From a virus, in IMG/VR virus record IMGVR_UViG_3300018890_000001, positions 628 through 64,627 of that record: a stretch of DNA of 64,000 nucleotides, one strand, 5' to 3'. A program made the position numbers and the translations under genes. How positions within the stretch are numbered: position 1 is the first letter of the stretch; each line of letters opens with the position of its first letter. Below the pieces are notes generated by a model that searched no databases, was not told the origin of the DNA, and saw nothing but the letters and a program-made list of their open reading frames with translations. Shown piece after piece: positions 1 to 64,000 of this stretch.

Positions 1-7
1 CTGTGAA

Positions 8-1405
8 GTGATCATCGGATTTGCCGACGGTGAAAAGCGCACGAAGCTGAAGGGAAAAATTTGGTCGATCGGGCGCATCCCGCCAGACACTACCGTAATT
101 ATGATTGTCGATCCTTCCGCCGGTATTAAAGGAAGTACGTCCGCAACCAATTCAGCGGCAGAAAAACCTTCAGAACTAGAGCGTCCCGAATCAGACAAAA
201 TAGACCCGCACAAACTAGCGGTCGCGCTCAAAAAAGGGAAGATGGACCCGAAGAAAGTAGCTGAAGAACTAGCAGATCCGAAAAAAGCTGTCGGCGAGAA
301 GAAAACATCAAAATTTACTGCAAGTGGTTCAGGCGCAGCCACTAAGCCTGAAGAGAAAGAAGAGGAAAAACCGGATCTGTCTCCAGTCAAACCACCAGAA
401 AAAACCGCAACAGAACCTAAAAAAGAAGAGCAGTTTCAAGCAACTTTCAAAGGTCAGTCTCCTAGTTTCGACAAACTGATGGACAAGGTTAAGGAGACGA
501 GCGCATTAGCTAACGGTAATAAATTAAACTATTCCACCGCAGAACGTCTGTCATACACGGGTGCCAGTGGTGGCGCTCAGCTCAAATTCCAAAATAGTAC
601 CGACTTTAACGGTTCCAAAGGTGGGGAGGTACTGCTGGGTGCAGGAAAAGGTCACGCTGCAGCACTCGAAGCCATTCTCCAGGGAGACGTGATTGTCGTA
701 CCCCAAGGCGAGACGATGAAACAAGTCGGTCCCGGTCAAGGTGAACCGTCGGGAGTGATCCTAGATTACGCCAACAACCGAGCAGTATTTATCGGTAGAC
801 CGGAAATCACCAAGAGATCCCCGCTGCAACTTTCGTCAGGGCAAGGTGCAATCACCGTCGTCTCTCCGAATATCGAGCAAAAAACGGTGAACGGCGCGAC
901 TGTTGCAACTCCAGGCAAACCGGCACAACATCCTACGGGAATCGTAAAAATACCAAGCAAGGGTGAAATAAAGTTGGCCGATCCACTATCTCCTGGCTGT
1001 CCTTACACTTGGGGCGATATGACCCGAGAAGGGAAATTCACGGATGACCTAAAAGCAAGTCACATTGAAGGCGCGGTAAAAATATCGCAGTACCTCACGC
1101 AATGGACGGCGGAAACTGGCGGTAAAAAATGGGAAATTACTTCTTGGTTCAGACCGAGTTGGTACAACGTGCAGGTCGCTAGCAGTGGTGCGGACGGACC
1201 GCACACGCACGGCTCTGCGGTTGATTGTTGGTTTGAGGGATTCATGAAATTTTACGACAAGCTTGACGCTTCTTGGGATCACGGCGTCGCCATCAGTCCA
1301 GCCGGTAGTCCGACAGGTGAATTTATGCACATCGATTTAATTGCACCACCAAAACGACGCTGGGCGTACAGTCACCTCAGTTACACCTCTACGGGACTAT
1401 TCTAA
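8..1405 (+). CDS. Tail/baseplate-associated protein with C-terminal peptidase M15 domain (5'-partial)
   Basis: Frame is open from the window start. C-terminus ITSWFRPSWYN...HTHGSAVD...FMHID matches Zn-dependent M15 peptidases. The N-terminal part is tentatively hub-like. Confidence 0.75.
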   Translation: MIIGFADGEKRTKLKGKIWSIGRIPPDTTVIMIVDPSAGIKGSTSATNSAAEKPSELERPESDKIDPHKLAVALKKGKMDPKKVAEELADPKKAVGEKKTSKFTASGSGAATKPEEKEEEKPDLSPVKPPEKTATEPKKEEQFQATFKGQSPSFDKLMDKVKETSALANGNKLNYSTAERLSYTGASGGAQLKFQNSTDFNGSKGGEVLLGAGKGHAAALEAILQGDVIVVPQGETMKQVGPGQGEPSGVILDYANNRAVFIGRPEITKRSPLQLSSGQGAITVVSPNIEQKTVNGATVATPGKPAQHPTGIVKIPSKGEIKLADPLSPGCPYTWGDMTREGKFTDDLKASHIEGAVKISQYLTQWTAETGGKKWEITSWFRPSWYNVQVASSGADGPHTHGSAVDCWFEGFMKFYDKLDASWDHGVAISPAGSPTGEFMHIDLIAPPKRRWAYSHLSYTSTGLF

Positions 1406-3081
1406 TGGCTGACACAAAACCGACAACCACCAGTCCGATCGCCCCACAGACTACGATCGCAGATCCGACAAAACCAGCTACTCCGACTGCTGGCACAGCA
1501 ACAACTCCCGCGACCGCAACGACACCAGGCGCAACACCAACTGGAGGCACGGCAGCAGCGCCTGCCAAACCAGCGGAACCCATGTATCCGAGCGTGGAAG
1601 ACATTATGTTTGTCTGTCCGACAGCCAAGAAAGAAAATGTTGTTAAAAACCTGTCAGGAATTGTCGAGGAGATGGCGAAAGCTGGTTTAAATTCAAAAAA
1701 TAATTTAGTTGGAATTGTTGCAACTATTCACGTAGAAACAGAGATAGATCCGTTTAATCCAATTGAAGAAATCGATGGTCCGCGTCAGGCAATACTGAAC
1801 GGTTACAAAGGTGGTGCTGATTTTTTTGGACGTGGGTATATTCAAATCACACATGATTATAACTATAGAGATGCAGGTAAAGGAATTGGACTAGGAGATC
1901 AGTTAGTTAATAGTCCAAAAATGGCATTACAGCCAGAAGTTGCAGCAAAAGTTACAACGTGGTATTGGAAAACAAATGGTGTAGATAAAGCATCTGATGC
2001 AGGAGATTGGAGACAAGTTCGTAGGCTTGTCAACGGTGGTTATAATCACTACGACAAATTTTTTGCAGCGGTTCAACGCGGACTTGAAAGATTCACTAGA
2101 GGAATTAATTCTACTGGCGCGATCAACATGGGCACGTCCTATGGTGCTAGCGATGTAGATACCGGGGGAGGGCAATCGCGAACGGTTGTTGCAACAGGAG
2201 TACAAGGTCAAGCCGACATACTTGCGTATGCGTTAAACCTCCACGCACGAGATCGCATGAACTCTCATGAATTTTATGCGGTACTCGATTGTGCAGCAGA
2301 TCCAAGAATTCTTGATTTAGAAGCGCAGAAAACTTTTGAATTAAAAGGAATGTCGAAGGATCTTGACGGCGTTTACACCGTTGACGAGGTGACTTTTTTG
2401 CCGTTGACTGAAACTGTGCAGGCGATCGTCAAAGCAAAACGTCCAGATCCAAAAGCCGGTGCAGCAAACGCTTTCTTGTTTAACGCGCAGGGATTAGATC
2501 CGAAAGCTGGGGCCGCAGCCGATACGAATTCTACACCAGGGCAACCGGGTTCTGTCACGAAAATAAATGGGGAAGTAAAACTGGGTGTTCCTTTCAAATC
2601 GCAGAACGACAACGCTTTCAATCCAGGCGGTGCTTGTAATGCAACCAGCTTAGCGATGGCCTTGGAATTTTTAGGTGTAAAAGGGAAGGGTCCTGGTCAG
2701 TTCGAGGATGAAATTTATGAGCAATTACAAGCTTCTGGTGTTCACCCAGGGACACCAGGAGCAATGGTTGATATCGTTAAAAAATACGGAAAAACAGACA
2801 ACCATAACGGCGTCGCAACAGACGACGAAATCAGGAAACATCTCGACAAAGGCAAACCTGTAGTAATACACGGCGATTTCACAGAGAGTGGTCACATTCT
2901 TTGTGTGATTGGCTACAACGCCAAAGGATTTATAGTTAATGACCCTTATGGTAAATTCTTAGGCTCAATCGGAAGCTATGACAACAACGCTTCAGGTGCC
3001 AGCAATCTACATGAATATGCCACTGTCGTTAATACATTCTGGCACCAAAACGGGACAAACTCAGCCCATTTTATAGAATAA
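1405..3081 (+). CDS. Multidomain peptidoglycan hydrolase: GH19 lysozyme/chitinase + possible hub-like segment + C39-like peptidase
   Basis: GH19 motifs FFGRGYIQIT...NY and VRRLVNGG. C39-like motifs VPFKSQ...ACNATSLAM...GHILCVIGY...VNDPYG. Coupled to the previous ORF by TAATG. Confidence 0.85.
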   Translation: MADTKPTTTSPIAPQTTIADPTKPATPTAGTATTPATATTPGATPTGGTAAAPAKPAEPMYPSVEDIMFVCPTAKKENVVKNLSGIVEEMAKAGLNSKNNLVGIVATIHVETEIDPFNPIEEIDGPRQAILNGYKGGADFFGRGYIQITHDYNYRDAGKGIGLGDQLVNSPKMALQPEVAAKVTTWYWKTNGVDKASDAGDWRQVRRLVNGGYNHYDKFFAAVQRGLERFTRGINSTGAINMGTSYGASDVDTGGGQSRTVVATGVQGQADILAYALNLHARDRMNSHEFYAVLDCAADPRILDLEAQKTFELKGMSKDLDGVYTVDEVTFLPLTETVQAIVKAKRPDPKAGAANAFLFNAQGLDPKAGAAADTNSTPGQPGSVTKINGEVKLGVPFKSQNDNAFNPGGACNATSLAMALEFLGVKGKGPGQFEDEIYEQLQASGVHPGTPGAMVDIVKKYGKTDNHNGVATDDEIRKHLDKGKPVVIHGDFTESGHILCVIGYNAKGFIVNDPYGKFLGSIGSYDNNASGASNLHEYATVVNTFWHQNGTNSAHFIE

Positions 3082-3530
3082 TGATGTTACACCCAGCCTT
3101 TTTTCAGATGCCATTGTTCGGAGATTCAAGAACAAAAAAAAGACCAGATCCTGCTGAAGTGGGTTGGCGAATTATAGGTTATTCGACTTACGGTGGATAT
3201 ACGCTAGTTCGCTGGAGAGTCAAATCAGAACCAAGTCCCAGAGGGAAAAACCCGAACGCGATCTTCTTGCGTCGCGACATTGAGGGCGACATGAACGATG
3301 GCGAAACGCTGTATCGAGGAATTCCACCCAACCACGAAGTTATAGGTTCTGCTTGGTGGCGGATTTCGTTTTACGACGAAACGCTCAAGCTCGAAGCGGC
3401 ACCTCGTGGTGGGATGGAGAATCCCTCGGTATGGAACCGTCCCGCATGGAAAGCGGGAGCGTTTGGTCTGTCAACCGCCACGGCTCGCGCTTTGCGAGAT
3501 CCGCTCAACTACGTTACTTTTGAACCCTGA
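3081..3530 (+). CDS. Hypothetical protein in the tail/lysis operon
   Basis: 149-aa ORF coupled (TAATG) to the upstream gene. Confidence 0.65.
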   Translation: MMLHPAFFQMPLFGDSRTKKRPDPAEVGWRIIGYSTYGGYTLVRWRVKSEPSPRGKNPNAIFLRRDIEGDMNDGETLYRGIPPNHEVIGSAWWRISFYDETLKLEAAPRGGMENPSVWNRPAWKAGAFGLSTATARALRDPLNYVTFEP

Positions 3531-3535
3531 AATTT

Positions 3536-3766
3536 ATGACGGAAAATACGATTCGCGCACTTACACCAGTTTGGTTATCGACGATCGGTCTTTTGATTTT
3601 TGCGATCGCCGCGTTTTCTAAATTAGATCCACCATCATTTTCGATCGCCGCAACTTTGGCATCAACGGCGATCGGTGCCGCCGGAGGCGCTTCGGTGCAG
3701 TCGAGCGGTAAGCGAATTAGTGCTGAAAATGTTGAGAACATTGAAATGGAAGCTCCCAAGCCATAA
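3536..3766 (+). CDS. Small two-TM membrane protein, holin candidate
   Basis: 76 aa with two hydrophobic segments and a charged tail; last gene of the hydrolase operon. Confidence 0.5.
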   Translation: MTENTIRALTPVWLSTIGLLIFAIAAFSKLDPPSFSIAATLASTAIGAAGGASVQSSGKRISAENVENIEMEAPKP

Positions 3767-3811
3767 AAAACGAAAGCCCCAACTAATTAATTTAGTTGGG
3801 GCTTTCGTTTT
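3767..3811. terminator. Bidirectional intrinsic terminator
   Basis: AAAACGAAAGCCCCAACTA / TAGTTGGGGCTTTCGTTTT inverted repeat. Confidence 0.8.
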
Positions 3812-4002
3812 AAAGTTTATCTTCCACCACTTCCGGATCTGCCGTCCCCTCTATTTACAGGACCTTCACCTGAGTTTTCTGGTTGTACAAAGTATCTCAA
3901 TTGCATACTAAACCTTTGATAAACTACATTAGAAGTCATTTTTAACTTCTATATATTATAATACTTCATAAATGAATATCTTGTCAATGACAACTAACAA
4001 CG

Positions 4003-4284
4003 ATGAACAAAAAAGAACTGGTAGACCGCGTAGCACTAGCCACAGGATTGTCAAAGCAAACCATTACACAGGTAGTCAATGCTGTTATTGACGCGGTAAT
4101 GAAAGCCGTCTGTGCTGGCGAAAAAGTACAAATCGTAGACTTTGGTTCGATCGAACCTCGCAAGCGGAAAGCGCGTTCGGGTCGCAGTCCAAAAACAGGA
4201 GCTGAAATTACTATTCCCGAAACCGTCGTTCCTGCGTTCAGCGCCGGCAAAGCCTTCAAAGACATGGTAAACACCTCTCGTTAA
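4003..4284 (+). CDS. hup: HU/IHF-family DNA-binding protein
   Basis: MNKKELVDRVA...GEKVQIVDFGSIEPRKRKARSGRSPKTGAEITIP...VPAFSAGKAFKD is the HU signature. Confidence 0.95.
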   Translation: MNKKELVDRVALATGLSKQTITQVVNAVIDAVMKAVCAGEKVQIVDFGSIEPRKRKARSGRSPKTGAEITIPETVVPAFSAGKAFKDMVNTSR

Positions 4285-4312
4285 TTGGTTCGGTATCCGA
4301 GCGATCGCGAAC

Positions 4313-4357
4313 AAAATAAAACCCCCGTCACTCAAAAAATGACGGGGGTTTTATTTT
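4313..4357. terminator. Bidirectional terminator between convergent genes
   Basis: AAAATAAAACCCCCGTCA / TGACGGGGGTTTTATTTT. Confidence 0.8.
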
Positions 4358-4892
4358 ATGCAGCAAGTTGCTGTTGAATGTGTATAACTAATTTAGTCAG
4401 TACGTCATAGCATTCGTTATGCGGACTTTCAAACCAACCTACGTTTGGGCGATCGGATTGTCCAAAATCTTCCGGATCGTAATCGTCCCAGAATGAAACA
4501 CCATGACCTACGGATCTCAGGATTTCTCGACAAGCAACACCTTTATCTGTTTCCCACATTTTTGCAAACGTGAAATTATCCTTTAGATTGGAATCGATAA
4601 CAAAAATCATCCGCATTACACTTGTCTCGATCGCGCGCAACTCTGATTCAATATCTATTTTTGCCTCTTCGATAGCGATGGTAAATAATTCACAAATCTC
4701 TCCTCCGGGACGAACAAACTCTTTTCGCAACAAGTAAAATTCAGCGTTTTCTTCTGAATTTTCAACTTCACTTGCTACACAGTCTGCCAAAAGCATTATT
4801 GCGAGTTCTCGCAAATTGACTTCGGATTCTGCATCTGGAATACCTGTAGCTACATACGGTAATAACTGTTTGTTAGATGGCATATATTTCAT
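4356..4892 (-). CDS. Hypothetical acidic phage protein
   Basis: 178-aa ORF with its own terminator. C-terminal GHGVSFWD motif resembles other phage proteins. Confidence 0.7.
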   Translation of the reverse strand: MKYMPSNKQLLPYVATGIPDAESEVNLRELAIMLLADCVASEVENSEENAEFYLLRKEFVRPGGEICELFTIAIEEAKIDIESELRAIETSVMRMIFVIDSNLKDNFTFAKMWETDKGVACREILRSVGHGVSFWDDYDPEDFGQSDRPNVGWFESPHNECYDVLTKLVIHIQQQLAA

Positions 4893-4950
4893 TGAACGAC
4901 TACTATTTAAGTATATAAGATTTGCTTATAAAAAACAACAGAATAGGATA

Positions 4951-5008
4951 CCAATATAAAGAAAAGCCCCAATCACAAGACAGTAACTGGGGCTTTTCTT
5001 TATATTGG
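4951..5008. terminator. Bidirectional terminator
   Basis: 21-bp arms CCAATATAAAGAAAAGCCCCA / TGGGGCTTTTCTTTATATTGG. Confidence 0.8.
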
Positions 5009-5027
5009 CTTCAATTGATAAAGGCTT

Positions 5028-5243
5028 TTAGAATTTAGCCTTTATCGTGTTTGGCGACCAATGCGATCGCACGAGGTCGTAACGCGCTTTACCTTGAGAA
5101 GGGTGCGTGTTCCGAAGCCAAACTCTTTTGCTTTCAGGACAAACGATGCAGTCTGGATAGACTGGCGCACCGTTTTCTGCGATTAATTCAATACGAGCGA
5201 TTTCAAAGCTTTCACCATCGCGTAATGTGACATCTACAAACAT
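5028..5243 (-). CDS. Hypothetical protein
   Basis: 71-aa ORF preceded by GAGGG. Confidence 0.55.
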   Translation of the reverse strand: MFVDVTLRDGESFEIARIELIAENGAPVYPDCIVCPESKRVWLRNTHPSQGKARYDLVRSHWSPNTIKAKF

Positions 5244-5259
5244 GGATTTTCCCTCTTAG

Positions 5260-5541
5260 TTATTTAGCTTGGTAGATTTTGGTCGTTACCCAACACCCAT
5301 TTTTAAGTCGCTCTATAGTCACCTGATTGTCGTAAGGCATACCATCGGCAACAGTCATCCGAGAAAGTAAAACCCGCATATTTGCGGTTTCAATCTTCAC
5401 ATTATCAAAATGCCCACTATGTAGTGTAGGCAGGTTTTCTAGATACTCAAGTGTGTAATGTGTTTTAGATTTAGATGGCATTACAATTACCTCTGAAACA
5501 ACTATATTAATAGTAACATTATTACAATAATATACAAACAA
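5260..5541 (-). CDS. Hypothetical protein (likely start at internal MPSKSK)
   Basis: ORF track; GAGG precedes the internal ATG. Confidence 0.55.
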   Translation of the reverse strand: MFVYYCNNVTINIVVSEVIVMPSKSKTHYTLEYLENLPTLHSGHFDNVKIETANMRVLLSRMTVADGMPYDNQVTIERLKNGCWVTTKIYQAK

Positions 5542-5580
5542 TTTATTATACTAAATATATACTTCACAAACCTTTTGATC

Positions 5581-5739
5581 ATGAATGCTTCAGCACTTCG
5601 CATAAAAGAAATCTTTACTGAAAACACGACCAAAGAGATTAAAAGCGTACAATCGCCCGAGCAATCTACACAACCATTTTCCACATATCTACTAGGTGGG
5701 TTCGATCACCCGTTATTACCTAAATCTTGGCTAGAATAA
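5581..5739 (+). CDS. Small hypothetical protein (52 aa, below the ORF-track cutoff)
   Basis: Manual translation MNASALRIKEIF...PKSWLE*, downstream of an AT-rich promoter-like region. Confidence 0.35.
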   Translation: MNASALRIKEIFTENTTKEIKSVQSPEQSTQPFSTYLLGGFDHPLLPKSWLE

Positions 5740-5799
5740 TTACAGCTCAATATCGTCGCTCAACCATCCCTGGCAGCTCAAAACTGCTGGGGATTTTTA

Positions 5800-8700
5800 T
5801 TGGAAAAAAATATGGATCTCAATCAATTCATCAACCCAGAACTTCCCGAATCGCACTTCCCAAACTTGCAGTCGGGTCAAGTTATCGGCTGGGTGCCAGC
5901 TACAGTTACCGACTTAGACGATCCAAAAGGTCTGGGTCGAATTCGTGTCAAAGTCGATTTAATCGATCCAAATACTTCAATCAGCAACCTTGAAGACGGT
6001 TGGTGCTGGGTAGGAGAACGTTACACCGTCAACGAAAAAGCGGGTGGCAGTCACCGACTGCTGCAAACGGGAACCCAAATTGCAGCGTTACCAATGTTGG
6101 GTGATATGCGTCAACTACTGTTGCTCGACTGTTTACCGAATATGTACGATCGCCCGAATCCTGATTTCAATCGCGCGCAAGGTCGGCATGGCGAAACGAC
6201 TCCGGGAGGAGTGACCGTTGCAAACGATGATACGAACCAAAGTCGAGTTGAAGCGTACCCGCACGGCGTAGTGAAATCAGTGTCAGGAGAAGGTGATGTT
6301 CAAACTTCAACTGCTGGTGGTGCCAGGTCGCAACTTACTAGAAACGGCGACGCGCGGATCGAATCACCCAAAGCGTTTTTACACGCGCTTGAAAATGGAG
6401 ATTTGTCGGTCGCCAACGGTAGTGGCGCTGGCATGGCATTACAGGCTAACGGAAACACGACCGTGAAGTCGGCCTTTGGATCTGGTGTAACTCTCGGAGA
6501 AAAAGGAGCTACTTACACGGGACCGCTCAGTGAAGCTTCTGAATCTGTCAAGAAAGCCCGCAACTTGCTACTAGGTAATATCGGTCGCGGGTTAAAAATC
6601 ATGGAATTACTCGAAGAAATAATGGGTGCGCTCAAGAGTGAAGACGCAGATCCGCAGCTTGCGAGTTCGGCTATCAACAATTTGCTCGATCGCCTCGAAA
6701 AATATTTCTCAACGGATTTTGAGCAAGGTATCGAAACAATGATCGAGCTCGCGAAGCTTTCAGAAAAGGAGCTCGGTCGAACAATTGGAGATCAAATTGG
6801 ACAAGCTTACGATATTGATTTAGCGTCGATTGTAGGCGAAGTTAAAGGAATTGTTGGCGGCGGTTTTCCTGAAAGTTCCCTCAGCAAAATCCGAGAGAAA
6901 GCGGCTCAGATAATTGCAACTAGCTTAGAAAAAGTTTTCACTTATTTTCCTTCACGGTTGCGCAATGTTAGCGCAAATATGTATTTGTCGGCGGTAACAC
7001 GCGAGGAAGCGGACAAATGGGCCGATGAAGTCCTCAGCGGGAATCCCGGAACACAAGCAATGGACTTTATTACTCGAATTCTGCAAGACGAACCAGGTGC
7101 GGGAACAGTATTGGCGGCGATCGAGCAGATTAAGGATGGAGATCCTGGGTATGATGATCTGCTTAAAAAATTAGGGAAGGCGATCGTACCTGCGGTGAGA
7201 GCTGCGTTTGGCGTTGAAGTAGAAGCAGAAGAAGAAATCAAACTAACAGACATCTTTTCAAAGCTGGCTGAAGATGAGGAAGTAGTAAAAGAACTCGCTG
7301 CTTCATTGAATATCGAAAAGAAGGATCTTGAAAGTCAGCTTACTCGTGGCGTTGCACTATCCAACTTACGGGCGAGACTCAAGGAAGTGGTGCCAGCACA
7401 GCTCGTGGAGACTGGTACATTTCCATCTAAAGAGCTGCGCAACAAACTTATTCCGATCATGGAAGGCTTAAAACACGATCCTGAAATGCAAATGCAGGTT
7501 CTAGTTTCTGAATGCGTCCCCAAAGGTTATGAATCAGTTAAGAATTTACTTGGTCTGGATGTCATTAACGGAATCAAAGTCACCGAAAAACCTTGGGCGA
7601 TCCTACGTCCTGGTGAGATTGAATCGACTAAAGACAAAGAAGAAATTACCGAAAAAATTGGAGCTGAGCAAAAAGCACTTTGCGAAAAAGCTGTTGGACC
7701 ACTGGAAGCTTGTAAAGTTTTTGTCAAATTAATTCCTACCGCTAGGCAAGCGGTACAAGCAGTAATTCGATCTGACGTGGAGCAGCTAGACTGGACAATG
7801 ACTCAGATTAAGGAATTGCTGCCTGAGAATGAAATCAAGATTGATTCTGTGCTGGCGATCGCAGAAAGCGCCTGCCGACCTCTGATTTCTCAGATGAAAC
7901 CAAAACTAACAGAAGCTTTGGCTGCGCTACAACCCTTGATTAACGCCATTCCCGACAATTTCCATGCAACCTCTTTTGAGATATCAGAAGCGTCTGGCGA
8001 AATTGTAGCTGCTGGTAAAAATGTAGGGGGTCGCCTCGTCCTCAACTCAACACAGGGTGCGATGTTTTCCCCCAACGGCAAAAGTTCGGTGTTCGCTGCG
8101 CCCAAAGATATGGGAATGAAACTCGGTAAAGAAAACTCATTCAACGTGCACCACGACGCTGACAAAAAGGATGATGACGGTCTAGAAGAGGCGTGGCAAA
8201 CCAATTTCAACAAAGGATCGATCGCCACGCGCAATTCAGAAGAAAAGGTTAAGTCCGCCGGGTGGGTAATGGATCGCAAAGGAGAATTTAAAGTTGCAAG
8301 CTATCCAGAAACCGAAAAAAATGAGAAACACAAATTTGATTTACATAAAGCCGGATTGGATTGGACAGGCCAAACTTCGGAGATGGGCGTTTCGGAGAAA
8401 AAAATGGGGGCTAAAACTTTTATAGATGAAGTCGCTCAATCAGCTTTTGGGATGGAGTCATCCGACGAGCTTAAAGGGGGAATCACATCACTTCAAACCT
8501 TTAAAGAAGGTCTGCCCCAAACAATGATGCGCTTCGCTGCGAACGAAGCTCTCGGTGCCGGCGGTGTAGCGACATTGCAGTCAATTCGCGAAGGCAAACC
8601 CGAAGCGGTATTCGATTTAATCGGTGGGAAAGCAGGCGAAGCCGCAAAAGCAGCACTCCAAACCCTCAAAGATGGCAATTTGGAGGCGGGCTTAGAATTT

Positions 8701-9555
8701 GCATCTGGATTATTAGGTGAAAACGGCGCAAGTCAAGGTGCCAAAGCGCTTATGCAGACACTGAAAGACGGTAAACCTGAAGCATTAATGCAGTTTGCCG
8801 CCAGTCAATTAGGTGAAGGTGGAGGCTCTGCTGCTCAGGGTGCAAAAGCGCTTATGCAGACGCTAAAAGACGGCAAACCTGAAGCATTGTTAGAATTCTT
8901 GGCTGGTGATGGAAAAGAAGATGGCGAAACTGCATCTACTACTATGCAGACCATGAAAGATGGTAAACCTGAGACAAAAATGGAATTCAAAGCCGGTAAA
9001 GCAGGTAAACCAGCTAAGGCAATGATGCAGACCTTGAAAGATGGCGAACCAGAAACTCAACTCGATCTTGCCAGTGGTGAAGGTGGAAAAAAAGCGATGG
9101 CTGGATTACAAACTTTCAAGGGTGGACTCCCCGAGACGTTCTCCGGTATTAAAGGTGGTGTCGCAATGTTCCAAAGTTTTATCGAAGATCCAACATCAAA
9201 ACTCAGTTTTGCAGGGATTGCTGGTATGGCAATGGAGGCTTATCTTGGCGCGAATCCACAGGCAGCAATGGCGATCCAGGGCGGAAAAATGCTAATGCAA
9301 TCTTTGGATGGAGGGAAGTTTGAACTTGGTGATAAGTTAAAACTTGGTGGTTTTGGTGGTGGTGGAATCGATATCGGAAACGAAATCAAACTTGAAAATG
9401 CGCTAGGTGCGATGGTTAAAGTCGGATCGACGTTACAGATGATTAGTCCTGACGGCGGTAATCTAGTAGTAAGTAACGTTGTAAAAATTGGCGGTCGCGA
9501 TATTATTTCCGATATTATTGGAATTTTGGATCGACTTAGTAACGCTGGGTTGTAA
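5800..9555 (+). CDS. Baseplate spike (gp5/gpV/VgrG-like OB fold) with long helical insert and C-terminal repeats
   Basis: N-terminal ATVTDLDDPKGLGRIRVKV...WCWV is typical of the gp5 OB fold. 8-9 QTxKDGxPE repeats lie at about 8490-9200. Probable start ATG 5812. Confidence 0.75.
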   Translation: MEKNMDLNQFINPELPESHFPNLQSGQVIGWVPATVTDLDDPKGLGRIRVKVDLIDPNTSISNLEDGWCWVGERYTVNEKAGGSHRLLQTGTQIAALPMLGDMRQLLLLDCLPNMYDRPNPDFNRAQGRHGETTPGGVTVANDDTNQSRVEAYPHGVVKSVSGEGDVQTSTAGGARSQLTRNGDARIESPKAFLHALENGDLSVANGSGAGMALQANGNTTVKSAFGSGVTLGEKGATYTGPLSEASESVKKARNLLLGNIGRGLKIMELLEEIMGALKSEDADPQLASSAINNLLDRLEKYFSTDFEQGIETMIELAKLSEKELGRTIGDQIGQAYDIDLASIVGEVKGIVGGGFPESSLSKIREKAAQIIATSLEKVFTYFPSRLRNVSANMYLSAVTREEADKWADEVLSGNPGTQAMDFITRILQDEPGAGTVLAAIEQIKDGDPGYDDLLKKLGKAIVPAVRAAFGVEVEAEEEIKLTDIFSKLAEDEEVVKELAASLNIEKKDLESQLTRGVALSNLRARLKEVVPAQLVETGTFPSKELRNKLIPIMEGLKHDPEMQMQVLVSECVPKGYESVKNLLGLDVINGIKVTEKPWAILRPGEIESTKDKEEITEKIGAEQKALCEKAVGPLEACKVFVKLIPTARQAVQAVIRSDVEQLDWTMTQIKELLPENEIKIDSVLAIAESACRPLISQMKPKLTEALAALQPLINAIPDNFHATSFEISEASGEIVAAGKNVGGRLVLNSTQGAMFSPNGKSSVFAAPKDMGMKLGKENSFNVHHDADKKDDDGLEEAWQTNFNKGSIATRNSEEKVKSAGWVMDRKGEFKVASYPETEKNEKHKFDLHKAGLDWTGQTSEMGVSEKKMGAKTFIDEVAQSAFGMESSDELKGGITSLQTFKEGLPQTMMRFAANEALGAGGVATLQSIREGKPEAVFDLIGGKAGEAAKAALQTLKDGNLEAGLEFASGLLGENGASQGAKALMQTLKDGKPEALMQFAASQLGEGGGSAAQGAKALMQTLKDGKPEALLEFLAGDGKEDGETASTTMQTMKDGKPETKMEFKAGKAGKPAKAMMQTLKDGEPETQLDLASGEGGKKAMAGLQTFKGGLPETFSGIKGGVAMFQSFIEDPTSKLSFAGIAGMAMEAYLGANPQAAMAIQGGKMLMQSLDGGKFELGDKLKLGGFGGGGIDIGNEIKLENALGAMVKVGSTLQMISPDGGNLVVSNVVKIGGRDIISDIIGILDRLSNAGL

Positions 9556-9596
9556 AAACAAAGGGCGATCGAATTACATTGATCACCCTTTGTTTT
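9555..9596. terminator. Bidirectional terminator, GATC-core family
   Basis: AAAACAAAGGGCGATC / GATCACCCTTTGTTTT. Confidence 0.75.
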
Positions 9597-9654
9597 ATTG
9601 CAAATAAAATGATTTACGCATATAATAATAGTGTAGTAAATCACAGGTTTTTCT

Positions 9655-10017
9655 ATGCTATTAATTCGCTTAGACTGGGACACATTCAATGAAGAATTAG
9701 CAAAACGATATCTCAACAACTTCACAAAAGAAGGTCGTTGGGTATTGTGGCGGTATCTCGAAGACGTATCCGAACAAAGAGAACTGCGAGGTCTGTCTAA
9801 TATTCAAATAGACTTCGTTGTTATTGCTCTCACTTTTAAACAACGCTCTCTAAAAGCGTTTGCAAAAGAATACTATCTTGACGATCGTGACTACGACAAT
9901 TTGCACAAAACAATTCGTGACCGACTGATGGAAGTAGAACGGTTAATCGACTTTTGTGAAGAGTCTGGAGACATTGTGTATCGCAACAGCACCCGGACAC
10001 CGACTGACAGCTACTAA
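9655..10017 (+). CDS. Hypothetical protein, possible HTH
   Basis: 120-aa ORF with upstream promoter-like region and downstream terminator. Confidence 0.65.
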   Translation: MLLIRLDWDTFNEELAKRYLNNFTKEGRWVLWRYLEDVSEQRELRGLSNIQIDFVVIALTFKQRSLKAFAKEYYLDDRDYDNLHKTIRDRLMEVERLIDFCEESGDIVYRNSTRTPTDSY

Positions 10018-10026
10018 CTTTGATTA

Positions 10027-10065
10027 AAAAACCCAACAAGATAACGCATATCTTGTTGGGTTTTT
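10027..10065. terminator. Bidirectional terminator
   Basis: AAAAACCCAACAAGATA / TATCTTGTTGGGTTTTT. Confidence 0.8.
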
Positions 10066-10131
10066 ATTTTCTATTGGTCTAAAATACAATCACTTTATAG
10101 GTTTCCACTTATCACCAGCAGCGATCACCTC

Positions 10132-10308
10132 TTACGCAAATTTAACAGCAGCCGTGTGGCTATCAAAACCACGTTTGCAAATAGCTAATTGAGCTAGACC
10201 AAGACCCCACCAAGTAGGCTTGTCTGCCCAGACAATTATTTCTCCATTTCCTTCCTCTGTCCAAATCCTGATTGGACAACCGTCATGAATTGTTTCCTAT
10301 TCTTTCAT
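10132..10308 (-). pseudogene. Small gene with in-frame TAG at codon 4
   Basis: GAGGTG precedes ATG AAA GAA TAG; the frame then stays open for 54 codons (ETIHDGCPIRIW...VKFA*). Confidence 0.5.
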
Positions 10309-10375
10309 AAGACACCTCTAATTTTTACCTCAAATCAAAAAAAACTCCAGCGCGATTTGCACTGAAGCTTTTTTG

Positions 10376-10828
10376 TTATTTTTTGATTGCGTCCTGTAAT
10401 ATTTGTGCAACTTTCCTCAAACTTCCACTTGAAGAGTAGCGTGCATCCATCACCGTTTTCAAGATGGTCACGTAATCGTCAGCATTCCAATGATTGTTCA
10501 AAACCAAAACACTCAAAGCTTCTCGAAACGCTTCTATCGGGACAATGGGAGTGTTTTTAGCGAGGCATCCTCTGACTATAGAGGTCTGCGCTCGTCTATC
10601 CCAGTCTTCTTGAATTTCGGGAGTGACAATTGATATTTGATAACCAGCAGCCTCTTTCTTAGTAGCAAAGCCGTCTACTTTTTTGAATTTAATACTTGGA
10701 TCACTTTCTACCGTAATAGAGCGATCGGTAACAGCCAAAACTATAGTCTGATACCACGGTCTACTCGAAGAGGGCTTAACCGCGACGATATCACCAACAC
10801 TCAAGTCACGCAAACATCTAATTGCCAT
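10376..10828 (-). CDS. Hypothetical protein with SH3/KOW-like N-terminus
   Basis: LSVGDIVAV...TIVLAVTDRSITVE beta-barrel pattern. Confidence 0.65.
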   Translation of the reverse strand: MAIRCLRDLSVGDIVAVKPSSSRPWYQTIVLAVTDRSITVESDPSIKFKKVDGFATKKEAAGYQISIVTPEIQEDWDRRAQTSIVRGCLAKNTPIVPIEAFREALSVLVLNNHWNADDYVTILKTVMDARYSSSGSLRKVAQILQDAIKK

Positions 10829-10888
10829 TGGATTCGACAGATAAACTACATTTAAATCATATACATCTCCAGCGAGAAAGTCAACATA

Positions 10889-11170
10889 TTGTACAATATG
10901 TACATACCATCAAAACCGTCAATATTTATGTTATATCGAATACTGCCAACAAAATCAGGACAATACCCGCTGACTGGAGATATCTCGTGTATTCAAACAG
11001 CCGCCGATCACCAACACATGATCGGTAATTTAAAAGCATTTGCTCTGCGGTTAACTTGCATGGCAAGTTTGCTTGAGATTTACGATATGCCCGGAGGACT
11101 GGAAGAGGCTGTCGAGACTTTAGAATCGATCGCCAAGTTTTACGATAAAACCGACACACAATCTAAATAA
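10889..11170 (+). CDS. Hypothetical protein
   Basis: ORF track; true start may be internal. Confidence 0.4.
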   Translation: MYNMYIPSKPSIFMLYRILPTKSGQYPLTGDISCIQTAADHQHMIGNLKAFALRLTCMASLLEIYDMPGGLEEAVETLESIAKFYDKTDTQSK

Positions 11171-11173
11171 GCC

Positions 11174-11407
11174 GTGCCCAACCAAAACACGAACGAACCA
11201 CATCATGTAATTGTCACGCTATCTGACGACGCCTTCAATCTATTAAAAGAGCTTGCCGAAAATCAAGACATCGATCTCGATGAAGCAGTTCGACGGGCGA
11301 TCTCAACAGAAGAGTTCTTTTATAGTCGCCGTAAAGAAGGCTGTATTGTGCTAACAGTTAAAAACAAGAAAATTGAAGAGGTTTATTTTAGAGTGCCTAT
11401 CACTTAG
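11174..11407 (+). CDS. Ribbon-helix-helix (CopG-like) DNA-binding protein
   Basis: VIVTLSDDAFNLLKELAENQDIDLDEAVRRAI fits the RHH pattern common in cyanobacteria. Confidence 0.7.
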   Translation: MPNQNTNEPHHVIVTLSDDAFNLLKELAENQDIDLDEAVRRAISTEEFFYSRRKEGCIVLTVKNKKIEEVYFRVPIT

Positions 11408-11508
11408 TGGAATAATGGTGATCGAAAAGCAATGCGATCGCCATTATCTTGATTGATTTTTACCTAGAAGTATTTTATACTGATAAAGTAAGTCGATAGG
11501 AGTCAATC

Positions 11509-11850
11509 ATGTTAATCGTAACCGAAAAAATGTTTAGAGATGTCATGGGTAGCGCTTACCCACTGTCCTTCTCTCAAGAGGCGCTAGAGCTAATTCATCA
11601 ATATTTCAGTCAAGAAAAGAGTTGCCATACTGAATTTCGCCCGATGGATATCGACATCAATTTCAACGAGGAATCTTATTTTGATTGTGTAGAAAACAAT
11701 GATGTTCCGATAGAAGGTCTAGAAGAAGCGTCTTCTGAATTCGAGAGAATCGAAATCGTTAAAGAGGCAATATCAACTTTTTTGGAAGAGAAAGGTACTT
11801 TGGTAGGTTTTACATCCCGGCACACCGTTGTCTACAAAACTAATCGCTAA
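11509..11850 (+). CDS. Acidic phage protein, paralog 1 of 3
   Basis: FS.EALELI..Y...E...F.P..I...F.E and C-terminal GFTSRHTVVY are shared with the next two genes. Confidence 0.75.
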   Translation: MLIVTEKMFRDVMGSAYPLSFSQEALELIHQYFSQEKSCHTEFRPMDIDINFNEESYFDCVENNDVPIEGLEEASSEFERIEIVKEAISTFLEEKGTLVGFTSRHTVVYKTNR

Positions 11851-11896
11851 AACAAAGAAGCCCGGAACTAACATTAGTCCTAGGCTTCTTTGTTTT
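11849..11896. terminator. Bidirectional terminator
   Basis: AAAACAAAGAAGCC / GGCTTCTTTGTTTT. Confidence 0.75.
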
Positions 11897-11955
11897 TAGT
11901 TGTGTTAATTTGTATAGTCTAATATAATTTAAGTGTAGCGATCTTAAGGCGACTT

Positions 11956-12327
11956 ATGTATTTACCAGTAAACAAAGAAACTTTTGTCAATTATATTAGT
12001 AAGCGCTTTCCTGATAGGTTCACAAAGAAAGGTTTAGGTATTTTATTTGACTACCTAAAACAACACGAAGAACGGACAGGAATAGAAGAAGCTCTCGACC
12101 CACAGCAAATATTGCTGTCTTACGAGGAGTCAAACTATTACAGGTTTGCACCCAAACACCAGATTGAAGAGTCTATCGGTGAGGGAAAGAAACTTTGTAG
12201 TAGTATTGGCGCCAGTGGTCGCAGTTTTAAAGAGCTTCAGCAAAACGTGAAGAAACATATAGAAAGATCTAGTGCAATTTGTATTGGATTTACTTCTGAC
12301 AAAACCGTAGTCTATACTCGGAACTAA
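11956..12327 (+). CDS. Phage protein, paralog 2 of 3
   Basis: FTKKGLGILFDYLKQHEE...LDPQQI...YEE and GFTSDKTVVY. Confidence 0.75.
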   Translation: MYLPVNKETFVNYISKRFPDRFTKKGLGILFDYLKQHEERTGIEEALDPQQILLSYEESNYYRFAPKHQIEESIGEGKKLCSSIGASGRSFKELQQNVKKHIERSSAICIGFTSDKTVVYTRN

Positions 12328-12367
12328 TAAAAGCCCAGTAGATCAAATTAATCTACTGGGCTTTTAT
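12327..12367. terminator. Bidirectional terminator
   Basis: ATAAAAGCCCAGTAGAT / ATCTACTGGGCTTTTAT. Confidence 0.8.
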
Positions 12368-12428
12368 TGATTGACTATATATTGACTCAATGTTATAATT
12401 TAAATACAAATAAATCGAGGTAGTCGAT

Positions 12429-12785
12429 ATGTATAATACTCTCAGAGAATCGGATTTCGCTGGACAGTAAGACGACTGTCGTCCTGGTGAGTTCTCGGAT
12501 GAAGGATTCAAACTCTTGTATGCAGAGTTAATCCGTATAGAGACAGAAGATGGCGAAGAATCGGAATTTGATCCAGAAAGAATCGCAGGCGAGTACAATG
12601 AATGCGATTATGCCGCGTTCATGGACGAGTATAAACTCGAACTAGATGAGGACGAAGAGTATGAAGACGAATTTGAAGAGGAGGAAGCCATTAAGGAATT
12701 AATTAAAGAATTCCTTGATAACAAGAGTGCATTCTGTGCTTTCACGGATGAAGGCACGGTTGTCTACTTCTACAACTTCGAGTAA
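12429..12785 (+). pseudogene. Paralog 3 of 3, interrupted by in-frame TAA at 12468-12470
   Basis: ATG 12429 after GAGGTAG gives MYNTLRESDFAGQ*DDCRPGEFSDEGFKLLY..., in frame with ORF 12516-12785, which ends AFTDEGTVVY. Confidence 0.7.
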
Positions 12786-12796
12786 CCTGAACGAAT

Positions 12797-12837
12797 AAAA
12801 AGCCCAGCAGATCTGAATTGGATCTGCTGGGCTTTTT
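12797..12837. terminator. Bidirectional terminator
   Basis: AAAAAGCCCAGCAGATC / GATCTGCTGGGCTTTTT; near-identical to 12327-12367. Confidence 0.8.
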
Positions 12838-12857
12838 ACTGATCGATCGCCCACTAA

Positions 12858-13034
12858 TTAAACTGACTTCGGTTGGCGACTAGAGAGATCGAGTTCACTG
12901 ATAGTGGGCTTAATATCACGGGAAAGGGGGAGTCTTCTGGGTAAACCAAGCACGATCGCCCGCTCGTCAGATTTGGGTTTGCGAGATATGCGAGTCGTTA
13001 CGGGTTGCTGTTTAACTTTAGGTAAGCGCGGCAT
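12858..13034 (-). CDS. Small basic hypothetical protein (58 aa)
   Basis: Manual translation MPRLPKVKQQ...RQPKSV*; TGATG overlap with the HNH stop; GAGGT upstream. Confidence 0.5.
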   Translation of the reverse strand: MPRLPKVKQQPVTTRISRKPKSDERAIVLGLPRRLPLSRDIKPTISELDLSSRQPKSV

Positions 13035-13438
13035 CAATACCTCTTGAGGTTGCTGTTTTTCTCGAATCTAGCATATATCGAAAGTAGTCGGGCGATCGCC
13101 CGCAAGTAAAAATCAAGCAGATTCCGCAACCACGGAATTTTGCGATCGTAAATCCAGTGGACGAAGCTGTGGCATTTTGAGTGCAGCGGAACGCAGTCGC
13201 GAGCGAACTCTTCGGATTCTAAATTTTGGTAATGTAGGTGGTGAGCGTGATTCGCTTTCAGCCACGGCAGCAGGACGCACCGATCGCCAGTCGCTGCTTT
13301 AAATGCTTTTGATTTATATCTCCATTCGGGCGATCGGATATAACGAGTGTATTGCGATGAAAATGTTTTACGCATGACAGTAGATAAGCTGAAAATATAA
13401 TTAGTTCTATAATAACAGTTACAGCAATCTATAACCAC
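13034..13438 (-). CDS. Small HNH endonuclease (likely start 13375)
   Basis: YIRSPEWR...RC...HAHHLHY...CVPLHSKCH. Confidence 0.8.
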   Translation of the reverse strand: MVIDCCNCYYRTNYIFSLSTVMRKTFSSQYTRYIRSPEWRYKSKAFKAATGDRCVLLPWLKANHAHHLHYQNLESEEFARDCVPLHSKCHSFVHWIYDRKIPWLRNLLDFYLRAIARLLSIYARFEKNSNLKRY

Positions 13439-13494
13439 TTTACTTTAATAGAATTAAATCGTATAATAAAAAAGTAGTCATTCAGAGATCGATC

Positions 13495-13905
13495 ATGGTA
13501 TTCGACATACATAGACCAGACGTTAATGGTGCCCCCCCGAAGATGCAAAGCCTGGTTGCTTTATTTAGTAACCCGGATCTTGAAAAGATCCCTTATTACA
13601 GAGTGCGGACTGATGACAATATACTATCAAGCATTATAATTTTCGGATCTTTTGATCCCGCAGAAAGCTGGGTCAATAAGATCTACGAAAATTCAAGGTA
13701 CTTCAGATTTACTGTGTATTCTGAAAAAGGAAAACGCTATTACACTGAAGGAGAATCCGTAAGAATTGAGTTATTGACATTTGGTCACAAACTCAAAACG
13801 TTTGAAGGATTCAAGAAGTTTCGGAAGTACACAGGTGCGCCTGAGCAGTGCGCTGATAAGCTCAAAAAATGGCTGATAGCGACCGCTGAACTGGTGAACT
13901 CCTAA
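13495..13905 (+). CDS. Hypothetical phage protein, paralog A
   Basis: LF.NP...KIPYY...GSFDPAESW...SRYF.F, shared with 14018-14416. Confidence 0.75.
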   Translation: MVFDIHRPDVNGAPPKMQSLVALFSNPDLEKIPYYRVRTDDNILSSIIIFGSFDPAESWVNKIYENSRYFRFTVYSEKGKRYYTEGESVRIELLTFGHKLKTFEGFKKFRKYTGAPEQCADKLKKWLIATAELVNS

Positions 13906-13906
13906 T

Positions 13907-13947
13907 AAAAAGAGCGCAATATATTCGATATACATTGCGCTCTTTTT
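13907..13947. terminator. Bidirectional terminator
   Basis: AAAAAGAGCGCAAT / ATTGCGCTCTTTTT. Confidence 0.75.
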
Positions 13948-14017
13948 CATTGTTGATTGCATTTACATTACTTAAACAAAAAGATATACTAATAAGTAGT
14001 AGTTTATTTCAATTACC

Positions 14018-14416
14018 ATGACATCAAACAATCAACCTGCTAAAAATAACCCAGCTTGTATGAGCGTATTGGTTCCTCTTTTTGAGAACCCATTACCAAA
14101 TAAAATCCCCTACTGGGAAGTAAGCGCAAGCGATACCCCGATCGCCCACTTATCTGTTGCTGGCTCGCTCGATCCAGAAGAATCATGGTCGCATGGAGTG
14201 TTGTTTCACTCTTTGTACTTCATGTTTCATATCAGCCCGACCATTGGGGTCAACAAGTTGGCGTGGGAACCTAGAGAAAAAATCCGAATAAATATTAGAG
14301 CGCGTGATAGCGTGTTACGGATCGCAAACTTCTCGGATTACACCAGGACACCTAAGCAATGTGCTACACGAATGCGAAAATGGTTGAAAACCATCGTGAC
14401 ATATCTCGCAAAATAA
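14018..14416 (+). CDS. Hypothetical phage protein, paralog B
   Basis: LFENP..NKIPYW...GSLDPEESW...SLYF.F...YTRTPKQCA. Confidence 0.75.
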   Translation: MTSNNQPAKNNPACMSVLVPLFENPLPNKIPYWEVSASDTPIAHLSVAGSLDPEESWSHGVLFHSLYFMFHISPTIGVNKLAWEPREKIRINIRARDSVLRIANFSDYTRTPKQCATRMRKWLKTIVTYLAK

Positions 14417-14421
14417 ATGCT

Positions 14422-14465
14422 AACAAAAGCCCCATGTACAGAATTCTGTACATGGGGCTTTTGTT
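14422..14465. terminator. Bidirectional terminator, perfect 44-bp palindrome
   Basis: AACAAAAGCCCCATGTACAGAA followed directly by its reverse complement. Confidence 0.8.
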
Positions 14466-14568
14466 TTTTGTGCTCGCACCATGTAGTTAATATTATTGGT
14501 GATGTTTACAGGAATCTACAATATGTTAATATTATAAACGTAGTCAATGTGAGTATCCATGCCCGACA

Positions 14569-15324
14569 ATGAAAAATACTTCTAGAAACCAAAAAATTTC
14601 AGAGTTAAGCTGGCTAAGTATCATAAACAGAAATTCTTCTATAATGGTTGACATCAATGTAAGCCGGATAACCTTGATTGGTGGTTTGATCTACGATACA
14701 GTTCCTGGCATCGCAGAAACAGCGGGTCAAGCCTCGAAGTCATTTACAAAAGTTCGCCCAATACTACCATTCACACGACGAAGCAGCGCTTGGACATCTG
14801 AACAATACAATCGAGTAGTTAAATCGACTGATACCGAAATGTTTTTAGAGATGCTTCAAATTGCTGACAGCAGTATCAAAGAAGTTGATATCGATATTAA
14901 TTCGGAAGTGAGCATCTATAGAGCGAAGGGTTCCGAAAGGTTGGTCACGGCAGATCACGTTTTGCAAACACTGGCACAAGCAGCCTTCAGTTTGATCAAT
15001 CACAAATTCTTGGCGATCGAACAAATCGAGAACGGTCTTTACATCAGTAGTTACAAAGATTTGTGGGTTCATTTGTTTGAGATGTCTGCTCTTTTCGAGG
15101 CTCAAATAATTGCTACAACCCACAGCACCAAGATGATCAAAGCTTTTGCTGAGGTGTCAGGTTCATTGGGGAAGGATGAATACTATAGTTCCAGTTCTTA
15201 TGTAGAACTCGCCCGCAAAGAAAAAAGTAACGAACTTGTGACGGTCAGTCGCGATGCGGATACAGTGCTGTATGCGCTAGAACATTCTAAAGACGTACAA
15301 GGAGGGTGTAGTATTGGAAGCTAG
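14569..15324 (+). CDS. Degenerate AAA_21/ABC-type ATPase homologue
   Basis: FLAIEQIENGLY aligns with Walker B LLIDEIENGLH. QIIATTHS is the H-loop. No GxxGKS/T after the ITLIGG strand. Confidence 0.65.
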   Translation: MKNTSRNQKISELSWLSIINRNSSIMVDINVSRITLIGGLIYDTVPGIAETAGQASKSFTKVRPILPFTRRSSAWTSEQYNRVVKSTDTEMFLEMLQIADSSIKEVDIDINSEVSIYRAKGSERLVTADHVLQTLAQAAFSLINHKFLAIEQIENGLYISSYKDLWVHLFEMSALFEAQIIATTHSTKMIKAFAEVSGSLGKDEYYSSSSYVELARKEKSNELVTVSRDADTVLYALEHSKDVQGGCSIGS

Positions 15325-15562
15325 TGAACCGTCAAGGGACGCGGCGTGGCATGAAGCTCGGAGCATTGCCTGTGTCAATATTGCCCGAATCCTTGCAAAA
15401 CTGAATGTCGGTCGTCCGGGTAAACTTAGTATTCTCGAACGTAACTTGGCAGAAGCAAGGGAGCTGCTAGAGGAATCGAAAGGGTCGATCGCCCAGAAAG
15501 ATATAAGTCAACCCAAACAGCAACCCGTCGAAAAAGAGGAGACTCCAGAAATCGACTGGTAA
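15314..15562 (+). CDS. Hypothetical protein
   Basis: 82-aa ORF overlapping the upstream stop; GGAGGG upstream. Confidence 0.5.
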   Translation: MEASEPSRDAAWHEARSIACVNIARILAKLNVGRPGKLSILERNLAEARELLEESKGSIAQKDISQPKQQPVEKEETPEIDW

Positions 15563-15666
15563 TGTTAAGATTCCAAAATACCCAATTCTCAGACAACCGA
15601 TCACTGTATTTGATCGGTTTTTTGTTGGATTCCAAATCCTAAAACCAACCTTAATTTTTTAAAAAT

Positions 15667-16173
15667 ATGCCTGTAACCGCTCCGCTGCTACCGCCATTTG
15701 AAGCAACTGTTACCAAGATTTCTGATGGAGACACGATAAAAGTTATGATTCCAGGGTCTTTAGAAGAAGTGACGATCCGGTTTGCTTGTGTCGATACCCC
15801 AGAAAGGGGACAGCTTGGCGGAAGTGCCGCAACAGCCCATTTGAAATCTGTTTTACCTCCTGGCTCGGTCGTTCAAATTGTACCGACAAGCGTGAAAGAC
15901 CGATACGATCGCCAGCCAGGATTTGTAATTTTCGACAAACTAAACGTAAACGTTGCCCAAGTCGCTACCGGACACGCTTGGGTTTACATCGAATACCTGG
16001 GAACTTGTCCACAGTACGTCAATGTCTTGAACGAAGCGCAAGAAGCAGCGCGGCTGAATGAACTAGGTCTGTGGCAGGGGAAAGTTAAACCATGCCCTCC
16101 CTGGGAATGGCGCGTAAATAGATGTATGCCACCAATGCCATTGCCGGATTGCAAACCCGTTTCTACTCCTTAA
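15667..16173 (+). CDS. Thermonuclease (SNase-like)
   Basis: VTKISDGDTI...IRFACVDTPE...DRYDR...GHAWVY...ELGLW. Confidence 0.9.
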   Translation: MPVTAPLLPPFEATVTKISDGDTIKVMIPGSLEEVTIRFACVDTPERGQLGGSAATAHLKSVLPPGSVVQIVPTSVKDRYDRQPGFVIFDKLNVNVAQVATGHAWVYIEYLGTCPQYVNVLNEAQEAARLNELGLWQGKVKPCPPWEWRVNRCMPPMPLPDCKPVSTP

Positions 16174-16231
16174 GCATGAGCGGGATGCTATTTCGATTTG
16201 TTAGCTTTACCCAAAGCGTAGAGGTGATGTT

Positions 16232-16498
16232 ATGGGAAAAATGGCATGGCTGTACGGGAGATCACCCAAATTCAGAATTCTCCATTTAAATGTCGATGGT
16301 AGTGGCTGGCGACCGTACACCCATTTTCCACAATATTCTGTACGCGATTACGAGATAAAAAGTGGTTCCAAAGGCTGGGCAACTTACCAAAAACTACGAC
16401 ACGCCGGATGGGAACTTATCGAAACTGCGATTGCTGAAAGCACACGATTGCCTGTATTGGCAATGATTGGTGGCGACGGACATAGAATGGGTGGATGA
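16232..16498 (+). CDS. Cyanobacterial-type conserved hypothetical protein
   Basis: WRPYT.FPQY...GSKGWATYQKL..AGW.L motif recalled from filamentous cyanobacteria. Confidence 0.65.
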   Translation: MGKMAWLYGRSPKFRILHLNVDGSGWRPYTHFPQYSVRDYEIKSGSKGWATYQKLRHAGWELIETAIAESTRLPVLAMIGGDGHRMGG

Positions 16499-16598
16499 AA
16501 AAGGAAAGTCGCACAACATGGTTTTGTTTACCGCCCTTACTTATCCGATCAAAACAATGATCGTACGCGGGCGATCGGTCAACCTCAGTTAAAATAAA

Positions 16599-16946
16599 AT
16601 GGCATTCCTAAAACTAACAATTCCAAAGCAACAGAACGAAGAAACTCCGACCGACACATTAGAAGTAGAAGATGAGGCGATCGTTATCACATCGATCGCC
16701 AGCTTCTACAAAGTAGGCTTAATTAGCTACTGGGTGCTAAGTCCGCAGGGCTTGACGTTTACAAAGAGCGGCAGTAATTTTTCTAGCCTCAAACTCAGGA
16801 AAGACAACGCAAACCCAGACGATTTGACGCTGGAAGTAAGGTACGCAACCAGCGACGCTAAAGAGGTTAGCGGAAACATAACCGTAGCTAAGATGCAATT
16901 TGTATCGGAACTACCACATGATGTCCATATTAAATTAAACCAATAA
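16599..16946 (+). CDS. Hypothetical beta-rich protein
   Basis: 115-aa ORF ending at a terminator. Confidence 0.65.
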   Translation: MAFLKLTIPKQQNEETPTDTLEVEDEAIVITSIASFYKVGLISYWVLSPQGLTFTKSGSNFSSLKLRKDNANPDDLTLEVRYATSDAKEVSGNITVAKMQFVSELPHDVHIKLNQ

Positions 16947-16987
16947 AATAGCGGGTGATCGATTAATCGATCACCCGCTATTTTATT
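16942..16987. terminator. Bidirectional terminator, perfect 46-bp palindrome (CGATC-core family)
   Basis: AATAAAATAGCGGGTGATCGATT + AATCGATCACCCGCTATTTTATT. Confidence 0.8.
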
Positions 16988-17283
16988 TATTTGATTTTGA
17001 ATCGCATTACAAGCTTAGGGATTCCAAGAAGTTCTACCCCAGTATTGACAATTGATTCGTTGTACGTTTCGCGCATTCTTTCTACAACCGCTTTTCTAGC
17101 AAGTTCTAAGTAGTCGTGGGTTGAATAAGATCCGAAACCTTGTAGTGGTAATTTCGCAGAAGCATGGTGACAGGGTTCCCAGTAGTCACCAACAACAATC
17201 AGCTCATTTTCATTAGCAGCAAAAGTACACCCGGAGCATTTATAGATACCGTTGTGTTCCGTTACGTGGATAGTTGGTGGCAT
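16987..17283 (-). CDS. Hypothetical protein with Cys/His motifs
   Basis: 98 aa; CSGC and PCHH may bind Zn. Confidence 0.6.
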   Translation of the reverse strand: MPPTIHVTEHNGIYKCSGCTFAANENELIVVGDYWEPCHHASAKLPLQGFGSYSTHDYLELARKAVVERMRETYNESIVNTGVELLGIPKLVMRFKIK

Positions 17284-17387
17284 ATGATTGAATATTTAAA
17301 CTACATCTATATAGTATGATATTTTTTATTGTCTGTAAAGCTGTTTTGCAAAGGCGAGTAGTCAGTGTAAATCACCCGCCCCTTTGT

Positions 17388-18294
17388 TTATATTGATTTT
17401 CTACGAAGGTTTTCGATCGTCAACCAATCAGAATTCATCAGTAATCGCATAAAATCTTTAGTTTCACCTGTAGGTGCGTCCCAATGATTAGCCATCACTG
17501 AAGCAACTAAATTAGAATCTAATGTATGATCGTAGTCAAGCAAGCTATGCGCATCTGCACCTGCAGCTACAGAGCCCATCATCGTCCACAAACTTGTATA
17601 TTTTTCCATCGATCCAACCACGTCGTTTCTCAAAGAACATCTTGCGTACTATTGTGCAACACTCCCGCGCTTATTTAAGCTTGTAATACACTTGCAAAAT
17701 CCAATAATTGCGTCAGTGAGAAATTACATAGCCGCCCTTTTATTAGCGCAGACAACTGATCTCGCTCAATATTCAGGATTTTACAAGTTTGCCCCAAGTA
17801 CCTCCACCGTTATCGGGAACACCCTCAAACACTTGATATAACTCAAGCATGGGAATTCCCATATTTGATCCTAGGTGGTTTAAGCTCTCTTGAGTACGCT
17901 TATTCCGAAGCCAGTCGGCAACATTTTTCTGCGGCTCTCCTGGGTTTATGCTGGATACGGTATCAGACACAACTGTTCGCGATTCTGTGATGCCCTTGGA
18001 GTAAGGATATGCGGTTTGTTTATCACCACAAACTCAGGAGAGCCTTTTCTGCTTACCAGTCGCTTGCTTATGTGCAGTCGCCATCGCCGTCGCATTGATA
18101 TAGAACAGTTCATTTGAGTCGCTGAACGTTTTTGGTTTGTAGCTGTGTCGATGCGCTAAAGTCCAGCACCGATCGCCCGCAAGATTATCTGTTTCGCGCT
18201 CAGATGTTCCGTCAAAAAATAGCGGTGTACTCGATTTTTGAAGACAAGCTCTGGACGGGTAAGTGCCACCTTGGGAGCCACAAAATAATCTCAT
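17388..18294 (-). other. Three short ORFs (17388-17633, 17773-17970, 18034-18294), small genes or fragments of a decayed gene
   Basis: Same-strand short ORFs without clear RBSs, downstream of the rep-like gene. Confidence 0.3.
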
Positions 18295-18322
18295 GTTAGG
18301 TTCCAGTTATTGGGTTTTAGAT

Positions 18323-18400
18323 ATCAGTCATCAGTCATCAGTCATCAGTCATCAGTCATCAGTCATCAGTCATCAGTCATCAGTCATCAGTCATCAGTCA
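18323..18400. repeat. Heptamer tandem array (ATCAGTC)x11, STRR-like
   Basis: 11 perfect copies starting at the stop codon of the rep-like gene; resembles cyanobacterial STRR heptamers. Confidence 0.95.
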
Positions 18401-19981
18401 CCAACCAATGTCGCCAAAGACTTGCTCCCCTTGAGAAGGGATTGATTCTTGGGCGATCGCCCGCTCAACCTTTGCTTTAGTTCGCTCAATTTTTTCCCCG
18501 CGACACATAGCTGAGAGCATGGCAAGATTGGCGCGACATTCTTCTTCCGACATTTCCAATGCGGGCGTCGTACGAGATTCTGTCACGACCAGAGCGGGAG
18601 ATCGCCCTTGGGCTTCTTCACTGGCTTCTTCGCTGGTGATCACCAATAGTTCTGACTGACAAGACTGAATTTGCGGTGTTTGATACTGGTGTAACTCTTG
18701 CAAAGCAGAAATGGCGTCCGCTGAAGTTGCTTTGCGCTTAGGTGTTAACCAAGGATCGAGCGCTGGATATTGCACTCCAACTTTTGCCAATCTCTGACAC
18801 TCATCGCGTAAGAACACTACGCGGTCTTTAATTGCTTGCCAAAGTATTTCCATCTGTCTGGGGCTTTCCAATAGTCGCCCAACTTGTATCGCAGCTTCTG
18901 CCGGCGTAGTACCCGGTTTTGACAAGTACCGCTCTTTAAGACACTGGAGCACTGCTTCACAAGGTACTCCCGGTTCTGCTTCCCACTCCCGACGATCGCC
19001 CGTCCCAATCGGCACCCCAGCTTTGAACTCTTCCCAGTAAGGGCTAGGCACGCCGTCGCGTGTCATGTTGCGGGCGATCGTGTACGCCCAACCTGACGGG
19101 TTTTTTTTGCCTGATTTTTCACCGTAAGCCTTGAGCTGTTCTTGGAAATCCTTGAGCTCGTTTTCATCAAAAGCAGACCCTACCTTAGTATAAGCGACCT
19201 CTGCTTTTATATAAGCGACCTCTGCTTTTATATAAGCGACCTCTGCTTTTATATAAGCGGACTCTACTTCTGGACTAGCGAACTCGACCGTCGCGGAAAA
19301 TTGATCCAATTTTTCAATCTCGGGGTTTACCCAAAAATCTTCTTCTTGATTAATAGGTGTGCAAATAACCTCATGTTGCACTGGTTCCTGTAATTCGAGT
19401 TCAGTCTTTAAACCGAACCCTTCCTTTTGATTTTCTTCTTGAGAATTTATTTCTTTGTCAAAACCGCCTTCTCTCTCAAGATTTTGAAGAGGTAGATCTG
19501 AAAAGGTATCTTGATATGATTTGTCGCCAGTTGCAAAATCGATATGAGCGTTTCCGTCAGATCGATTTGTCTGTTTTGAACAAATCGATAGCGGCGCACC
19601 TTCCAGCAGCTCAGTCAGCTTGTCATGGTTGACGCTGTAATACTTACACTGATCCCAAGAATGTGCTCGAAGCTTGCGAGTCACTACCAGCCCAATTGCC
19701 TCAAGTCGTGAAAATATGCGTCGCAGTCTCCCAGGCGTAGCCCAGATAAAGTTGCTGAGCCAGTCTATTTGCTTACCGTGAGACTTACTCAACTTTCTGG
19801 GATTGGTGCAGGCGATCGGGTTACGGATCATCTTTAATCCATCGTGGGCGATCGTCCCGCCCATCTGCGGATTCTCGACGCACCACTGAAGCTTGTTGAA
19901 GATTACTGCTTCTTCTAGACCGATGACGGCGGCTAGCTCTGGGGAAAAATATCCTAATTCGTGGGTCATGACATCCTCCAT
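18398..19981 (-). CDS. Replication initiator / replisome organizer-like protein (N-terminal winged HTH); likely start 19969
   Basis: LAAVIGLEEAVIFNKLQW...LRRIFSRLEAIGLV...DQCKYYSVNHDKL resembles phage O/DnaD-like N-termini. GGAGG lies 5 nt before ATG 19969. Confidence 0.65.
   Translation of the reverse strand: MEDVMTHELGYFSPELAAVIGLEEAVIFNKLQWCVENPQMGGTIAHDGLKMIRNPIACTNPRKLSKSHGKQIDWLSNFIWATPGRLRRIFSRLEAIGLVVTRKLRAHSWDQCKYYSVNHDKLTELLEGAPLSICSKQTNRSDGNAHIDFATGDKSYQDTFSDLPLQNLEREGGFDKEINSQEENQKEGFGLKTELELQEPVQHEVICTPINQEEDFWVNPEIEKLDQFSATVEFASPEVESAYIKAEVAYIKAEVAYIKAEVAYTKVGSAFDENELKDFQEQLKAYGEKSGKKNPSGWAYTIARNMTRDGVPSPYWEEFKAGVPIGTGDRREWEAEPGVPCEAVLQCLKERYLSKPGTTPAEAAIQVGRLLESPRQMEILWQAIKDRVVFLRDECQRLAKVGVQYPALDPWLTPKRKATSADAISALQELHQYQTPQIQSCQSELLVITSEEASEEAQGRSPALVVTESRTTPALEMSEEECRANLAMLSAMCRGEKIERTKAKVERAIAQESIPSQGEQVFGDIGW
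19189..19259. repeat. 21-bp direct repeats x3 plus a partial copy (TATAAGCGACCTCTGCTTTTA), iteron-like
   Basis: Exact copies at 19189, 19210 and 19231, partial at 19252; encode (AYIKAEV)n. Confidence 0.9.
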
Positions 19982-20060
19982 GAGTTTCTCTGAAACTCGC
20001 TGATGCCTGCCGGATGGAAACTAATTAAGCGTGTAATACGAACAACTATTTTTTAGTGAG

Positions 20061-20089
20061 TTGACGCTTTTACAATTATTCGCTATAAT
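20061..20089 (+). promoter_or_regulatory. Near-consensus sigma70 promoter for a predicted antisense RNA
   Basis: TTGACG-N17-TATAAT with no + strand ORF downstream. Confidence 0.75.
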
Positions 20090-20095
20090 GAAGCG

Positions 20096-20164
20096 AATAT
20101 GGTAAATCAATTTTCGTTGAGTTTCTTTGTTTCGCTATTCCGGCAGGCTTAGCGATTTTTTTTT
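20096..20164 (+). ncRNA. Predicted ~70-nt RNA antisense to the rep leader
   Basis: Consensus promoter upstream; terminal hairpin TCGCTA-N12-TAGCGA followed by T9. Confidence 0.6.
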
Positions 20165-20210
20165 GTCTGCGTGATCTGATACTTGGCAGAGTATACAGAC
20201 TGACGATCCT

Positions 20211-20238
20211 ATTGTACGCGATTTTGGCTCAGGCGCAA
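20211..20238 (-). promoter_or_regulatory. Putative rep promoter
   Basis: Minus strand TTGCGC-N16-TACAAT, embedded in the repeated GGCTCAGGCGCAAG motif. Confidence 0.5.
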
Positions 20239-20276
20239 GGGCTTTCTGAGGAGTTCTATACCACGGTTTCAATAAA

Positions 20277-20311
20277 AAGGGCGCACATCTAATATATAGA
20301 TGTGCGCCCTT
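20277..20311. terminator. Terminator hairpin
   Basis: AAGGGCGCACATCTA / TAGATGTGCGCCCTT. Confidence 0.75.
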
Positions 20312-20316
20312 CGTCG

Positions 20317-20976
20317 TTAGTCAGGGAATACCGACAGTTCGCCAGCGGCGACTAATCGCAGTGCATCCATAACTTCTTCATTTGGCGAAAAGAAGAATTT
20401 TGCCAATGTTGGACACATTCGAGACGCTTTCGGGCCTGGAAAGATCAAATCTGGGCATATCCAGCTAGTAAGGCTACGCGAGAAGCGGTAAGAACTTTTG
20501 TCCCAACTCGCTTGATCTAGCGAACCTTCACCTCGATCAAATATGTCAAGTAGCTTTTTCGCCAAGGAGACTTCACTGCTTTTGTCGGCAAGACCGATCA
20601 CCCCTGCTAGGATAGCGCCAGTCAAATCAGCCCCACTTAAATCTACAAGATGCAAATTAGCATTGGTCAAATTAGCACTTCGCAAATTAGCAGCTAGTAA
20701 ATTACAACTGCATAAATTTGCATTTGTCAGATTTACCTCTACAAGGCGTGTGTATTGTAAATTAGCGTCCATCAAGCTACTGTTTTCCAAATTTGCTCTA
20801 AACAGGATCGTGTAGAGTAGGTTTGCTTCTTTTAAGTTGGCTCCCGACAAATTCGCGTGACGTAACGTGGAGTGGGTTAAGTTTGCTTTGCACAAATTAG
20901 CGTTACTTAAATCTGCACGATCTAGCTGTTTTTCAGAAAGATTTGCCGCTTCTAACTCTTTGGTTGTGATTATCAT
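20317..20976 (-). CDS. Pentapeptide repeat protein with C-terminal extra domain
   Basis: About 120 aa of A(N/D)LxxA repeats followed by about 90 aa of non-repeat sequence. Confidence 0.9.
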   Translation of the reverse strand: MIITTKELEAANLSEKQLDRADLSNANLCKANLTHSTLRHANLSGANLKEANLLYTILFRANLENSSLMDANLQYTRLVEVNLTNANLCSCNLLAANLRSANLTNANLHLVDLSGADLTGAILAGVIGLADKSSEVSLAKKLLDIFDRGEGSLDQASWDKSSYRFSRSLTSWICPDLIFPGPKASRMCPTLAKFFFSPNEEVMDALRLVAAGELSVFPD

Positions 20977-21064
20977 TTAATTTTGTTGAATGACTACATC
21001 AATATATTACAATTTATTACGTACTAAGTAAAGTGATTTCTGTGATTAAGGTATGATCGATTTT

Positions 21065-21179
21065 GGTTCAGGCGCAAGGGATTTCCAGGTGGTCTTGCAC
21101 CTGAGTTATATAAAAGAGCGGGGGATCGATAAATTATCGATCGCCCCCTTTTTATTCGTAATCTTGGCTCAAGCGCAAG
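21065..21179. repeat. Inverted repeat unit (14-bp arms, 15-bp spacer), terminator and extra half-site
   Basis: GGTTCAGGCGCAAG-N15-CTTGCACCTGAGTT, hairpin at about 21112-21153, then GGCTCAAGCGCAAG at 21166. Confidence 0.8.
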
Positions 21180-21195
21180 TGATATATCTTTGCGA

Positions 21196-21573
21196 TTAAC
21201 TGAATTTAGCTTTTGCGGCTTGTACCGAGTCTTTAGCTTGTAAAAGTTCGATTAGACACCTTTTGAATTCGCCGCGCTGGACTTGAAATTCAATTTTTTC
21301 TGCAATATTTAACTCTTCGGTAACATTTCGTAAATCTCTAGTGAGTTGACCGCTAGTATTTTTGTTACTCCGAATTCGTAACCAAATGCTTGTTTCTTCC
21401 TCAGCCGCTAACAGGGGAGGATGCAGATTAGCTAGCCTTTGCGTATCGATAACTGTGAGATTCTCACCGATTTTGTTGCACTCCTGTTGTACTGTACCAG
21501 GTAAGCTTTCGACTTGCTGGTATAGCGCCATAATAAAAGCTTGAAAGATTTCGTCTTGTGTATCTTGCATCAT
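21196..21573 (-). CDS. Cyanobacterial-type hypothetical protein
   Basis: 125 aa; FQAFIMALYQQ..SLP..VQ.....IG motif. Confidence 0.65.
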   Translation of the reverse strand: MMQDTQDEIFQAFIMALYQQVESLPGTVQQECNKIGENLTVIDTQRLANLHPPLLAAEEETSIWLRIRSNKNTSGQLTRDLRNVTEELNIAEKIEFQVQRGEFKRCLIELLQAKDSVQAAKAKFS

Positions 21574-21617
21574 AGTTTTTGGGAATTTTGACAGTAGGTG
21601 TGTGTGAATTTAGGCTC

Positions 21618-21721
21618 ATTGTACAAGGTTTTGGCTCAGGTGCAAGGTATTTTCAGATGGTCTTGTACCTGAGCCACAAAAAGAGCGGGCGATCGATAAT
21701 TTCGATCGCCCGCTCTTTTTT
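21618..21721. repeat. Inverted repeat/promoter unit plus CGATCG-core terminator
   Basis: GGCTCAGGTGCAAG-N15-CTTGTACCTGAGCC (21633-21675); minus-strand TTGCAC-N16-TACAAT; hairpin GAGCGGGCGATCGA/TCGATCGCCCGCTC. Confidence 0.8.
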
Positions 21722-21775
21722 ATTGAGTGATTTTACGCAGGTAATTTCATCGCCTGCATAAGCGTTTTACATTTT

Positions 21776-22114
21776 CTAGGGTGTACGGAATTTTACCGTT
21801 CCAGTTTCCACCCAGGGGGCGTCCCATTCTGTGACCAGCTTTGATAATCGCACCGCTACAGCTTCAATGTCTTGCGGCGAGCGCATAGGAATGCGTTTAT
21901 GTAACGTGCTGGACGCTCGATAACGATCTTTTGGTCCAGCCTCGATAATTTCGTCTAGTGACATTTCAATCACAAAATTGATATTTATCGAGCAATCACC
22001 AGTCGGCACATGAGGTGGTTCCATATCTAACTGTTGTAAGATAGATATCAATGTGAATATGCCAGAAATCTTGCTATTAACGTTGAATGTGTTGAAGATA
22101 AGTTTGAATGACAT
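21776..22114 (-). CDS. Hypothetical protein
   Basis: 112-aa ORF. Confidence 0.55.
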   Translation of the reverse strand: MSFKLIFNTFNVNSKISGIFTLISILQQLDMEPPHVPTGDCSININFVIEMSLDEIIEAGPKDRYRASSTLHKRIPMRSPQDIEAVAVRLSKLVTEWDAPWVETGTVKFRTP

Positions 22115-22279
22115 AACGTTGCATTTTTTGTGTATAATTTAGTCTGCCATAATAATAAGTAGATAAATGTTGTTTTATTTTAAATTAACTTATTGAAAGT
22201 AGCTACAGCGCAAATACATTTGCCGACAGTAGCCAAATATATTGACGCATACATAATTTCTTGGTAAGATTAAATAGTA

Positions 22280-22723
22280 GTGATCCAATCAATAAAAGTC
22301 ATGACAAATCTTACAGCAACAATTTCAGAAACAAAACTGATTGACGTAAAAGGGCGACTTTCTAAGGACAGCGATAAATTCGTCGCCAAATGTGTCCTCA
22401 TTGATTTGCGTACTGGAGAACACGTAATTACGATAGAGTTCCATAAGTGGCGAAACTATCGATGTGATGTTTTTATCCAACACAAAGCTACGGGACTGCA
22501 CTTAGTGAGCACTATTAGAGATAGCTCTAAGGCTTATGCCTTGGTTGCGGTCTTAAGAAAAGTAGGGATTACGTTTGAGCCACGGATTTGGGATATCTGT
22601 CCTGATGTTCACAATTCAACACCGACTGACTTGGTGATGAATGCGATCGCCAATACCCTGGCAATACCCCCAGAAAGTAGAACAACCGTTTTGGCGGAAG
22701 CCGAAAACATCAATGCCCGTTAA
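22280..22723 (+). CDS. Hypothetical protein
   Basis: 147 aa; promoter TTGACG-N17-TAAGAT at about 22243-22271; terminator downstream. Confidence 0.7.
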   Translation: MIQSIKVMTNLTATISETKLIDVKGRLSKDSDKFVAKCVLIDLRTGEHVITIEFHKWRNYRCDVFIQHKATGLHLVSTIRDSSKAYALVAVLRKVGITFEPRIWDICPDVHNSTPTDLVMNAIANTLAIPPESRTTVLAEAENINAR

Positions 22724-22747
22724 TCTCTAATTCTAAATAGAATACAG

Positions 22748-22787
22748 AAAGCCCACGTATTTTAAAAGCTTAAAATACGTGGGCTTT
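22748..22787. terminator. Bidirectional terminator
   Basis: AAAGCCCACGTATTTTAA / TTAAAATACGTGGGCTTT. Confidence 0.8.
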
Positions 22788-22871
22788 TAGTTTTGTCGAT
22801 CACCTCTTTGTTAGACACTCATAGTTTGCTAAAATAAGACCGATCACCCACCAATCGTAAAGGAGCTTTCT

Positions 22872-23120
22872 ATGTCAGTAGATGCAGGTACAGTACCAGA
22901 ACTCGCACACCATCGACTCGATACGTCGGGAACACTGATGACCGTCGAGGCGGGTTCAAGCTATGACGAGCTACGAGAGAAGCTCATATCTGGTGAGGTG
23001 AAACTCAATTTTAGTTATCTGCCACCACGACCGATCGAACTAAAGAATCTCAATATCGGTCCAGCAGCGCGCCCGTTAGTCGATCCGAACAAGACACCAG
23101 AGCGTATAATTTATTTGTGA
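22872..23120 (+). CDS. Small hypothetical protein
   Basis: 82 aa; AAGGAG RBS; own terminator. Confidence 0.65.
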   Translation: MSVDAGTVPELAHHRLDTSGTLMTVEAGSSYDELREKLISGEVKLNFSYLPPRPIELKNLNIGPAARPLVDPNKTPERIIYL

Positions 23121-23132
23121 ATCAGTTTTAAC

Positions 23133-23178
23133 AAAAAAAGGGGGTGATCGGATTAAACTCCGATCACCCCCTTTTTTT
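23133..23178. terminator. Bidirectional terminator, CGATC-core family
   Basis: AAAAAAAGGGGGTGATCGGA / TCCGATCACCCCCTTTTTTT. Confidence 0.8.
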
Positions 23179-23244
23179 TATCATTGACGATTTATACGTT
23201 TGTTGTTATACTAAATCATGTAGTTGATTTAGTTTGGTGATTTC

Positions 23245-23514
23245 ATGTGTAATGAGATAGAAAGGACAACATTAGTCACACTCACGAACTTCCGCTTTCG
23301 ACCAGTTGATGTTAGATGGGTGGAATTAGAGGTTCAAGCACCATTTTCTAAGAAACGGCAAACAAAATTACAATTACGTGATGGTAAGCTGTTTGTGTGT
23401 GAAAGTGATGCCCCAGGTTATAGTGAAGACGTAGCCACTATAAGATTTACGACCGATCCAGATAATTGGATTCGTGGCGAACGTAACCTGAAGGTCGCTG
23501 AAGAAGAAGTGTAA
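23245..23514 (+). CDS. Hypothetical protein
   Basis: 89 aa; promoter TTGACG-N17-TATACT upstream. Confidence 0.65.
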   Translation: MCNEIERTTLVTLTNFRFRPVDVRWVELEVQAPFSKKRQTKLQLRDGKLFVCESDAPGYSEDVATIRFTTDPDNWIRGERNLKVAEEEV

Positions 23515-23523
23515 TTTCTGGTA

Positions 23524-23569
23524 TAAAAAGAGTGGGTGATCGAAGTTAATCGATCGCCCGCTCTTTTTT
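23524..23569. terminator. Bidirectional terminator, CGATCG-core family
   Basis: AAAAGAGTGGGTGATCGA / TCGATCGCCCGCTCTTTT. Confidence 0.8.
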
Positions 23570-23588
23570 TAGCATCCGTGAGTAGGTA

Positions 23589-23837
23589 TTATTCCTTTCC
23601 TGTGTTGCCTAATTTAGTTTTGACTAACGATTGAACTCTTTGTGTTATCGTCGCTCGAATTGTATTCGCGATAGATGCCGTCTCTAATAGGGTTTTCCCA
23701 TCCGTGCTTAACCCTACTTTTATCTTATGTTTTAATTCGCCATATTCACGTTCTAATTCGCAAAGCTTTGCTAAGAGCTTCACAAAAGTGGTTTTCTTGT
23801 CTTTCAGTAAATCTTTTGCTTCTTCAATGTAGCTCAT
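23589..23837 (-). CDS. Small helical hypothetical protein
   Basis: 82-aa ORF. Confidence 0.55.
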   Translation of the reverse strand: MSYIEEAKDLLKDKKTTFVKLLAKLCELEREYGELKHKIKVGLSTDGKTLLETASIANTIRATITQRVQSLVKTKLGNTGKE

Positions 23838-23886
23838 TGCATTACTTGTGTGAGATTAAAGCTCAACACCTAATAAATATAGTATC

Positions 23887-23932
23887 AAAAAAGAGTGGGC
23901 GATCGACTGACTTCGATCGCCCACTCTTTTTT
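23887..23932. terminator. Bidirectional terminator, CGATCG-core family
   Basis: AAAAAGAGTGGGCGATCGA / TCGATCGCCCACTCTTTTT. Confidence 0.8.
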
Positions 23933-24314
23933 ATTTCTCTGATTCCCGCCCGAGGAACTTGACTTCGTAGTCGTAGATTATTGAGCGCCAACCTTCAATT
24001 TCGTATTCAATTGCCCACGATATGCCGTCGATTATTTGCCAATAGCCCAAGTAATGCCCAGGAATGTTTATTTCTTTTTCAACCTCTTCTACAGCCTGTT
24101 TAGTGTACGGATAAATTGCAAACGTTTTTTCCCAGGCTGTTTGTGGATTGTTGCGTAGGTCTTTTGCGCTTTCACAAAGTGGAATATCATTAACCGCTTT
24201 ATTCTCAAAAATATTAGCGGAGTAAAGCTTCTCTGCCAAAAGTGCTTGTTCGTAAAGCCTAAGAGCGCCCGCATGAACGTGTGGTACTGACTGTGTATCT
24301 TTTTGCAATCGCAT
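23931..24314 (-). CDS. Hypothetical protein
   Basis: 127-aa ORF divergent from the exonuclease gene. Confidence 0.55.
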   Translation of the reverse strand: MRLQKDTQSVPHVHAGALRLYEQALLAEKLYSANIFENKAVNDIPLCESAKDLRNNPQTAWEKTFAIYPYTKQAVEEVEKEINIPGHYLGYWQIIDGISWAIEYEIEGWRSIIYDYEVKFLGRESEK

Positions 24315-24394
24315 ATCCAGTGACTCTAATTTTTAATAGATTTTACCATAAATACATATTCGTGTATAATGGTATTGTCCTAATATGGCTGTTG

Positions 24395-24913
24395 ATGGTT
24401 GTGATATATTTTATAGACACGGAATTCATTGAGCCAGTTGAACCAGGCGAAATTGATTTGATCTCGATCGCCCTCGTTGACAAAAATGGACGTGAGTATT
24501 ATGCAATCAGTAACGAGTTCGATCCAAGCAAAGCTAACGAATTTGTGAAGGAGAATGTGTTACCAAAACTTGACGATTCAAGCACTTGGAAGTCGCGGGC
24601 AGTCATCAAGCAGGAACTGTTGGATTTCGTGGTTGGAGATGGCGAGGGGATCGAATTTTGGGGTGAATATTCAGCTTATGACTGGGTGGTTTTCTGTCGG
24701 ATATTCGGAAGTATGGTTGACCTGCCACCTGGGTATCCTTATTACTGCAATGACTTAATTCAGTGGATGAAACAGTTGGGATTGGGGCAAATTCCAGTTC
24801 CGATAGAGTCGACAGAGGTGCACAACGCTTTATTCGATGCTCGCTGGAATAAGAAAGCTTATGCTTTTCTCGAACAGAAACAGTCCGAAATTCTTCGAGG
24901 TTCCGGACTTTGA
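24395..24913 (+). CDS. DEDDh 3'-5' exoribonuclease (Rv2179c-like)
   Basis: YFIDTEFIE...LISIALV...EYYA...WGEYSAYDWV...HNALFDARWN. The TM-like N-terminus in the ORF track (from 24281) is probably spurious. Confidence 0.85.
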   Translation: MVVIYFIDTEFIEPVEPGEIDLISIALVDKNGREYYAISNEFDPSKANEFVKENVLPKLDDSSTWKSRAVIKQELLDFVVGDGEGIEFWGEYSAYDWVVFCRIFGSMVDLPPGYPYYCNDLIQWMKQLGLGQIPVPIESTEVHNALFDARWNKKAYAFLEQKQSEILRGSGL

Positions 24914-25254
24914 TGACGTTTCTACCTCAAGACACGGAACTGGGGACGATCGCCTTGATCGAGATTTACATTTATTACGATCGCCCGTGTTTCTTCTCGT
25001 GTCTCAACGCGGAGGGGAAATATTTCCTAGCACTTTGGATTGACGAGACTTTGAAATCCGATCGCTGGCTGTATGCGCCTGTCGCTAAAGCTGTGTTAAA
25101 TAACATTCAAGCGCCTGACTTTAATTTTAGAAGCGCGTTTCAGGATGCTGCGGGCGATCGTGTTTTTGATGTTGAAGTTTTCAATGATGGGCGATCGTCT
25201 AATGTAACCATACTAAACTGTTCTGAATTGTTAGATGAATTATTACCGATTTAA
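24910..25254 (+). CDS. DUF6575-like protein
   Basis: YIYYDRPCFFSC.N..G.YFLALWIDE.....WLYAPV; TGATG coupling. Confidence 0.6.
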   Translation: MMTFLPQDTELGTIALIEIYIYYDRPCFFSCLNAEGKYFLALWIDETLKSDRWLYAPVAKAVLNNIQAPDFNFRSAFQDAAGDRVFDVEVFNDGRSSNVTILNCSELLDELLPI

Positions 25255-25271
25255 TTGTCTCCGTAGAACAG

Positions 25272-25673
25272 GTGTGTTATGATTTGTTCATCCAATCAAA
25301 ATGTAGTAGGTTGATTATGCTTTATGGTGCGCTTATAGGGTGGGACGCAGAGGTTCCCTTTATACATTACTCTGCTCAAGATGCAACAACGGAAAGAGTT
25401 GTTTTCGGACAGCATGACGATCAGTTGAAATATACCTATGATGATCGATTAATGCAGTGGAATTATAAAAAATGGAAATCTAGTAGAGAGTCTGTAGAAC
25501 TACCTGCGGGAACCCCACGGTATTGGCAAGAGGTTTTACGAAAATTCTGGGACGATCCTGAATTGGAATTAGGTTGTATTATTACAGCCGTCAATCAAAG
25601 TAATGGGTTTCAATATCTAATCTTTGGTTGCAAAATCTCTGAAAAACCAACGCAAGCAGTCAGTAACCCATAA
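25272..25673 (+). CDS. Hypothetical protein (likely start MLYGAL)
   Basis: Y.DRL.QW...KW...YW...LR.FW.DP..ELGCII motif. Confidence 0.65.
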   Translation: MCYDLFIQSKCSRLIMLYGALIGWDAEVPFIHYSAQDATTERVVFGQHDDQLKYTYDDRLMQWNYKKWKSSRESVELPAGTPRYWQEVLRKFWDDPELELGCIITAVNQSNGFQYLIFGCKISEKPTQAVSNP

Positions 25674-25722
25674 AAATATGAGGTGATCTCAATACTGAGA
25701 TCACCTCATATTTTTATGGGTT
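25665..25722. terminator. Bidirectional terminator with 27-bp arms
   Basis: AACCCATAAAAATATGAGGTGATCTCA-ATAC-TGAGATCACCTCATATTTTTATGGGTT. Confidence 0.8.
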
Positions 25723-26146
25723 ATTCTAGGCAATCGTCGCCTGTAGGGATTTCATCGTCACAGCTAAAGCCGTTAAAATTCAATAGCTCGTTTCCGTTAA
25801 AGGTGACGCTTGTGACTTCAAGCGTGTCGTTTAGTGACGTTAGATCGCGCAGGTATTGAATCGCACGACCGTAAACGTCGGCATCTGTCCAAAACGCTTT
25901 AACGTGATCGCGTCCTTCGCGACCTGCGTTCTGGATGACACCGAACGGTTTCCCTTCAAACCAAACACTCGCGAGCTGCCAGTATCGACGGTGATCGAAA
26001 TTAATCCTCCTGACGATTCTTGTTTCTATTTTTGTGTTTTCAAGATCGCAATCAAAATATTCCCCAATGTGTTGGAGAAAATTGTACAAATGGAGATTTG
26101 TTGATTCCGGATTTAGTGTGTAAAGCTGCTGAATGGTAATACGCAT
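25721..26146 (-). CDS. Hypothetical phage protein
   Basis: 141 aa; WQLASVWFEGKPFGVIQNAGREGRDH motif. Confidence 0.7.
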   Translation of the reverse strand: MRITIQQLYTLNPESTNLHLYNFLQHIGEYFDCDLENTKIETRIVRRINFDHRRYWQLASVWFEGKPFGVIQNAGREGRDHVKAFWTDADVYGRAIQYLRDLTSLNDTLEVTSVTFNGNELLNFNGFSCDDEIPTGDDCLE

Positions 26147-26263
26147 TTGGTTTTATTGTGAACATCATAGATATTATACAATTGTATTTACTGTATACCA
26201 ATATATTTATTGCTACAAGCAAGATAAGATTGTATAATAATTGTACTTTATAAAGTAAAACGA

Positions 26264-26611
26264 ATGATTACTGCAACAAGTAACGAATGGGGTACGGTTA
26301 AAGTGAATGGTCTATGCAACAAAGGTGAGCAATTTGGTGATCCTTGGTTAATAGTCATTGGCAATGGTGGGTACACGAGTCTTTGTTTAGTCGTTATTGC
26401 TAACGATGCTGATGAAGCGATGGACATCTATGCGGATTCTAACTACGTTCATTTGACACAAATGGCAACACCACCACCTCCAGAAGAAGAAGACTGGTAT
26501 AGCCAGTTAGGTAACTCTGGGGAATGGCACGATTTGTCCTATACGACTAGAAATAGTTGTGTTCGTTGCACTGTAAATTATTTTGCGAAGGCCGACAGTT
26601 TGAGTTCGTAG
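26264..26611 (+). CDS. Hypothetical phage protein
   Basis: 115 aa; VIAN.ADEA.D.YAD...LGNSGE motif. Confidence 0.7.
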   Translation: MITATSNEWGTVKVNGLCNKGEQFGDPWLIVIGNGGYTSLCLVVIANDADEAMDIYADSNYVHLTQMATPPPPEEEDWYSQLGNSGEWHDLSYTTRNSCVRCTVNYFAKADSLSS

Positions 26612-26621
26612 ATCAATCAAC

Positions 26622-26657
26622 AAAAAGCCCGACAGACGAAAATCTGTCGGGCTTTTT
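26622..26657. terminator. Bidirectional terminator
   Basis: AAAAAGCCCGACAGA / TCTGTCGGGCTTTTT. Confidence 0.8.
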
Positions 26658-26667
26658 CATTGGTTGA

Positions 26668-27138
26668 TTACGTTTGCAATCGGTCTAACTCACCGTTTAG
26701 CACGGTACCGACAATTTCAGAGCCTTTAAATAGTTCATACTCACCATTTAGCTCTGGTTTGTAATCCTTGATGTAAGCATCTGGGTATCCGTGGACTTTG
26801 TAAGTACGCCGTATTGTTTTCCTTAGTGCGTCATGATCGCCGCGAAGCGGTATCGTTGGTGACTGCGCGTACCCGATTTGAACTTGTGGCGGTGGCGCGA
26901 GCCATACCGTGCATTTGGTTGCCAGTATGAACTCCCAACGTTTTCTAGCAGGCAGTTTAATTCGCAAGAGTAGCGGATTCCGCCATTGATTTTTAGGTTC
27001 CTTGAAAAACGAATCTTCGTAGCGGTCAGTTACGATCGCCCCGGTCTGAGAAATTGCTCGTTCTAACAATTTCAATCGTCGTTTCGACTGATTTCTTAAC
27101 TCTGCGTCCCAGTATTCGTAGATAATTTCTGTGTCCAT
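26668..27138 (-). CDS. Hypothetical protein
   Basis: 156-aa ORF. Confidence 0.65.
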   Translation of the reverse strand: MDTEIIYEYWDAELRNQSKRRLKLLERAISQTGAIVTDRYEDSFFKEPKNQWRNPLLLRIKLPARKRWEFILATKCTVWLAPPPQVQIGYAQSPTIPLRGDHDALRKTIRRTYKVHGYPDAYIKDYKPELNGEYELFKGSEIVGTVLNGELDRLQT

Positions 27139-27392
27139 TTTTTGATTGCTAAATTTGTTTGTCCGCCAGCTTCTTCGTGGTAAATGTCTAGTAAATCAAG
27201 TCTTTCCGTAGCATAGAGTTCGTTTAGCTTTGGGTTTTGCTCGACGGTTGCCGCTAGTGCGAGTATTTGTTGCGTTAGTGTATCCTCTAATTCTTCAATG
27301 TCTATGTCTATATCACCACAATTGATTTTACCCAAAGTTATTGCGATAGCTTGCAGGTGAAGGATTATTGTTGCTTTCATGATAATGATCAT
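27096..27392 (-). CDS. Hypothetical protein
   Basis: 98-aa ORF overlapping the start of the downstream gene. Confidence 0.5.
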   Translation of the reverse strand: MIIIMKATIILHLQAIAITLGKINCGDIDIDIEELEDTLTQQILALAATVEQNPKLNELYATERLDLLDIYHEEAGGQTNLAIKKWTQKLSTNTGTQS

Positions 27393-27455
27393 CGATTATA
27401 TTACCAACCAGTATACAATATAAAGTACACTGTTGTAATAGAATAAGGAGTTTAT

Positions 27456-27800
27456 ATGGCTAGTTATTCGGACGCTGAATACGATGAATGGTATGACAAA
27501 CTAATGGGTGCAAGAAACACTGACGTTTTGGTATCTTTAGATCGCGATTTACGAAAAATCACGATTTATTTAGCTTGTGCAGACTACAAGCGAGATTGTT
27601 TGTTGGATGCGATAAGTGATTTTGATAGCGCTAGTCTGGTGGGATTGCATTTTGAGAGAGAAACTGGCAGCCCAGATACTTACGTCATTGAAGTTAACGG
27701 AGCGTGGAATATTGATAAAATTTGCTTGCAGTTGATAGAAAGAATCAAACTGGAGGGTGTCGGTATTGATGTGCAGGTTCAGGATACTTCACTGTCCTAG
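27456..27800 (+). CDS. Hypothetical protein
   Basis: 114 aa; AAGGAG RBS. Confidence 0.7.
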   Translation: MASYSDAEYDEWYDKLMGARNTDVLVSLDRDLRKITIYLACADYKRDCLLDAISDFDSASLVGLHFERETGSPDTYVIEVNGAWNIDKICLQLIERIKLEGVGIDVQVQDTSLS

Positions 27801-27802
27801 CG

Positions 27803-28054
27803 CTAATACCCGTATTCTTCCAGCCAGCGATACAGATTGTCTAAATCTTTGTCGCTGGGTACCCCACGCTGAGCCAGAAAACGAGTGGAGTTAGTAACGG
27901 TTTAACTTCAGAAAAGGCGGCACCTTGGATTTTGCCAAATAATCAAGGGTATCCAAACGATGACGATCGATACGCCTAGCGAAAGGCAACTGGCTAGCAA
28001 GCAATCAGATGCAAATGAATTAATTGTCATTTCGGCAACTCCATTTCTGTCCAT
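27803..28054 (-). pseudogene. Small membrane-protein gene with two in-frame stops
   Basis: MDRNG...IVIVWIPLIIWQNPRCRLF*S*TVTN...YRWLEEYGY*; TGA at 27908-27910 and TAA at 27902-27904. Confidence 0.35.
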
Positions 28055-28091
28055 TCTGCAATTCTACGCTCGAAGCAACTGATTTCTTGAA

Positions 28092-28131
28092 TAAAAAGAG
28101 GGTGATCGGTTAATTCCGATCGCCCTCTTTT
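28092..28131. terminator. Bidirectional terminator, CGATCG-core family
   Basis: AAAAAGAGGGTGATCGG / CCGATCGCCCTCTTTTT. Confidence 0.8.
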
Positions 28132-28502
28132 TATTCAACTGCCACCAGGGAACTTTCTCGTTCGCGATGTCTCCTGATTATTTTTGCGAACAATTTTTCA
28201 GCGGTGGTAATTGCTGAAAGTTTGAGCAAATTACGGGCAACGTATCTATCTTGTTCGGACAACTTGTACCGACGGTCGATCGCCGCCAGTTCAGCTATCC
28301 GGGCTTCGTAGTTCGTGCAGTTATGGCGCAAGTGAGCTTTCACCATTTCTTCGGTTACTTTTTCTACTGGGATTTTCCAGTATACCGCTGTCGATTGCAC
28401 GAAATCCGCGAGTTCGGGTGTGCGACGCACCGTAGGATAAATGCGTACTTTTGATGCCCATTCAACTGCCAGCGTCGTTTTTTCTCGCCAGGTTTTGCCC
28501 AT
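28131..28502 (-). CDS. Hypothetical protein
   Basis: 123 aa; LRHNCTNYE motif; end of the nrdJ operon. Confidence 0.65.
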   Translation of the reverse strand: MGKTWREKTTLAVEWASKVRIYPTVRRTPELADFVQSTAVYWKIPVEKVTEEMVKAHLRHNCTNYEARIAELAAIDRRYKLSEQDRYVARNLLKLSAITTAEKLFAKIIRRHRERESSLVAVE

Positions 28503-28504
28503 AG

Positions 28505-28714
28505 CTACGCCACCAATCCCTTCCTTTTTGGTGTTTTCCTCCGCTGCCCCTTCCCTTGTCGGGTATGCGTTGCTGGAACTTTTACAGGTTGCTCTGCTGT
28601 GACTTTACCCGATTCGTCTTTTACAGCAACACTGGCAATTAAGCGCAGTACGCGAGAAACTTCTGCGGGCGATCGGTAGTCGAGCACTTGATATTTATTC
28701 GGTTTCGGTTTCAT
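28505..28714 (-). CDS. Small basic hypothetical protein
   Basis: MKPKPNKYQV... preceded by GGAGG. Confidence 0.55.
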   Translation of the reverse strand: MKPKPNKYQVLDYRSPAEVSRVLRLIASVAVKDESGKVTAEQPVKVPATHTRQGKGQRRKTPKRKGLVA

Positions 28715-29093
28715 TGTGTTTCCTCCATTCTTCGTATTGAACCTTGATTTTCTCGGAATACTTGGCAAACAAACGTGAATCTCGCTGTGTCCATTCAAAT
28801 TCATTTCCGGTAATAAGCCCCTTTAGTAAATAAGAAGGGTACTTGCCAAGTTCTGGAATCGTACAGTTTGTGCGCCCTTGATAAAGGTGGGGATGTGCAA
28901 TACCGTTTTCGTCAACATAATCGCGATCGATGCGACGGATTACTTTTCCAATTATTTCACCAGAGGTGCTATGGCGCACAATATCTCCTGGTTGGTACAG
29001 ATACTGAGGGTCTGGTTCTGGTAGGGGCATATCGGCTTGACATCCCCACATCTTGCATTCTCGTGTACCACACGTTCGTTTGCAGTCTTTCAT
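28695..29093 (-). CDS. Hypothetical protein (Cys-rich N-terminus + SH3-like domain)
   Basis: ATGA overlap with the nrdJ stop; CKRTCGTREC and YQPGDIVRH. Confidence 0.6.
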   Translation of the reverse strand: MKDCKRTCGTRECKMWGCQADMPLPEPDPQYLYQPGDIVRHSTSGEIIGKVIRRIDRDYVDENGIAHPHLYQGRTNCTIPELGKYPSYLLKGLITGNEFEWTQRDSRLFAKYSEKIKVQYEEWRKHNETETE

Positions 29094-30256
29094 GTTTGTG
29101 GTTCCGACAATGGTATCAAGCACTTGTCGGAATCGCAAGCTGCTGGTCCTTCGACTTCCTCTGGCGAAGTGTACCTAGAAAGTGCTTTGTAGAAATCGTC
29201 GCAGGTGCGTCGAGCTTCTACTTCTTGGCAGAGACAGTCATAAGTTTCTCGGGTGATCGGTTGAAAAGGCATTCGGGGGAACGTTTCATATTCATCGAAG
29301 CGGGCGAGGATCGCTGCTGATACGTAACCTTCGTCATTTTGGATTGCATCAAAAATAGCTTTCGCTAAATCGGCAACTTCATGTTCTCGCACCTCAATTG
29401 TCGCTGAAGTGTTGTGGGTGGTGTAGTTTTTCTGCACATTCAGGTAGTAGTCAAGTTGGGCGGTTGCTGAAAATTGACTAATATCGATTTTTTCTACACC
29501 AGGTAAGTTGGCCCAGCTCACGGCAGTCGGAATTTCAATCAACCATTCAGTGCAGCGCTCATCAAACGGATCGTCGAGCAATTGTCCGTTTTCGTCTTTG
29601 TCGGATTGTGCCGGTACGACCGTATATCCGTACTCGATCGCAGCAAGGGCGATCGGATTGTTTTTGCCGATCGTAATCCTGCGAATAAACCACTGTGCTT
29701 TTGGCGGATGCCAACCTGGAGACGCACCTGTCAGCAAAGCTTTGCTGCCCGAGGGCTGGATCGTATTACATCGATTCGGACACTTCAACCCATGTTGATC
29801 GCAATAATCTCGCACCGTAGTTTCGACTGTTTTTCGCCAGCGCACTAAGTAAGCCGTTTCGATATCTCGATACAGCGTCCCAAAATTCCAACCAGATTCG
29901 TCAACGAGTTCATAATTGTCAACATAAATGTCGAGTAATTGGGAGATTTTTTGAACATTTTGCTCAACTATTGGTTGTGGATAAAAGTCTGGGCGACCAT
30001 CAGCAAACCATTGCAACCATTTAGCTCCTAGTGCATTGACACAGAAATCAAACCAGCCAGTAAAGGAAACTCCGACAATCGGATCGAGATCGCGACTGTA
30101 CTGATATAGTGGCTCTGCAAATTGGTGTTGAAGCAAAGTCGAAACGAGTAAGCCGCCAGCGTAAAAAGCAGTATCCTGTTCTTCTAAATTGAATGGATCA
30201 AGTTGGTTAAGGTGTACCTCAGAGAGATTACATAAAAAATTTGAGCCGATAATTTC
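29090..30256 (-). CDS. nrdJ: Class II (B12-dependent, monomeric RTPR) ribonucleotide reductase, exon 2
   Basis: EIIGSNFLCNLSEVH...VGVSFTGWFD...TIQPSGSKALLTGASPGWH...ACDSDKC. Confidence 0.95.
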   Translation of the reverse strand, partial: EIIGSNFLCNLSEVHLNQLDPFNLEEQDTAFYAGGLLVSTLLQHQFAEPLYQYSRDLDPIVGVSFTGWFDFCVNALGAKWLQWFADGRPDFYPQPIVEQNVQKISQLLDIYVDNYELVDESGWNFGTLYRDIETAYLVRWRKTVETTVRDYCDQHGLKCPNRCNTIQPSGSKALLTGASPGWHPPKAQWFIRRITIGKNNPIALAAIEYGYTVVPAQSDKDENGQLLDDPFDERCTEWLIEIPTAVSWANLPGVEKIDISQFSATAQLDYYLNVQKNYTTHNTSATIEVREHEVADLAKAIFDAIQNDEGYVSAAILARFDEYETFPRMPFQPITRETYDCLCQEVEARRTCDDFYKALSRYTSPEEVEGPAACDSDKCLIPLSEPQT

Positions 30257-30505
30257 CAATTTGTTATCCCAAGGGCTTTTTATCCTTTGGTTCTACAGAT
30301 TTAAGTTTTCTGTAGGTCGGCGTACTTTTTGTATGTATATTCTTGTTACATACCTCCGCACTCTTGCCAATTTTATATTCTCTTTCGAGGTTCAATTGGT
30401 ACGCTCTACGGTGTCATGAGTTTTTTGGCTCTCGTGATTACCTCGGAATTGGCGTTTCAGCTTTCTCCGATTTTGCGAAGTTTTTAACGTGAGGCAAAAT
30501 TATCT
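30257..30505 (-). ncRNA. ORF-less group I intron (249 nt) in nrdJ
   Basis: The 5' exon ends in U paired to G in P1 and the intron ends in G. P10 pairs GAUAAUUUU with the 3' exon GAAAUUAUC. P7 pairs GAGCGUAC with GUACGCC with a bulged A. Removal restores NPCG-EII. Confidence 0.9.
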
Positions 30506-31729
30506 ACCACACGGATTTAGACCTAATCGCGATAAGCGATGATCTAACTCTTTAACAGGCATTGACGGATAACCATCTTGCATCCATTTTCGAGATTCAC
30601 CGCGATCGTAGGCTTCTAAGAATGAGGTTCTAAGGAGTTCGTTTGTAAGTAAATCTACATTGCATCTCGCAACCGCTTCGCCACCCCATTGGATCGCTCC
30701 TTCACCAGAGCGATATTGTTTAGCAACAGATTCTTTGCATTCTTCAAGTGTGGGTTTATGATGAAATACAAGCGAGTGATTAGCCATTCTTAAAGCATCA
30801 CGCTTTGGATCAATACGCCAATTTCCTTCCGTATCTTGCCCCCAAAGATTGTCCTTAGCGGATGCTCCGATTTTGTCGTTATGATTGAACTGTCGAATTC
30901 CTGCTGTTCGCCTAACGTTTCCGGCAACAATTACAATTGCCGCTTCATCAATTAACAAACTGCACTCAACTGAATTCAATCTGCGCCCGATTGCCCCATT
31001 TAATATTAAAGCGCACTTATCAAACAATTCGGGTAGTTTGATAGGGTTGGAAATGCCTCCGAACCCCTTAAGCTTTTCGCCAGCAGGACGTACAGAGCCT
31101 AGTCCAATATGGACTTTGATTGGTTCGTTAGCCAGATAACTACAATCGAACGCTAGATTGATCAACGCTTGATATGCGTCCACCCAACCTTTGCGGCTAT
31201 CTCCAACCCAAATCACAGATGTTATTGAGTTGTTGATCTGTTTAGTTTCATTTTTTCGTTGGTGTGGTGCGTACTCACCAATTTCAGAGAAGATTTCAAT
31301 CTTCAGTTGATTGCGGACTATCGGCAGGCGATCGATACAATCTTCAGTTAGGACTGCGCCAGTGCCGCAACCTTGCATTCCTAAATCCATCAACAAACCA
31401 AAAACTTCCAAGGATGTCAGCTTTAAACTGGTGCAGTTGTAAGCTCCTGGGAAGTTTTCTGGTTGTTCTATCCATTCTCGGCCGCCTACCCAAAGCCAGC
31501 GACCGGACGATAGACATTTGAAATTATACTGTTGCTCGTACAATAGGTCGTACTCCTCTTCACTTAACTTTCCTAGCTTTGAAATACCATCAATTGTCCG
31601 ATCGCACACTTCTTTCCAGGTTTCTCGGACACCGTTGTTGTTGTGTGAGTAGGAACGAAAAAATACAAATGGGGCTGATGGTGCATTTTCTGGGAACATT
31701 GGCATAATTGTTATTTCCTTGTGTTTCAA
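30506..31729 (-). CDS. nrdJ: Class II ribonucleotide reductase, exon 1
   Basis: FFRSYS...ETWKEVCDR...SGRWLWVGG...AYNCTS...GCGTG...GDSRKGW...AGNVRRTA...GLNPCG. Confidence 0.95.
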
Positions 31730-31731
31730 TC

Positions 31732-32280
31732 CTAGAATGGTAGCTCTAGTTGTACGTGATTGGATTTGAACCGTCGTTTGCGAGGTGATCCGGGTTGAAT
31801 GTTTTCCCAGCGTTTCCCACTTATAATTTTAGACACGTTAGAACCCGATATCTCGAATTTGTCGGCAATTTCTTTGTGTGTGTATTTACCACTTTGCCCA
31901 AGCTTTCTAATTTGCAAGATTTGCTTTTTGTTTAGCTTGGTATTACCAGATCCGATCTTTTTTTTGTGGGTTCCGTGTCTAATTTTATCAGCGGTGTTTT
32001 CAGCTTTTGTCCCCCATTTCAAATTGGTAAGACAATTGTTTAATCGATCGCCATCTCGATGACAACCTTCGTAACTAGAGTCTGGTGGGTATCCGTAGAA
32101 AGCGAGTAACACCACGCGGTGTAGTGCTTTTAACTTTCCCCTTATTCTGACATAAAAATAACCGTCACTGAGTATCCAGCACGGTTGTTTTTTTTCTAAC
32201 AGAAAAACATTTCCAAATATATCGACTTCATATTCGGGGGCGTATGGTATTGGTTTTTGGAATAATGCTGGTTGCAGCAT
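31732..32280 (-). CDS. Free-standing HNH homing endonuclease with C-terminal HTH
   Basis: LHRVVLLAF.G.P...CHRDGDRLNN.L.NL.WGT.AEN, followed by HKEIADKFEISGSNVSKI. Confidence 0.85.
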   Translation of the reverse strand: MLQPALFQKPIPYAPEYEVDIFGNVFLLEKKQPCWILSDGYFYVRIRGKLKALHRVVLLAFYGYPPDSSYEGCHRDGDRLNNCLTNLKWGTKAENTADKIRHGTHKKKIGSGNTKLNKKQILQIRKLGQSGKYTHKEIADKFEISGSNVSKIISGKRWENIQPGSPRKRRFKSNHVQLELPF

Positions 32281-32337
32281 ACCTGAGATATAGTTGACTA
32301 CTCTTCAAGTATGCCACAACCTATCGATTATGCCCGA

Positions 32338-34476
32338 TTAAAATGTGAGGTAATTTGGTTCATCTAATGCTTCCAGAATCACTTCGACGTGTCTTGATTG
32401 TGCGTCGCCTTTGTTGCAGAATTCTTGCAAGGCTTCGCATGAAATCACGTCGCTCAATGAAAGCCCGTAGTCTCGCATTTGGTTGAACGCATTATCGCAA
32501 TGGTTACTTGTTAACAAGTTGGTGCGAATCAGTTCGACATTAGGTTGACCTACATCTGGTAGTTTGATTTCGATAGGTGTCGTTTCGACTCCCTGAATTT
32601 GTTTTTCAACTTTGGGTGTCGTCTTCGCGACCTTCTTGGGTTTAACCGCGTTCTCCGTTGCAACCTTACCGTTTTTCCCGATCGCCAATCGTTCTTCTTT
32701 GCTCAAGCAACCGTATTGTGCTGCAACTTTCAATCGCGAATCAAGTGGCTTGATAGCTTCTTTGTTTCCAGCTCGGTACAATTCGGCGGCTTCGTAAACT
32801 TCAGTGCTTGCTAATTGGAGACGGTCACAGATCACCTCGGTGTTTAGGTCGCTCCAGTGACCTTTGATGTAGCTACCGACAGCGCCCCAAGCTTCTGAGG
32901 CAATCACTGCGAGAAAGTGACGCCCGACGGAATGCGTTAAAAACGTTTTGACTTCGGGATTGTTGATTGCACCTTGAAAGGTTGCGATCGGGCTTTCAGG
33001 CAAAGGTTCGTTATTTTTTCGAGCCTGTGCGCGTTCGTGGTTTGTGCGGTAGGTATCGAAAGCTGTTTTCAGAATCTCTTCTGCTTTTTTAATGAGTTCA
33101 CCGTCTAACTCTGGTTCTCGCTCAGGTTCCGGAGATTCCGGTGTTGGGTCGGACGCAACTTCTTTTGTGACGATTGGTGGCTCTGGAATTGGTTCAGGAG
33201 TGACGTGCGTCAAAAAGTCAACCACGTCCTCAGCTTGAATTTCGATCGCCCGCTCAACATCCAAAGGAGGTAGCGGTGGTTTTGGAACAATCTGCGACAG
33301 TACGATCGCCTGCTTTTCAGAAGGCATTGCAGTAAAAGCACCGACAAATACTTCTGGTTGAACTTCGCTTAAGTTGCTGGCAGCGAAAATCTGCCCATCA
33401 GTGTAGTTAGCTTCTGCGGTTGCTCTCAGTTTGTCAATTTCTTGGAGCAGTGGCTTTTCTGCGTGCTCTACTGCGAGCTTGATTTTGTCGAGGTGTCCTT
33501 TTTCGGAAACCAGGTGTAGTAAATCCCCGACTACTTTGGCATCTTTCGGCTTTGCACGTACCAGATCTTTGGTTGGAATTTTTTCGCTTGTACCGTCAAG
33601 GCACAACACTTCGACAAGTTCAGAATTTCCAGGTTCGTGATTCTGTATGACTACCGTATGACCGTACAGCGCTTGATGATCCCCTCTGACAATTGCGGCT
33701 TCGTGGAGTCGGGCGATCGGTTCGCCCGTAAATTTCTTTTCGCCTCGGAGTAATTTTTTCTCCTCTCCCGAGTTGTCGAGACGCACAATCACGGCGTCCA
33801 TTACATTAGACAGTACATTACCGTCTGAAGATATTTCTTCGTCGATAATTTCGACAGCGACGCCTCTCATGGTTTTGTCGAACTCTACCCGATCACCGAC
33901 TTCAGGCAACGTATAGGTTTTAATCAAATTACCGACGCGGGCGACAACTAAATCGTTTTTGGGATCTGTTTCATTCGCCACGGTTACGTCCCCTACCAAT
34001 TCATCCAAAATGGCGATCGCCACCTGCCTGCGTCGTTCTGTATCCGTGGCACGCACATTTGGTTTGGAGTAGGTATCCGGTAATTTGCCTAACAGCCCAA
34101 AACCAACACCAAGGCCGACTTCTGAAAAAATAGTTTGCAGTGCCGCTTCGGTATCTTCCGGGCGATCGAGCGCCTGCTCCCATTCGATGAGTTTGCGCCC
34201 AATTTCAATGTCTTTGCGGTATGAGGCTTTTAATTGGCGATATTTAGAGCGGAGTTTCTTCTCTTCCCCAGATGCAGCCGCTTGTTCGCGGATCTCGATG
34301 TCGCGCTTACCCAGATCCATATAGTGCTGTCGAATCAAATCTGTCAACTTTGGAGTTTCTTCCAATATCGTAGCGTTTAGATCTTCAAGCGCCAACTCCC
34401 AATCCTTGCCCATATCGACTTCCTTGGTTTTTTCGGTGGAAGTATTTTCCGAGAGATCCAGTCTTTCGTCGCTCAT
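32338..34476 (-). CDS. Large hypothetical protein (coiled-coil N-terminus, KOW/SH3-like middle)
   Basis: 712-aa ORF with acidic Pro-rich linker; no catalytic motif recognised. Confidence 0.75.
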   Translation of the reverse strand: MSDERLDLSENTSTEKTKEVDMGKDWELALEDLNATILEETPKLTDLIRQHYMDLGKRDIEIREQAAASGEEKKLRSKYRQLKASYRKDIEIGRKLIEWEQALDRPEDTEAALQTIFSEVGLGVGFGLLGKLPDTYSKPNVRATDTERRRQVAIAILDELVGDVTVANETDPKNDLVVARVGNLIKTYTLPEVGDRVEFDKTMRGVAVEIIDEEISSDGNVLSNVMDAVIVRLDNSGEEKKLLRGEKKFTGEPIARLHEAAIVRGDHQALYGHTVVIQNHEPGNSELVEVLCLDGTSEKIPTKDLVRAKPKDAKVVGDLLHLVSEKGHLDKIKLAVEHAEKPLLQEIDKLRATAEANYTDGQIFAASNLSEVQPEVFVGAFTAMPSEKQAIVLSQIVPKPPLPPLDVERAIEIQAEDVVDFLTHVTPEPIPEPPIVTKEVASDPTPESPEPEREPELDGELIKKAEEILKTAFDTYRTNHERAQARKNNEPLPESPIATFQGAINNPEVKTFLTHSVGRHFLAVIASEAWGAVGSYIKGHWSDLNTEVICDRLQLASTEVYEAAELYRAGNKEAIKPLDSRLKVAAQYGCLSKEERLAIGKNGKVATENAVKPKKVAKTTPKVEKQIQGVETTPIEIKLPDVGQPNVELIRTNLLTSNHCDNAFNQMRDYGLSLSDVISCEALQEFCNKGDAQSRHVEVILEALDEPNYLTF

Positions 34477-34525
34477 AATATATACTTGGGTAAGTGGTTT
34501 AAGTAGCCTAAGTGGTTCTGGACTG

Positions 34526-34777
34526 TTACTTATTGCGATTAAGGGGCGAAACTGTTTTAGCTGTCAGTTTCGCCTTTTTGTTTGCGTGTGAACGAGACTG
34601 AATGCGTTTCCGTGCGAGATTTTCGTTTAAGACACCGCTGGCGACTGTATCGACTGATACGCCACGTCGAGCGGCTTCATCAATCAGGTAGGGGTGCAAG
34701 CCTTCGACGATACTTACGGATACTGTAATCGTTACGTATTGTACTTCGTAACTAGGTGTGGTTTTGGCGATTGGCAT
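34526..34777 (-). CDS. Small RHH-like DNA-binding protein
   Basis: ITVSVSIVEGLHPYLIDEAARRGVSVDTVASGVL. Confidence 0.6.
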   Translation of the reverse strand: MPIAKTTPSYEVQYVTITVSVSIVEGLHPYLIDEAARRGVSVDTVASGVLNENLARKRIQSRSHANKKAKLTAKTVSPLNRNK

Positions 34778-34933
34778 AAACTTTACTACATTTACTTGTT
34801 CACTACTTTAGCGCGGTTTTGTCTCGAAAATCATTTTGTTACAAAACTTAACGATTAGACTGCAATCTTTGATGATGTGTTCGCTTTGTTTTATGGGTTG
34901 TGTTAGGTTAAGAAATATTTACACCTAAAATCG

Positions 34934-35308
34934 ATGCTACATTGGCTGATTATTGCTGGTGAAATAATTGTCGCAACTATACTAATAGTGCTGGCCGTAA
35001 AAAATGGGCGCAAAATTGACAATCAATTGTCAACTGAAGGCAAGCTTAGAGCTGTTAATGAAAAATTGCAAGCTAGAGTGCTGCGTCTAGAGCTGACTGA
35101 CAAACAACATTCTGATGATATTGATCTTTTACAAAAACAAATGCTTCAAGTTCACGAGTGGGTTAGTCAAGTTACCTTTAGTGATTTCATTGATAAAGTT
35201 GACACGTTAAGAGATCGTGTCAAAGAAACCAAAGAGCAACGTGAACGTCGTCTCGATCGCAATATACAAGCACAAGAATATTACGAACCCCCTAATCACC
35301 AGAAGTAA
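34934..35308 (+). CDS. N-terminal TM + coiled-coil protein
   Basis: Hydrophobic residues 3-23 followed by a heptad-rich region. Confidence 0.65.
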   Translation: MLHWLIIAGEIIVATILIVLAVKNGRKIDNQLSTEGKLRAVNEKLQARVLRLELTDKQHSDDIDLLQKQMLQVHEWVSQVTFSDFIDKVDTLRDRVKETKEQRERRLDRNIQAQEYYEPPNHQK

Positions 35309-35672
35309 AATCTGTGGGATAAGCATCGGGTGGGAGTTCTCTTCGTGGATTAAAACCACTTTTCTTGGTTAAAAATAGTTCCATTTCTGTATTTCTGTGT
35401 TTTAGGATACCAAGTTTTAGGCGGTAGTTGTCAAGACTTTTTTGAACATCTAGTCTAAAGCCTTCATTAGTCATATCCAGGGTGCGTTGAACTTCTTCAC
35501 GGAACATCATTTGTTCTTCACGAATTTTTAATTGCAATTCTTTTAAAAGCATTTGCGATCGCCATGAAGCCAGCCAAAAAGCACCAGCAGCAACCGCTGA
35601 GCCAAAGGTGAAAATTGTAATAAACAATTCAAAAGTGGTCTTAGAATCAGACATTGTTATTACTGACAGCAT
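35292..35672 (-). CDS. N-terminal TM + coiled-coil protein, convergent with the previous gene
   Basis: TM segment followed by coiled coil; 17-nt 3' overlap. Confidence 0.65.
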   Translation of the reverse strand: MLSVITMSDSKTTFELFITIFTFGSAVAAGAFWLASWRSQMLLKELQLKIREEQMMFREEVQRTLDMTNEGFRLDVQKSLDNYRLKLGILKHRNTEMELFLTKKSGFNPRRELPPDAYPTDFTSGD

Positions 35673-35845
35673 AAAATTTTAATAAAAATACACCGAAAAG
35701 CATTGCTGATTTCTCGGTGCAAATATTCTTTGTGGATAAAATTGCGCTAGTAAACCTGCTGTCGAGCGGGTCTTGCCTCATTTTAACAAGTTTTGCACAG
35801 CGAAAATAAATATCGGGAACCAGCAAATTTGCTTGAGTCTCGGAA

Positions 35846-36484
35846 GTGACTTCGGTATACTCACTTTGTAGTCGATTTGGTTCAATTATGGACGTACAGA
35901 CGCTTCTGAGTCATTATCAGGAGTCACAAGATGCTTTTTGGCAATCCTGGGGCTTTCTGTGTCGCAGTTACTTGCTGTTGCGAAAGGTAAATCCGCTACT
36001 CGGAGACGGTATTGTCGTTCTGGGTGGACTTGCTGGTTTGTTGGCTGCTTTGGAAGTTTTTACTTTGGTGTCCAAAATCTTTAGTGAGAAATATATTACA
36101 GCGCTCTGTAACTTCCAAAAAGGAATCTGCAAAATTCTACATTGGGTTTTCCGACAGATTCGTAATACCTTAAGTTCGCTACTCGTTTTCTGTCGATTTT
36201 TAAGAAGAAAAACCCGACAGAAAAGTGTGGTCGCTCTGTCTGAAACCGAAACAATAAATCGGAAACAGTTGGCGATCGAAACACGGAGCTTGCTTTTAGA
36301 AGTTCTAGCAACCGATGCGCGTCACCGCACGGCAATGAGACCGTTGCTCCGCGAAGCGGATACAAAGCTGCGAATCTTAGATCGCGGTGACTGTGCTTCG
36401 TTAGTACAGAAAGCGCTGATTGAAACAAAAGGTACGGCTATAAAGCGGTATGCACAGTCTATTTTAGAAATATGTAATTTCTAA
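35846..36484 (+). CDS. Hypothetical membrane protein
   Basis: 212 aa with a hydrophobic segment; terminator at 36490-36520. Confidence 0.55.
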   Translation: MTSVYSLCSRFGSIMDVQTLLSHYQESQDAFWQSWGFLCRSYLLLRKVNPLLGDGIVVLGGLAGLLAALEVFTLVSKIFSEKYITALCNFQKGICKILHWVFRQIRNTLSSLLVFCRFLRRKTRQKSVVALSETETINRKQLAIETRSLLLEVLATDARHRTAMRPLLREADTKLRILDRGDCASLVQKALIETKGTAIKRYAQSILEICNF

Positions 36485-36581
36485 AAATAAACCATCCAAA
36501 TTAAAACAATTTGGATGGTTATTTGTTTTAATTTACTTTACTTAATGTATTAATAACTGTATAATCTTAGAGTAAAAAGAT

Positions 36582-37751
36582 TTGGATACGTTTATGTATT
36601 TCACAAGTAGAAAACTGTCAAATAACTTAATTGTTGGTCTAAAAAAGGCTGAAGTTGTTTTCAATAACAAGAAGGATTGTTATGAGGTAAAGATACCACA
36701 ACTCGATCGCCAAGATTACGAGGAGTTTAAACAAGTTCTCGAAGAAATCCACGGTAAGTGGAACCATTCAGCAAACGCACACGTTTTCGAGTCCGATCCG
36801 ACAGAAATGTTAAATGCGGTGATTGAAGTGGGTTGTTTCCCTCAAAGGAAACCGCATGATGCGTTTTTTACGCCTCCAGATGTTGTAGACGATTTATTGC
36901 GATGGGGTGGCTTTCACTACTCTCAAGGAGTGAGTCATTATTACAAATGTTTAGAGCCTTCTGCCGGACACGGCTTTATAATCGATGTACTCAGAAGGAA
37001 ATACCCAGGAGTTGAAAAATGTTTTGACTGCTGCGAAATAGACGGTTTTAATCGGGATATTTTACAGCGAAAAGGTTACAACATTGTTGGCGATAATTTT
37101 TTACAAACCAAGCTCGAACCACAATATCACTGGGTAATTATGAACCCACCTTTCAACGGGAAGGCTGGCGATTATATAGCACATATTGAAGCTGCATTTG
37201 AATTGCTGCTTCCAGGTAGAGATTTGCTGGCGATCGTGCCCGAATCATTTCTAACTTCACAGGCTAAGCGCGTTGTGAAGTTTAGGAATAAAGTGTTTAC
37301 CTATGGTGAACACGCCAATTTACCCGACAAGGTTTTTGCTGAATCGGGAACTCAAATCAAATGCTGCATGATAAAAATGCAGAAGTACAGTCCTGTAAAG
37401 ATTCAAGAATTTGAAACACCAGGATATCTATACGATTACTTTGATCTTTATACAGGTCAAATTATCGTCAGCTTAACGAGTGAGTCAGAATGGTTTAAAC
37501 GTTTTAGCGCACTCGTCAATCAAGTCGAGCAAGGTAGGATAACTACAAAAGATATTTTTTTGAAGGAAGTTGTACGTGATGCGGATGATATTGTTTTATC
37601 TGCAATTTCACGTCATGAAGCTAGTTTCAGATGGGATGATTTCACCAAACAGAGATTAGCTGAATACTTTCTTCAAGATATGATTGATGAATATTTGGAT
37701 GGGCAGAATCCTTTCCAGAGTACAAAGCCTAGACAGTTATCGCTGTTCTAG
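36582..37751 (+). CDS. Orphan amino-DNA methyltransferase (N6A/N4C), phage type
   Basis: Motif I CLEPSAGHG and motif IV IMNPPF; N-terminal GKWN....HVF segment. Confidence 0.85.
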   Translation: MDTFMYFTSRKLSNNLIVGLKKAEVVFNNKKDCYEVKIPQLDRQDYEEFKQVLEEIHGKWNHSANAHVFESDPTEMLNAVIEVGCFPQRKPHDAFFTPPDVVDDLLRWGGFHYSQGVSHYYKCLEPSAGHGFIIDVLRRKYPGVEKCFDCCEIDGFNRDILQRKGYNIVGDNFLQTKLEPQYHWVIMNPPFNGKAGDYIAHIEAAFELLLPGRDLLAIVPESFLTSQAKRVVKFRNKVFTYGEHANLPDKVFAESGTQIKCCMIKMQKYSPVKIQEFETPGYLYDYFDLYTGQIIVSLTSESEWFKRFSALVNQVEQGRITTKDIFLKEVVRDADDIVLSAISRHEASFRWDDFTKQRLAEYFLQDMIDEYLDGQNPFQSTKPRQLSLF

Positions 37752-37756
37752 AACAA

Positions 37757-37800
37757 ATAAAAAAACCGTCCGAGTTAATCAACTCGGACGGTTTTTTTAT
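37757..37800. terminator. Bidirectional terminator
   Basis: ATAAAAAAACCGTCCGAGTT / AACTCGGACGGTTTTTTTAT. Confidence 0.8.
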
Positions 37801-38978
37801 CAAGATCCCTTTATGTCACCGATCGCCCCACGTACCAGTCCACCAAGGACAATCCGAAACGACTGCACATTAAGTCCTGGCAGCACTCTCAACTTAGTTC
37901 CTGAATCGACACCTCCAGCGATCGATATCGGGATTTTTTTTCCCCAAGGGTGCAGTTCTAAAAACGCAGTTTCTGGATTGTCTATGATGCTTAACAGTTT
38001 GTCGCAGATTGCCCGAACATCTTTACCTTCTTGGGCGATCGCCACGACTTCCACGACTTGATCAAAACTGTAGGCAGCGATCCACTTAAACTCTTTCTGG
38101 TTCGCTGCCTTGATCCATTCCGGGAGTACGGTGTACTGGCGGTTTTTCTCTTCAATCGACATCAGGGCGATCGACGGTGTGCTACTTACCTGGAAGATGT
38201 CACCGGCGGCTTCGACTTCTGGTTTAAAGGAGAACATCAACACCCCTCGGCTACCAGGAGTGACGGTACGATTTAAAAGGATTTTAGATTCTTGAACCGA
38301 TGCACCAACGAAAAACGAACCGGGTGCTAAGAATGAAGCGGATTCGATCTTATCTTTGGCAATTCCTGGCGGTAATGCTACGCTCACACCGTCATCACCG
38401 ACAATTACTGTGCGCGTCAATTTAACAGGTTGCCCCAATCGCTCAGGCAGTGCGAAGCTTAGTGCGTAATCAACCATATCGCCAAGGGCGACGCTGTAAC
38501 CGAGTTTGATCTGCGAAACAAATGGACTGCCAGAGAGCGCTGCGGGAATATCAACTGTCAATTGTCGAGTCGCAATTTCTTGGGGCGTGCCGACGCTTAC
38601 TGACAAGCTATAGTTCTCCGGGATCTGTTCGAGCTTTAATCTGAATTTTATTGAACCACTCCACAGTGGCAGTGTTTCTCTGATTGCTTCACAACTAACA
38701 AATACGGGTTCTTCTACCGGAATCCATTCACCCAGAAAAAATTTCATAAATTGGTTTGGCGGTCGGATGACAGCGACGCTCACCCAACCTTCGCTTGGTA
38801 CGACTTGAAATCCTTGGAATCCGTAACCGAGGCGCGCCCGACATTCTGGTGATGTTAAATATCCGATACTCGCTCCAGGTGCCAAACTCCAACAAAAAAA
38901 ACCGCCCGGTGCTGTCCAAGGCTTTAAGTTTGTGATGTTGATTGCTTTTTCTAAATCTAATGTGTGCGTGAGTTCCAT
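37800..38978 (-). CDS. Putative virion structural protein (neck/tail-completion-like)
   Basis: 392 aa, beta-rich. C-terminal SFDQVVEVVAIA...VRAICDKL is loosely tail-terminator-like. Confidence 0.4.
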   Translation of the reverse strand: MELTHTLDLEKAINITNLKPWTAPGGFFCWSLAPGASIGYLTSPECRARLGYGFQGFQVVPSEGWVSVAVIRPPNQFMKFFLGEWIPVEEPVFVSCEAIRETLPLWSGSIKFRLKLEQIPENYSLSVSVGTPQEIATRQLTVDIPAALSGSPFVSQIKLGYSVALGDMVDYALSFALPERLGQPVKLTRTVIVGDDGVSVALPPGIAKDKIESASFLAPGSFFVGASVQESKILLNRTVTPGSRGVLMFSFKPEVEAAGDIFQVSSTPSIALMSIEEKNRQYTVLPEWIKAANQKEFKWIAAYSFDQVVEVVAIAQEGKDVRAICDKLLSIIDNPETAFLELHPWGKKIPISIAGGVDSGTKLRVLPGLNVQSFRIVLGGLVRGAIGDIKGS

Positions 38979-39056
38979 AGCGGTATATCTAAAGGCTTAG
39001 TCGATGTTGACATAGATTGAGGAATTGTGGGCGATCGGTACTCGGTTCCCAAAACA

Positions 39057-39091
39057 AAAGCCCCAAGAGATTTTAGATCTCTTGGGGCTTT
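39057..39091. terminator. Bidirectional terminator
   Basis: AAAGCCCCAAGAGAT / ATCTCTTGGGGCTTT. Confidence 0.75.
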
Positions 39092-39126
39092 CTTTATTTT
39101 AAGGATTACAGTCGATCGCCAACAAT

Positions 39127-39387
39127 TCAATCTTTCTCTTCTAGTTCTAGACGGTGCTTTTCAACAAGCTGTTTATGTTGCGCGTACTCTTTGGTTAGGC
39201 GACGTTCTTCTGTAGCTGCAACGAATGCAATACTACCGATTACAGTTAGACCGATCGCTGTTGGTGAGGGCTTACCACCTGTCATTACGAGCATCAAACC
39301 AAATCCGAGTCCGACTTGAGCTGTTTGTGTTACGAGGGAACTCAATCTGGATTTTGCTACTTCTTTGAGACTTTCTTGATCACTCAT
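39127..39387 (-). CDS. Small two-TM membrane protein
   Basis: Two hydrophobic helices and a charged C-terminus. Confidence 0.6.
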   Translation of the reverse strand: MSDQESLKEVAKSRLSSLVTQTAQVGLGFGLMLVMTGGKPSPTAIGLTVIGSIAFVAATEERRLTKEYAQHKQLVEKHRLELEEKD

Positions 39388-39399
39388 AATCCCTCTCGG

Positions 39400-39891
39400 T
39401 TAATATTTTATTGGTTCAAGATCTTTCATTATTTGGCGGTTGCTGACGGTGACAATCAACTTAATGTTTTTACCTTTAAGTGGAGGTTGCCTATCAGGAA
39501 TAGTCGTTTTCTTTAGCCATTTGGGACTGTCATCCACAATAAGTTTGGATTCAACCAGCCCATCAAGTAGGAACTTTCGAGCACCTTCTAAATTGTCGTC
39601 ATCTATGCGATTGTCTACAAAAAACAGTAAATTTACCCAAGTGGGTTCTCTGTACTTGATTAATTGTCGACTTTCGACGATGTGAATTATTTTACTAATC
39701 CATATTTTCTTTTGCCTTTCGTACTCGCTCGATCTCCGAAACCTTTTCCCACGGTTGGTTGCGCCAGAGACACAAAGCGTCCGCATTGCCAGCATCTCAT
39801 TTGTGGTCGGCGGAATCTCATCTAGCGCAAAATTTTGTACCAAATGTGCGATTTTTACTATTTTGAAATCTTTTTTGCTTGTTCTTGTCAT
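39400..39891 (-). CDS. rusA: RusA-like Holliday junction resolvase
   Basis: DDDNLEGARKFLLDGL....IVDDS matches the RusA D-x-D-N..K...D...DD pattern. Confidence 0.8.
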   Translation of the reverse strand: MTRTSKKDFKIVKIAHLVQNFALDEIPPTTNEMLAMRTLCVSGATNRGKRFRRSSEYERQKKIWISKIIHIVESRQLIKYREPTWVNLLFFVDNRIDDDNLEGARKFLLDGLVESKLIVDDSPKWLKKTTIPDRQPPLKGKNIKLIVTVSNRQIMKDLEPIKY

Positions 39892-39921
39892 GTTGATACC
39901 TTTAAATTTTTGTTGAGTTAC

Positions 39922-40530
39922 TCAGAAATTCTTTTGACGCAATCCGCCTATATAGCCACGCAAATACGCTTCAGATAAGTTTATAAGCTCTTGTCCTTTA
40001 AGTGCTTTAGGGCTGTTAACGTGATGCGTTACTACGCGGTCTTCATCATTGTGGTTGAATTTAGCTACGAATAAGCGCTGATCTGTGTTGTCTAGATTTA
40101 GTCCATCCAGACAACCTATATTTTGCGTAAACAAAAGTAGAGTTTTTTTGTGCGTTTTTGCGAGCTTAAATAGGTCTTCTGTTAATCTCCGACAAAGGCG
40201 CGGATCTAGATATAACCCAAAGTCTTCAAAACCTACAATGTGAGGTGAAAGGCTTGACGAAACTACAGTCAAATAAAAACAAACAAGCCGCTCATGTCTT
40301 TTGCGGATTGTCTTTTCTGTTAAGAGCGTGCGATCGAATCCCATCGCGTGAAGCAATTCTTCGAGTTTAAATGGATATTCCTTGAAGGCGTTTACGAGAT
40401 TATCAATTTGCGAATCAGAGTGATCAGTCTTGTAAATAAATTCAATGTCAATCAGTTTGTCAGCAAGCCCGTCAAGGGCTCCTGTTTCTCCAATAAAGAC
40501 GTTAAATTGTGACAAATTCAGTTTTAACAT
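39922..40530 (-). CDS. Second degenerate AAA_21/ABC-type ATPase homologue
   Basis: FNVFIGETGA (no GKS), GFEDFGLYLDP (vs IDEPENGLHP), LFTQN (vs TTHN/S) and C-terminal LSEAYLRGYIGG. Confidence 0.6.
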   Translation of the reverse strand: MLKLNLSQFNVFIGETGALDGLADKLIDIEFIYKTDHSDSQIDNLVNAFKEYPFKLEELLHAMGFDRTLLTEKTIRKRHERLVCFYLTVVSSSLSPHIVGFEDFGLYLDPRLCRRLTEDLFKLAKTHKKTLLLFTQNIGCLDGLNLDNTDQRLFVAKFNHNDEDRVVTHHVNSPKALKGQELINLSEAYLRGYIGGLRQKNF

Positions 40531-40613
40531 TCGTTGTGTAAAATGAATTTCCTTTCTGCAACCGCAATTAAGCCCAACCTTTGGATGGTTGGGTCTTCAC
40601 GGTGTTTGACATT

Positions 40614-40862
40614 CTATTGGAATTCGGAAAGAATGGTACGGTATTCCTCACACGTTCTTTCGAGGTGTTCGAGTTTGCGGTAGCAATTGCGTTCGCTTCT
40701 AGTCACTTGGTTCAACATTGTTGAGTAAACCTGTTGTTGTTCCGCGTTTTTGTGGGCTAATTGCATGAACAGTTTCTGTAACTCGCAAATATCTAGTTCT
40801 CGTATTTCGTGACTCAAGCTAGCGAGCCGCGCCTGTACTTCGAGCGGTAATTCAATATCCAT
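40614..40862 (-). CDS. nblA: NblA-like phycobilisome degradation adaptor with C-terminal extension
   Basis: IELPLEVQARLASLSHEIRELDICELQKLFMQLAHKNAEQQQVYSTML aligns without gaps, by eye, to the NblA pattern (ELSLEQQF...V..MS.EQA...L..L.EQM......Y..LL). Confidence 0.6.
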   Translation of the reverse strand: MDIELPLEVQARLASLSHEIRELDICELQKLFMQLAHKNAEQQQVYSTMLNQVTRSERNCYRKLEHLERTCEEYRTILSEFQ

Positions 40863-41315
40863 ACCACGGTTTCTCTCTTGCAAAAAGTTGGGTTACGTAA
40901 ATGCGGAAGCCGTTAGTACCGTCTTCATCGTGAACTTCGCTGTCGATCACCTGTTCTCGAAATTTCTGTAACGATATTCTGAAACTTCTGCGGTCGCTAC
41001 GTTTTCTCTGATTTCGATAAGCCTAAGTGCTTTCACTTTGTCAGCTCGCGGATCGGACCCGGTGTGACAAATTGCACCTTCCCAAACATCAGCGTCGCAC
41101 ATCCACTGACTGTGCTCTCGCGCGATGTCGCTTATTTTATCTACAAGCTTTAAGGGGGGTAGCTTGAGACTTGTTCGGTGCTGATTGACGACATCAAATA
41201 TTACAGACTCGAATTCGATATCATTGTTCGACTGATGGATTTCGATGGGTAGGCGATCGACAGAAGGCTCTGGGGTTGGGAATAGATTGAAAAAGTTGAA
41301 AAGTGTACTTGTCAT
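40852..41315 (-). pseudogene. CAP/SCP-domain protein, split between frames
   Basis: VNQHR....PPL....IAREHSQWM...H...R...ENVA in ORF 40947-41315. The C-terminal YVTQLF motif lies in the -1 frame, ending at 40852. Confidence 0.6.
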
Positions 41316-41365
41316 GAGCGCAAATCCTCCTATCTGTTGATGTCTATTTGATAATGCTGACGGTA

Positions 41366-42043
41366 TTACGATCGCCCAGCTTCGACCAAAGTAAAAGCTT
41401 CTGGGTCTGATATTCCAACTCGAACGGGTTCGCCAAAAAAGTCAACAAGGGTATAGCTCGTTTGGTAGCGAAGACGTGCGCCGTCGTCGGGGCGGATTAA
41501 GTCGTATTCGTAATTAGGCACGACATCATCGTCGTACAGTTTCTTAATTAGCTCTAAATACTCATTGCTCAAGTTTGTACCATCGAGCTTCCATGACTGG
41601 CGGTAATCGTAGCCAGTCCAGTCGGGAGCTAGTCGCAGACCGCGTTTTGGTGGAACGGTGCTGTGCTTGCACCGATCGTTCAACATACTGACGATCGTGA
41701 TTAGCTTTCCTTCGCTATCTGCTTGGAGTAATGGCTCCAAAGAATGTGCAAGTTTTGGATTCGATCGACCAACAGCTTCAACGGTCACTTCCGAGAACAG
41801 CGAGAATAGTGCTGGCGGAAAAGCCAAAATCTGATACGGCTGTTTGCCGGCACCTCTTGATATGTATGCGCTTTTCAGCCCGCGTCGTTGCGCTTCTTTT
41901 TGAATCCAAGTTCTTGTAGATTCAAATTTGTTGAGCTGACTGGACAAGATACTAGCTGAGTGTCTGGGAGTTACAAACAAATCTTTCCCGTCATCTGCGA
42001 TCTCGCAGTGGTCTAGAAGTGACACCGAATTATTTAATTGCAT
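41366..42043 (-). CDS. Protein with possible C-terminal PAS/MEKHLA-like fold
   Basis: WTG...Y.ELIKKL..D..V..YEY...RPD.G...Y.T.Y.LV...G.PVRVG pattern. Confidence 0.45.
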   Translation of the reverse strand: MQLNNSVSLLDHCEIADDGKDLFVTPRHSASILSSQLNKFESTRTWIQKEAQRRGLKSAYISRGAGKQPYQILAFPPALFSLFSEVTVEAVGRSNPKLAHSLEPLLQADSEGKLITIVSMLNDRCKHSTVPPKRGLRLAPDWTGYDYRQSWKLDGTNLSNEYLELIKKLYDDDVVPNYEYDLIRPDDGARLRYQTSYTLVDFFGEPVRVGISDPEAFTLVEAGRS

Positions 42044-42455
42044 TTTTTAACTCCTCCGGGCGATCGAATTCTAGTTTGCGACCCTGAAACAGTTGTTCCA
42101 AGGTATAAGGAATATTGTCGGAAGCCGCCAAGAATGAAAGATCTGAATCTGTCGGTCGATCTCCCGCAGTTATACTTTCTAACCGCTCCATCGGTATTTG
42201 TACGTCCTCGACTAGCGATTGCCAATCGATATTTTCTAAGACTTGGGCAATCGGCGGTGCCGGATTTAAAAAAGGATCATCTATGATATGTATCCCATAT
42301 GTCTCAAAGTATCTTTGTGCTACAGTAACCAGCTCGCTTAAATACACGTACTGTGCAATCCGCTTCGTTGCAGCTAAAACATTTAAAGCCACTTTGACTC
42401 CTATTGGGAATATGACTTTAAATGTTTTAGTTTCTGTTGCCTTTTCTTTTTTCAC
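42030..42455 (-). CDS. Putative transcriptional regulator (RHH-like N-terminus + HTH); probable GTG start 42455
   Basis: FKVIFPIGVKVAL; IDWQSLVEDVQIPMERLESITAGDRPTDSDL. Confidence 0.5.
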   Translation of the reverse strand: MKKEKATETKTFKVIFPIGVKVALNVLAATKRIAQYVYLSELVTVAQRYFETYGIHIIDDPFLNPAPPIAQVLENIDWQSLVEDVQIPMERLESITAGDRPTDSDLSFLAASDNIPYTLEQLFQGRKLEFDRPEELKNAIK

Positions 42456-42876
42456 GTTGTAAAACTTCCCATTTTTCTTCAAGTACCAAGTCCATGATGT
42501 AAGCAATGCGCTTGACGAAGTACGGTGCGCCTTTACCTTCAAAACCCCAGTGAAGCGCGGCACTGGAACCGATATCCCAAGCTTCAACTTCTCGGAGCCA
42601 AGCCTGTTTCCAAGTTAGCGTCAATCGCTTGTCAGTTCGGAAGCAGGTTACTTCTTGTGAACACTTTTTGTGTTTTTCGATCCCGCGATACAGCAAAGGA
42701 AGCCATTTATCACAGAACTGATCGAGTGGCATAGAGCCACCAGGATTCATGATCAGTTTGTTGAGTGCGCTTAGTTCTGTTTTTTGGGGAACCGCATTCG
42801 GTCGAACAGTCGTTGTTAGCATGGTTGTACAACAGATTATGTCTCCTTCGATCGCCCCCACTTTTGTTGCAAGCAA
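42427..42876 (-). CDS. Putative HTH regulator
   Basis: 149 aa; divergent from the membrane/ATPase operon. Confidence 0.45.
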   Translation of the reverse strand: MLATKVGAIEGDIICCTTMLTTTVRPNAVPQKTELSALNKLIMNPGGSMPLDQFCDKWLPLLYRGIEKHKKCSQEVTCFRTDKRLTLTWKQAWLREVEAWDIGSSAALHWGFEGKGAPYFVKRIAYIMDLVLEEKWEVLQREKRKGNRN

Positions 42877-42917
42877 ATTAATCGGGCGATCTTTTTTATG
42901 TTAACGCTAGGGGTAAA

Positions 42918-42962
42918 AGGTGTCAAGGGTGTCAAGGGTGACAAAGGTGACAAAGGTGTTGA
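42918..42962. repeat. Five tandem 9-bp repeats RGGTGWCAA abutting a -35 box
   Basis: AGGTGTCAA, GGGTGTCAA, GGGTGACAA, AGGTGACAA, AGGTGTTGA. Confidence 0.9.
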
Positions 42963-42987
42963 CAATCCCGTAATACTCTATTAGATT
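42959..42987 (+). promoter_or_regulatory. Sigma70-type promoter of the 43020 operon
   Basis: TTGACA-N17-TAGATT, then GAGG RBS before ATG 43020. Confidence 0.65.
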
Positions 42988-43019
42988 GAAAGGTATCTAT
43001 ATCTAATGAGGTTGAGTTT

Positions 43020-43487
43020 ATGCAACTCAAAGAAATGGTCGGTTCCATATTCGCTGATTTCAGCAAACGAGTTTCTCACACGTTAACCAGCGGAAAAGGT
43101 TTAGGTGTTTATTACCGTACTCCAGAAGAGGCACGTCTACTTCAAGAGCAAGCGCAACTGGCAAAAGCAGCAGTAGATCCAACGGTTGCTAGCTTAAACG
43201 CGCAAATTGACATCATAAAAGCAGAAACAACAATGACGGTCGCCGGCATTAAATATGTTGGTGCGGAAGTAGAATCTCTAGCTGACAAGCTGGACGCGGT
43301 TGCTGACTTGTCAGATGTTGTAGCAAACGCTTCACCGAGAGCTCAAGCTGCTATTTCGCGAATGAACGAAAACGCTTTGGCGTTTGGCGACGAATTTGAG
43401 CGGATGCTCAACCCAGATTCTGGTCAACAATCTGGTCGGGCGATCGAACCAGCGCCTCAGCAGAAATTCCTGTACGCTTCGCGTTAA
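43020..43487 (+). CDS. Coiled-coil hypothetical protein
   Basis: 155 aa, Ala-rich helical. Confidence 0.7.
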   Translation: MQLKEMVGSIFADFSKRVSHTLTSGKGLGVYYRTPEEARLLQEQAQLAKAAVDPTVASLNAQIDIIKAETTMTVAGIKYVGAEVESLADKLDAVADLSDVVANASPRAQAAISRMNENALAFGDEFERMLNPDSGQQSGRAIEPAPQQKFLYASR

Positions 43488-43536
43488 CGCTTTCAATCAA
43501 GTCAACTAATCAAAAGGTAGTTTAGGATCATCGATC

Positions 43537-43815
43537 ATGAAATTCATAGATTTCGTTCCAGTCACTGGCAGTGTAATCGTAGTAGGCGTTTTAGCTGCAC
43601 TAGCTAAGTCAGCGATCCAACCGATCGCCCTTTACGCAATTTGTGGTTTAATTTGCATTGTTTTAGCAAAACTTTTGGGTCTCAAATATGTTGGGAGCCT
43701 TTCTGACGTTACCCGTTTACGTCCATCAGTCATTAACCTTCATTTGTGCGCGTCGCTTTTAGCTTCGGCGTTTGTTCTCGCTATCACACTCGGAGGCGAA
43801 AATGTACGACCCTAA
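43537..43815 (+). CDS. Small three-TM membrane protein
   Basis: Three hydrophobic segments. Confidence 0.65.
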   Translation: MKFIDFVPVTGSVIVVGVLAALAKSAIQPIALYAICGLICIVLAKLLGLKYVGSLSDVTRLRPSVINLHLCASLLASAFVLAITLGGENVRP

Positions 43816-44137
43816 AAAACACGTTGCTAAAGAGTGGCAGATTATCGGTTGCGGGGCTGTCACCGCAGTCGCTGTGACAGGTGCATTTTTTGCACCAATC
43901 AAGTCTGGCGAAATTCCGGTGGCTCGTTTGATGGCGTTTGCCATTGCAGGTTCAGCTCTGACCGCAGGAGCATTGATCGAAAAATCGAAAGAACCGCTCG
44001 ATCGCCAGAAAGAAGTGATAGATGCAAAAAATAGAAAAGTCTTTGCCAAGACACAGGGACTCGATGCTGCGTTTTTGATTGAGACTAAACAAGCTCAGAG
44101 TACAGAAGCGCTCGTCAAGGAGTGCGACAAAAACTAA
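43802..44137 (+). CDS. Two-TM + coiled-coil protein
   Basis: GGAGG then MYDPKK; two TM helices. Confidence 0.65.
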   Translation: MYDPKKHVAKEWQIIGCGAVTAVAVTGAFFAPIKSGEIPVARLMAFAIAGSALTAGALIEKSKEPLDRQKEVIDAKNRKVFAKTQGLDAAFLIETKQAQSTEALVKECDKN

Positions 44138-45066
44138 TGGCTAGCAAGCGAGAACCGACAGTCAAAGACGTTCAGAAGATTCTGGATTTGCTTAAGACAG
44201 AAGATCCGTACAAAGAAAATGGGGGTTTAATTTACTGGGACGGCACCGTAACGTCAGAGCACAATTACGCGATCTGTCGAAGTGCGATTTTACTCGATCT
44301 TGACTCTTATGACTGGAAGAAAGTTAAAGCACTTTGGATTTGCGCGGAGTTGCCAAAACCACCGGGCTATATCGATGAGTGCTGTGGTGGTTGTGAAGAT
44401 CGAGAACTTTCTCGATTAGAACTCTCGAAGTTCGATTACGCGGAATTTGTTTCTACAGTTCCGCGCAAGGATTGGGTAACTCCGGGTCAAAAAGCTTGGG
44501 CGGATAAATTTGGAATCCCGGTCATTGTTTATCAGCGACCTTACCCAAATCCAGCAAAAGGGGAAAAGTTCGGGACGTGGGATATTTACGATCCAATCAA
44601 AACTAATGATAAGGCGATCGGTGTAAATCTCGGTCAATTATCGAAGTTCGCTGGAATTTCCGCAGTGGAAGATCGGGAACATTTGACCACGGTTGCCAGG
44701 CTGGCAATCGAGGAACGCGAATTGCACGAAGCAGCTATCCATGCAGCTTGGTTGAAAATGTGCAACGCTCATAATGAGGGGCTTCAGGAATGCCAGTTGG
44801 CTTACGAGCAATTGCAAGCACAAACTGAAGTGTTCGATCGTCGCATAAAAACTGCGTTGCACCGTATCGATCGCCAAGAAATACAATCACTAGCGCTGTC
44901 TGCAACGAAAGCTGCGCCTGTAAATATTCGGGCGCGATCGAAATCTAATACGGCAACTCCAGTGATGTCGGTATTACCACCAGCTAGTGCTGAGAAATTG
45001 GACAGTCCGCTTTACACAACGCCCCCCATTGAAACGTTTCAGTATATAGAGGTGCGAAGAATTTAA
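44137..45066 (+). CDS. Hypothetical protein (alpha/beta N-domain + coiled coil)
   Basis: TAATG coupling; A...GIPV motif is loosely like DUF4406/flavodoxin-like folds. Confidence 0.6.
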   Translation: MASKREPTVKDVQKILDLLKTEDPYKENGGLIYWDGTVTSEHNYAICRSAILLDLDSYDWKKVKALWICAELPKPPGYIDECCGGCEDRELSRLELSKFDYAEFVSTVPRKDWVTPGQKAWADKFGIPVIVYQRPYPNPAKGEKFGTWDIYDPIKTNDKAIGVNLGQLSKFAGISAVEDREHLTTVARLAIEERELHEAAIHAAWLKMCNAHNEGLQECQLAYEQLQAQTEVFDRRIKTALHRIDRQEIQSLALSATKAAPVNIRARSKSNTATPVMSVLPPASAEKLDSPLYTTPPIETFQYIEVRRI

Positions 45067-45115
45067 TATGGTCTGGTGCATCTACCTATCCAACAAAGCA
45101 AACTAAAGGGGTTGA

Positions 45116-45499
45116 ATGAATCGCAAACTAACTGAGAAAGCCAAACATCGTGGTTGCGGGATTGAAATGTATGAAATGTGGAATTGTCATGAATTTGACG
45201 GAATTGGTTACTCCTACGTCATTATCAATCACCAAGGGGTACCGCGTACTGATCAAACCGATGAATACTGGATAGATAGTGTGTCATACGCACTGACAAA
45301 AGCAATCGCGTCAATAGACGAGGATCTTGATTCGTGGTGGGCGATTTCTTGTTTAGCGATGTACCGAAACAAGTTTGAGCATTTCGCTTTGGTTTATTTT
45401 GGCGAAGAGACGGGTGCGATCGCAAAAGGAATGGAAGAATTGCAAAAACGCTATCCCAAACACAAATATTCGGTGAAAATATTAGGCGCGGATATGTAG
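45116..45499 (+). CDS. Hypothetical protein
   Basis: 127-aa ORF. Confidence 0.6.
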   Translation: MNRKLTEKAKHRGCGIEMYEMWNCHEFDGIGYSYVIINHQGVPRTDQTDEYWIDSVSYALTKAIASIDEDLDSWWAISCLAMYRNKFEHFALVYFGEETGAIAKGMEELQKRYPKHKYSVKILGADM

Positions 45500-45814
45500 A
45501 TACAAGTCAACCATAAAAGTGAGAAAACGTAAATGCTAGTTACAACCAAGTATTGTATCAAGATTTTATGCAACTTTTAATATGGGAGATCTTGCTATTA
45601 ACTGCTAGTCCCTTCGTTACCACTGAAACGCAAACACCGACTTTTGTGAAGCAAGCTGCGATTTTACAGCGATTGTCGATCACCACCCGATCTTAACGGC
45701 GCTCATTCAAGCGGATGCAATGCTCAAAGTTTTTGGTTTACAGGGTGAGGACGCTGACGATTTGGTTAAGGGTGCATTGCGTTATGTAGCTATGTTGTGT
45801 TCTGAGGTACAGAA

Positions 45815-46021
45815 ATGAAAATTACGGTTGAAGGTACACCCGAAGAATGTGATACTTTGCTGAATGTATTGCGTGGTGTGAAAAAACTTGACAACAAGCT
45901 GGAAGTAGAAGTGGTCGCGATCGAAACCGTCGTAGAACCAGCACCTAGAGTACCGCTTGTGCTAATAAACGGTGGTTTGGGCGATCGAAAGCAGCGGGTG
46001 ATCGAACTACCTAAATTTTAG
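45815..46021 (+). CDS. Small hypothetical protein
   Basis: MKITVEGTPEEC... followed by terminator 46040-46075. Confidence 0.55.
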   Translation: MKITVEGTPEECDTLLNVLRGVKKLDNKLEVEVVAIETVVEPAPRVPLVLINGGLGDRKQRVIELPKF

Positions 46022-46260
46022 GGATACACTAATCAGCAAAAAAAAGACGCGATTTATAAAAATCGCGTCTTTTTTATCGTGTTCGTTGAAACTGCGTGAT
46101 ATTTGTGCAAATATCGGAACAATCGTTGCTTGTGTACTAATTGGGTGTAATAGTATTACACATAGGTCACTACACAAGACTTTTGTGTAATGCAAATTTG
46201 TGTAGCAAGTAAATCAAAGTTCAATTGTTGTAAGCGTTTGGGGAGGGTTGTATTTGTGTA

Positions 46261-46734
46261 ATGAATAATCTGGATGACACGCCCGCGATCGTGTATCAGG
46301 TTGCTGTATTAAATGCCCGCGAATTTGCTGCTTGCAGATCGGCTCTAACAAATGGGTACTCGATCAAGCGAAGTGAGCTTTATATCCTTAATCGGAGAAC
46401 TGGAAAGCTCGTAACGCGAAAAACGCTTTGGGAATGGGATTGCATATTGCAAGCACACCCCAAAATGATCAACTATCGTCGGGATAGCACGCAGCAATCC
46501 CTGTGGAATCCTGGGCAAGCCTGGAACCCTCATCAGGTATGGTGTTTAGAAAAAGTTGCGGACTTTATGGCGACCAAAGCCATCTACCGCAACACTGAAA
46601 GCAAAAAGAGAAAGTACAAAAGCAAAGGGGTGTTGCGGTTCCCAACTTACGAAGAACTCAACCAATACCTTGCCGACAATCACGAAAAATTCACCCACAA
46701 ACAATTTCTGAAGGAGAGATTTCATGTCAGTTAA
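46261..46734 (+). CDS. Hypothetical protein
   Basis: 157 aa; overlaps the next start. Confidence 0.65.
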   Translation: MNNLDDTPAIVYQVAVLNAREFAACRSALTNGYSIKRSELYILNRRTGKLVTRKTLWEWDCILQAHPKMINYRRDSTQQSLWNPGQAWNPHQVWCLEKVADFMATKAIYRNTESKKRKYKSKGVLRFPTYEELNQYLADNHEKFTHKQFLKERFHVS

Positions 46735-47419
46735 ATTTGATGATTTGGCTACCGAATTAAAGACCACCGTCGGTCAATTGACTACTCTGGCGGAAATCCT
46801 AAATGAGGAAACAGCCAATTCTGAAACACCATTAAATTTACCAATTGGAGCAAAGGTAAATTTGACTAACGAAGACGCTGTGCTGCTGCGAAATGAGTTC
46901 AAGAAAAGACAACAAAGTAATGTTCCGGCGAACCCCACTCCGCAGTTGAATCCCGGTCCGATGCGCAATACAAGCGATATTCAGCAAGCGGAAGCATCTG
47001 ACGTTCCAACTGCTCAGCAAGAAGCCCCGACGGCATCTGAAATGGATACTGTGCATATAAATTTCGAGCAGGCAATTTCTGCTCAAGAAACACAGGATCA
47101 ACAGCTTTTTGAGAACGATCTTTCCACAATCAAACACCATCAATTCCAGCTTGGTGTACTCAAGGCTATATATGGTGCAACGGCTAATACTGAAGGGTTT
47201 ATGGCAGGGCAGAATGCACTTGCAGCCGCTAGGAATGCACAGGCTGTTGAGGCGCTTAAGCGTAAAGCAAGGATGCTGGCGGGAACCGAGGGCGCTGATT
47301 TTTTGCCCAAATATCCAAATGTAGCCCAGCTCTCGACGGAGATCCCGGAAGCGCCGAAGTCACTGAATCAACAGAATTCAAACAGTTTGGATCGCCTGAA
47401 GAAATCGTCGCCGCAATAG
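46724..47419 (+). CDS. Possible N-terminal HTH + coiled-coil protein
   Basis: FDDLATELKTTVGQL at the N-terminus; Q/A-rich helices. Confidence 0.65.
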   Translation: MSVKFDDLATELKTTVGQLTTLAEILNEETANSETPLNLPIGAKVNLTNEDAVLLRNEFKKRQQSNVPANPTPQLNPGPMRNTSDIQQAEASDVPTAQQEAPTASEMDTVHINFEQAISAQETQDQQLFENDLSTIKHHQFQLGVLKAIYGATANTEGFMAGQNALAAARNAQAVEALKRKARMLAGTEGADFLPKYPNVAQLSTEIPEAPKSLNQQNSNSLDRLKKSSPQ

Positions 47420-47613
47420 ACAAGCTTCGCGAAGAGAATCGATCGGTAACGTTTATTCTCTTCGTTAGTTCAAATCAAAATCTGTGGAGTCGAATATTGG
47501 TTATGAATTGGCTACGGAATCGGATCAACAATTTTTTAGCAGCACCATCCCCCAGTTATACCGAATTTAGCTCTATTTGCGCTAATTTGATGGGTTTACC
47601 TTAAGGAGGCAAA

Positions 47614-47913
47614 ATGACAGTATCAAACGCAAACATTCCTTTCGATCGCGAGCAAGTCCGGTCTACTAAGCCTGAAGTTCAACAAGCGGAATCTCGCGTC
47701 ACTGACGAGTTTGAAAGAATTATTCCGATTGACGAACAGACTTTTAATCGCTTGCGATTAGGTGGAATTGATGAATCAGAGTATGGAACTATTGAAGACC
47801 GTTTGTTTGTATCGAGAACGGCATTTAATTCAAAAGGTGATTGCAGCCCTACTGACAATACCTGGAGGGTACTCAAGTCGATCGCCCGCAAAATTAGCAA
47901 AATAGGGGGTTGA
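47614..47913 (+). CDS. Hypothetical protein
   Basis: 99 aa; AAGGAGG RBS. Confidence 0.7.
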   Translation: MTVSNANIPFDREQVRSTKPEVQQAESRVTDEFERIIPIDEQTFNRLRLGGIDESEYGTIEDRLFVSRTAFNSKGDCSPTDNTWRVLKSIARKISKIGG

Positions 47914-47918
47914 ATTAA

Positions 47919-48728
47919 ATGAATCAAGGAAAAGGTGGGGCGCTAGTTCCGTTGGCAGACCGCATGATAGTTCCCACTGGTTCTGCGATGCTAGCGAACG
48001 ACTACAACATCGATGGCTTGGACATCCCAAGCACTTTGACGCTTGACGATTTTGAAGCCTTGGGTCAGCGGGCGATCGAGATCCAATGGCTTTTAGATAA
48101 TTTACCAACTATCAAAGATAAGTTGATGCTTGTCATCAGGGGGCAGGTTTCCTGGGAGCAAATGAAGTGTGAATTGATGAAAGCTGGGTACAAGGGTGCC
48201 GGCGATATCAAAAAGAGCACTATCGACGCTCTTATTGCAGAACAAGCTTTCAATGCCAAGGTTGCCCAGCAGGATTACAGATTAAGCGCAAACACGAAGA
48301 AATTCGGTCAAGAGACTACCGAAGTCAATGCCTTTACGGATTCGTTAATCGAGCTGGATTTGGCGTCACTCAGAGCGCGGAACGCTGCAATTCTCGAACA
48401 AAAAAGACAAGCTGCCAACAGTGAAGATGCCGCAGCTATCGCAGAATGGGAGACTGCTCGAAAAAACAACGATCTACAAGCAGCTTCAATGTTGCTTCAG
48501 TACGGAACCGCAGCTCGATCGCACCCTAAATTTCCCGGTGGAGCGCAGGCGATCGGTGGTTCCTCCCGGCAACAAGCGTCATTCGGTGGTTTTAGTGGAA
48601 CCCGTCAACAACCCAAAGATCGTTTAAAAATCGAACTCGAAGGTAATGTCGCTGGCGCAGCAAACCGTTTTGCTAACCGCGCTGGCAATGGCGTCAAAAA
48701 GCTGAAAAATTTCTTTTTTGGAGGGTAG
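47919..48728 (+). CDS. Coiled-coil hypothetical protein
   Basis: 269 aa, helical, with a Gly-rich tail. Confidence 0.7.
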   Translation: MNQGKGGALVPLADRMIVPTGSAMLANDYNIDGLDIPSTLTLDDFEALGQRAIEIQWLLDNLPTIKDKLMLVIRGQVSWEQMKCELMKAGYKGAGDIKKSTIDALIAEQAFNAKVAQQDYRLSANTKKFGQETTEVNAFTDSLIELDLASLRARNAAILEQKRQAANSEDAAAIAEWETARKNNDLQAASMLLQYGTAARSHPKFPGGAQAIGGSSRQQASFGGFSGTRQQPKDRLKIELEGNVAGAANRFANRAGNGVKKLKNFFFGG

Positions 48729-48730
48729 TC

Positions 48731-49126
48731 ATGTTTTCGTTAGCTAATCGACCAGAGCCACCCACAGTTGAAGTTGATGTGGAAGTCCCGAAATCCGCAT
48801 ATTATCTACGTTTGAAATCCCAAAGCAACGTAGCCTTTTTGGGGATCTGCTTTGGGGTGGGAGTGGTCGCTACCAATGTTATCCGGCTGTTCCCGGAATA
48901 CTACGTTTTTTACGCTCTCCTGTCTGTCTCAGGAATAATTGCATTGCTTGCGTTTCCTTCGGCAGACCTTGGAGCTAAATATTTGTGGAGATGGGGTGCA
49001 ATCGCGCTTCTGGGTGGTTTAGCGCTGCCTTGGTGGGAAATCCTACATCTCATCCCTAAATGGGTGTGGATAGGCTTATTTTTGGCGATTGTTGGGATTG
49101 TAGTGGCGATCGGAGGTAATCACTAA
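48731..49126 (+). CDS. Four-TM membrane protein
   Basis: Four hydrophobic segments. Confidence 0.7.
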   Translation: MFSLANRPEPPTVEVDVEVPKSAYYLRLKSQSNVAFLGICFGVGVVATNVIRLFPEYYVFYALLSVSGIIALLAFPSADLGAKYLWRWGAIALLGGLALPWWEILHLIPKWVWIGLFLAIVGIVVAIGGNH

Positions 49127-50910
49127 TGAAGCACATCGCTGCAAAGCTTGTTTTAAGTGGTTTAGCGATTTTAATGGCGGTCGCGCCAGTTCCATTTGAA
49201 AAGTGGGCTTGGCAGCGAGTTGGGCTTGGCATTCTGGGATTGGCGGGAATAACTTCTACTAAGTCCAAAATTGACCAGGAGATGGAGGAACAGCATTTAG
49301 TTGATGTTCAAGTTTTTGAAGAAAAACTGTACGAAAGACAACTTACTGAATTACAGCGCGGGCTAGCCCTGGAAGCTGCGCGACAACAAGAAGCTATTCG
49401 GTTTGACTTACAAACTAAAATGGCGACCGCTGACTACCAAGGCGCGTTTGTCACCATCATGGAAGAAAAGCACCCTTACTACCTTGATGCTTTACAAGCA
49501 CAACAACAAGCTGCTTTAGAGGCTCAAAAACGAGCGTATTCTGCTGAAGGTGGATTGGTTGACCGTGTTGGTGAAATGATTGAAGTTGGGGTGATCGGAG
49601 CTGAGACAGGTATTAACCTAGAAACTGGTGTACAGCAAAATTCAATCCCTAAATATTTAAGGAGTTTCGTTTCAACTACTTGTTTGGCTTGGGGCGCGCA
49701 AGGTAGCGGTAAATCGTGGTTTGTTCGCTATTTAGCAAAAATTAAGGTTGATAAAGGATATCGCGTTATCGTCTTCGATCCAAACAGCAATCAAGCTGCT
49801 TGGAGAGGTGTAGAACTCATCAATACTTACGAAGCTATTGAAGAGAAGATGCGTTGGTATATCGAAGAAGTAATGTCGCGCTACCAAGTGTTTACAGCTT
49901 CTGATTATGACGAAGACGTTTGGCGGGCGCAACTTTGGACTGACGGTAAAGCAATTAGTGTTATTTGCGAAGAGGTTACAACCTATGCCGATTTTATCCC
50001 AGACACCGAATTAGTTAAACAGTTTATCAAGGTGGCGACTACATTAAGTCGAAAGCAAGAGATGCCAGTTACGTTTGTTACCCACAACAATACGCAAACT
50101 TGTTTCGGCAATATCAAAGGTCTTGGTCAGTTAATCGCGGATATGCAACAAATTAAGTTGATTCCCAAAACAGACCCACAAACAGATCAGCCAGTTGCAT
50201 CTGGTCGGGCGCAGGTGCGATCGAACAGCGAACAAAATTGGGTGGATGTTACAGTACCGAGAATTACCTCAAAAATTACAGATTTTACCCGAATAACACA
50301 GGTTATTTCTACCCAAGAACAGTCAGATATTGTTGATACTGAGACATCGAATCCTGTGGATAATTCCGTAGAGCTAGATCAAAACGAGATTAATTTGATT
50401 ACCAGTATCGAAACTCAAAAAGAGCAACTCGACGCGACTTTCAATAAAACCTACAATCCGCTAGATCACTTCATGCAAGAAGCTAGTCAAGAGCAGTTGG
50501 AAGAGATGATCAAAAGTTGGCGAGCGTTGGCTGATACGTCGCGATCAGACGTATCAGATACTTTGATACAAAAAAACGCATCTGATACGCATCAATCGCC
50601 AGAACCTGCACAGGATAACGGTTCGCGACGTATTTGGGATGTATCAGATTTCCGTAAAAACCTACCAGATCGCCAAGAGGAGGTGATGTTTCGAGAGTTG
50701 GATACATTTTTTCAAAACGTATCTCGTAGTCCCAACAGAATTATTAAAGAAGCGTGGGGACTCTCAAATGGGAATGTTTACAGTTCAATTGGAAAACCAT
50801 GTTTTGTCTATTTAGTGACAAAATATGGCACTGACGAGCACAAGACTTCCCCGAAGTTCGCAAAACACATTGGAGAATACTTGGGTTCTGATGACGCTAA
50901 TGACGAGTAA
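49126..50910 (+). CDS. Membrane-anchored P-loop ATPase (FtsK/HerA/TraD-like)
   Basis: Two N-terminal TMs, coiled coil, Walker A GAQGSGKS, VIVFDP, Walker B ICEEV, LSRK, and a possible C-terminal wHTH. Confidence 0.75.
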   Translation: MKHIAAKLVLSGLAILMAVAPVPFEKWAWQRVGLGILGLAGITSTKSKIDQEMEEQHLVDVQVFEEKLYERQLTELQRGLALEAARQQEAIRFDLQTKMATADYQGAFVTIMEEKHPYYLDALQAQQQAALEAQKRAYSAEGGLVDRVGEMIEVGVIGAETGINLETGVQQNSIPKYLRSFVSTTCLAWGAQGSGKSWFVRYLAKIKVDKGYRVIVFDPNSNQAAWRGVELINTYEAIEEKMRWYIEEVMSRYQVFTASDYDEDVWRAQLWTDGKAISVICEEVTTYADFIPDTELVKQFIKVATTLSRKQEMPVTFVTHNNTQTCFGNIKGLGQLIADMQQIKLIPKTDPQTDQPVASGRAQVRSNSEQNWVDVTVPRITSKITDFTRITQVISTQEQSDIVDTETSNPVDNSVELDQNEINLITSIETQKEQLDATFNKTYNPLDHFMQEASQEQLEEMIKSWRALADTSRSDVSDTLIQKNASDTHQSPEPAQDNGSRRIWDVSDFRKNLPDRQEEVMFRELDTFFQNVSRSPNRIIKEAWGLSNGNVYSSIGKPCFVYLVTKYGTDEHKTSPKFAKHIGEYLGSDDANDE

Positions 50911-50949
50911 TCTATGTTTAATTAATCAAACTACCAAACCAGGGGTTAA

Positions 50950-51255
50950 ATGCAACTTATCCAATTTCTTTTTTTGATTGGGGTTTCGTGTCTACTTTTC
51001 ATGTTTCTTTTTTCAGGGGTGATCGGTTACTTCTTTTACTCTTTGTCACACGGTGCTCCGCCGCTGGAAGTAACGACACCAACACTTCTTCATTGGGAAA
51101 ACCTACCGAAAGTTTCCAAGAAAACGTTACTTCCAGCGATTACTATGCTTACCGCTCTCTGGGTGTTAATCGGTTCAGGGGAATCTAAGAAAGAAGACGA
51201 CAAAAGTGGAAAAAGCAAAGGACGTACTCGGAGACGCCACCAAGATGAAGATTAA
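50950..51255 (+). CDS. Two-TM membrane protein with basic tail
   Basis: Hydrophobic segments and a K/R-rich end. Confidence 0.65.
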   Translation: MQLIQFLFLIGVSCLLFMFLFSGVIGYFFYSLSHGAPPLEVTTPTLLHWENLPKVSKKTLLPAITMLTALWVLIGSGESKKEDDKSGKSKGRTRRRHQDED

Positions 51256-51280
51256 AAATTCACACTCTTGAGGAAAACCC

Positions 51281-51976
51281 ATGTATTTAGAAAAGACGGA
51301 TTGTGACAACTTTGTTGAAGACCTTTGGATCAATAATATGGATGAAGGGATTCAGGTTGTAGGTGCTAAAGATTCGTTCAAGTTAAACGCTATTTGCCAG
51401 CTACTTGAAAAATTAAGTCCAGACCCTACTGAGATTTTTGTGTTGAGTCCAGATATCGAGCAGAAACAATTTTGGGATTTGGCAGGTATCCCGATCGCCC
51501 AAGATTTGAATCAAATTGCGTCCTCGCTCCGTCAATTACTTCAGGAATTGCATAAAAGGCAAAGCATTTTCCGCATTTTTATCGGACATCACATCAACTG
51601 CGTAATCGAGATCGATGATTTGCATGATGCACTTGTTGAGCGAGGGCTCAGTTTGGGTATTGAGTACGACGCGCGAGAATTGAATGAAGCTGTGGCAGAA
51701 CTTCGAGATCTTGGTCCAAGAGTTGGCATTACTGTTATTGCATGTACAAAATCTGAACCGTATTGGAACCACTGCCTTTATTCGGGAGAATCAGCGATCC
51801 GATTCGCGAAAACCGCGAGTCAAGATGTTCTTGAGGAAGTTAGTAACCAAGCATACCCGTGTTGCTTTACGATCGCCAACGATGTCTATTTAATGTCGGT
51901 GACAGACCATCTTACGTCGTCTATACCTCGGGTGATCGCTTTGATTTCTGAAAACAAACGGGCGATCGCGCTGTAG
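51281..51976 (+). CDS. Degenerate FtsK-like ATPase domain (no Walker A)
   Basis: ELHKRQ...VIEIDD...LGPRVGITVIACT resembles the FtsK EM..R...IIIDE...GRA.GI.LI.ATQ pattern. Confidence 0.45.
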   Translation: MYLEKTDCDNFVEDLWINNMDEGIQVVGAKDSFKLNAICQLLEKLSPDPTEIFVLSPDIEQKQFWDLAGIPIAQDLNQIASSLRQLLQELHKRQSIFRIFIGHHINCVIEIDDLHDALVERGLSLGIEYDARELNEAVAELRDLGPRVGITVIACTKSEPYWNHCLYSGESAIRFAKTASQDVLEEVSNQAYPCCFTIANDVYLMSVTDHLTSSIPRVIALISENKRAIAL

Positions 51977-52021
51977 ATTCATTTTTCAAATACTAATCAA
52001 ACACAACCATAGGAGGTTCTC

Positions 52022-52282
52022 ATGATTTCTCAAAATTACATCGGCGTCGAGTCAATCAATATTCATTCTTCAGCGAACGTGACAATTCATAAGGGAGATG
52101 CGTTTCAAGTAAAGATTACACCACTATCTGAGGGCAGATACAATATAGCGAATTATGGTATAATATGTATAGAAAAGAAAATGACACTACACAGATTCAA
52201 CAAAGCGAATAAATCGAGACAACTCGAAGCAGCCATTGAAGTAGAAGATCGTCACTTTTGTAAAACCAAAATAAATATTTAA
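52022..52282 (+). CDS. Hypothetical protein
   Basis: 86 aa; AGGAGG RBS. Confidence 0.55.
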   Translation: MISQNYIGVESINIHSSANVTIHKGDAFQVKITPLSEGRYNIANYGIICIEKKMTLHRFNKANKSRQLEAAIEVEDRHFCKTKINI

Positions 52283-52332
52283 TTTATTTCAAAAATAAAT
52301 CAAGATATTTCGGATCAGTGATTCGTAAGTTG

Positions 52333-52490
52333 TTGAAAACGTTAAACACAGTCAGTATAGTGCGCGACATTATACAGATTAAGACCGAGAGATGAGAATT
52401 CTTGCGGTCAAAACTTGCTCCCACCAGAGGTGGATCTAGAGCGAACAAAAAGCCCGCCTTATCCTGACTGGATTTGGAGGGCTTTTTGTT
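52333..52490 (+). ncRNA. Orphan promoter-to-terminator unit (structured RNA or 15-codon ORF)
   Basis: TTGAAA-N17-TATAGT, two hairpins, then terminator AAAAAGCCC...GGGCTTTTT. Confidence 0.35.
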
Positions 52491-52542
52491 TTAATATTTT
52501 CATAAATGCTGTATATTAACAATGTAGCTATGAGCAACTAAT

Positions 52543-52857
52543 ATGCGCGTACATCTTAACAATCATGACAATCAATGTTCGGTAAAAGAGTATAATAGCC
52601 TGCAAAGAGAATATGGTTGTTGTTTTGAAAAACTAAAGGTAACGGATAGGTGTATGATTTTGGCTGTTTTAGCTGTTTCATTGCACAATTTGCTTATGAA
52701 TGATCCGTTTAGAAGTATGACTACGTATAATTTGTATGAAACTGCTATGTCAATAATGGCAAGAGATTGCTGTACAAGGTTGATGGGCTTGACTTTTGAA
52801 CATATGACGTGTGCCTGTAGCGCACTTCTGTCTCAATTGAACTTACCACGAGAATAA
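52543..52857 (+). CDS. Hypothetical protein
   Basis: 104-aa ORF ending at a terminator. Confidence 0.55.
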   Translation: MRVHLNNHDNQCSVKEYNSLQREYGCCFEKLKVTDRCMILAVLAVSLHNLLMNDPFRSMTTYNLYETAMSIMARDCCTRLMGLTFEHMTCACSALLSQLNLPRE

Positions 52858-52858
52858 A

Positions 52859-52909
52859 ATAAAAAAAGCGGGCGATCGAATATATTGATTCGATCGCCCG
52901 CTTCTTTTT
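52859..52909. terminator. Bidirectional terminator, CGATCG-core family
   Basis: AAGCGGGCGATCGAAT / ATTCGATCGCCCGCTT. Confidence 0.8.
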
Positions 52910-53003
52910 TATTTCAAAGAAAAACCGTCTATTGGATCAGAATAGACGGTTTCCTTATGAATGTGTTCCGCCGCTGTTTTAATAACGACTTCATTATCAT
53001 ACA

Positions 53004-54065
53004 TCATTTTTGCACGTTGTCAACTTTTATTTTTGCTTTATCTAAAATTGCTTTTACCTTTTTATACTTCTCTGCACCGACTTTGCTCCGACCTTCGTAA
53101 TACGCTTCTATATTGTCGCGAAAAAAAGAAGCCACCTTTCCGACCACCTCCTGCGCGACAGCTTCGACTTTTTTCTCGGAGTTACCGATCGCCTTCGTTG
53201 CTGCTTCAAATCCAGCAACCGTCGCAGTACCGATATCGTTCATCATTTCTTGAGTGTTGCGACCAACTCGTTTAAGTTGTTCACGCGCTTCTGCTTGAGC
53301 TTCTTTGCGATCAAGTTCATTCTCGACTTTTTTTCTGGAACCTTCGTAAAATTCTTCGTCGGTAACATTTCTCTGGGTCGCAGTATCGATTGCTTTATTG
53401 ATCACACCGTCAACCGCATCTTTGAAAGTTTGAACGACAACTTCTTTGAGGGTTCTACTTTTGATTGGGGCACTTAAATCATTCAGTGTACGGTCGAGAG
53501 CTTCAGTTGTTCGGTCTTTTGCGTCGAGCAACATCTCCTTGTGTTCGTAATCGCTTACGTCAAGAATCAATTCGGTGATGAGTTTATTGGCTTCACTTTT
53601 GGGTAAAACTTTTTGTAATTCGTAATCAAGATCCGATATAGCGCGATCGCGCTCGTCAACATCAACACCTTTGAGATCTTTGCCAGATAGTGCTACAGCG
53701 GGCGCTAATTTTTTTAAAACCGCATCTCGGTAAGCCGTCTCGCCACCGGACACTTTTGCCCAGACTTTTGCGACTGGATCTGACGTGCCTGCAAGTCTTT
53801 TAGCAATTGTGGCGATCGCCTCCTGGCGTTCAGGAGTATCGGCTTTCCATATTTTTTGTTCTTTATCGAGAAAAACATTTAATTTTTCACCGTCTGACAT
53901 AGCTGACGCTGATTTTGCCCATTTACCGTCAGCGGATCGAACGCGGTTTTGCTCGCGATCGTAATCTGAGAGTTGGGCACCTGCTACGATTAGCTGTGTT
54001 TCTAAAATTTTTAATTGAAAATCAGTATATGTCATCGGATTACCTGCGATAATACAGCAATTCAA
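53004..54065 (-). CDS. Helical phage protein (likely start MTYTDF at 54035)
   Basis: RVRSADGKWAK motif, typical of phage morphogenesis-region proteins; lies downstream of the tube gene. Confidence 0.7.
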   Translation of the reverse strand: MNCCIIAGNPMTYTDFQLKILETQLIVAGAQLSDYDREQNRVRSADGKWAKSASAMSDGEKLNVFLDKEQKIWKADTPERQEAIATIAKRLAGTSDPVAKVWAKVSGGETAYRDAVLKKLAPAVALSGKDLKGVDVDERDRAISDLDYELQKVLPKSEANKLITELILDVSDYEHKEMLLDAKDRTTEALDRTLNDLSAPIKSRTLKEVVVQTFKDAVDGVINKAIDTATQRNVTDEEFYEGSRKKVENELDRKEAQAEAREQLKRVGRNTQEMMNDIGTATVAGFEAATKAIGNSEKKVEAVAQEVVGKVASFFRDNIEAYYEGRSKVGAEKYKKVKAILDKAKIKVDNVQK

Positions 54066-54091
54066 AACGAGCTGCGGTTTTGGGTTTTTAG

Positions 54092-55454
54092 TTGATGTGA
54101 GCGTGAAGCCCTACGAGCCACCGAAGATGCGCGTCGGGACAAAAGCGCAGCCAAAAAATAAATTGAGCTGTAGCAAATAAATAATCGTTTTTGTGCGTTA
54201 TGATGATTTTATCAGTATTCCGCACACCTGATAAATGTATAAAGCTTACAAGTACAGAATTTACCCCACAAGTGATCAAGAGGTTTTGCTCGCAAAATCT
54301 TTTGGGTGCGCACGATGGTTCTGGAACTACGCTTTAAACCTGTGTCAAGAAACCTACAAGCATACTGGTAAGGGATTGTCTAGGGGCTACATACAAGGCT
54401 TACTTCCTACACTCAAAAAAGAGTACGAATGGCTAAAAGAGCCATATGCTCAATGTTTGCAGGCGGTTGCGCTCAATCTATCTACAGCCTACAAAAACTT
54501 TTTTGAGAAGCGGGCGATGCCCCCAAAGTTTAAAAACAAGTACAGTAGACAGTCGATCAGCTATCCGCAAAACATAAAGTTCGATGGGGACTATATCAAC
54601 TTACCTAAGATTGGTCTAGTTTTCTGTCGAAGACACCGTGATTTCGTAGGTGACATTAAAACTGTTACCGTTTCTCGAAACCCAGACGGTAAACACTTTG
54701 TTTCTGTTTTGATTGACGACGGGAAAGAACACCCTGAGCTAGTCGCAGTAGATAAGACTATTGGCATTGACGTGGGGTTGACTCATTTTGCAGTCACCAG
54801 TGATGGTTCTAAATTTGACAATCCCAAGCATTTCGTCAAGCGTCAACGGAACTTAAAGCGCAAACAACAGAAGCTTTCTCGCAAAAAGAAAGGCAGTCAA
54901 AACCGGAAAAAGGCAAAACGGGCTGTAGCCAAAGTCCACTCCAAAATTGCCAGATGTCGCGAAGATTTTCTACATAAGCTATCCCGCAAGATAGTCAACG
55001 AAAACCAAGTTATTGCAGTAGAAAATCTCAATATCAAGGGCATGGTCAAAAATCATAATCTAGCCAAAGCTATTAGTGACGTTGGTTGGGGGATGTTTTG
55101 CACGATGCTTAAGTACAAGTCGAAGAACGAAGGAAGAAGACAATACGTCGAAATCGATAGATGGTTCCCTAGCTCTAAGACTTGCCATGTATGCCTAAAT
55201 CAAATCAAGCAGCTTACGCTTGACGTTAGAGCATGGACTTGCAAACATTGTGAAACACACCATGACCGTGATATCAACGCAGCAATCAATATTAGAAATG
55301 AAGCCTTGCGGATTTTGGCATTAGGAATTAGTGCTTCTGCCTGTGGAGGGGATGTAAGTCGATCCGGTAAAACTTCGGTTTTGTTGGACGCTATCCCCAT
55401 TGAATCAGGAAGCCAGACGATGACCGATTAATTGGCCGTCGTCTGGTAATTCAC
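54092..55454 (+). mobile_element. IS200/IS605-family element carrying tnpB only
   Basis: Right end GAAG-hairpin(CCAGACGA/TCGTCTGG)-TAATTCAC at 55454. Left-end-like GAAGCC...GCGTCGGGA near 54105; left boundary approximate. Confidence 0.8.
54235..55431 (+). CDS. tnpB: RNA-guided endonuclease TnpB
   Basis: YKYRIYPT N-terminus, RuvC IGIDVG / VENL / HDRDINAA with all catalytic acids present, Zn ribbon CHVC...CKHC. Confidence 0.95.
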   Translation: MYKAYKYRIYPTSDQEVLLAKSFGCARWFWNYALNLCQETYKHTGKGLSRGYIQGLLPTLKKEYEWLKEPYAQCLQAVALNLSTAYKNFFEKRAMPPKFKNKYSRQSISYPQNIKFDGDYINLPKIGLVFCRRHRDFVGDIKTVTVSRNPDGKHFVSVLIDDGKEHPELVAVDKTIGIDVGLTHFAVTSDGSKFDNPKHFVKRQRNLKRKQQKLSRKKKGSQNRKKAKRAVAKVHSKIARCREDFLHKLSRKIVNENQVIAVENLNIKGMVKNHNLAKAISDVGWGMFCTMLKYKSKNEGRRQYVEIDRWFPSSKTCHVCLNQIKQLTLDVRAWTCKHCETHHDRDINAAINIRNEALRILALGISASACGGDVSRSGKTSVLLDAIPIESGSQTMTD

Positions 55455-56032
55455 ACAATACCAGCTCTGCCGGTCATACGGTTGAAGCGGTTTTGGTTTT
55501 GTAGATCACCCAAAGCAACGCCTCTAGAAGCTGCTCTGGTTACAACACGCGCATCATCGTAAGAAATAGTGCATTCCAACATCGTTGCACCGTCGCCGTC
55601 GGTCGAATCGATATCGGCGTCCGGTATTGTATATTTCATGCACCATACGCCTTCCAGGTCTGCGAACGCTGATTGTAAATCATCTCCAGATTCGGCAAAC
55701 TGACCCGGTTTTCCTGTAAATGTTCGCAAAAACTCAATCTCGGCGTTGCGCTTGTAGTTCGGATTTACGCCACCAAGCCCCTTGTCTACGGCTTGCTCGA
55801 ACCAATCGAGGTAAGCTTCGCGGGAAGTGTCATCCGAAAAGTGCAACGTGATTGTAAACTCGCCCGGTTCAACGCGACCACCAGTGACTTTTGTGCCATC
55901 GGGCAGTTCGATCGCCCCAACGGCCACATCAATAGTACCGCGCTGGGTAATTACGATTTCGGGCAGACCAGCAACGCGGAAACGTTGCTTGGCTTTTTTG
56001 AAAATATTTTGCTGTAATGTCTGCTTTTGCAT
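55451..56032 (-). CDS. Contractile tail tube protein
   Basis: GRVEPGEFTITL...YLDW...YKRNAEIEF...GVWC...ECTISYD (gp19/Afp1-like); follows the sheath gene. Confidence 0.85.
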   Translation of the reverse strand: MQKQTLQQNIFKKAKQRFRVAGLPEIVITQRGTIDVAVGAIELPDGTKVTGGRVEPGEFTITLHFSDDTSREAYLDWFEQAVDKGLGGVNPNYKRNAEIEFLRTFTGKPGQFAESGDDLQSAFADLEGVWCMKYTIPDADIDSTDGDGATMLECTISYDDARVVTRAASRGVALGDLQNQNRFNRMTGRAGIV

Positions 56033-56056
56033 GATGGAGTTTCCCAGATAAAAGGA

Positions 56057-56298
56057 TTGACACTCCCCAGACTGAAGTTGAGGGGATTCTTAATTCAGCG
56101 ACTAACCTTAAAATTTCCTGTCCTTACGGCAATACTCAAACCTTTCAACCGTGGGATACACCAATTGACGAGTCTAAGTTCAGAAGCATCCCAGCGGGTT
56201 TGTCTCCAAAAGCGTACTAGGATATTTCCCTAGAGTTTGGGTATGCCCTACCCTACTTAGCGATTTCGACCGTCGAAAATTTTTCAACCTCGACGGTC
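56057..56298 (-). mobile_element. Non-autonomous IS200/IS605 remnant: omegaRNA-type 3' end without tnpB
   Basis: Minus strand ends AAGAATCCCC-TCAACTTCAGTCT-GGGGAGTGTCAA. Its 5' part encodes LSRVGHTQT, like TnpB C-termini. Hairpin GACCGTCGA/TCGACGGTC at 56268-56298. Confidence 0.75.
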
Positions 56299-56306
56299 AG
56301 TGAAAA

Positions 56307-59288
56307 TCACATACTGTCGAGAATCGAAGGTCCGGTATTAATTACCAGGCGCTCAACTATTCCTGTGGGTGTCCACACAAAATTCGCCGTTAGTACGCCG
56401 TTAATGACTTCAACAAGCTGACCGCCACTTTGTCCAACGGTTGAATTTGAGTCGGCGTCTTGTCCGGTGTTAATTCGGATTGCTTCATCAAAAGTCAGGT
56501 ACTGCGAAAATACACCTTTGCTGTATTCGCGACGCGCAAAACTTCGCAAAATCATGCGGAACTGAGCTGCGAGGTCTGGTTGATTTGGTCGGAAAACCAA
56601 CTCTTGCAAGTTATCAACTTCGATAAAGATCCGGTTGTAGTTTGACTGGCAGCGTCGAATGTGGAGAAAAATGTAAGCCGAACTAAGGCTTGGCGCTCTT
56701 GCGCCCCAGACGATGATATTGCCCTCGCTATACTTGAGCATTTGAACGCCCGAAGTGTTCGCAATTACCTCATCGGATCGCCCAATTTCAAACGGCAACC
56801 CGATCGCCCTTGGTAATCTGGCTGCGCGTCCGGCAAACATGACGTGATACCCAGCGTTGTTTACCGCAAACAGGGATTCGCCGCCCATGATGTCACCAAC
56901 GGCAGTAACCATCCGCTTCCCAGCACCGAATGGAGACGCGATGTAGATATAACTGGGCGCTGCTACGCTAGCAAAATCATTCCGACCTAATTCTTGTTTG
57001 ATGTAGGATTCGATCGCCGCTGCTGTTGTTAGGTAGACAGGCAATTCATAACGGAATTCGTAAGACCGCGCTTCTGCGTAAGTTGCACCGGCTTTGTTTA
57101 CGGTGATAGAGCTGATGCCCGGAAACGCCATACGCACCAATCCGAGGTTGCGACCGTAAACCGCGTTTTCTACGTGATTCGTGTCAGGATCTACGTACTT
57201 TGTCCAATAGTAGGGAATTGTGTTTGCTGTGTTGCCGTCGTACCCACCTTCGAGGGCGATCGGATGATTCACGAAAAATGAATTCCCGGTTTGCGTTGCA
57301 ACAGTTAGATCGTTGCCAACACCTACGTAAAAATAACCTGCTTTTTTAGCCTTCGTTTGCGCGGGAGCGTTGCTGGTAAATGCACGTTCGAGCAACACTT
57401 GAGTATCGCTAACAATCCGCACAATTTTCCGAGCTTCTTTTGAGTGGGGGCTATAAATATAGTCTCCAATCACCAGCGAAGTCAAAAATGTCGTACCCGC
57501 GCCGTTAACGGTTGTTCCGGTTGACGAAATTGAACCTTCTAAATCTACAGGAGCGTAAGCTTCTTTGATTCGGATCAGATTTCTGTATTGATCGTAAGGA
57601 GAGATGTACAGTGAGCTGCCAATCGTCTTGGTGTAGTCGAGATCGATTACCGTGTAAAGTCGGGTTTGAGTCAGCGCCAGAATTTTACTACCGGCGATCG
57701 GTCGCACGTCGGAGTCTTCTGCTGTAGTGTACGTACTTGTCCACAGCGATCGCGCTCGAATCCATGCCAAGATATTTTCGCCAGAGCTGCGATAGGCAAC
57801 ATTTCCCACAGTATCGGAAACAACTGTGTCCACGAAAAGTGGGTCGTTCGGATCGAGACTGGCATCGGGAATGTGCAACACCTGCGAATTGTTGAAAAAT
57901 ACTCGCAGTGAGAAATGTGTCTCTGGTCTGCTTTCACCTAGGGCGGTTTCAACGGTTAACCCTTCGCCTATCGGCTGTAAAAGTTTGACAGTTGCCCGTT
58001 TCGATTGCTTGGCGAGACTTACGTCGGTGAAGTCACTGGAAAATGGCTTCTCAATTTTTAACGAAGTTGCGGTGGGGATTGCCATAACTTTGATTGCTTC
58101 TCCAGCGCGCAACGGATCGACAATATAATCACCAACCTGAACTTGAGCGGTAAATGTCGTACCTGTGCCTGTAACTGTTAAACCTTGTTGTTCAATTTGA
58201 GTACCGGCGGAGAGCGCTGCTGTAAATCCAGAAGTTAGTGTCAAGACCGTCGCGCTGGTAATTGCCTCGATTTTGCGTCCTTGGCGCGCCCCACCAATCG
58301 TTGCATAGATGGTGTCGCCCACATTCAGATCCGTAGTGAATGCGGTCCCAACACCAGTAACCGTTTTGTTGTCGCGCATCATAGTTTGATCCGCGACGTT
58401 ACCCCCGGTATAAGAGTCGTTTACCGTCAGCGTAGTGTCGGAGGTAATTGACACGATTACGCGCCCCTCTGTGCCGAGATAGATATTGTCGCCAACGTCT
58501 AAATCTGTCGAGAAAGTGGTTCCCGTACCAGTCAAAATGTTGTCGTTGACCGTTACTGTTCCGGCGATCGGCTGCAATAGCGGAAATGTTACAGTGCCGG
58601 TAATATTCGGATAGCGATCGTAACTGGCGGTGCCACCCAGTACGCTTGGTCCGGAGATGCCTTCTTGCAGTAAGTTCCACTGTGCACCACAGGTGAAAAC
58701 GGTTTCGCCCGCGCGACCAATAGCCTGAGTATTTGCAATAATGGTAAATCTTTTGCCTGGAGCAGACTCGAATTCCACCTCAGCCCCAACATACTCGTTC
58801 GCCAACGTACCTGGCGCAATGATAGTAAAACTTCGAGCGGAAGCTACCAGCACGGGTGTTAATGCAATTTCAGACGCTTGACCTCCCCAACGACCTTCGT
58901 TCGCGGCTTCAATTTCAAGCGCGTCTGCACCAAGCCAGTTTTTTAAAACTTTCTTGGCGCGTTTCGCTTTACCGTCCACATCAATCCTGGTTAGCCACAG
59001 TAAGCCGGCTCCGGCACCGTTTTGCCAAAAACCTTCAACTGCGTCTGGAGTTTGTTGGCTGGCATCCGGATATAAAGCCCAATTGGGAGCTTTCGGATCG
59101 CCAAAAACTTCTAAATACTGCTTGCGAGACGTAACCGGAATCGGCGTTGACATCGGTCCGCGTTTCATGATTCCCCCGAACCAAACGCTACCGTAGCGAG
59201 GATCTGCCAAAATATTCGATGCCGGTCTTTCTTCGACTGAAACCCCTGGAGCGCCTGGAGGTGCACCGTATCTGCGAACGACGACCAT
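56307..59288 (-). CDS. Contractile tail sheath protein with inserted repeat domains
   Basis: N-terminal PGVSVEE...GIMKRGP...ITSRKQY..VFG; C-terminal IIVWGAR...LHIRR...LVFRPN...FVWTP..VERLVI; 4 GTGTxF...VGD inserts. Confidence 0.9.
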   Translation of the reverse strand: MVVVRRYGAPPGAPGVSVEERPASNILADPRYGSVWFGGIMKRGPMSTPIPVTSRKQYLEVFGDPKAPNWALYPDASQQTPDAVEGFWQNGAGAGLLWLTRIDVDGKAKRAKKVLKNWLGADALEIEAANEGRWGGQASEIALTPVLVASARSFTIIAPGTLANEYVGAEVEFESAPGKRFTIIANTQAIGRAGETVFTCGAQWNLLQEGISGPSVLGGTASYDRYPNITGTVTFPLLQPIAGTVTVNDNILTGTGTTFSTDLDVGDNIYLGTEGRVIVSITSDTTLTVNDSYTGGNVADQTMMRDNKTVTGVGTAFTTDLNVGDTIYATIGGARQGRKIEAITSATVLTLTSGFTAALSAGTQIEQQGLTVTGTGTTFTAQVQVGDYIVDPLRAGEAIKVMAIPTATSLKIEKPFSSDFTDVSLAKQSKRATVKLLQPIGEGLTVETALGESRPETHFSLRVFFNNSQVLHIPDASLDPNDPLFVDTVVSDTVGNVAYRSSGENILAWIRARSLWTSTYTTAEDSDVRPIAGSKILALTQTRLYTVIDLDYTKTIGSSLYISPYDQYRNLIRIKEAYAPVDLEGSISSTGTTVNGAGTTFLTSLVIGDYIYSPHSKEARKIVRIVSDTQVLLERAFTSNAPAQTKAKKAGYFYVGVGNDLTVATQTGNSFFVNHPIALEGGYDGNTANTIPYYWTKYVDPDTNHVENAVYGRNLGLVRMAFPGISSITVNKAGATYAEARSYEFRYELPVYLTTAAAIESYIKQELGRNDFASVAAPSYIYIASPFGAGKRMVTAVGDIMGGESLFAVNNAGYHVMFAGRAARLPRAIGLPFEIGRSDEVIANTSGVQMLKYSEGNIIVWGARAPSLSSAYIFLHIRRCQSNYNRIFIEVDNLQELVFRPNQPDLAAQFRMILRSFARREYSKGVFSQYLTFDEAIRINTGQDADSNSTVGQSGGQLVEVINGVLTANFVWTPTGIVERLVINTGPSILDSM

Positions 59289-59399
59289 AATTTTATCCTT
59301 TGAGAATTGAACACAAAAAAATCGATGCTGTGAAAGCACCGATTAAAGTTGGCTGGCAAATATTTAGGTTTGAATTCTAACGGCGAAACCGATATTGAA

Positions 59400-59819
59400 T
59401 TACTCTTCGCCAGCCGGAAGCGACGGAACGCCGTTACCGTCGTAACCACCGTCTACACGGAGTATGATCACCCGTTCAAGAATGGTACGTTCTCCGCCAT
59501 TAGGTGAAATACGGGTCGGTTGAAAACCTTCTTGACGCTCTAGTTTATCGAGCTGTGCCGGAGTCATTTTCAGTAACGGATCGTCTTCTTGCAAAACCCC
59601 TAAGTCGGTTCCAAAAATCAAAGATTGATCGTAGGGGAGTTTTTCAAGAAATTTTTCGACGACCGCAATCTCGTCGAGAGTTAGATCCGTCATTTCCGTG
59701 GTGATGAAAATCTCTTCGGATAGCTCCGGGTGCCGACGTTCACCTTTAAACCCTTTAGGATAAGGAATTTGAAGCGGTTCAACTGGACGTGCCAGGGCCG
59801 TTTGTCGAATTCGAGGCAT
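59400..59819 (-). CDS. Hypothetical protein upstream of the sheath gene
   Basis: 139-aa ORF in the same orientation as the tail operon. Confidence 0.65.
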   Translation of the reverse strand: MPRIRQTALARPVEPLQIPYPKGFKGERRHPELSEEIFITTEMTDLTLDEIAVVEKFLEKLPYDQSLIFGTDLGVLQEDDPLLKMTPAQLDKLERQEGFQPTRISPNGGERTILERVIILRVDGGYDGNGVPSLPAGEE

Positions 59820-60023
59820 AGATTTGTTTGTATAGCGTCAATCTAAGCCGAATAACTACCCGACCTAAATCGATCGCCGGGTAGGGTTTGATGAGAATAT
59901 TTATTTTATACTAACAAGCTTGGATTGACACTGCAATGGCCTCGTGTTAGGATTTCGGAAGAAAAAAGAATAAATTAAAAGACAAACTTTCAAAAAGCGT
60001 CACCCGGTCTGGGAACAGATCGG

Positions 60024-62297
60024 TTGGCGCTTTTTTATTTTGCTAGATTATGCCAACTCATGCCAAATTTTGAAAGAAATGTAAACGATTGGGCTGTTAT
60101 CCAGGTTTCTCCAGCAAGCGAGACAGATCCGCGAGTGCCAATGGCGGATGAATTTGCACTTAACTCGCGGATCGAAACGGTTAACACATGGAAATCTCGG
60201 TTACAGCAAGGATGGATTTCTGTCCCTTCGGTTCAAGTTACAGGGGCAAGAACCTTCGTTCTCGCCAATGGTGTAGCACTCGTACCGTCACATAGCGAAT
60301 ACAAATTAGAAGTTGCTGGTTCGTTAGCGATCCCAGCACTTCCAAGTCCCGGTTCCGTCGTGAAGCGGGACGATTTTTTATCATTGGTGGTTGTCGCAAC
60401 AGAATTTAACAAAGACCATGATCCCACTCTTGGTCAAGTTGCTTTTTCTTATCGCAGACCACAAACCGCAGGTGGCTTCGTTGTTGAGACAACCCAAAAA
60501 GAAAACACAAGAAGAATGCGCTCCGTGTGGCTGATGGTACTAAGTCCACAACCACTAACCGGAGATGACTTTTTTAATGCGTTACCTCAAGACGCTTCTG
60601 GAAACCGAACGATCGGTATTGCCAACAAAACCCCTCAAGGATTTAGTCTGGGTGACCATAGGATTTATGCACTAGATCCGACACTCACATCAGGCCAGTC
60701 CTATTTTGTTTTTGCAGATTCGGCCTACGCTTTACCCTTGTTGCAAGTTCGCAGACTTCAAAATTACCTAGAACGTGGATACGTGTGGGGCAATGGTGGC
60801 GAAGGAAACCTCAGTAAAGATGTGCATTTAAGCGACATCTCCGAATCCGCTACGCAACATCAAAACGACGATCTTGTTCGGCAAAGAGCGCTTCAGGTTT
60901 TTTCAGGGATTCCGTCAAAAGGTTTCACCTACTCACGAACTGTTCAAAATTTATTAGCTGGCAACGTTTCAGGCAACCCAGGACGACCGGGAGAGTCAGC
61001 CGCATCCCCGAACGGTTCGGTTTGTTTGGCAAACGATCAACGGGTTAGCTTTACTAATCAGCAAATTACTCAGAAACTTGCTTGCTTGCCAGTAACCGCC
61101 GGCAGCGATGGCTCTGGAAATGCGATCGTAATTTTCCCTCTGAACTCTAACGTTCCTTTAGGAACTAGATTTTCAGAGAAACGCGAAGATCATAAGGTTT
61201 ATGCTGCAAATGGCACAGATCAAACCCCTTTTGGTGTTTTCCAGAATTTAGGGGCGACCGGCGCACTTACTTGGATTGCCGATTCAAACTCTGTAATTAA
61301 ACCAGGAAATGTCTGTTACTTCGTGCCTGGTATAAATTTTCCGAGTGGTTCTGGCTTTTCTGTACCTTTTGACAAATGTGAAGCTGGATGGGCAAACGGA
61401 ATGTCGATGGATGGGGGCAACATCCTAGACGCAGCCGTTAACGATCTTGATGCCTACCGCGCGCCTACCGTAAATCAAGAATTTATTGCTGTTTTTGGCC
61501 GAGAACGCGCCGCGCTTCACTATATATATAGGAAAGTCTCTGTAACTTCTGACGGAAATGGCATTGCTGTAATCCCTTTGGCCGAAAGAGGTGTATTTGC
61601 TTTTATTGAAGGAATTCCAGGTCGTATTGATAAGCCAGTTGTTACTGGTTTATCAACAAATACAACTTATGCTGCTTTAGTTTATTACCCACCGCGATCG
61701 ACAGAACAGTGGCAGTGGCAGTTGCGTTATTGCTCGTACCAGGGACTCAATGATCCCACCATTCTAAATGGTGCTGAGATTACATCAACCCCTCTGTTGT
61801 TTGCACACACTCAAGGTGGGGGTACCAGCGCTTTTTTTGGAGACTCGGAACTCAAGTATTCTGCGATTTCCATGCACCTACCGATCGGAAATAGTACCAC
61901 CAAGCATTACGGACTAAATACGCCAGTCAATTTACCTGGTGAAAATTATGCCGACCCAATTGCCTTCCGGGAATTACAAACAGTTCCCGGAAGTGGATGC
62001 TCCTTGCCAAGAATAGGACGAAAAATTGTTTTTGTCGCAAATAACACAAATGCTCCAAGATCTGTAGCTGGAGCAACGCACCTCGACGATGGGGTTACAC
62101 CGCCACCACCTGGTAGTCGTTTAGGTTGCCAGTTGCCCACATTGTCATCGAATAGACCTTTTCAAGGTGTTCTGTGTGTGGGACTTCAGTCAAACCAGCA
62201 TAAATATTTGGCAATTGCGACTATCAATACTAAGGGGAGTGAATCTTTTGTGTTTGACAGTACAAGTGGTATTGGTTTTGATATTTATAAAATGTGA
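60024..62297 (+). CDS. Putative baseplate/tail-associated structural protein (likely start 60060)
   Basis: 757 aa, G/S/N/P-rich and beta-rich; precedes a propeller protein. Confidence 0.55.
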   Translation: MALFYFARLCQLMPNFERNVNDWAVIQVSPASETDPRVPMADEFALNSRIETVNTWKSRLQQGWISVPSVQVTGARTFVLANGVALVPSHSEYKLEVAGSLAIPALPSPGSVVKRDDFLSLVVVATEFNKDHDPTLGQVAFSYRRPQTAGGFVVETTQKENTRRMRSVWLMVLSPQPLTGDDFFNALPQDASGNRTIGIANKTPQGFSLGDHRIYALDPTLTSGQSYFVFADSAYALPLLQVRRLQNYLERGYVWGNGGEGNLSKDVHLSDISESATQHQNDDLVRQRALQVFSGIPSKGFTYSRTVQNLLAGNVSGNPGRPGESAASPNGSVCLANDQRVSFTNQQITQKLACLPVTAGSDGSGNAIVIFPLNSNVPLGTRFSEKREDHKVYAANGTDQTPFGVFQNLGATGALTWIADSNSVIKPGNVCYFVPGINFPSGSGFSVPFDKCEAGWANGMSMDGGNILDAAVNDLDAYRAPTVNQEFIAVFGRERAALHYIYRKVSVTSDGNGIAVIPLAERGVFAFIEGIPGRIDKPVVTGLSTNTTYAALVYYPPRSTEQWQWQLRYCSYQGLNDPTILNGAEITSTPLLFAHTQGGGTSAFFGDSELKYSAISMHLPIGNSTTKHYGLNTPVNLPGENYADPIAFRELQTVPGSGCSLPRIGRKIVFVANNTNAPRSVAGATHLDDGVTPPPPGSRLGCQLPTLSSNRPFQGVLCVGLQSNQHKYLAIATINTKGSESFVFDSTSGIGFDIYKM

Positions 62298-62306
62298 TCA
62301 CGTATT

Positions 62307-63518
62307 ATGGCAAAAAATCCAGCACTTTTCCCGGATACATTCATACTCGATGGTACAGTCTCTGATTCAGGGCTTGGTGCTTTAGAGATCGCCGTCAATA
62401 ATTTAAATGTCGCCTCTAAATCCGGTGCGATGCGACAAGCTAATGCAATTCGCGTTAGTGGATTGAATTCAATTAAAAATCAAAATAGTGGGATGCCTAC
62501 ATTAAACAGTTTGCTCCCAACTAGATCTGTGGGCAAGTTCACCGTTCTCCCTTCAGAGCCAACAGGTACTGTAGGGTACTTTATCAGTGGTTGGGGAGAT
62601 ACCTCACAGGATATATCTAATCAAAGAACAAGAACCGATCGATTCACTTTCGCAACGGACACGATAACGAATTTAGGTAGCAAAATAGAACCACACTTGC
62701 ATTATACAACTGGAAATCCTACTTATGGGTACATTTTCGCGGGTGTGAGTGCCGCAAACAAAATATGGAGATTAACGTTTCAAACAGAAACGTATACGTT
62801 AATCGGGGCCGCATTATTCCCAAATCGTTATAACGGCGCTAGTCTAAAGAATCAATCTCGTGGGTATATTTGCGCGGGATCATCAGGAGGTACTGTTTAT
62901 GGTGAGATAGATCGCTTTACATTTGCTGGAGAAGTTTGTGTTTCCATTGGTAGTATTTTACAAACAAGAAACTCAAGCTCAGGATTCGGCAACAAATTCA
63001 ATGGTTATATTGGTGGGGGACTTGCTGACGGTATTAATACCAGTCCAACAAACAATCTAGAGAAATTTATTTATGCTTCGGAGGTAAAATCAACAATTTC
63101 CGCAGCATTAAGTTTGGCAAGATCTGCGATGGGTACTTGGATGCCTGGATCTACACTTGCGGCATACTTACTTTCGGGATTAGCTTACGGGTCTTTTCCT
63201 ACAGCGGGCGTTAGTCCGGCACGAAATTATTATCCAAATGTTATCGATAAGTTCACATTTACTGGAGAAACCTGCGCGGCATTAGGTACAACACTTTCTA
63301 AAGGTAGTACCAACTATGGAGCTATAGGTAATACAACACGATGTGTTATGGGTGGTGGTGTTACACATACAGATGCGTATGCTACGCAAAACACATACAC
63401 GGTAGAATCTAATGAAATTAAAGCTATTACATTCGCAACAGAAACCAATGCTGTTTTAGCTTCTGTATTGTCAATTGGTCGATTTTATTTAGCTGGTGTA
63501 GACAATTCAAGTATTTAA
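62307..63518 (+). CDS. Kelch-like beta-propeller protein, possible receptor-binding protein
   Basis: About 6 repeats of GYxxGG...IDRFTFAxET. Confidence 0.7.
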   Translation: MAKNPALFPDTFILDGTVSDSGLGALEIAVNNLNVASKSGAMRQANAIRVSGLNSIKNQNSGMPTLNSLLPTRSVGKFTVLPSEPTGTVGYFISGWGDTSQDISNQRTRTDRFTFATDTITNLGSKIEPHLHYTTGNPTYGYIFAGVSAANKIWRLTFQTETYTLIGAALFPNRYNGASLKNQSRGYICAGSSGGTVYGEIDRFTFAGEVCVSIGSILQTRNSSSGFGNKFNGYIGGGLADGINTSPTNNLEKFIYASEVKSTISAALSLARSAMGTWMPGSTLAAYLLSGLAYGSFPTAGVSPARNYYPNVIDKFTFTGETCAALGTTLSKGSTNYGAIGNTTRCVMGGGVTHTDAYATQNTYTVESNEIKAITFATETNAVLASVLSIGRFYLAGVDNSSI

Positions 63519-63522
63519 CACT

Positions 63523-64000
63523 ATGACTCAACCGCATCTTTCATTAAATGGCACTTCAGGCACACTCTGGGAAATCAGGCGACAAGAAAATATACACCCG
63601 TATCTAGGAATCCGTCAGGCAATCTTAATCATCAACGATCACACAAAAGCGCTAAAAGAGGGGAAACTCGCTCAGAAAAAAGCAAGGGTTGCTTTAAGCG
63701 CACAAAAAGAAAAGTTTTTAAGTGTAGAGGGTGATGAGCGCGATATTCTTTTCGACGAAATCGAACTTGCTGAATACAACTTAGAATCATTTGATCAACT
63801 CATTCTTGATGTCGAAACAGAATTAAATGTTGCACTGCAAGAAAAGCTGAGAATCGAAAATTGCAATCCTGACATGATTACAAAAAGCTACGAAGAATTG
63901 CAAGTTACCTATGCCAACGAAGCATTTCAATGTAAGTTGGCCCGTGCCGTAGTTGTTTCTGCCTATAGTAGTCACAAGATGATTTCAGAAGGTGCCGCCG
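63523..64000 (+). CDS. Coiled-coil protein (3'-partial)
   Basis: Manual translation MTQPHLSLNG... is open to the window end. Confidence 0.65.
   Translation, partial: MTQPHLSLNGTSGTLWEIRRQENIHPYLGIRQAILIINDHTKALKEGKLAQKKARVALSAQKEKFLSVEGDERDILFDEIELAEYNLESFDQLILDVETELNVALQEKLRIENCNPDMITKSYEELQVTYANEAFQCKLARAVVVSAYSSHKMISEGAA

Follow-up and report, generated by a model that had tools for sequence, protein, structure and literature searches.

Results

A rep-like gene and its leader in a phage-like Microcoleus element

The window, a stretch of 64,000 nucleotides, is part of a 199.7-kb record of a phage-like element of Microcoleus cyanobacteria (200-kb class), found in DNA runs from biocrust metagenomes. 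A rep-like gene on its minus strand is preceded by a predicted leader of about 235 bases, within which a promoter lies on the opposite strand (Table 1). Nine related leaders were found in metagenomic and Microcoleus contigs, and the Rep proteins they precede are 41-76% identical. Microcoleus sp. herbarium7 and B3-D7 are among the carriers of relatives. Together with that of the window, the nine make up an alignment of ten leaders (type A), with columns only 63% identical on average and with limited statistical power, given its size and the several close relatives in it. A second type of leader, not alignable to type A and alike in layout, is found before rep homologues, and two distant homologues (L072 and L073, ~40% identity) stand directly behind another gene, without a long leader. 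Among genomes akin to the Microcoleus genome that holds L020, Rep was found in one of 79 from its genus and one of 401 from its order, which yielded no further leaders. Searches of plasmid and phage collections returned no match to the leader (blastn) and weak partial protein matches only to Rep (tblastn), and an Rfam scan of positions 19000-21500 with E values up to 5 gave only noise, with no ctRNA or CopA match. A conserved 17-nt motif of the leaders was scanned in viral contigs and dropped as a marker of further relatives: all 42 loci were chance occurrences, none in a hairpin or A-run context.

The record has phage-type matches (tail fibre, endolysin, terminase-like) in addition to its rep-like gene, and a related record carries a provirus classification. 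Pfam gave no match in the 199.7 kb for a sheath, ParA (AAA_31), ParB_N or a tyrosine integrase. A previous reading of the window, made from the sequence only, had called the element a myophage, a label that the missing Pfam sheath match does not bear out. Its other label, phage-plasmid, fits the phage-type matches, the rep-like gene and the lack of a Pfam integrase, but not the lack of ParA (AAA_31) and ParB_N.

The start of rep is the ATG given in Table 1 and not the in-frame ATG at 19981, where relatives have ACG and retain GGAGGATGYCATG. The protein has weak PHROG matches to a DnaD-like loader (3e-6) and a replication initiation protein (1.4e-4), and in its AF2 model an N-terminal winged helix weakly resembles the DnaD, lambda O N-terminal and RepA_N folds, with fold matches that include PDB 5kbj and 4pql (weak, E 0.14-0.5). 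It matched no Pfam family, neither RepA_N (PF06970) nor an IncFII_repA-type Rep, and a sequence-profile search of solved structures found no match. The PHROG and fold matches thus point, rather weakly, to a replication initiator, as had been proposed, without the backing of a Pfam family. Perfect 21-bp repeats occur within rep.

Table 1. Coordinates of the features of the rep locus (positions in the window).
Feature	Position	Strand	Basis or remark
Rep-like gene P0001, 523 aa	18398..19969	-	Start ATG 19969-19967
SD GGAGG (19975-19979) and spacer GAUGUC (19970-19975)	19970..19979	-	Read from the sequence; plus strand CCTCC
RBS-proximal hairpin GAGUUUC-AGA-GAAACUC	19982..19998	-	Kept in the ten leaders
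Distal (3') strand of the long-range helix	19997..20021	-	MFE, ensemble pairing, covariation
Antisense promoter TTGACG (20061-20066)-17 bp-TATAAT (20084-20089)	20061..20089	+	11/12; predicted TSS ~20096
Palindrome TTCGCT-N7-AGCGAA	20079..20097		Spans the -10 of the antisense promoter; read from the sequence
Predicted antisense RNA, ~69 nt	20096..20164	+	Ends in hairpin (20132-20155) and U9 (20156-20164)
Stem-loop in the sense leader targeted by the antisense RNA, forming the 5' strand ('pre-emptor') of the long-range helix	20129..20155	-	Ensemble pairing
Hairpin at the 5' end of the sense leader, not part of the antisense target	20165..20200	-	In the MFE of all leaders; sequences differ
Sense (rep) promoter TTGCGC (20233-20238)-16 bp-TACAAT (20211-20216)	20211..20238	-	Kept in relatives; predicted TSS ~20204

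Two opposed promoters and a predicted countertranscript

All the elements that the sequence-only reading had listed at this locus exist where it placed them, and most are conserved. The promoter that it described as near-consensus on the plus strand is the top match of a promoter scan in 2.5 kb, and a sigma-70 promoter with 10-12 of 12 matching positions and a 17-18 bp spacer occurs in its place in all ten type-A leaders. The palindrome over its -10 element, whose arms co-change in L009 and L006, may be an operator or a hairpin of the sense RNA. Downstream of this promoter is the hairpin with T9 that had been taken as the terminator of a countertranscript of ~70 nt. Its stem, TCGCTA (20132-20137) with TAGCGA (20150-20155), encloses a 12-nt loop and is short in the window (6+2 bp). 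Putative equivalents are present in the ten leaders, where the predicted antisense RNAs measure 59-102 nt and end in a hairpin and U7-9. Folded as 71 nt, the antisense RNA of the window has a free energy of -14.4 kcal/mol (z = -2.0).

The minus-strand promoter proposed for rep is also there and conserved, although its -35 element is weak (3/6), which is why the promoter scan missed it. The gene upstream of rep ends in a terminator (20277-20311), so rep needs this promoter. An operator-like motif encloses it, with three more copies nearby (21062-21081, ~21179 and 21630-21649). The sense leader, taken as 256 nt, folds with a z-score of -5.4, and none of 200 shuffles folded as well.

A long-range helix with covariation

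The sequence-only reading had drawn attention to two 10-mers, one in the loop of the target (20139-20148) and one near the rep start (20005-20014). They are indeed exact complements, and their pairing is part of the predicted leader fold. Such a pair is by itself weak evidence, as about two one-mismatch matches are expected per window. The pairing goes beyond the loop: the 5' arm, loop and 3' flank of the hairpin together pair with the distal strand, in a helix of 21 bp in the window and of 21-30 bp over the ten leaders. The distal strand adjoins the RBS-proximal hairpin and contains, besides its 10-mer, the motif GGCAUC (plus-strand GATGCC, 20002-20007).

A number of observations argue for this helix. 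First, 85% of its cells in the alignment are paired, as opposed to 25-48% when the partner columns are slid. Second, seven of its pairs are altered on both sides among the relatives, the check that had been suggested for the 10-mers, and none of 500 shuffles reaches the score. Third, the duplexes that each leader's own strands would form (-33 to -52 kcal/mol) are the best or equal-best available to it (one tie, n=10). Fourth, 18-27 nt of the helix pair at p>0.8 in the predicted ensembles of all ten leaders, and in the window 19 nucleotides of the target do so with the distal strand. The local hairpin of the target, with 86% of cells paired, has two pairs altered on both sides. By the specificity of target and distal strand, the ten leaders fall into putative groups, at least five in number: the window with L025 and L006; L016 with L026 and L012; L007 with L008; L009; and L015.

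An explanation at the level of DNA would see in these strands a 25-bp imperfect inverted repeat flanking the promoter which, together with TCGCT/AGCGA words, provides protein sites for Rep autoregulation or an origin, or is the remnant of a small mobile insertion, with no regulatory RNA pairing. A test for strand asymmetry of wobble pairs was neutral (11 G.U against 12 A.C) and thus gives no proof that the inverted repeat works at the RNA level. The lack of strand bias agrees with protein sites, as do the five TCGCT/AGCGA words in 160 bp, one set of them in the palindrome over the -10 element, and the 21-bp repeats inside rep, since rep genes are often located beside their origins. Nevertheless, the arms differ among relatives with very similar Rep N-terminal domains and are still complementary within each leader, their spacing varies from 125 to 190 bp, and promoter, terminator and T-run are conserved together as one unit. 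The idea of a MITE or other mobile insertion was rejected because the 199.7-kb record has no further copy. We regard an explanation by DNA sites as very unlikely, and the pairing of the two strands as RNA is the reading pursued below.

Modelled access to the ribosome site

The RBS-proximal hairpin lies 2 nt before the GGAGG, as had been noted, and is conserved in the ten leaders, with 88% of cells paired and no covariation. One of its arms is repeated upstream (20118-20129), a repeat already reported. We confirmed the repeat and rejected it as a general alternative partner of the hairpin: it occurs only in the window and its two closest relatives, L025 and L006, and therefore stands outside the conserved mechanism. 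We propose the spacer GAUGUC, between the SD and the AUG, as the candidate partner of an anti-RBS element, GGCAUC. The resulting stem (columns 270-275 with 308-313) is pairable in 95% of cells, with wobble changes only and none two-sided, and GGCAUC/GAUGYC pairing is seen in the antisense-bound MFE of most leaders.

When the antisense target was forced to stay unpaired, the mean energy computed for opening the RBS rose from 8.6 to 15.8 kcal/mol, with a rise in each of the ten leaders, whereas controls with the central domain or the 5' hairpin blocked showed no change. The window's own shift is small (+3.3 kcal/mol); its own upstream AUG gives rise to a local hairpin, with which access to the RBS is reduced from the outset (P unpaired 0.26). 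Among seven leaders of the second type, the energy shifts in the same direction in the five that were computable. Thermodynamic modelling thus favours a pre-emptor switch, in which the long-range helix probably decides whether the ribosome site of rep is open.

Discussion

A probable countertranscript-driven switch on the rep-like gene

The reading that we prefer, with a probability of roughly 0.6, is a countertranscript-driven translational switch on the rep-like gene. The rep mRNA would begin near 20204, at a weak promoter with an operator-like motif, and a near-consensus promoter within the leader would produce, from the opposite strand, the ~69-nt antisense RNA that ends in a hairpin and U9. 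The target of this RNA in the mRNA would be the stem-loop at 20155-20129. Without the antisense RNA, the whole stem-loop region would pair with positions 20021-19997, transcribed ~125 nt later; the long-range duplex would sequester GGCAUC, the SD and AUG would stay open, and Rep would be made. Prior binding of the antisense RNA to the stem-loop would leave the distal segment free, and its GGCAUC would pair with the GAUGUC spacer in a stem closed around the RBS-proximal hairpin, which would lower translation. The core of what had been read from the sequence, a short countertranscript set against long-range pairing in the leader, is thus supported by the conservation, the covariation and the folding controls in ten leaders. 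We infer that both RNAs are synthesised, that the antisense RNA acts in the direction just described, and that copy number or the timing of replication would respond.

The sequence-only reading had placed the locus with the IncI/IncB plasmids, where, in a mechanism of that style, the long-range pairing would be a positive pseudoknot that directly aids ribosome loading at rep, the antisense RNA would block it, and sequestration of the RBS would not be the main effect. Indeed, the target loop is exactly complementary to a segment near the RBS, antisense RNA and distal segment would compete for one site, and IncI1 and IncB systems use such competition (PMC8053102, citing Asano and Mizobuchi 1998). 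In the leaders studied here, however, the pairing, 21-30 bp long, takes in stem and flank as well as the loop and undoes the hairpin, and all models show an RBS that is already accessible with the helix in place. Nor is there a conserved leader ORF that could be coupled to rep: none of at least ten codons is conserved across the ten leaders, four of them (window, L025, L006 and L026) lack an ATG ORF altogether, and coupling through a leader peptide was accordingly rejected. The Rep matches no IncFII_repA-type family in Pfam, and the leader no ctRNA or CopA in Rfam. Competition for one site is what survives of the analogy; the leader peptide does not, and a short pseudoknot confined to the loop probably does not either. 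The modelled effect is an unmasking of the RBS, of the kind reported for pSK41 and the pT181 pre-emptor (PMC5703833), and we find a mechanism of the IncI/IncB style unlikely here.

The antisense promoter might also act mainly through transcription or RNA decay, by interference between convergent promoters, cleavage of the duplex by RNase III, or attenuation, and the helix would then be only a structural feature of the mRNA. The strong antisense promoter faces the weak rep promoter 108 bp away, effects of convergent transcription are documented for pIP501 (PMC5703833), and a further, transcriptional level of control is suggested by the operator-like motif at the sense promoter. On the other hand, the predicted antisense terminator ends 40 bp short of the sense TSS, and the covariation of the distal strand with the target would be left unexplained. 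Intrinsic attenuation is improbable, because the sense leader lacks a conserved hairpin with a U-run downstream of the target; neither the RBS-proximal stem nor the extended one leads into a U-run in any of the leaders. We regard an effect mainly through transcription or decay as distinctly unlikely.

Relation to known antisense systems

Antisense control of rep translation is textbook knowledge for plasmids of Firmicutes and enterobacteria; to our knowledge, no such control has yet been reported in filamentous cyanobacteria for a large element of phage type. The nearest known mechanism is that of pSK41 RNAI in staphylococcal RepA_N plasmids, a countertranscript of ~83 nt whose complementary site in the rep leader lies ~100 nt before the start of translation; its binding is proposed to induce an RBS-hiding stem, with no attenuation of transcription (PMC5703833). 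The likeness extends to 1) a short predicted countertranscript directed at the rep leader (~69 nt here), with a promoter and terminator of its own; 2) a putative target well upstream of the RBS, whose end lies 127 nt upstream of the AUG in the window; 3) an RBS-sequestering stem induced by the antisense RNA, here in silico; and 4) a winged-helix N-terminal domain of Rep, to which the weak fold matches 5kbj and 4pql point in our case. Unlike pSK41, the present system shows no sequence or Pfam relationship (RepA_N unmatched), belongs to a 200-kb phage-like replicon of a cyanobacterial host, and has a much longer pre-emptor duplex.

The pre-emptor logic is the same as in repC of pT181, where the 5' arm of an inhibitory stem further downstream is normally paired to a pre-emptor in the antisense target until RNAI releases it (Novick et al. 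1989, as reviewed in PMC5703833). There the stem is an intrinsic terminator and the outcome is attenuation, whereas here no U-run follows the stem and the modelled effect is therefore on translation. In IncI-alpha (Inc RNA/repZ of ColIb-P9) and IncB (RNAI/repA of pMU720), according to PMC8053102 and its references, translation of a leader peptide (repY or repB) and a short loop pseudoknot are needed. Those systems resemble the present one in that an antisense RNA of ~70 nt would vie with a distal segment near the RBS for the same stem-loop, distal pairing favouring Rep synthesis; they differ from it in the conserved leader ORF, missing here, and in our duplex of 21-30 bp that includes the stem, and the likeness is limited to competition for one RNA site. 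The only cyanobacterial case that we found in the literature, pSYSA of Synechocystis 6803, works differently. Its replication module carries abundant cis-antisense RNA (asRNA1/ssr7036, with CyRepA1) in a ColE1-like arrangement, where the asRNA overlaps a small coding or primer transcript, is processed by RNase E, and accompanies a Rep that is a primase-helicase (PMC9978351). A cyanobacterial replicon with cis-antisense RNA in its replication module, predicted in our case, is common to both, but neither the present Rep nor its leader shows homology to pSYSA.

The locus described here would be a brake of the plasmid style, known in kind but new as a sequence family. A wider proposal, possible and at present doubtful, is that the distal strand, as an internal imitation of the antisense RNA, shields the finished mRNA from it, so that repression would occur only in the few seconds before this strand is transcribed. 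The at least five mutually non-matching target/mimic specificity groups, with the second leader type, might then be exchangeable determinants of incompatibility or superinfection among Microcoleus elements of ~190-200 kb, and large cyanobacterial phages might persist as copy-controlled episomes. If the switch is real, the leaders would make up a new family of structured RNAs, clearly supported by comparison, and they could provide compact orthogonal antisense/target pairs for the control of copy number or translation in cyanobacterial engineering. A real switch would also mean that Microcoleus, which is a keystone organism in biocrusts, carries elements of 190-200 kb that control how much of their initiator is made, and this would point to an episomal lifestyle or to one of carefully timed replication.

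A long-range helix in the leaders of rep-like genes

The leader of the rep-like gene in the window (256 nt) folds at -67 kcal/mol (z = -5.4), with UCGCU..GCCUGCCGGA..GAAAC pairing with GUUUC..UCCGGCAGGC..AGCGA. All the elements named in the sequence-only reading (promoters, hairpins, terminator, 10-mers, and RBS) were found in the window, and the pairing it had confined to a hairpin loop belongs to a helix extending beyond this loop. Searching 5.8 billion proteins with the gene's product, P0001, returned 45 homologues; contigs were fetched for the closest ones, and three collections were scanned. Nine loci (L025, L006, L016, L012, L026, L007, L008, L009, and L015), whose Rep proteins share 41-76% identity with P0001, have leaders alignable to that of the window (type A; alignment A2, mean column identity 63%), making ten leaders for comparison, several of which are closely related. 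In every type-A relative, the 45 nt before the RBS hairpin and the region starting at the A-run form a helix of 21-30 bp (-33 to -52 kcal/mol). Across the 18 column pairs of the core, 85% of the cells are paired, a share that sliding the partner columns lowers to 25-48%; seven pairs have changed on both sides, and none of 500 shuffles reached the covariation score. A 10 x 10 duplex matrix gave each leader its best or equal-best energy (one tie) with its own partner, the margin reaching 14 kcal/mol. The equilibrium ensembles of all ten leaders have 18-27 nt of the target region paired with the distal strand, i.e., the 3' strand of the helix, at p > 0.8, and the local target hairpin is displaced.

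The long-range inverted repeat could alternatively be a protein-binding site or a cruciform. Wobble pairs show no strand bias in the helix (11 G.U versus 12 A.C), which is neutral on pairing at the RNA level, and three arguments disfavour this alternative. First, matches between arms are confined to those of the same leader, despite the close similarity of the Rep DNA-binding domains. Second, the spacing between the arms ranges from 125 to 190 nt. Third, the promoter and the terminator lying between them are conserved.

Other leaders (type B: L013, L014/L027, L021, L022, L028, and L017/L018) cannot be aligned to those of type A but are laid out alike, with a 5' GC-rich hairpin doubling as a terminator on the opposite strand and an antisense-strand extended -10 promoter enclosed by a long-range helix. 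Two related IMG/VR records of ~189 kb, one of them classed as a provirus, carry two rep-like paralogues each (L021/L023 and L022/L024), one with a type-B leader, versus a single copy in the window's own record. In L026 (1245-1503), a full type-A leader precedes a protein differing over about its first quarter, which points to recombination at the junction of leader and gene; the GAUGCC spacer is retained and GGAGG is absent.

The predicted antisense unit

All ten type-A leaders have an antisense-strand promoter (TTGAC(G/A), 17-18 bp, TA(T/C/G)AAT; 10-12 of 12) and, 59-102 nt past it, a hairpin followed by U7-9. That both are conserved while the rest of the leader varies freely argues for their being real. 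Apart from the short promoter/operator word, the 199,763-bp record holds no further copy of the leader region. A palindrome (TTCGCT-N7-AGCGAA) spans the antisense -10, and its arms co-vary in L009 (TCGTT/AACGA) and L006 (GTTCG/CGAAC). The palindrome may serve this promoter as an operator or fold into a hairpin in the sense RNA.

Features of the window discussed in the text
Feature	Position	Strand	Remarks
Rep-like gene	18398-19969	minus	downstream of leader; product P0001, 523 aa
Operator-like word GGCTCAGGYGCAAG, 15 bp, CTTGYRCCTGAGCC (full copies)	20226-20242, 21062-21081, ~21166-21185, 21630-21649	minus	
Palindrome over antisense -10	20079-20097		
Heptamer array	18323-18400		ATCAGTC, 11 perfect copies, extending into rep stop codon
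21-bp repeats	19189-19259		perfect, 3.4 copies, inside rep
Pentapeptide-repeat gene	20317-20976	minus	219 aa (Pfam 1.3e-37), directly upstream of rep
Its own strong terminator	20277-20311		
TnpB gene	54235-55431		intact; OrfB_IS605 and Cas12f-like TNB domains

A proposed switch at the ribosome site

The predicted antisense RNA has its complement in the 5' strand of the long-range helix. The distal strand, as read from the sequences, amounts to a built-in copy of a stretch of this RNA, and both would compete for one target. The distal strand also contains GGCAUC, able to pair with the GAUGYC spacer between GGAGG and AUG in a stem that encloses the RBS-proximal hairpin. This anti-RBS stem is possible in 95% of the cells, with variation restricted to wobbles and no covariation support. 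We modelled antisense binding by forbidding target pairing and computed the opening energy of positions -16 to +13. The mean rose from 8.6 to 15.8 kcal/mol, with increases in 10/10 type-A leaders, the shift being small in the window (9.5 to 12.8 kcal/mol). No rise followed when the 5' hairpin (8.3) or a stretch of the central domain of equal length (8.6) was blocked instead, and the energy moved in the same direction in the five type-B leaders computed.

A kinetic account is the most likely. In it, the target hairpin would be transcribed first and be accessible to the antisense RNA; the distal strand, once transcribed, would capture the target and keep the ribosome site open. Should the antisense RNA win this competition, the site would instead be shut by the distal strand. 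In several relatives (L007, L008, L009, and L012), the target stem-loop holds GAUGCC, identical to the spacer that precedes the rep AUG, so the pre-emptor of these relatives would mimic the ribosome-site spacer. The AUG within this motif opens non-conserved ORFs of 21-53 codons lacking a Shine-Dalgarno sequence.

Relation to known systems

The proposed competition has the pre-emptor logic of pT181, here applied to translation, as also proposed for RNAI of pSK41 (PMC5703833). The analogy to IncI-alpha/IncB plasmids drawn in the sequence-only reading holds for the competition for one site (PMC8053102). Coupling to a leader peptide is unlikely, as is attenuation, because the leaders compared have no conserved leader ORF and the sense leader has no stem followed by a U-run. 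The only cyanobacterial precedent found in the literature, pSYSA, is ColE1-like (PMC9978351). Antisense control of this kind is already well known; the sequences of the leader, the predicted antisense RNA, and Rep appear new, with no match among described families (Rfam, Pfam, and curated plasmid and phage collections). The comparative support for the predicted system is good.

The rep-like gene and its element

The product had been called a replication initiator, which is likely given its PHROG matches ('DnaD-like helicase loader', 3e-6; 'replication initiation protein', 1.4e-4) and winged-helix fold likenesses, if short of proven. P0001 matches no Pfam family. Its AlphaFold model, built from a 46-sequence alignment (mean pLDDT 63, good at residues 10-123 and 234-436), has an N-terminal winged helix. 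Among AlphaFold-DB clusters, the best matches of this domain bear the names DnaD/phage-associated, Replication protein, and lambda O N-terminal domain; the RepA_N-DNA complex (5kbj/4pql) is among the weak PDB matches. The start codon is at 19969-19967, relatives having ACG in place of an upstream in-frame ATG. The 21-bp repeats encode AYIKAEV repeats in a disordered linker, variable among homologues; they may represent iterons, like those of lambda O, or else a coding sequence duplicated recently. The heptamers are similar to the STRR repeats, also heptameric, known from filamentous cyanobacteria, and an origin role is conceivable.

The source record (199,763 bp; CheckV completeness estimate 100%) is an IMG/VR virus without end repeats; the window spans its bases 628-64627. 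Window proteins match a phage tail fibre, endolysin, and terminase-like ATPase; a class II ribonucleotide reductase, a methyltransferase, and TnpB, the last an intact gene within a phage-like element, are also encoded. Tyrosine integrase, ParA (AAA_31), ParB_N, and tail sheath have no Pfam match anywhere in the record. DNA of the stretch occurs in biocrust metagenomes and relatives of the gene in Microcoleus assemblies, where the family is rare (1/79 genomes of the genus, 1/401 of the order).

Sense promoter and a putative operator

The rep promoter has a spacer of 16 bp, which corrects its earlier description, and is embedded in the word CTTGCGCCTGAGCCAAAA. Within 1.4 kb, this word recurs three times more on the promoter's strand; the rest of the minus strand of the record has none, and the plus strand has only degenerate matches. 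The copies contain the -35 of minus-strand promoters, two are full inverted repeats, and three of the four adjoin bidirectional terminators. The word is probably a repressor site shared by rep and the small upstream genes. Similar-sized genes occupy the position of the pentapeptide-repeat gene in L008 and L009. Plasmids have protein-level transcriptional control by CopR and CopG, and the shared operator, if real, would add such control to rep.

Follow-up and report, generated by a model that had tools for sequence, protein, structure and literature searches.

The window analysed here, a stretch of 64,000 nt, belongs to an IMG/VR virus record of 199,763 bp that was found in biocrust metagenomes and probably represents a Microcoleus phage. 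Its minus strand carries nrdJ, a ribonucleotide reductase (RNR) gene that is broken into two reading frames. Exon 1 (30506..31729) is a 408-codon ORF ending ...GLNPCG, with AAT CCG TGT GGT as its last codons, whereas exon 2 (29090..30256) starts with EIIGSNFLCNLSE, opens GAA ATT ATC at 30256, and comprises 388 codons plus stop, ending with the CDSDKC pair. The two are separated by 249 nt, or 83 codons, without an ORF (30257..30505, minus strand). This insert splits the NPCGE motif between GGT (Gly) and GAA (Glu), and its coordinates are exactly those given in an earlier note made from the sequence. Nucleotide n of the insert corresponds to window coordinate 30506 minus n, nt 1 being 30505.

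Excision of the insert restores a contiguous GLNPCGEI, as found in intron-less relatives, and yields one NrdJ of 796 residues. We place the boundaries at GGU|A ... G|GAA, given that no other choice keeps the frame and restores NPCGE. When the joined product was compared with 16 related viral loci (tblastn), six were found to carry a single uninterrupted frame, aligning from about residue 2-12 to about 790-795. The motif GLNPCGEI(I/L)G..FHCNLSE is unbroken in these six and also in 10 of the cyanobacterial loci retrieved (e.g. L148, L171, L173, L175, L213 and L214). Read in frame, the insert encodes Arg and then a stop, TAA being its second codon, and with three in-frame stops in all it is not an intein. 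A transposon or MITE was discarded as well: inspection by eye revealed neither a target-site duplication nor a terminal inverted repeat at the boundaries.

Judged by its sequence, the host gene is a class II, B12-dependent, monomeric RNR of the RTPR type (NrdJ), displaying the NPCGE loop, the insertion domain, the C-terminal Cys pair and similarity to Lactobacillus leichmannii RTPR. Exon 1 matches the Pfam families RNR-II_ins_dom (PF21995) and RNR_Alpha as well as PDB 1l1l. Against 1l1l, a NrdJ family profile scores on either side of the junction (E 5e-44) and aligns GLNPCGEI with residues 404-411 of the L. leichmannii enzyme, which include Asn406, the thiyl-radical Cys408 and Glu410. The phage record yielded neither a class I nor a class III RNR, and ribonucleotide reduction encoded by the phage therefore depends on removal of the insert. 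To this extent, the earlier proposal that dNTP supply is splicing-dependent holds.

Anatomy of the intron RNA

The insert displays the elements expected at both splice sites of a group I intron. The 5' strand of P1 is provided by the exon sequence CGUGUGGU (30506..30513, minus strand), which covers the Pro-Cys-Gly codons and whose last U forms the U.G wobble. Its 3' strand, the internal guide sequence, is GCCUCACG at nt 11-18 (30488..30495, minus strand). Seven of the eight P1 pairs form, together with an AGA/UUU extension; U(-1).G11 marks the splice site, and the remaining position is a U/U mismatch. Immediately upstream, nt 2-10 (30496..30504, minus strand) constitute the P10 guide and pair with exon 2 bases 30248-30256 (GAAAUUAUC) over 9 bp. 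The in-frame UAA (nt 4-6; 30500-30502) sits inside this guide. Together, P1 and P10 realize 16 of 17 possible pairs, a value that shuffling the first 30 bases of the intron reached only once in 20,000 trials.

The catalytic core follows on the same minus strand. The 5' strand of P3 (nt 26-32; 30474..30480) pairs with nt 146-152 (30354-30360) and is followed by J3/4 (AAA). The P4-P6 domain (30410..30470) comprises P4 (nt 36-41/58-63), P5 (nt 45-46/53-54) and P6/P6a (nt 64-96). The 5' strand of P7 (30400..30406) consists of G100, a bulged A101 and nt 102-106; G100 pairs with C187, and nt 102-106 with nt 182-186 (partner strand 30319-30324), with G102-C186 as the putative guanosine-binding pair. 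P7 crosses P3, forming a pseudoknot. Between P7 and the 3' strand of P3 lies P7.1/P7.2 (30367..30399), in which P7.1 (nt 107-112/134-139) encloses P7.2 (nt 117-119/124-126) with a GAAA loop. The P8 hairpin (nt 153-175; 30331..30353) leads into J8/7 (AAAAA), and the hairpins P9 (nt 191-213) and P9.1 (nt 216-237), spanning 30269..30315, precede the terminal G, or omega G (nt 249; 30257..30257). Every element named in the earlier note, i.e. the U.G of P1, P10 with the 3' exon, the bulged A of P7 and the terminal G, is thus present. P5 amounts to only 2 bp and P1, P6a and P9.1 contain one mismatch each; the single-sequence fold of the intron outperforms that of shuffled sequences (z = -4.1).

Introns of subgroup IA typically have a P7.1/P7.2 element between P7 and P3', and usually a P2 as well. 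The phage intron has the former element and lacks P2, leaving 7 nt between P1 and P3, and its nearest proven relative belongs to IA2.

An intron family beyond the reach of RF00028

Related introns are widespread in phages. Searching phage records by blastn returned matches at 66-75% identity, and those inspected sit between pieces of split genes in phages of Firmicutes and other hosts, for example in a RecD-like helicase gene of Bacillus phage PJN02 or just 5' of the tape-measure gene of Arcanobacterium phage TPWB06. A pattern built on P7 and J7.1/3 matched at least 117 IMG/VR stretches (L024-L140), a few of these being chance matches. These copies and those in GenBank phages (L002-L007) make up a large family with P7 = GAGCGUA/UACGCC. 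At three loci (L004, L059 and L094), family introns adjoin an intron of the RF00028 type, and two nearby copies occur at L097 and at L116; no second copy was found in the phage record studied here.

The fold is backed by covariation across this family. From 24 relatives plus the window, RNAalifold recovered P3, P4, P5, P6, P7.1, P8, P9 and P9.1 unaided, with compensatory changes at 45 of 51 pairs, including all seven of P3. A covariance model built from the relatives (R1), which the window matches at 178.5 bits, was used to align 108 copies, 101 of them distinct (alignment A2). Among the distinct sequences, 94.1% of cells are paired; the corresponding values are 66% for shuffled sequences and about 40% after sliding the partner. 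Pair counts from A2 are inflated, since fitting to the model produced this alignment. The covariation score amounts to 0.642 versus 0.178. P7 is not part of this structure, into which it cannot be written as it crosses P3. All six P7 pairs form wherever both sides have letters (93-94 of the 101 distinct sequences), with compensatory changes at three positions. G102-C186 is invariant (93/93), and of the 97 distinct sequences that have a base at the bulge (position 101), 92 have A and 5 have C. The invariance of the 5' strand of P7 arises in part by construction, as this strand is fixed in the pattern used to fish for relatives.

Rfam model RF00028 does not report this intron. There is no match at gathering score in the whole window, and a search of a 551-nt stretch at E up to 10 gave no group I match either. 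A SAM_alpha candidate was dismissed, as it scored 20 bits versus a cut-off of 36 and covered only the P1 hairpin. The model also found none of 20 family copies tested, namely all 17 copies in 16 further loci and three more, while it did detect different, neighbouring introns in those same loci. The absent match is therefore a false negative that reflects a gap in the model, and it is no ground for rejecting a group I intron. The earlier note had listed RF00028 as a check and "no CM hit" as a refutation; the check indeed gave no match, yet the refutation is not valid. A recent survey likewise cautions that phage variants may escape the Rfam and GISSD models (PMC11878797).

R1 connects the family to an intron with experimentally established activity. 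In phage Twort, it matches positions 17015-17234 over its full length (E 5e-13). RF00028 detects three tandem introns in this region, and the R1 match is the second of them. Orf142 of Twort contains three group I introns, of which the second and third belong to IA2, with an exon of 23 nt between them (PMC10136302). Orf142-I2, for which self-splicing has been shown and the ribozyme structure solved, is the ribozyme used for structural work (PMC4275181). The phage intron family is therefore homologous to a proven self-splicing intron. Both the nrdJ intron and orf142-I2 are compact, ORF-less phage introns inside protein-coding genes, and they share the helix order P3-P4-P5-P6-P7-(P7.1/7.2)-P3'-P8-P7'-P9-P9.1 as well as the end ...AAUUG. 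They differ in P7, which in orf142-I2 resembles the RF00028 consensus, that intron being found by Rfam at 97 bits, whereas the GAGCGUA/UACGCC version of the nrdJ intron family goes unseen by RF00028. In addition, a Twort derivative is named pTWORT-P2 (PMC4275181), while the nrdJ intron has no P2, and orf142 is a virion gene, while the host gene here is nrdJ.

Shared introns, inteins and putative endonucleases at the nrdJ active-site loop

The phage NrdJ is about 60% identical to NrdJ of Microcoleus, Tychonema, Kamptonema and Lyngbya, and R1 matches 43 of 80 related nrdJ loci from these cyanobacteria. All 43 inserts are located at residues 408|409 (tblastn breakpoints). Thirty-five belong to a short form (about 253 nt, with scores of 178-200 bits), and the other eight measure about 1150 nt; most of the cyanobacterial copies score 190-200 bits. 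When 151 genomes of the class were sampled, 12 had an R1 match, every one of them in nrdJ and at the same site, and the three genomes searched whole contained one copy apiece. The phage and cyanobacterial copies (alignment A3) have the exon context CCG TGT GGT | ... | GAA AT in common, along with an identical guide sequence, an invariant UAA at nt 4-6 and the same helices, again without P2; differences in P3, P6a, P7.1, P8 and P9.1 are compensatory. Unlike the phage copy, the cyanobacterial introns are chromosomal, mostly 253 nt long, and have a shorter P10.

The introns of phage and cyanobacteria are 73-78% identical, as compared to about 60% at the DNA level for the exons. A co-conversion tract is not evident: in 60-nt bins, exon identity reaches 68 and 78% at the junction versus about 60% overall, an increase we discount since those codons are conserved anyway. 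None of the 16 related viral nrdJ loci contains the intron. In four biocrust DNA runs, we saw neither a contig skipping the intron nor an intron-less phage allele, though contigs drop rare variants. In runs X1, X2 and X4, short contigs of about 200-350x match only the conserved ends of the intron (30260-30298 and 30438-30498) and run on into a different nrdJ exon, ...AACCCGTGTGGT, the phage contig having a depth of 16x. These contigs probably derive from the nrdJ intron of an abundant host in the same biocrust samples. A second spike of high-depth foreign contigs covers a conserved stretch of exon 1 (window 30920-31015, runs X1-X4), and two joints in run X2 skip 114-121 nt (30820-30942). With 85% likeness, these probably stem from nrdJ genes of other organisms.

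Introns are not the only insertions in this part of the gene. In relatives, in-frame insertions of about 1.0-1.1 kb occur at NP|C, one codon 5' of the intron site, and others, likewise in frame, at H|C, eight codons 3' of it. Viral relatives have a further one near Gly-546, and cyanobacteria one near residue 274. Insertion-bearing loci include L022 (912-1949), L019 (about 860-1830), L015-L022 (about 2370-3500) and many of L146-L225; seven cyanobacterial loci have both the intron and the H|C insertion. The NP|C insert of L022 is an intein according to its Pfam matches (Intein_splicing and LAGLIDADG_3), a confirmation that applies to this insert only. The insertions at these four sites are in keeping with the statement in the earlier note that nrdJ more often carries inteins. 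We conclude that the active-site loop of nrdJ clearly exemplifies a homing hotspot in nature.

Potential endonucleases are associated with these introns as well. The long form of about 1150 nt (L155, 2851-4000; also L162, L163, L185, L186, L188, L190 and L215) contains a 344-codon ORF (2958-3992 in L155) whose weak matches to Phage_endo_I and NUMOD3 suggest a homing endonuclease belonging to the intron itself. The phage has a free-standing gene for an HNH_3 + HTH endonuclease (31732-32280, minus strand) that ends 2 nt before the start of nrdJ, and no second copy of this HNH gene was found in the phage record. Its product is 27% identical to an HNH ORF at locus L061 (7985-8386) that sits between two R1 matches on the same strand; these matches may be the halves of one intron of the phage family. 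The phage HNH protein is a candidate trans-acting homing enzyme.

With its shared intron, nrdJ is a candidate for an exchange of introns between the phage and its host; a review of bacterial introns notes little evidence for their horizontal movement (PMC3984707). A specific version of this scenario would have the phage acquire the intron by homing from a Microcoleus host and keep an ORF-less copy for endonuclease immunity. The PD-(D/E)XK/NUMOD3-type endonuclease of long-form hosts would cut an intron-less phage nrdJ, the ORF-less copy would make the only RNR gene of the phage immune to this host enzyme, and the adjacent HNH protein could act in trans, either to mobilise the intron or to exclude intron-less competitors. 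We regard this combination of events as speculative and, taken as a whole, rather unlikely. If true, the phage would be both beneficiary and vector of a host intron, and the locus would provide direct evidence for phage-mediated intron traffic in cyanobacteria.

Proposed splicing of nrdJ, rival readings and significance

In our view, the insert at 30257-30505 is most likely a functional, ORF-less group I intron of the phage type, resembling subgroup IA2, in phage nrdJ (probability about 0.9). The earlier note had already read it as an ORF-less group I intron splitting NPCG|E of a class II RNR, and the intron-less relatives, the 1l1l alignment, the covariation and the homology to Twort now bear this out. 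Boundaries, fold, covariation, kinship with a proven intron and the cyanobacterial same-site copies have been demonstrated, and from these we infer that the phage nrdJ intron is catalytic and spliced in vivo. Splicing would follow the standard group I pathway. The internal guide would form P1 with the Pro-Cys-Gly codons, so that U.G marks the splice site. An external guanosine, occupying its site at G102-C186 beside the bulged A101 in P7, would attack after the P1 U. The 5' half of the guide would then pair with the Glu-Ile-Ile codons to form P10, and the terminal G249 would enter the guanosine site, allowing ligation of the exons to ...CCG UGU GGU GAA AUU.... The ligated exons would encode the 796-residue NrdJ with an intact NPCGE loop, while the UAA at nt 4-6 would stop ribosomes reading unspliced RNA.

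One rival to a functional intron is a decayed one. If splicing had been lost, nrdJ would be a pseudogene and the phage would rely on NrdJ of its host; the single mismatches in P1, P6a and P9.1, the 2-bp P5 and the R1 score of the window (178.5 bits versus 190-200 for most cyanobacterial copies) could be read as signs of such decay. However, the P1 U/U mismatch is common to all cyanobacterial copies, and the core retains all of its helices, its G-binding pair and its bulged A, the terminal G being intact as well. Moreover, the exons remain open over 408 + 388 codons and keep the catalytic residues, which is unexpected in a dead gene, and we therefore consider decay improbable. Alternatively, the element might be a group I-derived ribozyme with another role, such as regulated or alternative splicing that gates NrdJ production on a signal, e.g. 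the guanosine level or the rate of translation. The in-frame UAA at nt 4-6, conserved in phage and hosts, is compatible with splicing being coupled to translation, a possibility considered for phage introns (PMC3984707, PMC2853384). Yet its position inside the P10 guide can by itself explain this conservation, and the RNA is built like an ordinary compact intron, with no extra aptamer-like domain, so that we give a gating function even less credence than decay.

A third possibility is that the two halves of nrdJ are translated separately and assemble without RNA splicing, for which nrdA of phage Aeh1 provides a precedent (PMC3653736). A TTG one codon 5' of exon 2, at which the ORF caller starts, and a GGGA 7 nt upstream of this TTG could serve the second half. 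However, the GGGAUAAC stretch is a conserved intron element across unrelated host genes, and what lies between the halves is a conserved, covarying ribozyme and not an endonuclease gene. The break would also separate the radical Cys-Gly from the catalytic Glu within one loop, and we rate separate translation as the most improbable of the readings considered. A functional group I intron thus remains our preferred reading.

Group I introns in class I and class III RNR genes of phages are classical. The T4 introns (nrdB, nrdD and td) and the nrdE/nrdF introns of Twort, SPbeta and the Bacillus cereus group resemble the one described here in their location at conserved catalytic sites of phage genes for nucleotide metabolism; they are self-splicing, some with free-standing endonuclease genes nearby (PMC3653736, PMC2248736). 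Their host genes encode class I or III RNRs or thymidylate synthase, whereas the phage copy reported here resides in a class II gene. A survey of 128 RNR-carrying phage genomes recorded two cases of split nrdJ, neither of them an intron (PMC3653736). Among cyanobacteria, the class II RNR gene of Nostoc punctiforme PCC 73102 has been published as carrying a group I intron (Meng, Zhang, Liu 2007, J Bacteriol; cited in PMC2853384 and PMC12702839). This intron resembles the phage copy in its kind and in the class of its host gene and is cited as a P2-less example (PMC12702839); it differs in carrying an insertion-sequence element. Given this precedent, the kind of intron was already known, and since a same-site intron is common in cyanobacterial nrdJ, the description of nrdJ as an unusual intron host gene in the earlier note was overstated.

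The phage nrdJ intron is thus an ordinary kind of mobile element. What is new is the phage copy, its orthology with widespread copies in Microcoleaceae and the blind spot of Rfam. These findings have practical consequences: automated gene prediction will split nrdJ into two broken fragments in this phage as well as in dozens of Microcoleus-type genomes, and the standard Rfam model misses a large family of phage introns. At the biological level, the phage and its likely hosts have one and the same intron in an essential gene, at an identical codon boundary.

Follow-up and report, generated by a model that had tools for sequence, protein, structure and literature searches.

Whether a free-standing endonuclease gene and an endonuclease-less intron that share a locus also share a means of mobility is the question raised by the nrdJ region of a large cyanophage. 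The region lies within a window of 64,000 nucleotides (IMG/VR record IMGVR_UViG_3300018890_000001), to which all coordinates below refer. Here, a gene for an HNH endonuclease (hereafter HNH) directly precedes nrdJ, which encodes a class II ribonucleotide reductase (RNR) and is interrupted by an intron. The first-pass annotation had proposed collaborative homing between the two elements, in which HNH cuts intron-less nrdJ near the NPCGE codons and the intron protects the allele that carries it. On balance, we favour a different arrangement, in which HNH is an active, resident nickase of the MobE type that acts near its own insertion site and is probably tethered to a sliding clamp, and in which the intron is no dedicated partner of HNH.

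The HNH gene and its family

The HNH gene and its recognizable domains are as follows:

31732..32280, minus strand: HNH, a free-standing endonuclease gene for 182 aa that opens with ATG and closes with TAG (31734-31732)
31996..32064, minus strand: catalytic motif CHRDGxRxNNCxTNLxWGTKAxN, codons 73-95, which aligns with DHKDG...N of I-HmuI
31819..31929, minus strand: predicted three-helix helix-turn-helix DNA-binding domain, codons 118-154, from weak Pfam matches and alignment with the C-terminal domain of I-HmuI

The reading frame is uninterrupted over all 182 residues. Residues 51-96 match Pfam HNH_3 (PF13392) with 39 bits against a cut-off of 24.8, residues 115-154 give weak helix-turn-helix matches (Pfam Sigma70_r4 and HTH_7), and residues 13-157 align with residues 9-160 of I-HmuI (1U3E; phmmer, E 1.8e-6). 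An AlphaFold model from a 50-sequence alignment (pLDDT 81), which replaced an unusable earlier model from 12 close orthologues (pLDDT 54.6), places the helices of the C-terminal domain at residues 118-130, 135-142 and 146-154, and has 1u3e as its sole significant Foldseek match (E 1.9e-6, 173 columns). H74, N86 and N95 do not vary, either among the 12 orthologues or in the alignment of 50 family sequences. The protein combines the traits of the I-HmuI-like family (an HNH_3 domain above threshold, the catalytic histidine and the metal-binding asparagine) with the extended two-domain layout of N-terminal nuclease and C-terminal helix-turn-helix. Judged from its sequence, it is an intact, free-standing, I-HmuI-type endonuclease of the homing kind, in line with the free-standing HNH endonuclease of the first-pass annotation.

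Codon comparisons place the gene under strong purifying selection, with dN/dS values of 0.07-0.12 among orthologue pairs with unsaturated dS. HNH is the sole HNH_3 gene of the 199.8-kb phage genome, in which neither a second copy nor any other HNH_3 gene was found, and membership in a multi-copy homing endonuclease family was therefore rejected.

nrdJ, its junction with HNH and the upstream neighbour

HNH is flanked by the following features:

30506..31705, minus strand: nrdJ exon 1, residues 1-400 (ending in NPCG), with Pfam RNR-II_ins_dom and RNR_Alpha
29090..30256, minus strand: nrdJ exon 2, from E401 to the end and stop codon, by ORF and colinearity with a relative
31706..31731, minus strand: spacer of 26 nt from HNH stop to nrdJ start, with an AAGGA ribosome-binding site at 31716-31720
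32338..34476, minus strand: c1, 712 aa, next gene upstream of HNH; clade members keep the gene order c1-HNH-nrdJ

Exon 1 is colinear with the uninterrupted NrdJ of a related phage (L005). HNH was initially described as ending 2 nt before nrdJ, and this is correct for the ORF as called mechanically from TTG 31729, but homology (MSMFPENAP versus MPMFPENAP in relatives) sets the true start at ATG 31705, beyond the 26-nt spacer. Relatives keep an equivalent spacer with AAGGA, which measures 21-28 nt in five of them. No promoter- or terminator-like sites were found between HNH and nrdJ in a scan for consensus matches; it should be noted that the promoter scan is uninformative, with fewer promoter-like sites than in shuffled sequence. 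The c1 protein has no family match in Pfam or PHROG. Its homologues lie upstream of HNH in 9 lineages, and in L013/L022 a contig end or a TnpB-like ORF takes that position. HNH is probably co-transcribed with c1 and nrdJ.

The group I intron in nrdJ

The two nrdJ exons are separated by a single insert:

30257..30505, minus strand: ORF-less group I intron, 249 nt, at NPCG/E, by in-frame junction and covariation

Exon 1 ends with GGT and exon 2 starts with GAA, and the spliced frame gives a 788-aa NrdJ that is colinear with an uninterrupted relative of 785 aa. In other loci, 19 distinct sequences occupy the NPCGE site, and the 17 that are homologous to the present intron make up the intron alignment. 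The consensus fold shows compensatory changes in 28 of 49 predicted pairs; P7 changes from GCGUA/UACGC to GCAUA/UAUGC, and P8 covaries also. P1 places a U.G pair at the splice site (GGU/AGA, the slash marking the splice site, pairs with UUUGCC), the exon pairing is CGUG/CACG, the last intron base is G, and the folding z-score is -4.1. The P1 U.G pair, the terminal G and a P3-P9 core supported by covariation are the structural marks of a group I intron. No Rfam group I model matched at the gathering threshold or at E values up to 10, and the intron was therefore established by comparison instead. This miss weakens the database classification and leaves the structural case intact, and from the comparative evidence the insert is a genuine ORF-less group I intron.

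The intron begins 1,200 nt past the nrdJ ATG and 1,226 nt past the HNH stop, which bears out the earlier description of an intron about 1.2 kb downstream without an endonuclease. Its sole ORF (43 aa, TTG start, 30264..30395) is unlikely to be a gene because it runs across parts of the intron whose sequence and length differ among homologues. Over 118 nt, the nrdJ intron is 72% identical to the 3' part of an intron in a Bacillus phage helicase gene. The intron of Bacillus phage PJN02, which resembles the nrdJ intron in its 3' part, was considered as a link to HNH and rejected, as it encodes a different endonuclease (phrog_4645).

Distribution of HNH and of inserts at NPCGE

Clade loci were collected both via HNH and via NrdJ, and five loci found through NrdJ alone also carry HNH. 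Viral contigs gave no match when scanned with the single protein sequence of nrdJ exon 1, and an alignment query was used instead. The clade comprises phages of ~190-200 kb that infect filamentous (Microcoleus-like) cyanobacteria, and HNH is a long-standing resident in it, with 12 orthologues (64-91% identical) and, in each of the 10 sampled lineages, an HNH gene directly 5' of nrdJ. No HNH-less c1-nrdJ junction, which would represent the empty site, was found among the clade relatives in this small sample of 10 lineages, so the sporadic distribution on which the classic test of homing depends is not seen. An element that is fixed has no naive targets, and something else must then keep it under selection, for instance competition among orthologues that have diverged, or a domesticated role.

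The NPCGE site of these lineages is far more varied. It holds the intron in three of the 10 (this phage, L020 and L010), an intein in three (L007, L008 and L009) and no insert in two (L005 and L013/L022), and was not seen in the other two. HNH coexists with an uninterrupted NPCGE site in the last pair of known status, which speaks against the proposal that it cuts intron-less nrdJ there, and the three lineages with an intein in the intron's place do not fit a collaborative pair. At the uninterrupted sites, 7 of 8 wobble positions around NPCGE differ from those of the intron-bearing alleles.

Beyond the phages, a homologous intron (~75% identical) sits at NPCGE in at least 20 chromosomal nrdJ loci of filamentous cyanobacteria, and no HNH homologue was found upstream of nrdJ in these loci within the 0.8-5 kb examined, which argues against HNH as the partner of the intron. 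NPCGE is often interrupted in HNH-less cyanobacterial nrdJ genes too. Over phages and hosts together, this site holds several inteins, the intron in an ORF-less and an ORF-bearing form, and a second intron that is unrelated. The ORF-bearing copy is that of phage lineage L010, whose intron carries its own 334-aa NUMOD3/endonuclease-I-like ORF; this would be a simpler source of intron mobility than mobilisation by HNH. The survey of co-occurrence that had been suggested as a check thus found HNH without the intron as well as the intron without HNH, and no preferential association of the two.

Allele histories and exchange boundaries

HNH identity tracks the flanking genes and nrdJ identity tracks the type of insert. 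The intron-bearing nrdJ alleles of this phage, L020 and L010 cluster together against the history of HNH and its flanking genes, and a shared history of HNH and intron is not supported. One exchange boundary can be placed by pairwise difference counts:

31586..31616, minus strand: L020/L007 allele-exchange boundary, nrdJ nt ~90-120

L020 and L007 share 92-100% identity across c1 and HNH, and identity falls abruptly at nrdJ nt ~90-120; counted from the nrdJ ATG, each 30-nt interval between -240 and +119 has 0-4 differences, against 14-15 from +120. Between this phage and L010, the tract of nrdJ similarity starts at nt 0-30. Nuclease genes have been reported at the boundaries of inter-phage exchange (PMC10448857). 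However, the two boundaries could equally be the ends of long co-conversion tracts that intein or intron endonucleases began at NPCGE, or a sign of local variability at nrdJ nt 120-180. The phage intron alleles were also compared with host exons for a host-like tract, which would point to recent capture from the host; likeness to the host is only 5-10 points higher near NPCGE, which is not decisive.

Terminal motifs of HNH and the phage sliding clamp

Two short peptides distinguish the HNH proteins of this clade:

32257..32274, minus strand: N-terminal Q-P-x-L-F-Q motif, candidate beta-clamp-binding peptide, HNH codons 3-8
31735..31752, minus strand: C-terminal Q-L-E-L-P-F motif, candidate second clamp-binding peptide, HNH codons 177-182

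All 12 clade orthologues have the N-terminal QPxLFQ, which is missing from all 38 of the nearest non-clade HNH_3 proteins. The C-terminus reads QLELP[FL] in 11 of the 12 orthologues and QLEFSL in the remaining one, and a QLELPF-type end is missing from the same 38 relatives, most of which stop just past the helix-turn-helix. Residues 160-182, which form the tail, are modelled with low confidence (pLDDT ~55). Bacterial beta-clamp clients carry QL[SD]LF or QLxLxL peptides, as in Pol IV and in the N-terminus of Hda (QLSLPL), and a proline at position 2 of the N-terminal clamp-type motif is unusual. The phage genome has a DnaN clamp gene, and HNH thereby shows what marks a clamp client: conserved peptides of the Qxx(L/M)F or QLxLxF kind on flexible termini, and a cognate DnaN.

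A model of the complex between HNH and the phage DnaN scored 0.73, against 0.03 for the best control; of 80 solved complexes, 58 attain this score, as do 2 of 110 mismatched pairs. Three runs had at least 86% of contacts in common, with partner pLDDT of at least 70, and HNH residues 1-7 occupied the canonical DnaN pocket (DnaN 173-178, 245-254 and 370-376). The model used a DnaN monomer, and it placed the N-terminal motif in the pocket and not the C-terminal one. Solved structures include many beta-clamp/peptide complexes, so a pass by the complex model may reflect likeness only. A methyltransferase-like protein of the phage terminates in a canonical QLSLF, a motif that two of its orthologues keep.

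From the conserved peptides and the modelled docking, the terminal motifs probably tether HNH to the phage-encoded beta sliding clamp. The fuller proposal, that a homing-type HNH nickase became a client of the phage clamp through peptides at both termini and so nicks replicating DNA, is more doubtful, and we offer it only tentatively. A full-text literature search returned no report of a clamp-binding motif on an HNH endonuclease in phage, and we know of no published homing-type HNH nickase that is a client of a phage-encoded DnaN.

Comparison with known systems

MobE of phage T4 is a free-standing HNH endonuclease encoded between nrdA and nrdB that nicks nrdB at nt 122-126 and mobilises in trans an nrdB intron whose ORF is defective; T4 co-conversion extends to ~2 kb at most (PMC2790892). 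The present locus resembles it in having a free-standing HNH gene, probably promoterless and co-transcribed, directly upstream of an RNR gene whose intron lacks a working endonuclease. The exchange boundary at nrdJ nt ~90-120 falls close to where MobE nicks its downstream gene, and the distance of 1,226 nt between HNH and the intron lies within the co-conversion range. The two systems differ in that nrdB is class Ia and nrdJ class II, that MobE is optional among T-even phages whereas HNH occurs in every sampled relative, that the intron here is common to host chromosomes and alternates with inteins, and that MobE has no described terminal motifs of the clamp-binding kind.

I-HmuI of Bacillus phage SPO1 (1U3E) is a strand-specific nickase, and shares with HNH the nuclease domain, the C-terminal helix-turn-helix and the conserved catalytic histidine and asparagine. 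It is encoded within an intron of a DNA polymerase gene, whereas HNH is free-standing; identity between the two is only ~24%, and HNH has an additional N-terminal peptide and a 22-residue C-terminal tail. With bacterial clamp clients, HNH has in common a short Qxx(L)F-type peptide at a flexible terminus and, in the model, its position in the pocket between clamp domains II and III; it differs in that the candidate client is a homing-type nickase and the clamp a phage-encoded DnaN.

The precedent that the first-pass annotation had invoked is F-CphI at psbA of cyanophage S-PM2, which cuts at the insertion site of the psbA intron, and the intron protects its allele (Zeng, Bonocora and Shub 2009, as reviewed in PMC6083498). 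The likeness in arrangement is real, as both are cyanophage loci with a free-standing endonuclease beside a gene with an ORF-less group I intron. It does not extend to the enzymes, since F-CphI has an Endo VII motif (PMC6083498) and HNH belongs to HNH_3, nor to their behaviour, as endonuclease and intron are here uncoupled in distribution and history and an uninterrupted site is tolerated.

Evolutionary scenarios for the locus

Strict collaborative homing, in which HNH would cut intron-less NPCGE and the intron would protect its own allele and be mobilised in return, has the layout of the locus in its favour. NPCGE is interrupted in 6 of the 8 clade lineages of known status, any insert would split a recognition site spanning NPCGE, and the wobble differences in the uninterrupted lineages could confer immunity on them. 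We nevertheless regard it as improbable, given that HNH is under purifying selection alongside intact NPCGE, that 1.2 kb separates the site from the HNH gene, that both the intron and NPCGE interruption in general are frequent where HNH is absent, and that the intron family has an endonuclease-bearing member of its own; the lack of preferential co-occurrence, the discordant histories and the different nuclease family of F-CphI weigh on the same side. The intron is not regarded as the dedicated partner of HNH because it is shared with hosts, exists in a version with an endonuclease ORF and competes with inteins. A looser link, in which the intron hitch-hikes in MobE fashion on gene conversion of 5' nrdJ, is possible. 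That HNH is instead a decaying relic of a once-mobile gene, functionless and not yet lost, is a thought prompted by the common degeneration of homing endonuclease genes after fixation (the homing cycle), and is scarcely credible for a gene with 12 of 12 orthologue frames intact, invariant catalytic residues and such low dN/dS.

Domestication deserves more weight, although we still consider it unlikely. In this reading the nickase would have ceased to behave as a selfish element; it might have become associated with the clamp, for example to start recombination-dependent replication or repair, or its helix-turn-helix might regulate a c1-HNH-nrdJ operon. Presence in all sampled lineages with dN/dS of ~0.1 across divergences with saturated dS, the clade-specific terminal motifs with predicted docking on the phage DnaN, and the single HNH_3 gene, unlike the situation in phages rich in homing endonuclease genes, would all agree with such a role. 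However, a position beside a conserved essential gene and at exchange boundaries is typical of homing endonuclease genes, the apparent fixation may be a sampling effect with 10 lineages seen, and nothing marks a replication origin nearby. We know of no domesticated role of I-HmuI-type enzymes in replication, repair or regulation.

The selection on HNH and the boundaries beside it fit a MobE-like local nickase, and the intron would then at most hitch-hike. Under this preferred reading, the ORF would encode an active, site-specific nickase of the I-HmuI/MobE type, with a predicted beta-beta-alpha-metal nuclease and helix-turn-helix. From the sequence comparisons and by analogy with MobE, its target is most likely close to its own insertion site at the 5' end of nrdJ, within the first ~100 nt of nrdJ in related co-infecting phages, as for MobE in nrdB. 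A nick there would lead to gene conversion in which phages exchange entire nrdJ alleles, and an intron or intein at NPCGE, 1.1 kb downstream, would travel with them as a passenger. The Qxx(L)F-type terminal peptides would have been gained in the clade, and a clamp tether would couple nicking to replicating DNA.

Implications for phage nrdJ evolution

T4-type phages are well known for free-standing homing endonucleases beside RNR genes, and in its basic outline the finding is therefore ordinary. The NPCGE locus is of value as a clean natural data set, in which one block of catalytic-site codons is contested by several parasites, and the constant nuclease gene at the edge of the exchanged segment makes it useful for the study of parasite competition and of recombination between phage and host alleles. 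Should the clamp binding hold true, HNH would be, as far as is known, the first homing-type nickase shown to be tethered to the replisome. A nick placed on replicating DNA would there turn into a break, which would suggest a route from nick to recombinogenic break and a reason why a 'selfish' gene stays selected after fixation. A clamp client of this kind could explain both the fixation and strong conservation of HNH in a whole cyanophage clade and the exchange of nrdJ cassettes, introns and inteins included, that starts beside it.

The HNH gene upstream of nrdJ

The window covers positions 628-64627 of a viral record of 199.8 kb that is rated complete, and that genome has no HNH_3 gene other than the 182-aa ORF of the window. 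The features considered are:

34476-32338, minus strand: c1, a 712-aa gene of unknown function, first in the order c1, 182-aa ORF, nrdJ
32280-31732, minus strand: 182-aa HNH ORF, between c1 and nrdJ
ending at 30506, minus strand: nrdJ exon 1, last codon GGT, split at NPCG|E
30505-30257, minus strand: 249-nt nrdJ intron with terminal G, inserted at NPCG|E
beginning at 30256, minus strand: nrdJ exon 2, first codon GAA, split at NPCG|E

The first-pass annotation described an intact HNH and helix-turn-helix ORF beside nrdJ, and this description is upheld by a Pfam HNH_3 match above the curated cut-off, weak Pfam helix-turn-helix matches at residues 115-154, and the alignment of residues 13-157 with I-HmuI, a nicking homing endonuclease of known structure (1U3E, E 1.8e-6), which is also the sole significant Foldseek match to an AlphaFold model of the protein (50-sequence alignment, pLDDT 81). 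The ORF likewise matches HNH-endonuclease families in PHROG; it belongs to a very large family, in which 76,900 representative clusters and 1,501 phage records were counted, none of them reaching about 50% identity. The 2-nt spacing once assigned to the two genes holds for the mechanical nrdJ ORF, which opens with TTG, but not for the true start, placed by comparison with relatives at ATG 31705, 26 nt downstream of the HNH stop and preceded by AAGGA.

All 12 orthologues of the HNH gene are intact, residues H74, N86 and N95 of the motif CHRDGxRxNNCxTNLxWGTKAxN are invariant across them, and dN/dS is 0.07-0.12 (Nei-Gojobori, only pairs with unsaturated dS). These comparisons indicate that the protein is functional and old within clade A, the phage-like group described below. 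The last ~300 nt of c1 (window 32400-32700, minus strand) are hypervariable, with 47-58% identity between phages whose other c1 sequence and HNH gene are ~80-90% identical.

The nrdJ intron

The spliced exons encode a 788-aa NrdJ that is colinear with an uninterrupted 785-aa relative. No Rfam match was found for the 249-nt insert. Inserts occupy the exact NPCG|E site in 22 other loci, amounting to 19 distinct sequences, 17 of which are homologous to the window intron (60-96% identical); the other two are not directly comparable, L040 being unrelated and L010 being a long, ORF-bearing version. The consensus fold contains 49 pairs, 28 with compensatory changes: P1 pairs with a U.G at the splice site, the pseudoknotted P7 GCGUA/UACGC becomes GCAUA/UAUGC in one homologue, and P8 is freely variable yet stays paired. 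The layout may be like that of subgroup IA, as a hairpin separates P7 from P3', and one section of the intron shares 72% identity with the 3' part of a helicase-gene intron from Bacillus phage PJN02. As the first-pass annotation stated, the intron, about 1.2 kb downstream of the HNH gene, has no endonuclease; its sole ORF is 43 aa long and spans stretches that vary among homologues.

The unrelated intron (L040:6234-6478, 245 nt, 47% identity) interrupts the nrdJ of another cyanobacterium, again exactly at NPCG|E. Among host copies of the window-type intron, some (L033:6186-6534, L068:7371-7702, L067:3138-3452) have peripheral loops enlarged by extra inserts: one of 96 nt in the P8 region, another in P9, and runs of short tandem repeats (TTGTCAC/TTGTCCC and CCAATGA) within the hairpin after P7.

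Distribution of the HNH gene and of nrdJ insertions

Relatives were sought in two independent ways, with the HNH protein and with an NrdJ alignment as queries, and each locus was mapped against uninterrupted NrdJ and against HNH. The loci fall into two groups. The first, clade A, comprises 10 lineages and is phage-like; its genes are ordered c1-HNH-nrdJ-c4-c6. In every one of these lineages an HNH orthologue of 64-91% identity immediately precedes nrdJ on its 5' side, also at the five loci recovered solely through NrdJ.

State of nrdJ in the 10 clade A lineages
Window phage: ORF-less intron at NPCG|E
L020: ORF-less intron at NPCG|E, and an in-frame insertion near residue 566
L010/L011: window-type intron of 1,152 nt with a 334-aa ORF (NUMOD3 and endonuclease-I-like matches)
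L007: intein at NP|C
L008/L021: intein at NP|C
L009: intein at NP|C
L012/L048: intein at residue 265; NPCGE site outside the contig
L005 (same contig as L016 and L061): uninterrupted
L013/L022: uninterrupted
L014/L015: partial locus in which the NPCGE site was not observed

The nrdJ of clade B is 54-60% identical to that of clade A and is flanked by cellular genes (DUF4394/RTX protein, Ser/Thr kinase, ABC permease, ClpP, PNPOx), and the nearest relatives of the phage DnaN come from Microcoleus, Scytonema and Coleofasciculus. For these reasons clade B represents nrdJ on the chromosomes of filamentous cyanobacteria, which are the likely hosts. At least 20 clade B loci contain a ~250-nt intron homologous to that of the window at the same site (~75% identical to the phage copy), and no HNH homologue was found in the 0.8-5 kb examined upstream of nrdJ in these loci. 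The survey thus reveals the HNH gene without the intron in some clade A lineages and the intron without the HNH gene widely, contrary to the co-occurrence expected of a collaborating pair.

Several other mobile elements were observed at these loci. The ORF-bearing intron lies at L010:7782-8933, its 334-aa product matching NUMOD3 and endonuclease-I/resolvase-like proteins, and a 423-aa RRXRR+HNH (IscB-like) ORF lies ~640 nt downstream of the same nrdJ (L010:10724-11995). Inteins crowd nrdJ in phages and cyanobacterial hosts (L007, L008, L009, L012, L020, L038, L050, L062, L064, L066-L070, L073, L081) at sites ~75-78, 265, NP|C397, C407 and 566-570 in L005 protein numbering, and one gene may hold two or three elements (e.g., an intron at 399 with an intein at 407, or inteins at 397 and 407). 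TnpB/Cas12f-like (IS605 OrfB) genes or fragments adjoin nrdJ in three phages: L013 (876-1262) and L022 (2350-2736, 242-1378), in both of which a fragment separates HNH from nrdJ, L022 having in addition a longer ORF on the upstream side of HNH, and Cylindrospermopsis virus CrV-01T (L003:6097-8103), where such a gene holds the position occupied by HNH in the window. The nrdJ 5' flank seems to attract mobile nucleases.

Discordant histories of HNH and nrdJ

The identity of the HNH gene tracks that of the flanking genes, and the identity of nrdJ tracks the kind of insert. At the amino acid level the window phage and L010 share 39% identity in c1, 64% in HNH and 80-83% in nrdJ around the intron site; the corresponding values against L007 are 69%, 91% and 56-62%. 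L020 and L007 are 92-100% identical in nucleotides over most of c1 and the entire HNH gene, with 0-4 differences in each 30-nt interval as far as nrdJ nt +119 and 14-15 in each interval beyond it, starting at +120, and the tract common to the window phage and L010 starts at nrdJ nt 0-30. The nrdJ of L007 has a further break at its intein site (against L005, the N-part is 58-67% and the C-part 82% identical). These patterns and boundaries show that nrdJ alleles are swapped as cassettes between phage backgrounds, the left edge of the cassette abutting the HNH gene.

Candidate clamp-binding peptides

Compared with I-HmuI and the 38 nearest non-clade relatives, the clade proteins add two peptides: an N-terminal (M)LQPxLFQ (12/12 orthologues, 0/38 relatives) and a 22-residue C-terminal tail ending in QLELPF (11/12 and 0/38), the latter modeled at low confidence (pLDDT ~55). 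Both are similar to motifs by which bacterial proteins bind the beta clamp, for example QL[SD]LF and the Hda-type QLSLPL. The phage genome encodes a three-domain DnaN, and a complex model with HNH scored 0.73 (best control 0.03); 58 of 80 solved complexes attained this score, as did 2 of 110 mismatched pairs (rough counts, because own alignments were used). The model runs have at least 86% of contacts in common, with partner pLDDT of at least 70, and place HNH residues 1-7 in the DnaN pocket formed by 173-178, 245-254 and 370-376. The modeling supports a putative binding of HNH to the phage DnaN, although the pass may reflect mere likeness to solved structures, since clamp-peptide complexes are common among them.

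A strict QLxL(x)[FL] within the last 12 residues occurs in 4 of 622 genome ORFs against ~0.6 expected, which is a lead, not evidence. One of the four is a 389-aa methyltransferase-like ORF (window 36582-37751, plus strand; NPPF motif, weak Eco57I-methylase match) ending in KPRQLSLF, with the canonical clamp-binding pentapeptide QLSLF; its L007 and L009 orthologues keep KPRQLSLF(G) while the preceding sequence varies. Another is an L5 gp82-like protein (139886-140329 of the whole phage genome, G000 C1) ending in QLSLFG.

Proposed homing at nrdJ

The first-pass annotation had proposed collaborative homing, in which HNH cuts intron-less nrdJ near NPCGE and the intron shields its own allele. In the definition given for F-CphI and psbA, the endonuclease must cut where the intron inserts, and the allele bearing the intron must be protected by it (PMC6083498). 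The proposal is borne out in part: a homing-type endonuclease does lie beside an ORF-less intron, but the sequence comparisons do not support a pair acting at NPCGE. Unlike the F-CphI/psbA system, HNH coexists with uninterrupted NPCGE and occurs apart from the intron; the two distributions are uncoupled, the histories of HNH and of nrdJ with its intron are discordant, and a version of the same intron carries its own endonuclease. In favor of the proposal, synonymous differences could protect uninterrupted alleles.

In our analysis T4 MobE is the favored precedent. The gene of this HNH enzyme stands free upstream of nrdB and lacks a promoter; MobE nicks nrdB at nt 122-126 and carries along by co-conversion, with a reach of ~2 kb in T4, an nrdB intron whose own endonuclease is defunct (PMC2790892). 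The window HNH is similarly free-standing and upstream of an intron-containing ribonucleotide reductase gene; exchange boundaries here fall at nrdJ nt 0-120, and the intron is 1.2 kb from HNH. HNH would thus nick the 5' end of nrdJ in related phages, and an intron or intein at NPCGE would hitch-hike passively on the exchange so started. This nick site is favored because the intron is 1.2 kb away and the boundaries lie at nrdJ nt 0-120, although conversion tracts that start at NPCGE could also have their distant ends at these boundaries.

As no HNH-less relative was found among the 10 clade A lineages, HNH lacks the scattered distribution typical of an element in active spread. Its fixation and strong selection might stem from orthologues that have diverged and compete when phages co-infect, an idea put forward for I-HmuI and I-HmuII (mentioned in PMC2790892), or from a domesticated role. 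HNH is an I-HmuI/MobE-type free-standing endonuclease that is fixed in its clade, borders the exchanged nrdJ segment and bears candidate clamp-binding peptides.

Follow-up and report, generated by a model that had tools for sequence, protein, structure and literature searches.

The stretch of DNA analysed here, referred to as the window, is 64 kb long and belongs to a 199,763-base IMG/VR virus record with a CheckV completeness of 100%. Tail-fibre and RusA-like genes are present in this phage, and eight CRISPR spacers in six Microcoleus genomes match it with 88-97% identity, which identifies Microcoleus as its host. It is a large virus that infects soil-crust cyanobacteria. Our concern is a short gene named mini-ATPase 2, one of twelve known members of a family that we call minis. 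The features needed below are as follows, in window coordinates.

39922 to 40530, minus strand: mini-ATPase 2 gene, 202 aa, open frame; an ABC-ATPase head derived from PDC-M31A, catalytically dead as judged by its motifs
40462 to 40506, minus strand: first core strand and broken P-loop, residues 9-23; G-E-T-G invariant, Walker A Lys changed to Asp in 11 of 12 minis and to Gln in 1 of 12
40282 to 40305, minus strand: place of the ABC signature, residues 76-83; basic or bulky residues in place of host S-N-E-G-F, Arg81 invariant, register uncertain by about 2 residues
40198 to 40239, minus strand: Walker B strand and D-loop, residues 98-111; Asp changed to Glu in 4, to Lys in 7 and to Thr in 1 of the minis, with the D-loop Pro and Arg111 retained
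40186 to 40200, minus strand: Arg patch, residues 111-115; same as in Microcoleus PDC-M31A, predicted nuclease contact from the second copy
40111 to 40134, minus strand: H-loop, residues 133-140; TQN in the window copy, THN in the three closest relatives
39925 to 40056, minus strand: C-terminal arm with LSEAYLRGYIGG, residues 159-202; predicted to be where the host TOPRIM-like nuclease PDC-M31B mainly docks
39400 to 39891, minus strand: RusA-like gene next to mini-ATPase 2, matched at 39615-39648 (a protospacer) by a Microcoleus CRISPR spacer
36701-36741, 39615-39648, 44529-44574, 46576-46605, 47588-47616, 47803-47833 and 49760-49793: protospacers for Microcoleus spacers, 88-97% identity
14569 to 15324, plus strand: mini-ATPase 1, a dead head-only ABC ATPase of another AAA_15/AAA_21 subfamily, AbiLi / PDC-M38A-like

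The RusA-like gene also adjoins the mini gene in the closest relatives, with the order swapped. In the window the two genes and an 86-aa membrane ORF are part of a leftward run, which ends at a 16-bp inverted repeat with A/T tails (39057-39091) resembling a bidirectional terminator. Two genes upstream of mini-ATPase 2 there is a gene with a CAP (cysteine-rich secretory protein family) domain (40947-41315, minus strand; Pfam PF00188, above cut-off). Around the mini-ATPase 2 gene, promoter signals did not exceed chance, and there was no match to an Rfam family. A hairpin of -21 kcal/mol over 90 nt is predicted in the leader (40531-40620, minus strand); it is absent from the leaders of relatives and has no Rfam match. 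The sole Shine-Dalgarno-like sequence, AAGGA, lies about 20 nt before the ATG.

Parentage, fold and family

What is the origin of mini-ATPase 2? The protein has no match in Pfam or in PHROGs. Its single match in the PADLOC search is PDC-M31A (E 5e-14), residues 83-197 being aligned with profile positions 277-392 of 395. As only this part of the profile is covered, the protein is a derivative of PDC-M31A and not a full member. In profile-profile comparison with full-length PDC-M31A, the C-terminal half reaches a probability of 100% (E 2e-42), and the N-terminal strand with the P-loop reaches 96.6%. The closest full-length relatives of the minis are the PDC-M31A ATPases of Microcoleus. Mini-ATPase 2 derives from the PDC-M31A subfamily, and it is neither a functional ABC ATPase nor a PDC-M31 system.

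The structure predicted from a 125-row alignment is a compact ABC-NBD fold with pLDDT 90.8 and pTM 0.88, which supersedes an earlier weak prediction on 11 alignment rows (pLDDT 64). With this model as query, the best matches of the structure search (VIA) were all ABC heads with Z of 10-12.6, and the Atlas structure comparison gave TM 0.83 to AAA_15/21 clusters; no close viral structure was present in BFVD. The ABC fold, without which the reading of the first-pass annotation would fall, is supported for this protein.

The twelve full-length members of the mini family are 193-212 aa long with 40-76% identity, and every frame is open, with no stop or frameshift. Those on long contigs sit in related phages of 181-189 kb, which have several neighbouring genes in common, and the mini gene of the relatives lies among late or structural genes, outside any obvious anti-defence cluster. 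One mini is found in a different, prophage-like contig next to Rha and anti-repressor genes. A scan of metagenome contigs gave no match. The minis form one clade (100/100). A careful 38-row LG+G4 tree nests them among the Microcoleus sequences (91/91 and 85/92, not starred), while in a quick 114-row mixture-model tree they are unresolved and on a long branch; the trees do not settle the donor of the gene. Two side observations concern the contigs of relatives. On a contig of Microcoleus sp. herbarium7 (L014:1-3690) the mini and its neighbours occur twice as an inverted duplication, which is probably an assembly artefact or a hairpin end. In a related phage, a Cas_csx3 gene (PF09620; L001:16584-16889) lies about 6 kb from the mini. 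The ring nucleases of type III CRISPR include Csx3, so this gene may be another counter-defence gene.

Motifs, conservation and selection

The first-pass annotation had described Walker A (GETGALDG), Walker B (FEDFG) and the H-loop (TQN) as altered and a C-terminal LSE..GYIGG as retained. All of these are found in the open reading frame, and three corrections are needed, concerning the scope of the H-loop change, the reference for Walker B and the ABC signature. The Walker A pattern GxxGxGK[S/T] is broken throughout the family: along with the Lys, the Gly before it and the Ser after it have gone. The list of altered motifs was right as far as given; it left out the loss of the signature, where all twelve minis have basic or bulky residues in place of the host N-E-G (188-191 of 193). 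The Walker B Asp, present in 185 of 193 full-length homologues, is Glu, Lys or Thr in 12 of 12 minis, a loss specific to the phage proteins. Comparing it with hhhhDE is unsuitable, because the parent family already has Asn in the slot of the catalytic Glu (192/193); the right reference is the parent motif FAIDN. As to the H-loop, His is changed to Gln in the window copy and in 9 of the 12 minis, but the three closest relatives retain it. Therefore this change is not family-wide and not essential. From the loss of these motifs in the sequence, we infer that mini-ATPase 2 neither binds nor hydrolyses ATP.

What has been kept? The minis retain G-E-x-G of the P-loop, the first core strand, the D-loop Pro, LDxL, QRLF, LSE..G..GG and the C-terminal arm. 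In the Arg patch, R111 is found in 12 of 12, R114 in 11 of 12 and R115 in 9 of 12 minis, compared with 13-30% in distant homologues. Host residues 45-255, the hypervariable insert included, are mostly deleted or replaced by about 55 weakly aligning residues; since mini residues 25-82 align with host residues 161-221 at a hhalign probability of only 3%, the borders of the deletion are approximate. There are also new invariant residues, namely R81, G100, F101, G105, G139 and C140. In the core (residues 82-158) the identity to the Microcoleus consensus is 42% for the minis and 68% for distant full-length homologues, while in the tail (residues 169-202) it is 67% for the minis and 58% for the homologues. 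The pattern is thus inverted with respect to ordinary divergence: the arm is kept and the core has drifted.

Is such a gene simply on its way out? The dN/dS of the minis is 0.085-0.16 where dS is measurable, and 0.085-0.12 for close pairs (Fisher p <= 3e-18). Synonymous sites approach saturation. In each of the four gene segments, the window copy has a pN well under its pS. With dN/dS of about 0.1, mini-ATPase 2 is not decaying. It had been suggested that the altered ATPases reflect a strategy rather than decay, and as far as decay is concerned, purifying selection and the open frames bear this out. Neutral evolution and frame disruption, the marks of a pseudogene, both fail for the minis, and the selection test rejects the pseudogene reading.

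The host pair and the predicted complex

The active homologues and their operon partners, which the first-pass annotation wished to see identified, turn out to be the PDC-M31A ATPase and, paired with it, the PDC-M31B nuclease of Microcoleus. PDC-M31A is matched in 66 and PDC-M31B in 62 of 79 genomes of the genus, and both are matched in 4 of the 6 spacer-bearing genomes. Across the collected loci (L019-L098) the pair is near-core in Microcoleus, with ATPase lengths of 368-431 aa. Directly downstream of PDC-M31A, in 71 of 81 loci, there is a gene with EGxxD and DxD motifs, which matches PDC-M31B and more weakly HEC-01B, DUF4276 and RloB. By these motifs and matches PDC-M31B is TOPRIM-like; a sequence search among solved structures gave no close relative for either PDC-M31B or the C-terminal arm. 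In several Microcoleus genomes (e.g. L028, L033, L063) PDC-M31B is truncated or has a stop. The pair occupies a fixed chromosomal site between M28-type peptidase and EamA-type genes (names by inspection) and not a defence island, a point against the decoy reading given below. Note that PDC systems are candidate phage defences (10.1101/2024.01.29.577857).

In the PDC-M31A family (L019:3926-5065 and relatives) Walker A is intact, the catalytic Glu slot holds Asn in 192/193 and the signature is S-N-E-G; the Walker A count of 193/193 is partly by construction, and alignment A4, made without that filter, gives at least 90%. Because of the Asn in Walker B, the host enzyme may be a slow or non-hydrolysing ATP switch. 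The hypervariable insert shows 14% identity at residues 121-160, against 84-100% around the motifs. No PDC-M31B homologue was detected in this phage (G000), in two related phages (G001 and G002) or around the minis checked, where positive controls scored, so that any partner of the mini must be that of the host. On two IMG/VR viral contigs, L008 and L007, the B gene comes after a PDC-M31A-like ATPase gene; it is complete on the former and cut by the contig end on the latter; some viruses or proviruses thus carry the PDC-M31 system itself.

Complex prediction was carried out with two copies of mini-ATPase 2 and Microcoleus PDC-M31B. The model scores 0.71 against 0.03 for the best control; at least 64% of the contacts recur between runs, and the partner has pLDDT of at least 84. 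Of the solved complexes 58 of 80, and of the mismatched pairs 2 of 110, come up to the score mark that the model passes, figures that are only roughly valid here. The predicted interface consists of arm 159-202 of one copy, centred on R191-G195, together with R111, R114 and R115 of the other copy. Mini-ATPase 2 is thus predicted to bind PDC-M31B at its C-terminal arm. The mini alignment held 113 host C-terminal halves, like complexes are already solved (PARIS 8UX9; MAD3-MAD4), and a pass is also obtained with close cousins of true partners, so the model locates the docking site of the family rather than binding by the window copy itself.

Does the conservation agree with this site? The Microcoleus residue is found in at least 9 of 12 minis at 21 of 32 predicted interface positions and at 30 of 86 others (p 0.003). 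When only positions variable in distant homologues are considered, the numbers are 12 of 22 and 6 of 32 (p 0.007); the enrichment has p 0.07 under the strictest filter, and it is to be read with arm positions that are contiguous, not independent, and with no control for surface exposure. It also counts against the reading that the window copy is the most drifted at the interface, having 17 of 32 Microcoleus residues where the family has 17-22 and the median of full-length homologues is 15.

A candidate decoy and its alternatives

How might the phage use such a protein? The explanation we prefer, with a probability of roughly 0.55, is that mini-ATPase 2 is a trigger-blind decoy that captures the host nuclease PDC-M31B; it draws on the structure prediction and the conservation pattern. 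In this scenario the phage would have taken a PDC-M31A gene from the host and trimmed it to a nucleotide-blind head, with the ATP-binding residues and the variable insert gone and the head-to-head surface and the PDC-M31B docking arm retained. In infection the mini, probably as a dimer, would bind PDC-M31B and keep it in the complex beyond triggering or activation, acting as an orphan, uninducible antitoxin-like decoy. Here we infer an anti-phage role of PDC-M31, a sensor function of the insert, inhibition on binding and the timing of expression. A precedent for the holding step is PARIS, in which the TOPRIM nuclease AriB sits where the two heads of the ATPase dimer meet until a phage trigger sets it free (PMC10802264, PMC11464382), and hydrolysis-dead AriA E393Q still holds AriB despite Ocr (PMC10802264). 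By analogy, one would expect a permanent lock to look like just such a head, with the docking arm but with neither insert nor ATP site. If PDC-M31 works as MAD3-MAD4 does, capture would still divert the nuclease, though it could activate it as well.

There are other ways to explain the same gene. The mini might act on the ATPase as a poison subunit, pairing head-to-head with full-length PDC-M31A, spoiling the composite ATP sites and blocking oligomer assembly or signalling, and any nuclease binding would then occur in the mixed dimer. The D-loop, the P-loop and such motifs of ABC ATPases lie at or near the head-head interface, and among what the mini has retained are the D-loop Pro, half of the P-loop (the first), LDxL, QRLF and LSE..G..GG; with the P-loop Lys and the signature both lost, both sites of a mixed dimer would be disabled. 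The activity of MAD3-MAD4 requires the assembled complex (PMC13662399). However, poisoning would presumably require subunit exchange into preformed complexes, and the host-specific conservation is centred on the predicted nuclease-contact arm while the core has diverged. The evidence favours nuclease capture over ATPase jamming, and we regard the latter as rather unlikely. The complex model and the interface conservation would serve just as well for a mini that stabilises or activates the host nuclease for use by the phage, in breakdown of host DNA or RNA or in exclusion of competitors. The mini gene adjoins a RusA-like nuclease gene, and the DNA cleavage of MAD3-MAD4 needs the ATPase scaffold but went on undiminished when Walker A was mutated (PMC13662399). 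But in PARIS the ATPase-bound AriB is inactive and its release requires ATPase-competent AriA, and co-opted antitoxins usually neutralise (PMC11825919), so such recruitment seems improbable.

Is the host system involved at all? The fold could have been reused for an unrelated phage role, as a scaffold or a regulator, which would suit the several positions switched to new invariant residues and the place of the relatives' gene among late or structural genes with no obvious anti-defence cluster. Yet it is hard to see why the arm and the Arg patch should have retained Microcoleus-specific residues if there were no host partner, and we give this role little credence. Finally, a captured gene now decaying without function might be expected from the loss of the catalytic motifs and the small size of the family, but dN/dS of about 0.1 in 4/4 segments, the lack of any stop or frameshift and the compact fold leave a remnant with hardly any probability.

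How does the proposed decoy compare with known systems? PDC-M31 is its direct source family, with 44% identity over the last 118 profile columns and the C-terminal arm in common; the mini differs in being about half as long, lacking the Walker A Lys, the signature, the Walker B Asp and the insert, and being phage-borne with no partner gene. The mini model superposes on PARIS AriA (PDB 8UX9) with Z 10.3 and rmsd 2.7 Å over 154 residues, and an ABC head dimer holding a TOPRIM nuclease is common to both, though for the mini it is only predicted. AriA belongs to another subfamily and is a host sensor whose inserts build a hexamer, and T5 is known to counter PARIS with a resistant tRNA instead of a decoy ATPase. 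In MADS, MAD3-MAD4 is a compact ABC ATPase dimer with a TOPRIM-like nuclease at its apex, held mainly by one protomer with extra contacts to the other, and the mini model is alike; but that complex is the active form of a host module, and the report describes no phage mimic (PMC13662399).

Phage orphan antitoxins are closest in kind. AdfN of T4-like phages, the ICP1 antitoxin mimic and T4 Dmd are host-antitoxin-like genes without the toxin, and such genes have been co-opted more than once (PMC11825919). Here too, the phage carries a homologue of a host restraining subunit without its toxin, and the host carries the cognate system. Thus mini-ATPase 2 probably works like a phage orphan antitoxin, which is a known kind. 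T4 Dmd bears no relation to the antitoxin of the host. AdfN has enzymatic activity and undoes the damage caused by the toxin, whereas here a sensor ATPase has been turned into a pseudo-enzyme. In the literature searched, whose coverage is incomplete, no paper naming PDC-M31 and no ATPase-decoy anti-defence protein was found; what appears to be new in that literature is an orphan-antitoxin-like decoy built from a sensor ATPase turned pseudo-enzyme.

Many bacterial defences are pairs of an ABC ATPase and a nuclease, a large class with PARIS, Septu, Gabija, OLD, MADS and the HEC/PDC candidates among its members. With a phage pseudo-ATPase reduced to the surface on which the effector docks, there would be a new way to neutralise them, and one that can be searched for by sequence. 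What is more, mini-ATPase 2 is indirect evidence that the candidate pair PDC-M31 is a real defence in Microcoleus.

Does the same genome offer a second case? Mini-ATPase 1, like mini-ATPase 2, is a dead head-only ABC ATPase, and their parent families differ. The first-pass annotation had placed them in different subfamilies, which agrees with BLASTP detecting no similarity between them and with their best PADLOC families, AbiLi/PDC-M38A for the former and PDC-M31A for the latter. Mini-ATPase 1 has no match in G001 or G002, both of which have mini-ATPase 2. With no similarity, different parents and this absence, the view that two ATPases were neutered independently gains support in terms of separate origins. 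One may go further and propose that phages repeatedly convert the sensor ATPases of ABC-ATPase/nuclease defences into dead, sensor-less heads that lock the cognate nuclease, the window having two decoys from two subfamilies; this broader proposal is tentative, and we rate it somewhat below even odds. If it is true, dead sensor-less heads would form a general class of counter-defence that sequence searches can find, not described in the literature searched.

Other short PDC-M31A derivatives, of 231-243 aa, occur on small contigs (L017:672-1367, L109:2241-2960 and L018:340-1071). No nuclease gene was detected on the small contigs of P0075 and P0160/P0223. Walker A is intact in P0160/P0223, which have an LSGGQ signature; in the singleton P0075 the Walker A Lys is changed to Gln. 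These derivatives are possibly separate origins of mini heads.
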